Origin: Fistulifera solaris
Lineage: Eukaryota
NCBI GenBank assembly: GCA_030295235.1
Contig: AP026147.1
Location: 744,001-791,902, forward strand
Reading direction: 5' to 3'
Length of the DNA stretch: 47,902 nucleotides
The number at the start of each line of letters is the position of its first letter. The stretch's first letter is position 1. Made by a program: the position numbers and the translations under genes. The notes beneath the pieces are model-generated. The model saw only the letters and a program-made list of their open reading frames with translations, was not told where the DNA came from and did not search any database. Shown here in pieces: positions 1-47,902 of this stretch.

Positions 1-719
1 ATGCAAATCAAACCCCCAAAAATATCAGACTTCTGTGATACGGGATTGTAGAGAATTCTGTTTTCACTGTGCAAAAAGTAATGACCCCTGTTTATCGTAT
101 TTCTTGATTTAGCCCTTTCTGGCCTATAGTAAAATCACCAAAGTCCTAATTTTCGGCGATGCCCCCACCCCCACACCCCCTTGTCACAGCGAAAGTAAAA
201 CTTTTCGGACTATAGTCATTTACATAGACATCATTATTTAACGATTGAACATTGAACAGACCTCTGTACATATAGTGTTTATCAGAAATCATGTGACGAG
301 AGACCAAAAATACTGAGTAGGATTCGTGAAGAGTGAGGACTTAGAGAAAGTGTACAGTAGGTACTTACTCGCACTATTGTTAAGTAAAAGGCACACGGGA
401 GAACTTTGGGCACCAACTTCCAGCTTTCTGTTTCCTGCCGCGCCGAATGCCGAAGGGCGGAGGAAGGCGACAAGGTCATCCATTTCTTCGTTCTGTCGTC
501 GTCAAACGTCAAATTCCCGGTTAACGCTCCAACTCCAACGTCTGTACAGGGAGGATCGGAGACAAAAGGAATGGACTTCGGCCTTCTGGCAATCAAAGAT
601 TAATTGAGCAAGCTAGATAAGAGACAACAGATACTCCGTTACAGCTACAATATTTCGACGCCAGGTCACGAGCTCAAACAACTCCACAAGTGTTACCTGG
701 TACAACATAACCCTTTGTC

Positions 720-2106
720 ATGGTTCACCTAACAACAACATCAGCTCACCCCGATCGCGACAAGAATACTATGGCGACCCGATCAACAAAACAGGACAAA
801 TTTCGATACTTCGGGGCTGCAACAATCCTCGCCTTTTGCATTGGGTGTCTTCTCGACTGGATCGCTTTACTGCAGGTAAAAAACGAGATGGTAACGTATG
901 CGGACGAACTGGATTATTTGAAACAAGAAACTCTTGTTCTACTAGGAAATGACCAGCGGAAGTCTCCAACTTACAGGATTAGAATTGATGCGATGCATGA
1001 TACAACGGAGAATCGGCACATTGACGTTCAAACTCCCCCGTATTCTCAAGAAGAGTCGTTCGCAGGGTGTATTCTTTTTCTGAATCAAAACCCCCGCCTG
1101 ACTGAATGGATTGCCTACCATTACTTTGCGCTACCTCTGCGAACCTTAATCATCGCCTATGACCCTCGCACTACTGAACGAGCCACGGAACTAATTGAGC
1201 GTTGGAAGAACGTAATCTCAATCGTGGAATGGAATGACGACGACTATTTACCGGCTAATTGGACAGTCGGCTTACAACCTGATCTAAAGAAAAGGACTTC
1301 TTTGGCAACAATAACTCACAGGAAACGCCAACTCACATTCTCTCAAAAGTGTCATGAACGCGCTGTTGAGATGGGCGTGAAGCGCACAATCATTATTGAC
1401 CCCGACGAGTATCTTCGTGTGAATCCGAAGGTGGTTCCTGCTACGTTTGTCAATACCAGTGAACCCGGCCACGTAACAAAGATGTTTCAGCTGCTTGAAG
1501 CACCAAATAACACAATGTTGGTGGAGCAGGAGGGCGTTACGTACAAAGCGAACTGTTCCGTTTATCCTCGCGTGCAATTCACAACTTTGGGTCCCAATAC
1601 ATGGTACCGAATTCCCAAAGATGTGGAATATTCAAAAGCAGACTTGGTCGATCCGTTTTACTTCAATACGCTTCGCTACCGGTATCGGAATGCACGCATC
1701 ATGAAGCACGCGAAAGGGTTGGTGTACACCATGCACGAAACACCACATCAAATCACCAATCTTCATTATCCGCTCGATTTGAAATGCCTTAAATCGGCGT
1801 ACTCGATCGACAAGTCTCCCCTGCTTGTCAATCATTACATTGGCAGTTTTGAAGACTTTCTGCATTCATTTCGTATTGACGCGCGAAATGATGCACTTGA
1901 CTTCTGCCAAACTCCGGTCTAGATGGGAAGAACGATCTCGTGGTTACGGAGGTACCGAAGCTTTCCATTTTCATTTGCGGAATCCTCTAGTACGAGATGA
2001 AGACATTACCAGCTGGATTCCTGCTTTCTTTGCTTGGCAATCGGATGATGTTGCACGCATGCTTCTTCGCGATACAGGAGCGAGGGCGCGCAATTCGAAT
2101 GTATAA
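720..2106 (+). CDS. Type II membrane glycosyltransferase family 92/DUF23-like protein (one frameshift near 1899)
   Basis: N-terminal TM (AATILAFCIGCLLDWIALL), ESFAGCILF..LTEWIAYHY, IDPDEY DxD-like motif and LLVNHYIGS..DAR. The C-terminus continues in the 1825..2106 frame (TSAKLRSRW...WIPAFF). Start could be 720 or 771. Confidence 0.7.
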
Positions 2107-3400
2107 TAGCAATGATGCTGATTGTTTACTTGTATTGTTTTTGAACCGTAAAGGCGCGCGTCAATCAATCGCAGTGAGGACGATCGCGACGACGATATGA
2201 CTGTTTATGTTAAGGTTAGCGATAAGTGAAACTTGTTAATTAAGGTTACAGGTTTTTACTGGTGCCTGTTATGTTGTTGTGGGCAGGACAAATTTCGATC
2301 ACACCATTCTTCGCGTCTTTGGGACACCAATTGTCAATGTTACTTTGCCCAACATCGCTTCTTGACGCCAAGAAACAAATAATCGACATTGATTTGACAG
2401 TGAAACATGAAACAATGGAAAGACACAACGCTTCCAGTCTCTACGCGTCGTTTACGTAGCCGCCGTAAGAAATTTATCTCTGTTGGGGGTACCCGGATAT
2501 TTTGCTTTTCGCCATCATCCATTTGTTGCATCTGCAGTACACAGATGTCAACGTTTCCCTGTGCGCCGTATTCCTTCGTCTCACGAAGCAATATCCGCCA
2601 TCGATTCAAAAGCAAAACGATGATAGAACAAATGATGCAACGCCTCGAATGTCTACATAATTATTTCACGTACCATTTCGAGGCAAATGAGCTCCAAGTA
2701 CTGTAAAATATATAGGACACGGCTACTATATACTTTAGTGTTGGTTTACGGCAGAAATTGTATACCGTGTCAAAATCGACCGATTTTTTCTATAGCCGGC
2801 CGCTTCAATAAGTTTCCTTACTATTATTCTACTTTGCCCAACATCTTTCGTGTCTCTTGACTTATTATTAAGAGCAATACGTTGTGTGTGATTCCAGGTG
2901 GCTGACGATGCCTGGTAATGATTCTAATGTCGACCAAACCGCAGCTAGAGACCGTTTTCTTGTTGCGGTAGTACTCCCTTGTGGTCGGCTTTTTTGCCGC
3001 GTTTGCAATCGAGGGTATACTTGATAGTTCATTTTTGACGACACCGTCATTTAAGACCACTTCTATGCTCGTGCACTACTACAAGACTGTCCAGGCCGAG
3101 TTCGGCAGCTCGACTTACCGTATTTCATGATCAACTTGTGGAACGAAAAGGTAACGATTAATGATATCGCCAGGGATCTTTATAACGTAGTTCCAAGGTT
3201 GCATAGTATGGCAAATAGGTTGGAGCTGGTCAGCCGCGGAGGTCGTCGTGCCGGTAAATTACCACCGCTCGTTGTTATTCACCAAGGCATTCACTCGCTG
3301 CAAAAAATCAAAGAAAACTAATTAATGTTCCGTCTGGAAGATTATTTTGACCTGATTATTATTATCGATTACAATAAAATTCTAAGGCTTACGTATTCTT

Positions 3401-4638
3401 TTATCGTCGACTAGTTCTAACATTAACATTGTCCTTTCTGGGAGAGCCATTGCTGCCACTTTCTGGGTTATAAACTGGTATCCTAGATGAGGATATTAGT
3501 CGTGACTGTTCCTTGGCAGAAGTTCCGGGTTGAGAAGACCGGTACGAGGCATTTTTGGTTTTAGTGGCTCGACGCAATAGTTCGTTTTCGTCGCTGGGGC
3601 GGCCTGTACTGTGCGACTCATTCAATTTGGACAGCCATTCTGTTACTTCCTGGTAGCTGTTCTGCGACTTTGATGCTGAAACTTCCGACTGACTCTTCTT
3701 TACTTTAGGCGGAAGACGGTCAATTAGAAGTTCTTCCCCGTTATCGTCGACTTCAATTTGCAGCGGAGCCGGCTTTCGGAATATCGAAGAAACAGACTTG
3801 GGGGCTGCTCGTGTGATACTTTGTATGTTATCATCCGTCAGCAACGGCACCACACGTGAGCTCATAATCCGCTGTAATCGCTCCTTGTGCTTTGTCGGGG
3901 CGTCGGCAAAGAAATCGCCCAAGTTTGCCAACGTGAACGGTTGCGTCAGATCATCCGCATGCACCGGATACCACCACGTTGGAGCATTATTGTGGAATTG
4001 CGAACTGGTTGCTGCATCTTGCTCATCGGGATGGCCAAAAGGCATACAACTGGTTTGGGAGGGAACCCAGATACCTCGAGGATATACTGTTTCATGATTT
4101 CGTTTTGAAAAGGGCTGCAAAAATCATCCTGTTTCATCAGTGGCTGAGCAACCAAGTGTGACGAATAGAGTGTAGCGGGCCACCAAACATTTTCGATTGC
4201 AGGGGATTGAAACCAAACCAGCGTCGGCTTCTTAGTGGCCTCCTCATTTTCTCTGTTGGTATTAGACGACTCTGCAGTGCGCGGAAGGTGCTGATGATGC
4301 GACGAACTAGTTAGTCTCGGTTGACCCGCTATACTCGAGGGCGGTTGATCACGCATCTCCTCTGTCGCATAATCGCGAAGACGGGCGGAATAGATTGCGC
4401 GTGTTGCGTGGTTTGTCACACTGTGTGGCGACTTGACGATCTCTGTAGGATTGGAATAACGAAAGGTCGGTTCTTTACAAGTCGGACACTTCATAGTGAC
4501 ATTTCGATTGTCCTGTCCAACTCCACTGGTCTCGAAACAGGCGTTCAAGCAATCGCGACACACAGATTGCCCACAGTGAGAACACTGCACTTGGTGAATC
4601 GAGTCAAAGTTGCAAATCGGACACGCGTATGGCTTCAT
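3401..4638 (-). CDS. RING-type zinc finger plus PWWP-like protein (one frameshift near 4035)
   Basis: CPIC..CSHC..CRDC..CPTC Cys pattern and LVWFQ...VWWPATLY PWWP-like motif. Restoring one G in TTGG(G)CC joins PVVCLL to GHPDEQ in the 3401..4120 frame. Confidence 0.6.
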
Positions 4639-5399
4639 TGTCGCTATAGTTGCAGAAGATAATTCGAGTTAATGACGCGTATAAGACCTGGAGATGCCCG
4701 GCAAAGCCTGATGCGACCTAGACGACGACGGTTCGTGCTTGTTGCTTGTTGTCAATTGATGGTAGAACTAACTGTGGCTTTCGCATCAAGAATGCCTTCC
4801 TTTTTGGCAGAGATGAGCGAAGTGCACAAAGTGCATCTTCGCTGATGCGCGCCGGCCAGGATTTAAAATCGCAGAATATTTCACATCTGTTAGAACCTGT
4901 AAGACAACAAGTTCACAAGTTCCTACAAAATATCCGGGTTTCCCTCTGTCGATAAATTTCCTTACGAGGCCTACGTAAAATTACGTAGACATTGAAATTG
5001 TTGTATCATTCCAAAACTTCATGCTTCTATGCCCTTTTATGTCGATTGAAGCTTTATTGACTAAAAAACTTCTATTAGTATATTTTAGCGCTGCGAACGC
5101 ATCAAATGGATGAGGTCGAAGCTTCACTATATCCGGGTCTTTTCGACGCCCCGTCAGTTGGAGCGGCCATTATCCATCAAGCTTTTTCTTCCCTACTAGA
5201 CCTTAGATGCAGTCTTTTCATGTGTTTGAAGTGGCAGATGGGGGTTTGTAGACCCTGTAGCCTGGGTGGCCGAAACGTACATTATCGAATTGCACCGGCA
5301 GCGGGCCACTTTGTTATCTTTAACAAATGCATTTACACAAACAAGTGCGTTATTTTATCTAAAATTAGTTCAGTCGCGAAAGCCTAGAGCACTCTTGCA

Positions 5400-6244
5400 C
5401 TATCTTTCCGAACCGGCTGTTTTTGTTGGTCCAGAGGTTTTATTAACATTTCCAAAGGGGCGATCATCTCGTAATGCCGTCTGCAATACGTTTTGTACAC
5501 ATTGTTGACTTGCTCTTGCAGGAAATAGATTTTGTGTCGCTGTGAATGCTTTCTGTGAGACACATTGTGAGCTTGTGAACAATCCACCGTAGCACTCGGC
5601 TTGTTTTGCCGCCCGCACTTCCGAATAAGCCAAATTCTCGCATAATCGTAAATCCAACTGTAGTTTCCGTACATCGTACACATGTATGAGTTCATGTACT
5701 AGCATCTCTTCCATTTCCGCTACTCCAGAACGGTTGGTACATACGACAACAGAGATCGGAGAGGGACCAGTAATAAACGCCCGAGCGTTCCCTTCTGGTC
5801 CAGTGTCACTACATTCTCGACAAACAATCGACAGCCACTCCTTCCGTGACGATTGTTGATCTCCTTCTTCTTTTCTTTTGAGTGAATCATCCGAGGAACG
5901 GAGTTTTTTCGATGAAAAGGCCAATTGAGACGTTCGGCGTTGAGGTATTCCGAAAGTCTCGGCAAGCCTTATAGGGGAGTCCGCGCGTGGGTCATTCTCA
6001 TTTAATTCCGCATCATTCCAGTTCCGAGTCGGCTCCGTCAGTGGTGAAGCAATCTCCACTTGAATTCCATTAGCAATCGGTCTCCATGCTGTAGGATTTA
6101 AAGACTCCAACAGTTTACGAGGCCTCGACGACGCCGTGTGCAGTAAGACTTTTTGCAGTAACTGAGCGCATAAACTGCAATCAGAGGAGTCTCCGACTGC
6201 CGTATCTGACTTTACAGGGATCTGTTTTGATTCTTTTCTAGCAT
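5400..6244 (-). CDS. ATP23: Mitochondrial inner membrane metalloprotease ATP23 (peptidase M76)
   Basis: LVHELIHVYD HExxH motif, CENLAYSEVRAA, CV..KA..AT and D.RPF. The frame is open upstream of the TTG call to about 6240. ATG 6244 enters frame if one A is added to an A-run (MLEKESKQ...). Confidence 0.88.
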
Positions 6245-6555
6245 ACTCTGATATTCAAACTGAGAAACGAAACAGTTGCGACTCTTTATAAGCAGCAATC
6301 ACCTTTAAGCGGTAAAACTAATGGCTCAGAATAGTCGAAGAATTTGCTCGGATCGCTGTGTTGTTAAAATTGAAAATATAGAGGTCAAACAATACAAGGA
6401 CGACCTCATTCAAGGAAAAGGAAGGCAGTGCGCGAAGTGCGTTTATTCTTCCTCGTGACTCAAACCCATGACCCATGACTCATTAGAAGACCGTCGCATT
6501 TGAAATTTTGGTCACGAATTGCATGGAAGCGCAAATCAATGCAGCGTCAGAACAG

Positions 6556-6624
6556 GACGTTAAAATTCTGCCTCTCAGTACAAATTTCTACGTAGAGCCT
6601 ACGGCGAGGCAGAATTTTAACGTC
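6556..6624. repeat. Perfect 19-bp inverted repeat with 31-bp spacer
   Basis: GACGTTAAAATTCTGCCTC (6556-6574) pairs with GAGGCAGAATTTTAACGTC (6606-6624). The spacer contains the palindrome TCTACGTAGA (6587-6596). Confidence 0.9.
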
Positions 6625-7249
6625 ATTTCCAAAGTAGTCGACAGTAGACAAACTACAGAATGATCAACGCCTTCAAACAAATGTCTTGGACGCAGAAGGC
6701 AGAACCCTAGCGAAACATCCGGAAAAGCAATATTCCCGCGTCTCGAGTTTCAAGGAGTTTCGACAATATTATTTCGAGTTAGAGTCATCTTCATCATCTT
6801 GTTAATAGTTTATAGGTTGTCGGTTGTCGTTCAAAATTTGATATTCATGAAAATTCAGTCTACATTGGACATGTACACACTATATTGAGACAAAACAAGA
6901 GCCAATGGGTGCCAACGCAAGCTCTAATAGATCTTTCTTGATACGAGTTCCAATCAGATGGCTTTTTTCATTCACCTGAAATTGTTGCAGATGCTTCTTG
7001 CCGGTGCTAGTAAACTCCAAACTCTTCTTCAAACCTCATCAAAACAGCAAGATAAATTGTCGAACCACATTGGACCAGCTGCAAATTACATCGGAAAGGA
7101 ACGATTATTGCTCATAATAGTTTGGGATTATACGTGTTATATTTCTAGCTAGAATCTGCTAGCATAGCGGTTGAAAGATTTGTGCATCAACTCTTGGGTC
7201 TTTCATTATTGCTTGCATTCGCACTGGAGAGTACATAATCATTGGGTCA

Positions 7250-7770
7250 CTATGGGGCATCCACAGAATTAAAATCTGAAACGCCATCATCGTCGAGAAG
7301 TTCGAGCGCTTCATTGAGAACCTCAATTAACGTTCGACGAGCGCTCGATCGTCGACGAGGCTGCTCCGAAATACCATTAGAGGCGTGCCCATCATTAGCC
7401 GATGGAAGGGTAGCAGAGTCACGGGACAAATAAGAGGGTACGGCCGATCGGCGGCTAATGCTTCGAGGTGACTGCGCAGCTCGATCGGCGTGACGATAAG
7501 CGGGGCCTCCAAAACACGAAGTCATTTCTTCGATGAAATGAGCAAGAGGAAGAAAAACTGTATAAAAAGACTCTGATTTGTCTATCAACGTACCTTGTTG
7601 ATAGATCTCCGTTTGAAAATAATGGAAGGATCGATGAATTGATGGATGAAACGACGTCTTGTTGAGATTGCAGATACGCCGATGAGCCGATGTCCAAGGC
7701 TTCTTCGAGCAATTGGCTCGGGGCTATACTTGTACGCCCAAACTCTTTGGGCTTGTCCCCATTGTATCCC
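7250..7770 (-). CDS. Small hypothetical Ser/Arg-rich protein, probably spliced; 5' end uncertain
   Basis: Two ORF pieces each carry an L(L/N)EEAL/LNEAL motif. A GTACGT donor near 7593 is followed by a pyrimidine-rich stretch. Confidence 0.35.
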
Positions 7771-8314
7771 TATAAGTTGTCGGTGTCAGAAACAGCAGAA
7801 TGACAGTACCGCTTCAGTCGCGTTTCCGATTTCATTGAATTTGATTGGTGGAAAGGTTTAACAACGTAAGTCAACAGAAAAAGCTCGATTGCGTTTCGCT
7901 TTTGATCCATTGTGTACACTTCGATCTACTTGGTCAAAAGTTGCGCCATTCCTTCCCCTTCTGGCTGACAGATGGCAAACAGCAACAGCAACAATGGGCG
8001 GCATCGTTTGTTTCTTATTGGGCGGCATCAGTATGGTAGGTTGGGAGGTTGGGTGTCAGAATTCAGAATTTCAGAAGATTACTTGTTACTTGGTACAGTA
8101 GCTCACAGCAGTACTGTGACAGCACTTTCAAAAGCTACAGTAAATCGTACTCATTAGTATGTACCAGGTACAGTATGACCATTGACCATTGGGTACTGTA
8201 TGACCTCTCGTTACTCTGGTTCTGGTGACTAGTGACTGACGAAAGGAGTCGTGAGTGTGTGCAGCTTTATTTTCGTCGCTTCGCATCTTATAAAACAACA
8301 CTGACATTTTCACC

Positions 8315-9460
8315 ATGAGATCCTTTTTCTTATGTTGTAGCTTCATAGCTCTGCTGGCGACACTCTTGTCGACTGTAATGCTTGGCAAGAAGGACAAGGA
8401 CGCAATGTGGTGATTGATTTACAAAACACACCATTCGCAGAATACTGGGAGAACCTTCCTTCAATAATAAAAGATTTTTCAAGTGAAAAGACTCAACTCA
8501 AGGTCGAAGGCTACTCCTTTTCGGGTCGCATGGCTGTTTATAAATACCTGATTTATTCGATCGACTTGGGAGACTTGTGGGGTGAAACTCCCCTTAGAGA
8601 ATATCATTGGCTATGGGCTTATGCCGCACAATTCGACTGGCAGCACCGTTCGAAGCGATTGCAGACTTTAGGAGAGGATTCAGATGCAATATCTCAAGAA
8701 AGCTGGTGGGGTTACATGAACTTCGGGTTTTCAGTCGCTATTTTGCTAGGATGGAAACAGACGCGGCTGATATGGACTTAGATTCCTATAGTCAGTATCT
8801 TATCGATAACGACAAGGCCATGCATGAGTGCATGCAAGGATGGGCAGCCTTTTTAGAGAAGGGTATAGTGATTTTATTGATGCATTCAATTCCCAAACCA
8901 ACATTATGGAAGCTCGCTACACACTCCAGCACCATGTCTGGAAAGTGCACACGTCCGTCATCGATTACTGTCAGTCTGAAGGAATTATTTACTCAATGTT
9001 GCTGGACAAAATGCCATTGCCCGAACGGAAATTTGGAGAAGACTGGGCTCGTATGGTTCATGTTCTGGCTGCAGCATGCTTTCCTACGGATTTAATAACG
9101 CTGAAACAAGATGGGGGCGGTTTTCTTCCACTGCAACGTTTGGAGACTGAAACGTGGGGGACTATGCCGCTGTCGAACTTTTATGATGCTTGCCGATACC
9201 GGACTGTTCTAGCGACTCATGACCTGGTTACTTTGAAACTTTCCTACATGAATGCACTGATTGGCATCTGGAAAAGAGTTGCTCGAAGCCATACAATCAG
9301 TCGCATGTTACCAAGAGTCATTGTAGATTTGTATCACGGCTCCTTTCTTACGAAACTCGAAAAGCTGGGACAACTTATGTTCTGTTTTTTCCGACCACGG
9401 GAAAAGATTGCCATAGTTTTGGCCGCCGCTCTTCCTTGGATGTACAAACTGTTTCACTAA
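8315..9460 (+). CDS. LEG1 (C6orf58/DUF781) family secreted protein (3 frameshifts near 8378, 8750, 8850)
   Basis: Motifs RMAVYKYLI, WLWAYAAQFDWQHRSKRL, ISQESWWGYMNF, W..HTSVI and E.KFGEDWA.MV..LAA..FPTDL resemble LEG1 blocks. ATG 8315 gives signal peptide MRSFFLCCSFIALLATLLSTV. Confidence 0.75.
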
Positions 9461-9601
9461 CCTTTGATACAGAGTATAGATTGATATTAGTAAATTCCCC
9501 CCTTCGATGGTAAACAAGCTTACTCGTACGATTCACGCCGAGAAATTGGAAATTTTATATCATAATGGCTACAGAAGAAAGCGGACCAGGAAGAGACCAT
9601 G

Positions 9602-11338
9602 CTAATACTTGTCTTCTTCTAAACCAACTAAAATATCCATTTTCGCATTTGGATTGTCAGAACAGATATCAACGTCTTGACGTCCCCCGAAACGAGGATT
9701 TCCTTCTATTACAATGCCTGAACGGACATTGCATTGCGCCGATTGCTGCACAGAAATTATGTAATGAAACCAATGAGAAGGTATGTACAAAACTTCACCT
9801 CGTTTTAAAACCGTTTCGACGGATAATGCGGTGGCGGCTTTCTCCAACCATTCTCGTTCTTCCAGAGACATATTGGTATCGTTCATTTCGTTCAGGTGAC
9901 CAAAGTTTAACAGCGAGTGCCTGAAGATCGGCGACTTCCGGTCCGTAAATATTCCTAGCTTCGAACACTGATTGGGCGGACTTAATATATAACGCTTTGC
10001 CCCTTTCATCATTGCCACCATGTTACGACCACCATCAAAGTGAGTGGCTGCTACGACTCCTCGTTCTCCGAATCTACATTGAATGCCTTTTTGCTCCTCT
10101 GGATGGAACAGGAAAAAATTAGCTTCTGTTTTAGCACCGAAAGAAGGCAAGTCGCGCGTGATAAACGATTGGTCCTCGTTGAATCGCTCTCCGGGGCTGG
10201 TCCCCGCCTGAAAGTAGAAATGGGGCTTGTGTGCTTCCAATGAAACAGCGTCCGCATACCTGGCATGGCGTACCCATTCTCTATAAGACCAATCATTCAA
10301 ACGCGTCGGCGGCAATCCCAATTTCTTTACCTCCCACAGCTTTGGCACAAAAAATGCAAAGAAATTATTGGGCGATTCTTGCGCTAAACCAGACGCCTGC
10401 TTCGGCGCTTTGTGAGCAGGCGGATGCTTCGAGTAAGGATCATGATCCCCAAACTCGTCGGAAAGGTAGTCGTCAGTCCATTTTTCTGCTGCTGCTGTAA
10501 TTTCAGGGATGTCATACAGTTTGAATGGCAACTCAAGATCACGAAATCGTTCTGCCTTGGCTCTCTCTATCGGATCTGAGTAATTGAAATGTAAAAGAGT
10601 CTCATGGATCGCACCGATGTAGTCCTGATCTTGCGGCCAGCGATTCATGATCTGTTGAAGAATTTGTAATTGAGGATAATCCTCATCGGTCTCCGAGGCT
10701 TCTTTCACGGAAGGGTACGCATACTTCGACGGATTGGTGTAGTCTACCACAGGACCTCGAACTTGATGAGACGTCGGTAGTGCATCCCATTCATCTTCCC
10801 ATTGCATTCTCTGTCCTTTCCGTTCACTTTTAAAGAAACGAGATTCCGCTTTATGTGATTTGGGGCCCATGTTGATTGTGCGATGTCGCATATTCGTTAA
10901 TTTCAGTTCACTTTTCGTCGGTAATAAGTACGATCGAATCCAGTTGTTGATACAAGGTATATTCCGCATAATATCTAGATCCATTGCCTTTTGCCAAGCA
11001 TCAAGAACGGCTTGCAATTTATCACTATCGACCGGAGGCTGTCGTATTTTGTCAAATTCTCGCTCGAGACGCGACGTTTCGGATGGTAAATTAAAGTGTT
11101 TCGTATCGGCGTTGCGCTCCCTGAAATGTTGATCCGCTCGACGACGTCGTTCAGCGAGATCAAGGCCCGGAGGAAAGAAGATGCGATTCAGTATGTAATG
11201 TAAAGAAGCTCCCAAGATCGCCCCGCCCAACAAACTGCCTCCTAAAAACATCACAGTGCCTCGTATATTACGCCTACGAATGCGTCTTTTCACGCGTTTG
11301 TTGTATTTAATGTTCTGATTGTCGACATCTAATGTCAT
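9602..11338 (-). CDS. JmjC/cupin-like (Cupin_8 type) 2OG-Fe(II) oxygenase with N-terminal TM anchor
   Basis: Intact 578-aa ORF with THFDGGRNMVAMMKGAKRYIL (HxD) and GEVLYIPSHWFHYI (distal His). A basic stretch precedes a TM helix at the N-terminus. Confidence 0.85.
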   Translation of the reverse strand: MTLDVDNQNIKYNKRVKRRIRRRNIRGTVMFLGGSLLGGAILGASLHYILNRIFFPPGLDLAERRRRADQHFRERNADTKHFNLPSETSRLEREFDKIRQPPVDSDKLQAVLDAWQKAMDLDIMRNIPCINNWIRSYLLPTKSELKLTNMRHRTINMGPKSHKAESRFFKSERKGQRMQWEDEWDALPTSHQVRGPVVDYTNPSKYAYPSVKEASETDEDYPQLQILQQIMNRWPQDQDYIGAIHETLLHFNYSDPIERAKAERFRDLELPFKLYDIPEITAAAEKWTDDYLSDEFGDHDPYSKHPPAHKAPKQASGLAQESPNNFFAFFVPKLWEVKKLGLPPTRLNDWSYREWVRHARYADAVSLEAHKPHFYFQAGTSPGERFNEDQSFITRDLPSFGAKTEANFFLFHPEEQKGIQCRFGERGVVAATHFDGGRNMVAMMKGAKRYILSPPNQCSKLGIFTDRKSPIFRHSLLNFGHLNEMNDTNMSLEEREWLEKAATALSVETVLKRGEVLYIPSHWFHYIISVQQSAQCNVRSGIVIEGNPRFGGRQDVDICSDNPNAKMDILVGLEEDKY

Positions 11339-12144
11339 GATTGAGCTTCGGAGACTCTAGAACCGCACAATGATGCTTTTATGAAGAAATCAAGTGGAGG
11401 ATCGATCGCACAAATAAATAATGACCCGTCATCCGTCATCGTCGTCATGGACGGAAAATAATAATCTGGATCATGACATTGTGTGACGAGAGTTCGGGTT
11501 GCAAAATTTCGAGACCGGGACTCGGCCTTACAGCTCGTGAATGAACATGATGGGAACTTCATTATTAATGCAGCTATGATTGTGACCCTGAGGAAAAAAC
11601 TGAAGGACACACCATAATTGCACGAAACGCTTTCATAATGAAGTTTGTTTGAAGCAAAATGATTGATGATTCTTGCCAAAAAGCTTCCCAAAAATTTCAA
11701 TCTAGATTTATTATCGCCCAGAGTGTTGTCCGTTTTTACCAAGACTGGATTTCAGTCCCGGAAAAGTACTGCTTTCTTGTATAACCTGGTATTATTTCAT
11801 TGTATGAACCCTGCTCTAGAACATAAATTTACTGGTAGTTTGTGTATTCAATGCGTCGCAATCTTGGTCTTGGGTTTCCAAAGCCCCCATATCTCTTGCA
11901 TAGCCTGAGTTAGTATCTTTAGCTGGAAGTCTATAATGGTGGTAGGATTCAATAAGACACATCGAGAGAGGATTGCGTGTATGCAATAATATCTTTCTAG
12001 AAGTAAACTAGATTCACTACTAACACTTAAATAAAATTCTGAAATTATATAGATTGCATGCTTCTAATGGAAGACATATCTAGAGGAGTGTGTTGTCCGA
12101 TTTCAAAAACGAGGAGAGAGCGATAGACAGCGTCCAAGCACTAA

Positions 12145-12710
12145 TTATTTGCTGACCATGGATCGAATCATGTCAGCCGAAAGCGCGCCGTACGTTTCTT
12201 TCCAAGCTTCTTCGGTTGCATCGGTGAACTCATCGCCGAGAACATCACGTAGCATGTAAATCAGTGCGTCTCCCATGATGGGGAACATGTCGGGTTTGAC
12301 ACCGTAAGATACGTGCTTCTTTCCGAGCTCGGTCATGATATCGGTGAGGAGCTCAATATCGGGCCCAAGCATATTCAAGGCGGTATCGATCATTTCTAAT
12401 AAGTATACAGCATGTGCGAGAAAGCGCTTGGAGTTAAGAAGCTCGGGCGAGTCGACGTCGATGTCAATTGGGAATCCGAAAAGAGTCTTGGATTGAGGGC
12501 ACTTGTCAAAGAGACTGTCAAATCGAATAAAAAACGCATTTATGAGTGATATGCATGACTTTGAGCAGTCGCTCACATGAAAAGCAGAGCGAGTCCTTAC
12601 CGACGAAAGAGTTTGGAGCCAGCGACCGTTTCGTAATTCTTCGTGCGTTTCATCGACTCCCAAGATTCCATGACATGGGTGATGGTAGTGTAATTCAGTT
12701 CTTTGACCAT
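12145..12710 (-). CDS. Single-domain 3/3 globin (neuroglobin-like); exons 12710-12601 and 12514-12145
   Basis: The spliced product MVKELNY..VMESWE..AGSKLFRRLFDKCPQSKTLF..FLAHA..LGKKHVSYGV..F..MGDAL..AWKETY has CD1 Phe, E7 His and F8 His. The intron is GTAAGG...TTGACAG, 86 nt. Confidence 0.92.
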
Positions 12711-14147
12711 GGTTCGTTTGATGATTTGATACAGTAATAGAAAGGTAGGTCAGATTAGCTGGCCGGTTTGTGTGATTATGAAAGGAAAGACTTGCGAAAT
12801 CAAAGAGATGGAAAAAATTGAAGCTTTTTACCCTCAACATGCGCAAAGGTAAAGAAGGCAAAACGAACGGTTCGTGGGACATTTTCCAACCGAAGCAGAG
12901 TTTCATGGGCCATTCGAAATAAGACCAATTTTATCCTCCCATTGAAGAAATCCTTTTGCTATAAGATAAAGAGTAGATTTTGAAGTTCTTTCGTAACCGG
13001 TTAGAAGAAAAGAACCCTAAAGAACGCTTGACTTTTTCGGAAAAGGCCCAAGCATAATACGAAATTATGACTCGGCACGTTTTACTTTATAGTCCAGATT
13101 CACATTCCTCCTATCAAGAATCGCGACATGCAACGCTGCCACCTTTAGAATCACATTTACGTCGACGACACATTATACTCAGGATTAGAATTCTCGGTTC
13201 TGCAAAGCGAAGTCTATATTTTATACATGCGCCGTATTGCCACATTGAGCCAAATGGCACAACGACTTGGGCAAAAAACATTAAACATCTGCAATTCCTT
13301 CTCTGATTTCTCCTTTTTATAGAGTAAGGAATGCTGCACGAAACTGCAAGCAGACTTTAGAAGCAGACATCGCGATCTAGAAAATGAACTCAGAATTGGG
13401 CTGTTGGGAAGATTCCAGGTTGGACGTAGGACGTAGCACGGCTTCGAGCGGGACTTGGGCTTCTGCTCTCTAGACTCTCTAAGCAATGGATATACTTCGC
13501 TTCCCTCATGGCATTTGTCAAGGACCATAAAAATTGGGTCGAGCCTTAAAACAATATTTTTTCAATGAAGAGAAGACTTTGTCGAATTATTAAGCGTACA
13601 TCTCTAAAGGTTCTCACTTTTACGTCGACTTTTCATTCAATCTAATTCTCCTGCTCTGCTCCAGAAATTGGCCTTCTCGCTCTTTTCCTTACTGATGTTG
13701 CACCTTGCAAAATATAACGTAGAAGAGGCTCTTTCGTTGTATGAAGCGCTTCCAATCTGATAGCACCGTCTGAGTGTTAAAGTCGCACCTCTCTAGATCT
13801 GTATCGGTATAGAGAAAGATGAGTGAGTTAGTTGTTATCGTGCTGTTACTTTTCCGTTGGCTTTTTCTGTTCATGAGTCGGGTGATGCGCACGACATGAT
13901 TATAACGGCGTTTTAACTTCACCTCGCCTTTGAAATCCGTCTTCTACTCAAGAAAATCGCAAACTCAACGACTGATTTCGATTGATTTCATTCAGTCCAC
14001 TTTTTCCCTCCACTTTTCCAACCAACTTCTTGCTGTTGACGACTGTTCTCAACTTCTTAATGCATCGTATTTAAGAACATAATATAGCCAAGAGCGTCAG
14101 GTGCAGCCACAGTATATTTTTCCAACCTCCATTCAAGATCAATAATT

Positions 14148-14447
14148 ATGGCTACCTTAACGCGTTATCCTATGCATGTTCAATTCCGTGATAAGGTGGA
14201 ATGCCTCCATTTTCGCATTTCTGACCAACCCGATAACTTTTTGAAAGCACATTTCGAGCCTTTGAACGACACGATATCACCAAAAAACAAGAAAAGAAGA
14301 AAAAAGTCATGGTCCAGTCAGTCTGTTGCATCACCAAAGCGGTTGTTTTCCCTGTCGATCTCGCTCGTTACTTTTAAACGAAGCAACAAGTCTCTGCGAA
14401 CAAGTTGCACTTTACAAACGAGCCGCAAACGCGACATTTCTGCTTGA
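14148..14447 (+). CDS. Small hypothetical basic protein
   Basis: ATG-started 99-aa ORF with VQF..VE and KKRRKK. No recognisable family. Confidence 0.25.
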   Translation: MATLTRYPMHVQFRDKVECLHFRISDQPDNFLKAHFEPLNDTISPKNKKRRKKSWSSQSVASPKRLFSLSISLVTFKRSNKSLRTSCTLQTSRKRDISA

Positions 14448-14699
14448 AGGTGTGAGTCAGTTGTGCGTCATGGCTGCCGTCGATGCAAAAGCACAGAATG
14501 ATTGAAGCCGCTCAATAAGCCCTTTCTGTCAACGATATCTGCATTGGCAATTTAACTACTCTTAGACAAACTCCTTTCCAAGTGGCTGTTTCTCTATAAT
14601 TTGCTGATCCTAAATTTTTCTAAGAGTAATTTCTTCAGAGCCTTCTTTTTCTAGCTCTCTTTTTTGCAATTTGTTCAGTTCGCCTTCTTTGTTCGATTA

Positions 14700-16199
14700 T
14701 TAGAGCTCCGATGACAATCGTTCTCGTTTCAACTGAACCCTTTTCTTTTTCCTCCTTTTTGTATCGACAAATTCTTCATTGTTACTATCACTGCTATCGA
14801 AGATATCATCGTCGTCATCGTCGTCTTCACCTTGCCAAAGCTCATGTTCGGCTAGAGGTCCATCTTCTTCTTCGTCGTGCCATTTCCAATGATGCTTAAC
14901 TTTGCGTTTAGGTGATTTAACACAGCGAAACCCAATATGACCCGCCGTAGTGGTTCCATGTACCACTTCTCGTGCTCCTAGCGTTGCGGCATGATTGAAC
15001 GAACCATCCAGTGAATCGACATAACTGGCTCCACGAAGAATTCGTGCTTTGTGTTTTCCTCCCCGCATCCATTCCCATACGTTTCCTGTCATATCATAAA
15101 TACCCGCTGCGTTCGGAGGATAATACTTCACGGGCGATGTCCCTCGCCATCCATCCATAGCTTCGTTTTCAAAAGGAAATTGGTAGGGCCCCCACAAGTT
15201 GGCGTGTTTCGCCGCAATTTTCCACTCTTCCGTCCAGTTTAGTACCGGCACAACATGCTCTTCCGTATTATCGTTATCCGGATGTGGAACAAAGTCCCCA
15301 AGATGCGGCTCACCCCAAGCAAACATGGTCCGATTTTCGACATGACCTCGAGTGTGTCGCGCCGCCGCTTCCCATTCCCATTCACCTGGCAATCGTTTTC
15401 CCTGCCAATGACAGTACTCTGCGGCATCTTGATGACTCACATGAACGACTGGATGATGCTCTCTCATTTTGTAATTGGAGTTGGGTCCTTCCGGTTGACG
15501 CCAATAGGCACCCGGTACAACGACCCAATTGTCGGCGTGCGGATCGACTTCCATGTCTTGCGATTGTGTTTGATTCTCCGCATTTGCAGCGAACGACATC
15601 AAAACAAACGACCATCCGAACTTTTCTGCTTCTGTTTCATGATATGTAGCCTTGACAAATTTAGCGAATTGTTTGTTCGTAACAAGAGTCTCATCCATAA
15701 AGAAAGGATCGACACGGACCGCTCAGGGAGGCGTGACGCCTCCATCGAGTGGATGCGTCTCGACAAATCCGTGTGGTTTCGGAGTTACTTTTAACCCACG
15801 AGCTGCATCACGTTTGTGTCGTTCTAAAACGGGGTTCCGTTTCTCGGTGGGATGCGCTCGATCCGGAATATCATCCGGATGCAGTGGATGATGTTGCAGT
15901 TCTGCGTGCTCGATTTCTCGATGTGATGCGTCAAATGATGTACCGAAAATATAGCGTAACGAATTGTCAGTATGAAAACCGTGACGAGTGACTCCGTCGG
16001 AATGCATACGACCTAAATAAACCATGCCGGGGTACTCTTCGTCATTGGGATCGGGATGAGAAGAATCGGATGTTGCTTCCTTGTTACTGCTGCTGCTGTC
16101 ACCAGCGCTCCTGCTGTGCGTCAGCACCGCTAGAAGCAACAATGAGAAGAGTGGAAAAGAATGATATATTCGCCGTGTTCGTAACATGTTTTTTGACAT
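14700..16199 (-). CDS. SUMF2: FGE-sulfatase domain protein of SUMF2/pFGE type, with in-frame TGA at 15723-15725
   Basis: Signal peptide, PFFMDETLVTN.QF, HPVVHVS..DA..YC.W..KRLP.E.EWE.AAR, YDMTGNVWEW, LRGASYVDSLDGSFNH and GFRC, ending in SSEL. The two track ORFs are in the same frame, separated only by TGA. Confidence 0.8.
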
Positions 16200-16753
16200 T
16201 AAAATGACAAAACGACGAAAACTTTGAAAAAAAAAAACACGCGTCGAAAAAAACGCGATAGCGGAACAAGGCGACTATTACCGGTACGTCATTGTGTTTC
16301 TATAGAAGCAAGTGTATGCGACCTTTTATCACGACTGCATTTCAGTCATGAATAATGGATCAAGAATGTAGGTAAAGCTTACCAGACTCTATCTCTCTCT
16401 TTTGATTTGAGCTTATTAACTACATTTAAATGAAACCTAGAACATCATTTGACACGATTTGTTCACATTTCATGGATCCTCATTTTCCAAGGTCCAGAAA
16501 GCTCGAAAAAAGTGTGTTGAATGGAAAACCGATTACGAACGTAAGAACGTGTCGATGATTTCTGAGAGCTTTACTGTGTATAGCTGAGCTATACAATAAG
16601 AACCAAGGCCAGAATACGCAAATCTTATGAATTTCGGAATGAAATACGATGACTTGCTACTTATTTACAAGGTTACGATAAACTACCTAGCATCCACCGC
16701 ACAAAATGGTTCATCTGCTTAGCGGAAAGATTGCGATGAGCTGACGCTACTTC

Positions 16754-17056
16754 TCAATCGCTGGGATTGCAAATGACCAAAGATAGGATTCGAGGAAAAG
16801 TCGTGACGCTGTTCTGCTCGTTCTGAACATCTTCTTTGTGTTCAGCTACCGCCTTCGAAAGCCAGTCGCTACCATCGTCCTCAACATTAACTTCGAGGGA
16901 CTTTGATGAGATCGAGAAACGTTTCAGTGATCGAAACGAACGTTTTAGCTTCTTTCGGAATGACAGGCGTTTTTGCGAATGTTCGGGTTGAGTCGGTGAT
17001 GTCGATGACACATCACAATTCGACGAATGGGAATTATTGAAGGATTGCTGGTTCAT
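16754..17056 (-). CDS. Small hypothetical Ser/Lys-rich protein
   Basis: About 100-aa ORF from ATG 17056, low complexity, no recognisable domain. Confidence 0.3.
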   Translation of the reverse strand: MNQQSFNNSHSSNCDVSSTSPTQPEHSQKRLSFRKKLKRSFRSLKRFSISSKSLEVNVEDDGSDWLSKAVAEHKEDVQNEQNSVTTFPRILSLVICNPSD

Positions 17057-18559
17057 GATGGCAAATATCGACGGGTCTTTGGTGACTGCTGAGTTGCTGT
17101 TCAATCTGGATCAGTTGAAGGGCTAAGATTTCATTGCCAAGCATGTTGAAATAATGAATTCTGATGATCATTATGAATGAAATCGAACGACAAAAGTTTT
17201 CTTGGGAATCTCCGTGAAGAATCATGATCCAGTGATGCACTTAAGGATTTATAGGATTGTCCGGATAAACTTGAACTATAGATGATAGTGTAGGTAAGTG
17301 TCGGAAGTCGGAAGCGGGTATTTTTGTTGTTCAGAAAACCTTTTCGCAATTATACGCCGTAAGGCCCATTCTTAACAGTAGGGATTTCGGGGTGGGACCG
17401 GGATTTTTAGGCCATTTCAAATGAGCGTCGACGGACAGACGAAAAAATTAGGCCAAAAACAAAACTCGGATGGACTGGGATATCCTAAAAAAAAATCCTA
17501 GTTTGCCGCGGGAAGGCGGGACGAACGTGTTTTATATTTTTTTATAATGAGATAAAGTACTTTGTTTGTCGCACAGATGCAATTAAAAATTTTCCCTCCA
17601 TTTTTTCCCTCCATTACCATCCTTCTCCGTCGACCACGTCGACAATTTGATCATTGCATGCAGCTATTCATTCAATCTTCAGCTCATTTTTCAACAAGCA
17701 AGCAAACATGAACGCTTCCTCCGACGCTCACGACGACAGTTACGAGTCTTCGCAAGCCTTGTTCAATCCGGTCCGACCCCCGAAATCCTTACTGTTAAGA
17801 ATCAGCCTAAGGTTAATTACAAAATAGCTGCTCTCTTTAGCAGCTCAGGTGTGAAAAAAATACAAATACTGCCATGTTTTGGCCTTATCGACTATCACTT
17901 GCTTTCAGAACATTTTGGTCGATCTCATGCCGTTGAAAAAACGAGATACTCCGTAGTCGGCCACAAGGGAGGAACCGTGCCTTAGAATTGAGTCACAACT
18001 TGCTCTTTTTTTTTAGCTAGTCTAAATGCATCAATCCTTGTTGACAATTGCAGCATCGATTTCATGATGTCGATAAACCGTGGGATATTTGACTTCCTTA
18101 CGTACTATAGATGCAAATTATTGGCTCAACTTTTTCATGACTGGATTTCAGTCATGAATGTTGATGATTCCTTTGAGCGACACTGCTACAACCAAATCTT
18201 CGTTACTTTCGTGAAACGGTCAAACCACATCAAACCCATTATTTTGCAAAGATTTTTGTACTCCGTACTGTAGCATTTTTGACATTCATCTGAGATTTGG
18301 ATTAGACATCGGGTGGGCCGGGTAAGGGGAATGTATCCTTAACCGTAAACCTTATTGACGGGCCCTTTTCTCGTTCTGCGCGGGAAAGCCACACCCTCTA
18401 CATTGTGAGTCACTGTGACCCATCTTCGTTGGCGCGCCGGCATACCTGCGTGTTTGCGCCATGGATTTTGCACCGACGCAAAATAAGTGCATCCACCATG
18501 GCGATTGAATGGAAGTAATTGCACATGAAATAAAGTAGCTGGTGAAGGAGGCTTCAACA

Positions 18560-21500
18560 ATGGACGAGAATGCTTCTATAAACTCTTCGAAGGACCCTTT
18601 CGGATTGCTGCGACGGCCTACGCGTGTCAACGTTACATCCGAACGGTCGTCGTTACTTTCTACATCTCAAAATCCTTTGCCTCCTCTTGCGCCGCCGCCG
18701 CCTCTTTTGCTGTCATCGCCCCCGCGTTTACCTCAGACACGGAAATCTTCTCTTCAAAGACATGTAATGGTATCTCCTAATGTACAGAAAGATACGGCGA
18801 AACGAAGACAAACCGAAGAAACGGCTTTTACGAGTCTTTTCACGTCACACACAACAATACCGCAACGCCCAACTTTGAATGGCTCTTTACCGCAGCAAAT
18901 CAATTCTCCGCAGAATTCGGCCGCTTTTTCGCAATTATCAGCAAGTCCTATTGAAGACGCCGATCCGGAAGATAATATACAGGAGGAAGAGGAAGAACAG
19001 CAACAGCAATGGACCCAACAAAAGCCGAATCCTACGCATACTTCACCTCCTCGACGCCCTTCAACGTCATTGCCCTTTCAACAACCGCGACAGCGACTTT
19101 CGTCTTCCGTACATCACGAAGATGCAGTACGAACGGCGCTAGAGCAAGCTATTCAAGCAGCACGGGACGAGGAAGCAGAGCAGTGGCAGCTGCATCTAGA
19201 GCAAGAACGAAAGAATTGGTTGGAGTCTCTGCAACAGCGAGAGCGAGAGTTGCAAGAATACTACACGAACTGGCACAACGAATTAGATCAGCAAGTGACC
19301 CGTTTAAATGAGCAGCAACAGGATATTCAGCAGCAACAGGATGAGCTGCGACAAGAGAAAGAAGCCTGGGTATCGGAGTGGACCCGTCGTGAGGAACAAA
19401 TCAAAGAACTAAGTGACCAAGCTGAAGAAAAACGAAAAAGAGAAGAGGATCTGCTTCAGGGTGCATTGAATAAACGCCAAAATGCCATGGAACGCGCTAC
19501 TTTGCTCGAACAATCGTGCGAACAGGTTCAAGAAGTGCTGGATATGAAAATGAGAGAAGGTCGACAGGCTTACGAAGAACTACTGGTGCAACTGGATGAG
19601 AAGGAATCCGAGCTGCTCTCTGTCAAAGGTCGTATTCAAACTTTCATCACGGAAGATCGCAATGCTACACAGGCAGCGGCGGAACGCCAAATGTTGGCAT
19701 CCGCACAATTGGATGAAACACAACATCGCATCACGGAAGCGCAAAACAAACTAGGAACACTAAATGAGACCGTCCGAGTGCAACAAGAAAGACTTTTAGA
19801 TTTGCAACAGCGATGCCGTGATGAACAAGCCAGGGCAGAAACAACGAAGCAAGAACACAATGTATCGTTGACTAGAGCGCAGCAACGACTCGAAGCGATG
19901 AATGCCGAAATGACAGATCGATGTCGTAAAGTTCAGGACGAGTTAGAGCAACGTCTACAAATTCTTCAAGTGAAAGAAGAGAAGCTATTGACATTGAAAC
20001 GCGAGAGTGCACAAGGACTAGATGACTGGCGTCAGCAGAACGAACAACTATCGCGAGCACGTGCGGAACATGAATCTCGCTTGCGTGAGTGGGATCGCAT
20101 GGAGGAGAGGCACAAAGAGCGAGAAGAAGCGTCGCAACAACAGTCTCGCAAAATTGAGATGTTGCTACGAGACACACAGGCTGAGCTACATCGATCGCAA
20201 GAACAACTTGAATTTGCCAGAAATGAGCAAGACTCTCTTCAGAAAGAGCTTCTAGCATTGAAACGGTCAAGCAAAGACGAAAAAAATCAAGTGGGCCGCC
20301 GAAAAATCGGGTTTGTTGGAGCAGTTAGAGACAACGCAGAAGCAGTTGGAACGGTCGGCTAGCCAGGCTAAGCAATCGGAAGAGGCTATCCAAAAGTTGC
20401 AGAAACAGCGCCAGTCGGCTGACGAGGACAGGCGCCTGATGGATGATTTGCTGAGCAAGATGGAAGAAAATTCCGCATCTTTAGAGAGAAAGCTACAAAA
20501 TGTTCAGTCAGAAAGGACAAAGCTGGTTGCTATTCAAGGGGAGTACGGAGTCCGCATGTCGGCTGTCGAAGTTTTGGTAAGTTCATTACATCAGTATCCG
20601 TGGACACAAGTCGCGGTTGTAGATTCACTAATGATTCGATTTTTGTCTATACGTTAGGAACGAAGTGTCTCTGACGAGAGAGATCGCTTCATGAAAGAAA
20701 AAGAACAGCTGCAGGATTCATGCCGGCAACATCAGCTCGCGGTATTACAGTCTGTTTTGCGACAGCCATGGAGAGAAGAACAAGAAGAACTAAGTGCGGC
20801 ATTTTCGAAATGGGTTCGCGTTGCTTTGTTTGATAACGAACAGGAAGAATTTGAAATAGACCGTCAAAAGTTTCATAATATAATTGAGCGATTACAGCAA
20901 GAGCTCCAAGTCAGCCAACAGCGCCGTCGACAGGAACAGGACATGATGCAAGAGCAGTTCAAACAGTTGGAGGAATCTTTGAGAGAGTCCAATCGGAAGC
21001 AAGCAGAATGGAACCAGGAAGAAAAGACATTGCGGGTTAGAATGGAAACGGCGCACAACCAAGCAGTCAAGCTCAAAGAAGAAAACGCTGTGTTGCTTGA
21101 AAAGCTATCAAAGCTTCAACAGGAAATCTTGCGTGTACAGAAGGAGAACAGTTTGGATACTGCGGAGTTGGAACAAAAGGTTCGCCAGCTGGAGTGTGGA
21201 CAGGATGACATTTTCAAAGAAAAAGAAAAGCTTGCAAGTCGTTCGAAAGGAGTTGGAGATGCTTAAAAAGAACTCGAAAATGTCGATGCTGAGAAGCAAC
21301 GGTTGGTCGAAGCGAATGCCCTTTTAGAACAGAAACTAAGCACTTTTGACTCGGATAACGTCATCCAGGAGAAGCTCTTGCGCTCTGAACCGATGCGCGA
21401 TGATATCGAATTGAAAATGATGCAGCACACAACCAAAATATCTGAGCTTGAGAATGAAATCATCGATCTACGATTAGAAAGGGATACGTTGAAGGAACAA

Positions 21501-21929
21501 CTGAGAGCTTCTACATGTGACTTTACATCAAGCTTTGCCGGCCAATTCCAAAAAGAGTCTAACGCTCGAGTAGCTGAACTTGCAGAGTCCTTAAGCGAAC
21601 GAGAACGCCTTCTGTCTGATCGTGAACGAGACTCGGTTATGCAGATGGAAGCGACACAAAATCGACTGAGACTACTTGCCGAAAAGCTCCGCGAGAAAGA
21701 CCAAGAGCTCGAAAAGCGCGAAAAGCAAATCAAAATGGACATGGAAAAAGGCGAGCTAGCTAACAAAAAGGTTCTGGAACTTGCACAAACGTTGAAGCAG
21801 CAGGCAGCAGACCTTGACCGCGACCGTCAAATTCTAGAGAATCGGATACAAAGTTGTGACTCTTTAGAGAAACAGCTGAATGTTTGGCAGCAACAGTTGG
21901 AAAACACCATTTCCTTGAAGAAAGTTTAG
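18560..21929 (+). CDS. Large coiled-coil protein (~1090 aa) with Pro/Ser-rich disordered N-terminus; intron 20577-20657; frameshifts near 20283 and a compensating pair near 21237/21267
   Basis: Continuous E/Q/K/R/L heptad-rich ORF pieces. A phase-0 81-nt GTAAGT...TTAG intron joins the 20313 and 20691 frames. Confidence 0.75.
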
Positions 21930-22767
21930 TTGCCTTGAGTAGCGGGATATTCTGTGCCACGAGTCGTCTAACAGCAACATTTGGAAGAGTGTAAATTGCG
22001 TAACACTGTCGGTGTCTTTAGCTGTCGATAAAATAGATACGCTGATGGTTATTGCGCAATGCGTCAGCTAGAGTCTAACAATGATAGAATGGACTGCCAG
22101 CTGCCTCTCTAGCCTATCGTCTCTCTTTAGCTAAAAGCTATACGGAGTAGATGATTGTTTAGAGTTCGGAGGAACAACCGTCATCCATCGTCCAAAAAGA
22201 AGAGGGTCATAGACCAGAGATGAGTCACGGAGAAACAATAGGGAGTACAGTGTACATTAGTAGATTTTGGTCATGGTCATCGGCCATCAGTCATTATACC
22301 ATAAAGCATAAGTCAGAAAGAAGTCCTCACTACTCAGATACTCCGTGAAAATTCAACCATCAAATCTCATACTCCGCCTAAACGTATCACAAATCACAAC
22401 CCAAATAACGACAATGCGAAATCCACAAGCTACGACTACAGAGAGCGCACCATTACGCATCAAATCTTCTCACTTCTGGTCGTTCCATTAAAAAAGAAAA
22501 GGTTTCTCGTAGGTCTCGCTAGCGCAAAGTACAGTTGGTGACGCCTTTTGATGCCGTTTCGCCATCCGAAGAGCCCAAGACGTCCGGCGACAAGATGTGA
22601 GACGAGACAAGCGCAAAATGGCAAGTAAAAAAAGCTATTAAAGATACTGTTCTAACCGATTGTTGCACTAACGGATGTATTGGAAGGACGGATAACCGAA
22701 AATATAACGAGAAAGCAAGGCAGAGATTGCTTGATCATGCTGACCTATATGGTTATTTAAGGGTATC

Positions 22768-23343
22768 TTAATCGTCAAGAATGGCGTTGGCTTTGCATTC
22801 GGAGCCCTTCAACGATTCCATACATGCACTGCTGAGCTCTACTTTGAGATGCGAGCTGATAATATCTTCGAGAACTCCAACGCAAGCGATTTCCAAGGAA
22901 GACGCAACAACTGATGTTGACACGTCCGCATCCGCTGCGAGAGGAGAAAGACGTCGGCAATATCCGCACCTGCAGCAGTTGAAAACATACCTGCACTGAT
23001 AGTCACTGTATGAACATACAAAGGCGCAGGTCGGGCCACAGAGTTCGCGTCCTTTCTCGTTAGATTCCGGACGGAGAGCTTCTTCACCATCGGAAAGTTG
23101 ATGCAAGTTGCGTCGATCCTCATCATCTCCTAAGTCCCATTCGGCGCCGCCTCCGAGAACGGAAAGCCCTTTCATCACGGCAGCCAGGGCAGGAACCATA
23201 ACTTCGCTGATAGCAGCACCCTCTTCAGAGGTGCACGTTCCAGGGGCATCGTTGGTGTTAAACCAGGCCACCGACATATCCATTCTGACAGCAGTGCTCA
23301 ATGCGGGCAACAAGAATGTTAGTAGAAAAGAGAGAGAAACCAT
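22768..23343 (-). CDS. Secreted cysteine-rich protein with RxL motifs (191 aa)
   Basis: Signal peptide MVSLSFLLTFLLPALSTA. RRNL, GREL and CRRL motifs flank an 8-Cys segment. The ORF is intact. Confidence 0.75.
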   Translation of the reverse strand: MVSLSFLLTFLLPALSTAVRMDMSVAWFNTNDAPGTCTSEEGAAISEVMVPALAAVMKGLSVLGGGAEWDLGDDEDRRNLHQLSDGEEALRPESNEKGRELCGPTCAFVCSYSDYQCRYVFNCCRCGYCRRLSPLAADADVSTSVVASSLEIACVGVLEDIISSHLKVELSSACMESLKGSECKANAILDD

Positions 23344-24227
23344 GTTTATCTTCGATTGTAAGCGGATATCTGATTTGAAGGAATTGCTTTTAGCAAAGAA
23401 TCTGGATTGTGGGAGGAGATCATCGGAGTCGGGAAGTTTGCAAATTGCATCTCGCACTTCGGCCTTCGGAGTCGGACCTTGAACAAACGAGAGTTTTGTT
23501 AAGCACGTTTCACAATGCGCTGCACGAGTTCGTCAGAATCAACGGGGCTGAGAGTTTAGGAAGCGCAGCGCGTGCGATGGCAAAAGTGTGATAGGTGTTA
23601 TGTCGCTTTGATCGAATCTTTCCAAATCTTTGACACAAATCATGAGCACAAAAGAACAAGTGAGAACAGAGCGATAAGTTCTTATGGTGTCCGGTTTCGG
23701 TAGTGTTTCGTTCCAACGCGATAAGCTGCGAAGTCGAAGGTATCAGTGATTTGCGAATCAATAATTGAGCGCGCGTGCGTCATGCGTCTCACGTCAGGAG
23801 TCCTTAGTAATTGTTGACTCAGCATTATGTGCTAAGAGCAGAGGCACAACTGCGTATTATTTATGCCTGCATTAAGCCCATGGTCAACACGATATTCGAA
23901 ACTCAAAGCATACTGTAGACGAAAGGGGAAATGGTTCAGAATTTAGAACAAACGGATAAGTTGACACGTGATGATTCGTGACTCAGAGTCAGTCAGGTTA
24001 CAACTATGGAGACGAAGAGCTAGCTGGGCTTGGTAAGTGGTTTGAGCAATCAATAAAACCGTACAAAACGTCATCAAGGCAATGATCGTCCGGTAATAAG
24101 TTCGCAGTAGCGCACAAGCAACCCCGCATTGTGTAAGCTCTAACGTTGCTATGATACGCTATGGTACACTTCTTTGTCATACCTAATCCTTATCTAAAAA
24201 GGCCAACTAGAGCTGACTTTTAAAAAT

Positions 24228-25968
24228 TTAGAACTTTCCACCCGTAACAAAGTTTTGAATCATCTGCAAAGAGCGCTTTGGCTGATCTGTTGGGACCATG
24301 TGGCCGGCATCGTAAACTTGCAAAAAGTGAACCCATCCGATGTGCGTGCTTTTCCAACATCAAAATACTCATGAACATCGGCACCTTGAAAGCCTTTTTT
24401 ACCAATCCATTCCAGTTCATAGGTCCATTTTTCTGAAAATTTTGATCTTAATGAGTATAAGCACAAATGGACAACTTCAATAACACGTCAATTGACGTAC
24501 CATTTCCAATATAGTTGCAGATAAAGTCAACATCACCGACGTAAATCAAAGCCGGGTAGCCAGCATTTAACAATTCGGCAACGTATCCCGAGAAATCTTT
24601 CATCCAGTCGGTATGAAACTTCATGTTAATTCCAAAGTTGCATGATTCCCACGTGTGCGAATGCTTCTCGTCCACATGCAATGCCTTTTTCGTCTCTTCC
24701 CGGTTCAAGAAGTTCGAGACGTGCGAAAAGTCATAACAGAGGGGACGGACATCACACTTTTGCGAATATCGTAGGGGTTGAGACCCGTCATCTGATAAGG
24801 ACTGGTCAAGGCGGTGTTGCAAACCAAAAACGCTGTCTGACAGGCAAACGTATTGACAATAGAATCGCCTTCGTTGCACTTTTGAATCAAAGAAACGCAT
24901 CTCGGCACAGCATCTTTCATGGCTTGATAGGTCTCTTTGTCGACGACTTTAATGCCGTGCGAGTTATTCCATACCATGTCAGGATAAGCCGGATACTGCT
25001 TTTCGGGAGACGTCAGTCCATTACCAATGGCAAGACCCGCATAGGGTAGTTGAATAGTTCCATCACGACCTTCCTCATTACCTCGATAAATGCGATGGGA
25101 AATGCTAGGGACTGAAATTGATTCGTTGTATTTGTGAGGAAAACGTTGCAAGAACATGGGGCCCCACTATCTATTTCACTCACCATAATGTCCAGCGTAC
25201 GACTCCCCGACAATGTACAAAGGAGATTCCTGATACTCAGGGTAGGTCTGGAAGAAAGCCTGTAGGAAGTAGTAAGCATCTTCCGCTACCATTTGTTCGT
25301 TTGCATCCGTCTCTTGACCGTAGGAGAAGCCGACCCCCGCCGGTTGATCGAGCCACAAAACGTGTGCTGTTTCAGTCCACGAATGAGGATTGACCGTAGT
25401 GCTTTTCCCGTCTGGATTGACCGAACAAGGTCCATTTTCCGTCAACAACGCCAATGTAGAGGAGCAACCCGGCCCTCCTGTTAACCAAACGATCAAAGGA
25501 ATGGCCCCGTTGTCTTTTTGATGCCGACTCGCGCTTCTCAAACATCCAGAAGAACAAATGCTTGTCTTCCCCGTTCGCATCGTACTCACTACCTTTAATG
25601 TCCATATATCCTGCAATACTCTTGCTCGACGCATCGCAAATATCATCGTGACCTTCATTGACGTGAAGCGAGTGTACTTTATTCTTAAAAACAAACTGAC
25701 TCTTGGCTCGTGCGGCCGGCGTCTGACAATCAAAGACACCCGCCGGCAACTGTTTTGCTTGCTCGTGACTCATGCATTCTGAAGGAATCGCTCCTGCTTC
25801 ACACCATTCGCAACGTTCTCCGGTAGTTTCGTCGATCGTCTTGACACACGAGGTCGAATCGGTCGCTTGATTGCACGATGATTCGGGAAAAGAAGACCGC
25901 AACGACGAAGCAGTTGCTGCGGAAGCCGTCAAAAGGCTGTAAGCGGAGAAAAACGAACCAAATTTCAT
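24228..25968 (-). CDS. Serine carboxypeptidase, family S10; introns 25112-25183 and 24433-24500; frameshifts near 25517, 24758, 24324
   Basis: Signal peptide, WLTGGPGCSS, DQPAGVGFSY, GESYAGHYVP (catalytic Ser), GDVDFICN (Asp) and VYDAGHMVP.DQP (His) after splicing and frame repair. Stop TAA at 24228-24230. Confidence 0.93.
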
Positions 25969-26369
25969 CCTTTTGTTAATAATAAGGAGAACGAGCTGCT
26001 CGTAGTTAACAATATGCGTTCAATATGATGAACGAGAGCAATCTTATACGATTGAAATGTCTCTTTACCAACATCGCTGTTTTTCGATCTCGGCGGTACC
26101 AGGTATCATCGCAAATAAGATCATCACACTTCCGCGCGTTCCGCCGTTCTGCATGACAGAAGATCCGTTTCCGCGTTGTGACGTCAGCGGCTCGATGAAA
26201 CGCGCTTGATCCGTGACTAAACAATCAGTCTTGGCGACGAGCTAACTTGACTAACGAAAGAAAATATTTGAAAGAACATGCGGATAGAAATAGACAAGTA
26301 GAGATTTATTCAAAGCCTTGATGGTTAAATAAAGTAGCTTGTTAGCGGAGTATGAAGAATCATTACGAA

Positions 26370-27044
26370 TTACGCCATAGCTGCAGCGCAAGATCGTTGA
26401 GGCTCTAGCAAGACAAATTCCTCTTCCATAGAATGCATGAGAGGTAACAACCGAGCTCGGTTGTAGATAAGCCAGTCTTGACAAGCTTGGGCTGCTGTGT
26501 CAATGTAAAGATGCGAGTAAATGTGTCCCATGTTGTTCATTATGGCGAATTGCATGATTTCACTCGAAGGGAGAGTGCCTTGGCAAAGCTGGTAGAGTTG
26601 CAGTGTCTTATGATACAGAACGGTAGAATTCAGTTGGATGGCTTGCTGATGATGTAAAAGTGCGAGATTGTATAAAAGCACTGCGGCGGACACATTTGGG
26701 CTCGCTCGTTTCGAAAAGCGCATTGCTCGCTGACAGAAAACAAATACGCCATTGGGTGATACAACACCGAGTTCACTTCCGTCGACAAGAGGAGTCAATT
26801 GACTAACAATCGAGCACTCGCTATCCGTCGCAATAACTTCCTTTGATCGCATCATCTCTTGTATTACACCGAGACCTCGCTGAAAACATTGCATTGCTTG
26901 TTTTGTTTGATGCGTTTGAAGAAAGGCGATAGCTCGATTGTTCAAAGACTCCACGTCGAGCTCATTCGGTTGCGATATTTGTTGATACCGAGCACGAGGT
27001 GGCTTCAACGAAGCAGTGCGCGCGGATGGAGTTGCTTTCATCAT
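26370..27044 (-). CDS. TPR-like helical protein (paralog A)
   Basis: LNNRAIAFL..A..CFQRGL, AVLLYNLALLHH and IMNNMGHIY TPR-like motifs. ATG at 27044 or 27041. Confidence 0.7.
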   Translation of the reverse strand: MMKATPSARTASLKPPRARYQQISQPNELDVESLNNRAIAFLQTHQTKQAMQCFQRGLGVIQEMMRSKEVIATDSECSIVSQLTPLVDGSELGVVSPNGVFVFCQRAMRFSKRASPNVSAAVLLYNLALLHHQQAIQLNSTVLYHKTLQLYQLCQGTLPSSEIMQFAIMNNMGHIYSHLYIDTAAQACQDWLIYNRARLLPLMHSMEEEFVLLEPQRSCAAAMA

Positions 27045-27989
27045 GGCAAAAGAATGAATTAGGAGATCTAAATTGTTTGTGTGCATTTGGACGATGAAAG
27101 AATAACGTTTGGTCAAAAGTCGCCTCGTGTTTTTACGTCTAAAAAAGCCTCCTAAAGCCAAATGAACTAAAAAGTACTGAAACCAAGAAGCTTTATTAAG
27201 CCCGAGACCAAGACTCCTCCTTCCTCCTTCCTCCTCAAGGAAAAACGAAGAGATTGTCGGATACAGTAGAGTAGCTTTACTGAGGGGAGAGGGAGAAACT
27301 CTCCCAGCTTCAACTTTCAATCACAAGGATCGAAGATCGAAGCAAAGAAACGAGACAAGTTAACACCTATTTGGTATAGCGGAATCCAGTGATATGTGAT
27401 ATTATCTTTTCGTTACAAAATAAGGCTTCTTTTTTAATTATTGCTTTCATTCACGAACACGGCGATTGTTTAACTTCGATGCGTGCGTATTTCGTTATCT
27501 GTTCTTCGTTTCTTAGAAGGTACATTACACGGTCTACGTGTTACTGAAGTTAATGTCAAGTAGTTCCGAAGAATCTAGAAGAATCATCTTGGAAAGGTCT
27601 GCCGGTAATGCCGAAAGCTAAAGCCAGAAGCCGTAAAGGCCTGGCTTCTTGCTTCATGGTCATGCTACTCCGTACTCCGTAAGGTCCGTAGACTGAATTG
27701 CTAAGGTTAGGTTAGAACTCCAATCCAATTCCAGAATGAATCATGATTCTATGGTAAATACTAACGACCTCACACTCACCTCACGCTCCTATTGTTGATT
27801 GATTACTTGAAATTTTCATTTTTGCATCTTTGGGGCGACGACTCGGAAATGTCTTTCAATGAGCTGTGGAAAATGGAATTACAGGCAAGAAAACTAAAAT
27901 TACATTAGTACATTTGGCGAGCCTCTTTCAAAGAGCGTGATTAGTCGATGGTCCAAAAACGAATTAGCCAGCAGTTCATGTCTCCTGAA

Positions 27990-28663
27990 TCATGCTCCTG
28001 GGGCAGCTATGAGCACCGTGTTCATCACAAAGTCCTCCGGGGCTACAAAAGATACGTAACGTGCCCTATTCTTGAGCAGTGATTGTAGGCAAAATGTAGC
28101 GCGATCGAATTGAAAAAGATGGGAGCTGACATGTCCCAAATTGTTCCATAAGGCAAAATGATAAGCAGCACTTTGATTTGTAGCTGCCGTAGCTGTCTTC
28201 TGAGATAAGATGTAGAATTTAGCCGCTGTTTTGTAAAGGTCGGTTCGCTTGCATTGGATTGCTTGACGATGGTATACCAGGCCCATATTGTACAAGACGA
28301 CAGCAGTCGCACATTGTTCATCATTAACGGAATGAAGGAGGAGAGACCGATTGAAAAGACAAAGGAACCCTCGGGTGAAACACAATCTTCGTTTTGTTCG
28401 ATCTCGGGGGCGCCGTGGCATTCAATAGCTGCTGTGCCAAAATGGAAATTTCTAGATATCTTCTTGGTAGAGGAAAGAATAAGGCGAAGGCTCCTTTTCA
28501 AGCACGCGACGGCCTGCCGTGATTGACCAGCATATAGTAAAGCGACAAATTCATGGGTCGCTTCCTTTAGTGTCCTGCAACGCTTTCTAGAGCTCATTAC
28601 TCCCACCCTGTCGTAACTTGTCAAAGTGGAGACCGAGACGATACTTTCATAGTTCAAATTCAT
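27990..28663 (-). CDS. TPR-like helical protein (paralog B; frameshift near 28355)
   Basis: Co-linear with paralog A: VSPEGSFVF vs VSPNGVFVF, AVVLYNMGLVYHRQAIQ vs AVLLYNLALLHHQQAIQ, NNLGHV vs NNMGHI, and NRAR in both. Confidence 0.7.
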
Positions 28664-29106
28664 GGTAAGGAATGCAATGAAGCCGGTACCCTTTTGATAT
28701 GCTTTGGAAGGCGGCACAAGTGGGCAACAAATGAGCTTAGGCGTTCAATGAAAAGAGAATGAATAGAAGACGACAACTCAAACATAAAAGCATAAAAGCC
28801 GAATGAAAAGACGCTGGACACGTTTTCCTTTTTATAAAACACGAGACACGAGAAGCCTTTTACATCTGCTGTCGGTACTTTTAAACCTTATAGAGCTCGC
28901 AAGCAGAGTTAAGATCCAGAGTACATAAGAGACCATAGTAAGCCTAGAGGCCATTATCCAAGAAGTAACTATTCACCACAGTTTCGTATCACCACAATGT
29001 TAGTAATAGGCACTTTGTGCTTAAGCCCTATCTTTTACTGTAATAATTACCGAGTATAGAGGGTATAGTCTTAGGTAGCGGCGCACTATAGTTCGACGGC
29101 CTCTAG

Positions 29107-29358
29107 AATACCGCAATACCGTACGGTATAATACCAGTATAATACCGGTATTTCGGTATCTGGAATTTCGATACCGGTACTTGAAGTTAGTACAAACAAG
29201 ACTGGGGCACGTACGACTGGATTCCCGTTATTCCGGGGCAGTTAACGTGAAGATGAGAGAGCTTTGCCCACAAGGCGCTGGAACCCAATACGGTATTGAT
29301 ACGGTATGATACCGTCCAATACCGTATTCCGGTATCGAAAATCCTGATACCGGTATTT
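29107..29358. repeat. Low-complexity ATACC/GGTAT/ATACCGGTA motif cluster
   Basis: Two dense blocks (about 29107-29180 and 29286-29358) with ATACC/ATACG and their complements in both orientations. Confidence 0.7.
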
Positions 29359-29586
29359 GAAGAACTATACGGCGCACTGCGCACTCGTGCAACGAGTACC
29401 ACTACGTCTTTGTTCGGCATTATGCGTGACGCGTGACACGTTCCACCTTCCACTCGGACCATGCGCTTTAGGACTTAAGACCTAGGAAGTCGGGACTGGG
29501 AACTGGGACTGAAGTGTATTGCATGCAAATAGTACAAAACCTCCCAGAGTAACGAAGTCGAAAGATGAATCAACCGTTTCAAGCAA

Positions 29587-29608
29587 TACCTGGTACCGGT
29601 ACCAGGTA
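29587..29608. repeat. Perfect 22-bp palindrome TACCTGGTACCGGTACCAGGTA
   Basis: The sequence equals its own reverse complement. Confidence 0.9.
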
Positions 29609-29890
29609 CGGAAGGTGTGTGATTGTTTTTTATATTTTTTACGGAGTACGGGATATCTTTTTATGATAAAGATATTTGGAGGATGTCAAAACAGACGACA
29701 ACAATGACGAAAGGACGAAAGCTGATGAATAGACCCTAGAAGTGTTCAACTAGAGTAATAATCGTCATTGATTGCCTCGTGGCGGGTTACCAACAATTAA
29801 TAATTCCTTTTTAAAAAAATTGAAAGGTCGCATTCTTCCCATTATTGGATCCAGTTATCGAACAATTACTCACTCGAAAAACTTTGTGCC

Positions 29891-30171
29891 TAGAAAATCT
29901 TGGCTCGTGATTTCTACAAGGGAAGTTTGCGCATGTGCTGGCTTCATGAGCCCAAAATCTGGGGTGTCGGAAATCCAGGTACCGGTACACAGAAAATCTT
30001 TGTGAAAGGTATTCCTTTTGAACCAAAAAAAATCAAATCAACTCTGTAAACTTTCACGTCCCCAGAAAATCTGGAAGCAAGTGTTACATTCAGTCAGAAA
30101 ATCTGGTTGATTTGTGATTACGTCCCAGAAAATCTGGAGACGTGGGTAACTTCTCTTTTCCAGAAAATCAG
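29891..30171. repeat. Array of (C)CAGAAAATCTGG-type motifs
   Basis: CAGAAAATC cores start at 30063, 30095, 30126 and 30161. Looser copies at 29891, 29952 and 29990. Confidence 0.8.
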
Positions 30172-30332
30172 TTTAGGTTGGTTATTTCTTTATTTCTGTT
30201 ATTGCTCCTTATAAAAATGTCCCTCTTGTGTTGTCTTTTGCGTATGCGCCCTTGATAGTCCCTATCTGCAGAATATATCTGCCACACAATTCTGATTTGA
30301 GTAAGATATGATACGGTAAAGTGCTAGAAGAA

Positions 30333-31163
30333 ATGGAAGCAACACCACGTGGAAAACGAAAGCGAAATGCACACGCAAACACACAAGTGCTGAACTTCAT
30401 CGTCGCCGTTGTATCCTTTCTTCTGATTCTAGCGCTTGTTAACGTAATCTTCTTGCACAGTCACATGCATCGCTATACGAATCAGTCTGATCTCGTTTCA
30501 CAAAGTGTTTCCCGATCCGTAACCAAGAATAGCGACATTTCGTTGCCATCACTTTTCAAAACACATAATGCGACGCGTTTCCTTCTAGGCGATGTTGCAA
30601 CATGCCCTGGACTACCACGAACAGCCTGTTTGGAATCATCATACACTATAATAGCTCTCTGCTCGGAAATTCAGCTTCCTTTTGTTGTCCATAAAGTTTT
30701 ACAATGGATGCACGATCCATTTGTTCATCAGATCTTCCTCCTATTTCCTTCTTCTTTCCGAACGATTCTGCTGCAAGATACTTATTACGGATCCAGATTA
30801 TTACATTGGGAGCAGCAGCACTCCATACAGCTTTTATTTGCAGATTGTGTTCCAAAGGCTTTGCAAAACGTCCATGTATCCACCGGTGCAGTCGTTTGGG
30901 TTCCCGAGCCTAATGTGCTAGTGTCGACGAAGCAGATACGAGAGACCTTCGATCATTGGAAAATTGAAGCATCCCGCCCAATCTCTATCACCAGCACAAA
31001 AGGGATCGGAAAGCAGTGGTTTCTTTTACACCGTAACTGGCTGTGCGCTTTACAATCCATCACAAACTCAACAACAAGTGAGTGGGACGTCACATCATCG
31101 CATCATTTGCTTTCCCTTATGGCTCCCGTCTACCCTGCTGAATTCATTCAGAACATTTGTTGA
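30333..31163 (+). CDS. Type II membrane protein with degenerate GT64 (EXTL-like) domain
   Basis: Basic N-terminus plus TM. YTIIAL..P.VHQIFLLF and VSTGAVVWV......QIRETFDHWK resemble GT64 blocks, but there is no DxD. Confidence 0.5.
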   Translation: MEATPRGKRKRNAHANTQVLNFIVAVVSFLLILALVNVIFLHSHMHRYTNQSDLVSQSVSRSVTKNSDISLPSLFKTHNATRFLLGDVATCPGLPRTACLESSYTIIALCSEIQLPFVVHKVLQWMHDPFVHQIFLLFPSSFRTILLQDTYYGSRLLHWEQQHSIQLLFADCVPKALQNVHVSTGAVVWVPEPNVLVSTKQIRETFDHWKIEASRPISITSTKGIGKQWFLLHRNWLCALQSITNSTTSEWDVTSSHHLLSLMAPVYPAEFIQNIC

Positions 31164-31819
31164 TAGTAGCTCGATTTGGAATGTGCAAGACTAAGAAGTC
31201 AAGTCATTCAGGTTGCGGATTCGATTTGGTTGAAATACTATTTCCCTGCATACTGTCACATAAGCTTATTCCGAATGACACAGCTTTGAGTGAAGTCGTT
31301 GAGCTCACGTTTTGAGAAGATCGAAGAGAAGAAAATGTTGTTTAAAAGGGAAACTCGTTGCCATGTCCCGTGTCGAGTGCAATTTCTCAACGTGCTTTCA
31401 AAGATCTTGCGGAGCAAAATAACAGATAAATCACCCAGTGTTGCAGGTAGACCTTTACTGCTCTAATATATTAGTATGACATCTTTTAGCATCGCGTATA
31501 GTTGGTTGTCCGTTCTTTATGCAATCTAGCTCGTGAATGAATCCATTTGATTCACGCTTGAATCGCGGACCATTCAACCAAAATCGGGAGACGGACAGAC
31601 TACCATATCTCAAAAGGCGCGATAAAAGAGAAAAAAGACGAACGATGATGATGATGATGCGATGATCCGCCTTCCTGTTTACATGCATTACAAACGACCA
31701 TTCGTTTACCTGCAGCTTTGTGAATATCTCATTTACTGTCTGACAGTTTGATAGATTGAAATCTCCGAGTAAAAGCTTGTTCGACAACAGGAAAGCAGAA
31801 ATAATAATATTCAACAATA

Positions 31820-32491
31820 ATGGGACGGAGCGGAATAGCTGATCGAGAACCTTGTCCGTATCGCATTATCGACGATATTGGCGGTGCGTTTTGTATGGGA
31901 TGCATCGGCGGAGGAATATGGCATAGCGTTAAAGGTGCTCGACTAGCACCAGCAGGAGCACGAATGGCGGGTAGTATGTCAGCTGTTATCGCTCGTTCTC
32001 CTGTATTAGGAGGGCAATTTGCTGTATGGGGAGGTCTCTTTGCTTGCTGCGACTGCACTCTCACCGCAGTTCGTCAGAAAGAAGATCCCTGGAATTCTAT
32101 CATCAGTGGTGCCGCGACGGGAGGTATCCTCGCGGCACGTGCAGGTCCCCGAGCGGCGGCTTCGGCAGCAGCTGTGGGAGGAGTTTTGCTCGCTCTCATT
32201 GAAGGTATGGGAATTATGATCTCTCGCGCTTTAGCTCCGGCGCCTCCGACGGCGGAAGACTACGAACGAGCCATGCAGCAAGATGTCACGGCTCCTCCGA
32301 CGATGGGAGGTTTAATGCCGCGGAACCCTTTCATGTCGAGTGCGTCTGACGCATCCCAACCACCATCCCCACCCGCAACTGCGCCATCGCAGCCTTACAT
32401 GGAAACCGATGGTAGCACGACCTTTTCGAAGGAACCGACTGCGTCTTCGAATGAGTCGTCGGGATCAAACTGGTGGCCTTTTGGCAAATAG
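31820..32491 (+). CDS. TIM17: Mitochondrial import inner membrane translocase subunit Tim17
   Basis: [52 protein letters not shown] and [10 protein letters not shown]. Confidence 0.97.
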
Positions 32492-32555
32492 ACACGCACT
32501 CATGGAAAGTATCATATAAACGTTGCCATTTTATACTCCGGTATTACTTAAATAT

Positions 32556-35500
32556 TCATTTGATATCACTATCGCTGTCTTCGCTGCCGCTGCTACTATT
32601 ATGAAGCTCCCGTGCTTTGCGCTTACTGGACTTTCCATCCACCAGTTCGTCTTCAATCTGTCCCCAGCTGTCAAATACTTTTATATCGATCAACATACCC
32701 CCGCTGTAACCACGCAATTGTCGAACGATGTCATGAATATTGTGAATCATCAACGTATCATTCTTCCAGCCATCGTTTAAGGCAGGTCTAGCGAACTGAG
32801 AATGTCGAGCCGAGAATGAACGAGGTTCTTGAGGTCGCCACAAAACAGCAATGACGTCGGGACAATATTGATTGTAGAAAAACAAAGCCAGGTCGCCCAT
32901 CTGATCACGCAAGCGCTGTACAAGTTCTGTTACCGGCTTCCATTCTAGCAATACGCGCTGATCTGGGAGTAGGTTGCGATATAACTTGATCCGCAGATCC
33001 TTCGGTCCTTGTCGAAGTAGCTGCATACTTCGTGTGTATGAGCTTACACCATCTCTTACCGATAAATCGGCTCCTGTGCTAGTGGACTCGTTGTCGACGA
33101 GCAAATCTGGGTCGATTCGTAACAAGGAACTATAAGAACGGAAAGAAGACGCAGTCTCTTGGAAGGCGGCTTGCCAATTATCTTCTTCTTGAGAATGTTT
33201 CTGGAGAAAATCACGGGTTCGGGCTGCCAGAGCTTGGGCTCGTTTTAGCACAACGATTTCGGGAAACATTCGAGAATAATAATTGCAAGCGTAAGACAGT
33301 TTTGAGCTTTGAGAATAATCATTCGGGGTCACAATATACATGGCAGGACCCTGAGCGAACTCAGATCCACGAACGCGTTCAAAAGTCTCGTTGATTCGGT
33401 GCCGCCCGTCCAGCGATATTTGATGCTGCGGGTCTACAATCAATGGCTCTCTGGCCCAATCGTGGTCCGCCAAAACACCTAGTACTCCAAGAAAGCCAGA
33501 TATGAAAGAAGCTGGACAGCCGAGCGGTGATTCCGTATATACGTGGCAGACCAATAGCTCGATTGTTTCGAAAGAAATCTGTCCTGACAAAAGATGGCTG
33601 GACAGCCATTTTTGCGTGAGACGAACAACGGTACTACTCGACGCGTGTTTGGTATAAACCGAGTGCACAAATGAGTGATGCGTCGATGCGACCAGGCAGC
33701 GTTTGAGTACAGCAGCATCATTCACGGAAGCAGTGTCGAGCAATTTTACTTCATGATCAGCTCGAAGAAACAATCGAAACACGTAGCCTTGGAAGGCAAT
33801 GTCAGCGTACTCATTTGTCACGACAGTACTACGCGGCGCAGAAAAGCTGGAGTATGTCATCGCTTCGATCGCGTCAGTGAGCTGAATTAACATCGCAGTT
33901 TTGGCCGCCGCTATAGCGGCAATGTCGTTTGGCCACTTTGATGATGCACCAAGTCGCAAAAGAATTTCTATGGGCTCACTCTGAATTGCACCAGTAGCCA
34001 CTTGGTCTTTAGTTGTTGGCCCTCCAAGTAGGGAATGTGGAATGGGAGGATAGAGGGAGACGTAACGAAGTGCAGGTGATAGTGGCTCCACAGCATCAAT
34101 CGTCAGTGGCAGACCCAACTTCGATATCTTCTCCGTCAAAGACCCTGCCACTGGTTCTGTGGCGATACTGTTCTTCCGAAGAAAGTCGGAAAAAGCTTCG
34201 AACGATTTCATCGCACCTCGATGCGCCGCGGCAGGATTGCCGGCGTCCCAGGCTTCTTGCTGTGACGCTGCACTCACAACATCCACTATGGATGCAATAT
34301 TCCGTAGATGGAACCGCAAGGATGAATTCTTTTCTTTCAAGAAGTGTGTTTCGAGAATATGACGTATTATGCGCTCCACTATTCCTCCTTGGTTTGTATC
34401 ATCATTTTGAAAAGAAAGAACTGAATCAGTATCGTCCCAGACGGCAGAATATATAATCGCCCCATCATTGAAGCGACGAAGTTCAGCCTTGGTACCCCAC
34501 AGGCTGGTAAACTCCTTGGATGCAACAGTATCGTCGGCTGGAGGACCTCGATCCACAAGTCGCCAACAGGTATCTGGGTCCAAGGAAATCCCAATTACAA
34601 GATTGTCGGATCCCGTCGCACTCTTAATTAAGTTCGCGATCGCGTTTTCTATAGGCTGGCGCGGTATTTCGTCAGAATCCCTGATGGCATCGAATACAGT
34701 ACCGGACGTGTTTCCATTTCCTGTCGTCAAAATTCTAACATCGCGCACGCGATCACCCAAAAGCCCGATGAAGCATTAAGACGATGGACCTAATTACCGC
34801 TTCGTATTCCCCCAACTCCGACACCCGCTTCCACACACCCGACTGTCTATTTTTCAATGAGGACAAGGGTACCGTCATGTAAGCGTCATACCGTTCATAA
34901 AACCGACGCGATGATTTCGGAAAAAGGAATTCGAAAGTATTGAACGAATGCAAAGCATCCAAACTCCTCTGCGATTCAATTTGCAGCGTGCGCATGAAGG
35001 AAGGCGAAGTGCTTCCCAAGTAGTTATAAGTCATGGATTCATCGAGGAGCACAGGACCGAGCGTGTAATGTTGTTGATAGTATTCGAGAAGTGTCGACGG
35101 TTCTCCTTCTTCTGCCTGGTAACAAACTGCCATCGACAACATTGGTGGCGACGAGCCGTGCTCACTGCCGTCACCTGACGGCATCACCAAAACTTGACGC
35201 TTCGTAGTATCCTCGCCTAGCCAGTTCGTTTGTGCACAACACTTGAAAAAGGCGGCAAGGATCTGCGACGGGGCCATTCGACTGTTTATTTGCTTAGTGC
35301 GGACAAGATATTCCAGAAGGACCTGCCAATCGTCAAATCCATCATGACTACGATACAGACCTCTCTTGAGGCACCAAATTTGAATCAAAATGACGGTTTC
35401 TGTAACGTTTTGACACTCGGTCGGTGGCGATGTCTGGAAGAGACGTTTTACGTGGTCCGTCAACATATGATTGTAGAACGGGGTTGTTTTTGCCTTCGTG

Positions 35501-36276
35501 CACCAAGGTTTCTTATTGCTATTGTGATGCATCAGATTGCAGCGATTGGGTAGTAGTCGTAACTTAGACGCCATCCAGTCCAAAGACTCCATTTCAAATG
35601 ATATTTGAACACGAAATCTCAACTTCTTCATAGTGCTGTTTTCACCCTTTTTCCTTTTCTTGTCGTGCTTCTTGACCTCCACTTGTGGAACCACCATCAG
35701 AAGAGGCCTTCTCTTATCTGCATGGTTAAACTCCCAGTACACTGACGAGATGAAACTCTTGTAGCGCAAACTTGCTAGCTCGGAAGCAACAACCGACGCA
35801 AGAATATTCCGTTTGTCCAAATATCTATTTCGCAAGTAATCTTTAGAGTCGAATAACGAGTTCGGTATGACAACAGCCAATTTGAACGTCGGCAATACAT
35901 TTCCATTTCCACGATATTTTGTCATGTATTGATGAGATTGCAAATGGCAATCGAGTGATTCTGTCCAAGGAAGTTCCATGGACTCAGCTGCTCGGTCAGA
36001 AATAAGCTTTGTCGGCAGTTGTGCAATGTACGAGTCGTAGTCGCTGTTTGTTAGAATCTTCGGTTTAATTTGCTTGATGGCAGTTTGAAGCTTTTCTAGA
36101 TAGTCTCGAGCCGCTGGAGCCCAACAGACATATCCATCTTCATGCTCATCCAGTGACAAACGGCATTCCTTTACGAGCAATTCGAGCTGCAACCGCAACA
36201 AGTTCGACTTGTGTAAATCGTGCACTGCGTCGGCCAGAAATTCGGCGTCTTTCTGCACGTCATCGACGTACTTCAT
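32556..36276 (-). CDS. NOL6: Nucleolar protein 6 / Utp22 (Nrap), one frameshift near 34760
   Basis: KSNLLRLQ, KDYLRNRYLDKR, RALGDRV, RLVDRGP, WG.KAELRRF.DG.I, SSKWP.DI.AI...KTA and DW..EPLIVD. Confidence 0.92.

Positions 36277-47902: not shown

What the first reader, a model, noticed from the sequence alone, without database searches (positions are those of the whole stretch)
22768..23343. Candidate precursor of an excisable 8-cysteine peptide boxed by RxL sites
Seen: signal peptide, acidic spacer, RRNL, then GREL-CGPTCAFVCSYSDYQCRYVFNCCRCGYC-RRL. The core is 28 aa, starts and ends exactly on Cys, and has 8 Cys plus 5 aromatics. The flanks carry four more Cys that could pair. Known: RxL motifs mark proteolytic processing sites in diatom secreted precursors such as silaffins and silacidins. 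Inference: processing could release a four-disulfide mini-peptide with a defence, signalling or metal-binding role, an undescribed peptide family.
Basis: partly seen in the sequence, partly recalled or inferred. Interest (0 to 1): 0.7.

Follow-up and report, generated by a model that had tools for sequence, protein, structure and literature searches.

The report
Diatom precursor with buried eight-cysteine peptide
A transcribed diatom gene encodes a small, likely secreted protein whose 28-residue, eight-cysteine segment sits between conserved Arg-x-Leu motifs inside a predicted folded domain and is probably cut out as a disulfide-rich peptide, though no cutting or function has been shown.

Summary
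The gene is real: a 191-aa single-exon ORF covered by a polyadenylated contig. The core is 28 aa with 8 Cys and 6 aromatics (not 5). In 12 of 12 members of its branch the core is bracketed by REL and RRL. It is conserved rather than hypervariable; the spacer before it is the fast-evolving part. It is the 8-Cys branch of a diatom family with no Pfam match (hhalign 97.4% to 14 four-Cys paralogues in the same genome). Across 44 sequences the core holds 4, 6 or 8 Cys, always an even number, while the flanks keep 1+3 Cys. AlphaFold folds the two flanks into one alpha/beta domain with the core as a loop insert. One relative lacks C37 and C174 together, which suggests an inter-flank disulfide. Best reading (0.45): RxL cuts release a ~3.2-3.6 kDa four-disulfide peptide and leave a two-chain scaffold. 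Cleavage, protease and function are untested. This scan already reported the 4-Cys branch (and apparently a 6-Cys one) on other DNA. My literature searches found no description of the family.

The parts
22727..23367 (-). Unspliced, polyadenylated transcript contig covering the whole ORF; poly-A site at about 22727
   Evidence: run X3 record 18 with poly-T loose end; X4 record 23 also ends at 22727; an X2 contig reaches 23421
22768..23343 (-). Single-exon ORF, 191 aa, 12 Cys (P0001)
23290..23343 (-). Likely signal peptide, about aa 1-18 (cleavage site not determined)
   Evidence: hydropathy only
23116..23289 (-). N-flank aa 19-76: predicted strand 21-28, helix 39-59, short strand 62-64; one Cys (C37), conserved W69, acidic end
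23104..23115 (-). RRNL motif (aa 77-80), candidate cut site 1
   Evidence: R78 in 46 of 46 rows, L80 in 44 of 46
23050..23103 (-). Acidic spacer aa 81-98, the fastest-evolving part
   Evidence: 31% identity; dN 0.37, dS 0.18 between homoeologs
23041..23049 (-). REL motif (aa 99-101), candidate cut site 2, directly before the first core Cys
   Evidence: 12 of 12 in the 8-Cys branch
22957..23040 (-). 28-aa core C102-C129: 8 Cys, 6 aromatics, net charge +1; 3,207.6 Da average mass if four disulfides form
22948..22956 (-). RRL motif (aa 130-132), candidate cut site 3; both models place a low-confidence strand here
22771..22947 (-). C-flank aa 133-191: predicted helices 143-163 and 172-179, strand 182-189; C154, C174, C183

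Best explanation
The gene is transcribed and encodes a likely secreted precursor in which a conserved eight-cysteine segment is inserted into a loop of a predicted alpha/beta domain, and a secretory-pathway protease probably cuts the three RxL motifs to release that segment as a four-disulfide peptide. Proposed steps: (1) ER import and oxidative folding (inferred). (2) The flanks fold into one ferredoxin-like domain, with C154-C183 within the C-flank and C37-C174 joining the two flanks, and the core forms its own four disulfides (predicted). (3) Cuts after RRNL, REL and RRL drop the acidic spacer and free a 28-31 aa peptide of 3.2-3.6 kDa, leaving a disulfide-linked two-chain scaffold (inferred from silaffin processing). 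(4) The rigid, aromatic-rich, mildly basic peptide most likely works outside the cell by binding a protein partner, as a signal or a defence agent, and the scaffold serves as its folding and carrying frame (inference; the weakest step).
For: Shown: transcript. Motifs are conserved while the spacer between them drifts: REL and RRL 100% identical, spacer 31%; spacer dN 0.37 against core dN 0.053 and flanks 0.03-0.06. Core Cys count is always even, 4 in 31, 6 in 1 and 8 in 12 of 44 unique sequences, while flanks are 1+3 in 40 of 44, so the core varies as a self-contained module. P0018 is the only one of 46 rows lacking C37 and the only one lacking C174; P0024 and P0025 gain one Cys in each flank. 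Homology of the 8-Cys and 4-Cys branches: hhalign 97.4%, E 1.5e-11, 153 columns; the 8-Cys profile alone finds a 4-Cys member at E 6.5e-6 among 1.84 billion proteins. Predicted: in the 46-sequence model, 10-residue blocks score pLDDT 70-80 over aa 21-60 and 76-90 over aa 141-190, while 64-110 and 122-137 are under 50. Fold matches align residues from both flanks to single ferredoxin-like domains. Literature: mature silaffins lack their RRIL/RRNL ends and RXL is proposed as a general diatom endopeptidase site (PMC4557024, passages). SEA domains are ferredoxin-like, are cut in the beta2-beta3 loop and stay associated (PMC6954182, passages).
Against: No protein-level evidence of cleavage. PMC5647440 says the processing role of RXL 'remains to be proven', and PMC5525289 calls the protease unknown (passages). 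Both models put a strand on the RRL itself (128-136 and 130-134), so that motif might be structural, though pLDDT there is under 50. The core shows purifying rather than diversifying selection, which does not fit an arms-race toxin; this rests on one homoeolog pair with few sites. The third motif is not RxL in 3 of 44 sequences. The C37-C174 pairing rests on one lineage on a long branch, and one relative (P0019) has an odd Cys total. All fold matches are generic (best Z 7.2 and 6.3, none at 8 or more). The signal peptide was judged by hydropathy only.
Confidence: 0.45

Rival explanations
1. The protein works intact, or is nicked only at the spacer. The Cys-rich core is a variable binding head displayed on the alpha/beta domain, and the RRL after it is kept for structural reasons.
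For: Both models place a strand over RRL130-132. The flanks are as conserved as the core. The third site is altered in 3 of 44 sequences. No cleavage is shown.
Against: REL directly abuts C102 and RRL directly follows C129 in 12 of 12 branch members, while the spacer between the first two motifs drifts in sequence and length. The strand lies in a region with pLDDT under 50. Two or more upstream RxL motifs are kept in 17 of 44 sequences.
Confidence: 0.23
2. The precursor is cut, but the two-chain scaffold is the active product (proinsulin-like), or the three pieces stay together as one complex, as cleaved SEA domains do.
For: The scaffold Cys pattern, W69 and N29 are nearly invariant across branches whose cores differ. 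Cleaved SEA domains remain associated (PMC6954182, passages).
Against: The core carries the branch-specific disulfide gains and is strongly conserved in its C-terminal half (77% non-Cys identity), which is unlike a throw-away connecting peptide.
Confidence: 0.15
3. It is a cell-wall or silica-deposition-vesicle protein, processed like other RXL proteins and acting in frustule formation.
For: RXL sites were described mainly in biosilica-associated proteins (PMC5647440, PMC5525289, passages). Cys-rich folded RXL proteins exist there (silicanin, SiMat7-like).
Against: The sequence shows no Ser/Lys-rich silaffin repeats, no NQ-rich domain and no C-terminal membrane anchor.
Confidence: 0.1
4. The core is a metal-binding (metallothionein- or zinc-finger-like) module with free thiols.
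For: 8 Cys in 28 aa, including CC and CxC.
Against: A secretory route favours disulfides (established knowledge). The Cys count changes in steps of two between branches. Six aromatics are unlike metallothioneins (recalled). No Pfam match for P0001.
Confidence: 0.07

Closest known systems
Diatom RXL-processed precursors: silaffin Sil1p, silacidins, cingulins, frustulins (PMC4557024, passages)
   Same: Signal peptide; RRNL/RRL-type motifs that bracket a short peptide.
   Different: Those release repeated, unfolded, Ser/Lys- or acid-rich peptides with one or no Cys (PMC5525289, passages). Here one disulfide-rich peptide sits inside a predicted folded, Cys-linked domain.
Silicanin-1 / SiMat7-like family (PMC5525289, passages; PMC5501833, section 7)
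   Same: Signal peptide, RXL site, conserved Cys, folded lumenal region.
   Different: They have an N-terminal RXL pro-domain and a C-terminal transmembrane helix, and Sin1 has a 341-aa NQ-rich domain. This protein is 191 aa with three internal sites and no C-terminal anchor. I could not align it to their sequences.
SEA domains of Mucin-1, Notch-2 and GPR126 (PMC6954182, passages)
   Same: Ferredoxin-like fold; cut in the beta2-beta3 loop with the halves staying together. In my model the insert lies between the second and third strand.
   Different: Structural match is weak and generic (Gpr126 6v55_A Z 5.1, rmsd 4.1, 103 aligned; mucin-16 SEA 1ivz Z 4.2, rmsd 5.8, 112 aligned). No GSVVV motif in the sequence. 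An excised Cys-rich peptide is not described for SEA domains in the passages read.
Plant buried peptides: vicilin-buried peptides and PawS1/SFTI-1 (bioRxiv 10.1101/2020.05.26.118075, passages)
   Same: A disulfide-rich peptide excised from within the precursor of another protein. The core has CxxxC spacing and two short predicted helices.
   Different: Plant peptides are cut by asparaginyl endopeptidase, have 4 Cys in paired CXXXC motifs and few aromatics. This is an analogy; no homology was shown.
Deposited Fistulifera solaris hypothetical proteins, e.g. GAX14771.1 and GAX14767.1 (UniRef auto-name 'Saposin B-type domain-containing')
   Same: Same family, 4-Cys branch.
   Different: Their core has 4 Cys, not 8. 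The saposin label is not backed by Pfam or by the alpha/beta model.

Membership tests
Diatom RXL-processed precursors (silaffin/silacidin type) | N-terminal signal peptide | tested here: met
   Hydropathy only: 2.57 in P0001; 41 of 44 family sequences at 2.0 or more. No SignalP run.
Diatom RXL-processed precursors (silaffin/silacidin type) | Conserved RXL motifs at peptide boundaries | tested here: met
Diatom RXL-processed precursors (silaffin/silacidin type) | Repeated, unfolded Ser/Lys-rich or acidic peptide units | tested here: not met
   One Cys-rich core, no repeats in the sequence; flanks predicted folded
Diatom RXL-processed precursors (silaffin/silacidin type) | Cleavage shown at protein level; association with silica | not testable with these tools
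   Needs peptidomics and localisation
Silicanin / SiMat7-like | C-terminal transmembrane helix and cytosolic tail | tested here: not met
   The protein ends in a predicted strand and acidic residues. The best 19-residue hydropathy after the signal is a borderline 1.63 in an internal helix modelled as part of the domain; the 4-Cys branch scores at most 1.34.
Silicanin / SiMat7-like | Sequence homology to Sin1/SiMat7 | not tested
   Their sequences were not fetched; no hit carried such a name
Saposin B-type domain (automatic UniRef name of relatives) | Match to a saposin profile; all-helical fold (fold recalled) | tested here: not met
   No Pfam family for P0027, P0028, P0030 at E up to 10; both models of P0001 are alpha/beta. 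PROSITE itself was not available.
SEA domain | Ferredoxin-like fold superposing on solved SEA domains | tested here: inconclusive
   Z 5.1 (rmsd 4.1, 103 aligned) and Z 4.2 (rmsd 5.8, 112 aligned), below unrelated ferredoxin-like folds at Z 6.3
SEA domain | Pfam SEA match or GSVVV autoproteolysis motif | tested here: not met
   No Pfam hit; motif absent from the sequence
Vicilin-buried peptides / alpha-hairpinins | Paired CXXXC motifs, four Cys, location in a vicilin precursor | tested here: not met
   Core spacing is C-x3-C-x3-C-x6-C-x5-CC-x-C-x2-C in a non-vicilin precursor
Unnamed diatom RxL/Cys-insert family (4-Cys branch on contigs C11, C15-C19 of G000) | Full-length homology with shared scaffold Cys, Trp and RxL motifs | tested here: met
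   hhalign 97.4%, E 1.5e-11; P0020 finds this gene at E 2.1e-5 in G000; alignment A8

The most novel reading that the evidence does not exclude
Diatoms run a modular peptide-release system: a ferredoxin/SEA-like domain, stapled by an inter-chain disulfide, carries an exchangeable two-, three- or four-disulfide peptide in its beta2-beta3 loop, and the RXL protease known from silica proteins cuts it out to act as an extracellular signal or defence peptide. These would be gene-encoded disulfide-rich peptide hormones or defensin-like agents of a kind I found no report of in diatoms.
Probability: 0.3. Interest if true: 0.75.

Novelty: new variant of a known kind. Interest (0 to 1): 0.5.

Why it matters
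If the core is released, RXL processing reaches beyond silica-forming repeats to compact disulfide-rich peptides. Diatoms would then have a gene-encoded peptide family open to direct test by peptidomics; the one peptide sex-inducing pheromone in the review passages I read is a cyclic heptapeptide (PMC12352721). The protein also offers a clean three-site reporter for finding the RXL protease, which PMC5525289 calls unknown, and a new 28-residue four-disulfide framework. The value is moderated because function is untested and the wider family was already flagged by this scan on other DNA.

Tried and rejected
Family libraries. Pfam: no family for P0001 at E up to 1; 4 single, sub-threshold hits among 21 members; nothing over threshold for 6 relatives. 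NCBIfam: 0 of 3 proteins. PDB sequences: one hit at E 1.6. ESM Atlas: best feature score 0.80 for P0001, nothing usable for P0030, best TM 0.49-0.52; these blanks show neither novelty nor absence. Foldseek PDB: no match at E 0.001 or better. VIA-align: none at Z 8 or more for either model. Complex prediction of the core against the two flanks: no answer, score 0.02, alignments not used, controls not folded; not used as evidence. JGI metagenome contigs: 89 pattern matches, none confirmed, so synteny with the neighbouring carboxypeptidase could not be tested outside G000. DNA patterns in G000 were at chance level: 55 against 59 control and 25 against 36; the A8 profile found no further member in loci L020-L074 or elsewhere in the window. 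Site-1 protease idea: PF23090 rang nowhere, controls included, so it is uninformative; PF00082 gave 40 matches in G000, none assigned to this substrate. No run is on record as RNA; RNA status is inferred from splicing and poly-A. Rows dropped: P0014 (reading apparently shifted across the core) and P0015 (repetitive insect protein, judged a false hit) were left out of all counts. P0017 (8 Cys in a differently spaced core, no C-flank) was used in alignments A4, A5 and A7 and in the tree but not in the 44-sequence counts. Cluster mates P0016, P0021, P0023 and P0040-P0045, longer models P0009 and P0010, and the short L011 frame were not counted. The tree is the quick version; the careful search did not finish. 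'Hypervariable toxin-like core' was rejected, as was the saposin label. Literature searches with no description of this family: (open-access full text only; one search was for the plant analogy). Supplements of PMC5501833 were not opened and might list related genes.

Full report
Observation. The minus-strand ORF at 22768-23343 encodes 191 aa. The three R-x-L matches in the protein are at R78, R99 and R130, and the last two abut the block. In 20,000 shuffles the Cys density arose 18 times, the box 24 times and both together 0 times. The gene is expressed: a contig from run X3 spans 22727-23367 with no gap or difference and ends in poly-A on the minus strand, and runs X2-X4 splice the neighbouring gene's introns. 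The four runs are from one study and are not on record as RNA.

Organism and copies. G000 holds a second copy at 85% identity on contig C35 with the same neighbours, consistent with a homoeolog. One paralogue in G000 is identical to a deposited Fistulifera solaris hypothetical protein in the trimmed tree alignment, so this is a Fistulifera-type pennate diatom.

The 8-Cys branch. Two database searches gave 11 proteins. P0014 was dropped because it loses the core reading; the other ten plus the window gene and its homoeolog make 12. All 12 have REL directly before and RRL directly after an 8-Cys core, and 11 have RRxL upstream. Pairwise identity without Cys (11-row alignment A3) is 63% in the N-flank, 31% in the spacer, 55% in the core (39% in the first half, 77% in the second) and 61% in the C-flank. 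Between the two homoeologs dN/dS is 0.078/0.275 overall, 0.053/0.82 in the core and 0.37/0.18 in the spacer; these rest on few sites. The core is therefore conserved, not hypervariable. The 12 form one side of a branch with SH-aLRT 95 in a quick tree.

The wider family. The branch profile against 1.84 billion representatives returned 7 hits: two branch members, one repetitive false hit, and four distant proteins with the same layout but different cores. One of these, via its cluster mate P0020, finds 19 matches in G000, mostly clustered on C15-C18, and also this gene at E 2.1e-5. The profile of 14 such paralogues aligns with the 8-Cys profile at 97.4% probability, E 1.5e-11, over 153 columns. 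In the joint alignment (46 rows, 44 unique) the core has 4 Cys in 31, 6 in 1 and 8 in 12 sequences. The flanks carry one plus three Cys in 40 of 44. RxL follows the core in 41 and precedes it in 43 of 44. P0018 is the only row without C37 and the only row without C174, which points to pairs C37-C174 (between the flanks) and C154-C183; this is one lineage on a long branch. P0024 and P0025 gain one Cys in each flank; P0019 has an odd total. Earlier notes of this scan describe the 4-Cys clusters in this genome and a 6-Cys cluster in another. I re-derived the 4-Cys branch and its homology myself but did not see their loci, and their agreement is not independent evidence. A sequence look-up of P0001 in those notes found nothing.

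Structure. AlphaFold2 with 11 sequences (pTM 0.56) and 46 sequences (pTM 0.60) gives strand-helix-(strand) in the N-flank and helix-helix-strand in the C-flank, with 10-residue blocks at pLDDT 70-90 in the better model. The spacer and most of the core are under 50. Fold searches align both flanks together onto single ferredoxin-like domains, but only generically: best Z 7.2 (rmsd 3.3, 107 aligned) and Z 6.3 (rmsd 3.8, 104 aligned), with no Foldseek hit. SEA-containing chains appear low in the list (Gpr126 Z 5.1, mucin-16 SEA Z 4.2). The insert lies between the second and third strand, the loop in which SEA domains are cut while their halves stay together (PMC6954182, passages). This is a resemblance in working, not membership. 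Against my reading, both models put the third strand on the RRL itself, although at low confidence.

Mechanism. Mature silaffins lack their RRIL/RRNL ends and RXL is proposed as a general site of a diatom endopeptidase (PMC4557024, passages). The role is described as unproven (PMC5647440, passages) and the protease as unknown (PMC5525289, passages). Applied here, cuts after L80, L101 and L132 would drop the acidic spacer and free C102-C129 (3,207.6 Da with four disulfides; 3,633.2 Da if RRL stays). Two ~6 kDa chains would remain, joined by C37-C174. I put processing at all three sites at about 0.55-0.6, and the full reading, with the peptide as an extracellular ligand, at 0.45. Shown: sequence, transcript, conservation, homology. 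Predicted: secretion, fold, disulfides. Inferred: cleavage and function. Rivals: an intact or partly nicked protein (0.23), scaffold or three-piece complex as the active form (0.15), a frustule role (0.10), metal binding (0.07). G000 has 40 subtilase matches; a search for a site-1 protease domain was uninformative.

Known kinds. It works like RXL-processed diatom precursors and like plant buried peptides (bioRxiv 10.1101/2020.05.26.118075, passages). It fails membership of silaffins/silacidins (no unfolded repeats) and of silicanin/SiMat7-like proteins (no C-terminal membrane helix; PMC5501833 section 7). It also fails membership of saposins and of vicilin-buried peptides. Pfam, NCBIfam, PDB and Atlas searches name no family. 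Nine literature searches of open-access full text found no description of the family. Passages of PMC12352721 give a cyclic heptapeptide pheromone as the precedent for diatom peptide signals, with no precursor mentioned. Passages of bioRxiv 10.1101/2024.04.15.589526 and PMC10328945 added nothing on this family. Subscription papers and supplements were not seen.

Verdict. A real, expressed gene; the 8-Cys branch of a diatom family, undescribed in the searches above, in which an even-Cys peptide is boxed by RxL motifs inside a conserved folded domain. New variant of a known kind; interest 0.5. The boldest reading, a modular peptide-release system for diatom signals or defence agents, has probability 0.3 and would deserve 0.75.

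Noticed in passing
L002:1375-2073 (-) = G000:C35: The homoeolog (85% identical) has a Gln codon where this gene has its stop, giving a 41-aa C-terminal extension with two more Cys. A genomic-type contig of run X1 agrees with the assembly there, and the extension overlaps the poly-A end of the opposite-strand neighbour.
   Followed up: partly
window 24170-25968 (-): The upstream neighbour is a spliced, polyadenylated serine carboxypeptidase (Peptidase_S10, E 6.7e-11) with a hydrophobic N-terminus. Enzymes of this family trim basic residues after endoproteolysis in yeast (Kex1, recalled), but the adjacency may be chance. It is also beside the homoeolog; wider synteny was not testable.
   Followed up: partly
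window 21226, 21264, 22497, 22627, 24321, 24757, 25515: Single-base indels between the window and the run contigs. Those at 24757 and 25515 (seen in 3 and 4 runs) and at 21226/21264 fall in coding regions and explain split ORFs, so they are probably assembly errors. None lies in the finding's ORF.
   Followed up: partly
window 18560-21929 (+): A long Glu/Gln-rich, coiled-coil-like gene in several ORFs, no Pfam match for the first; similar ORFs at 38736-45578.
   Followed up: no
window 26370-28663 (-): Two adjacent ORFs with a similar TPR-like pattern; the first matches TPR_1 at E 9.3e-7.
   Followed up: no
G000:C8:156685-156918 and C7:217261-217449: Apparently decayed copies of the 4-Cys branch; the C8 match holds three stops.
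   Followed up: no
proteins P0005/P0008 and P0006/P0014: Each pair lists the same longest-contig length (6467 and 5177), which suggests tandem 8-Cys genes in other diatoms; P0014 appears frameshifted across the core.
   Followed up: no
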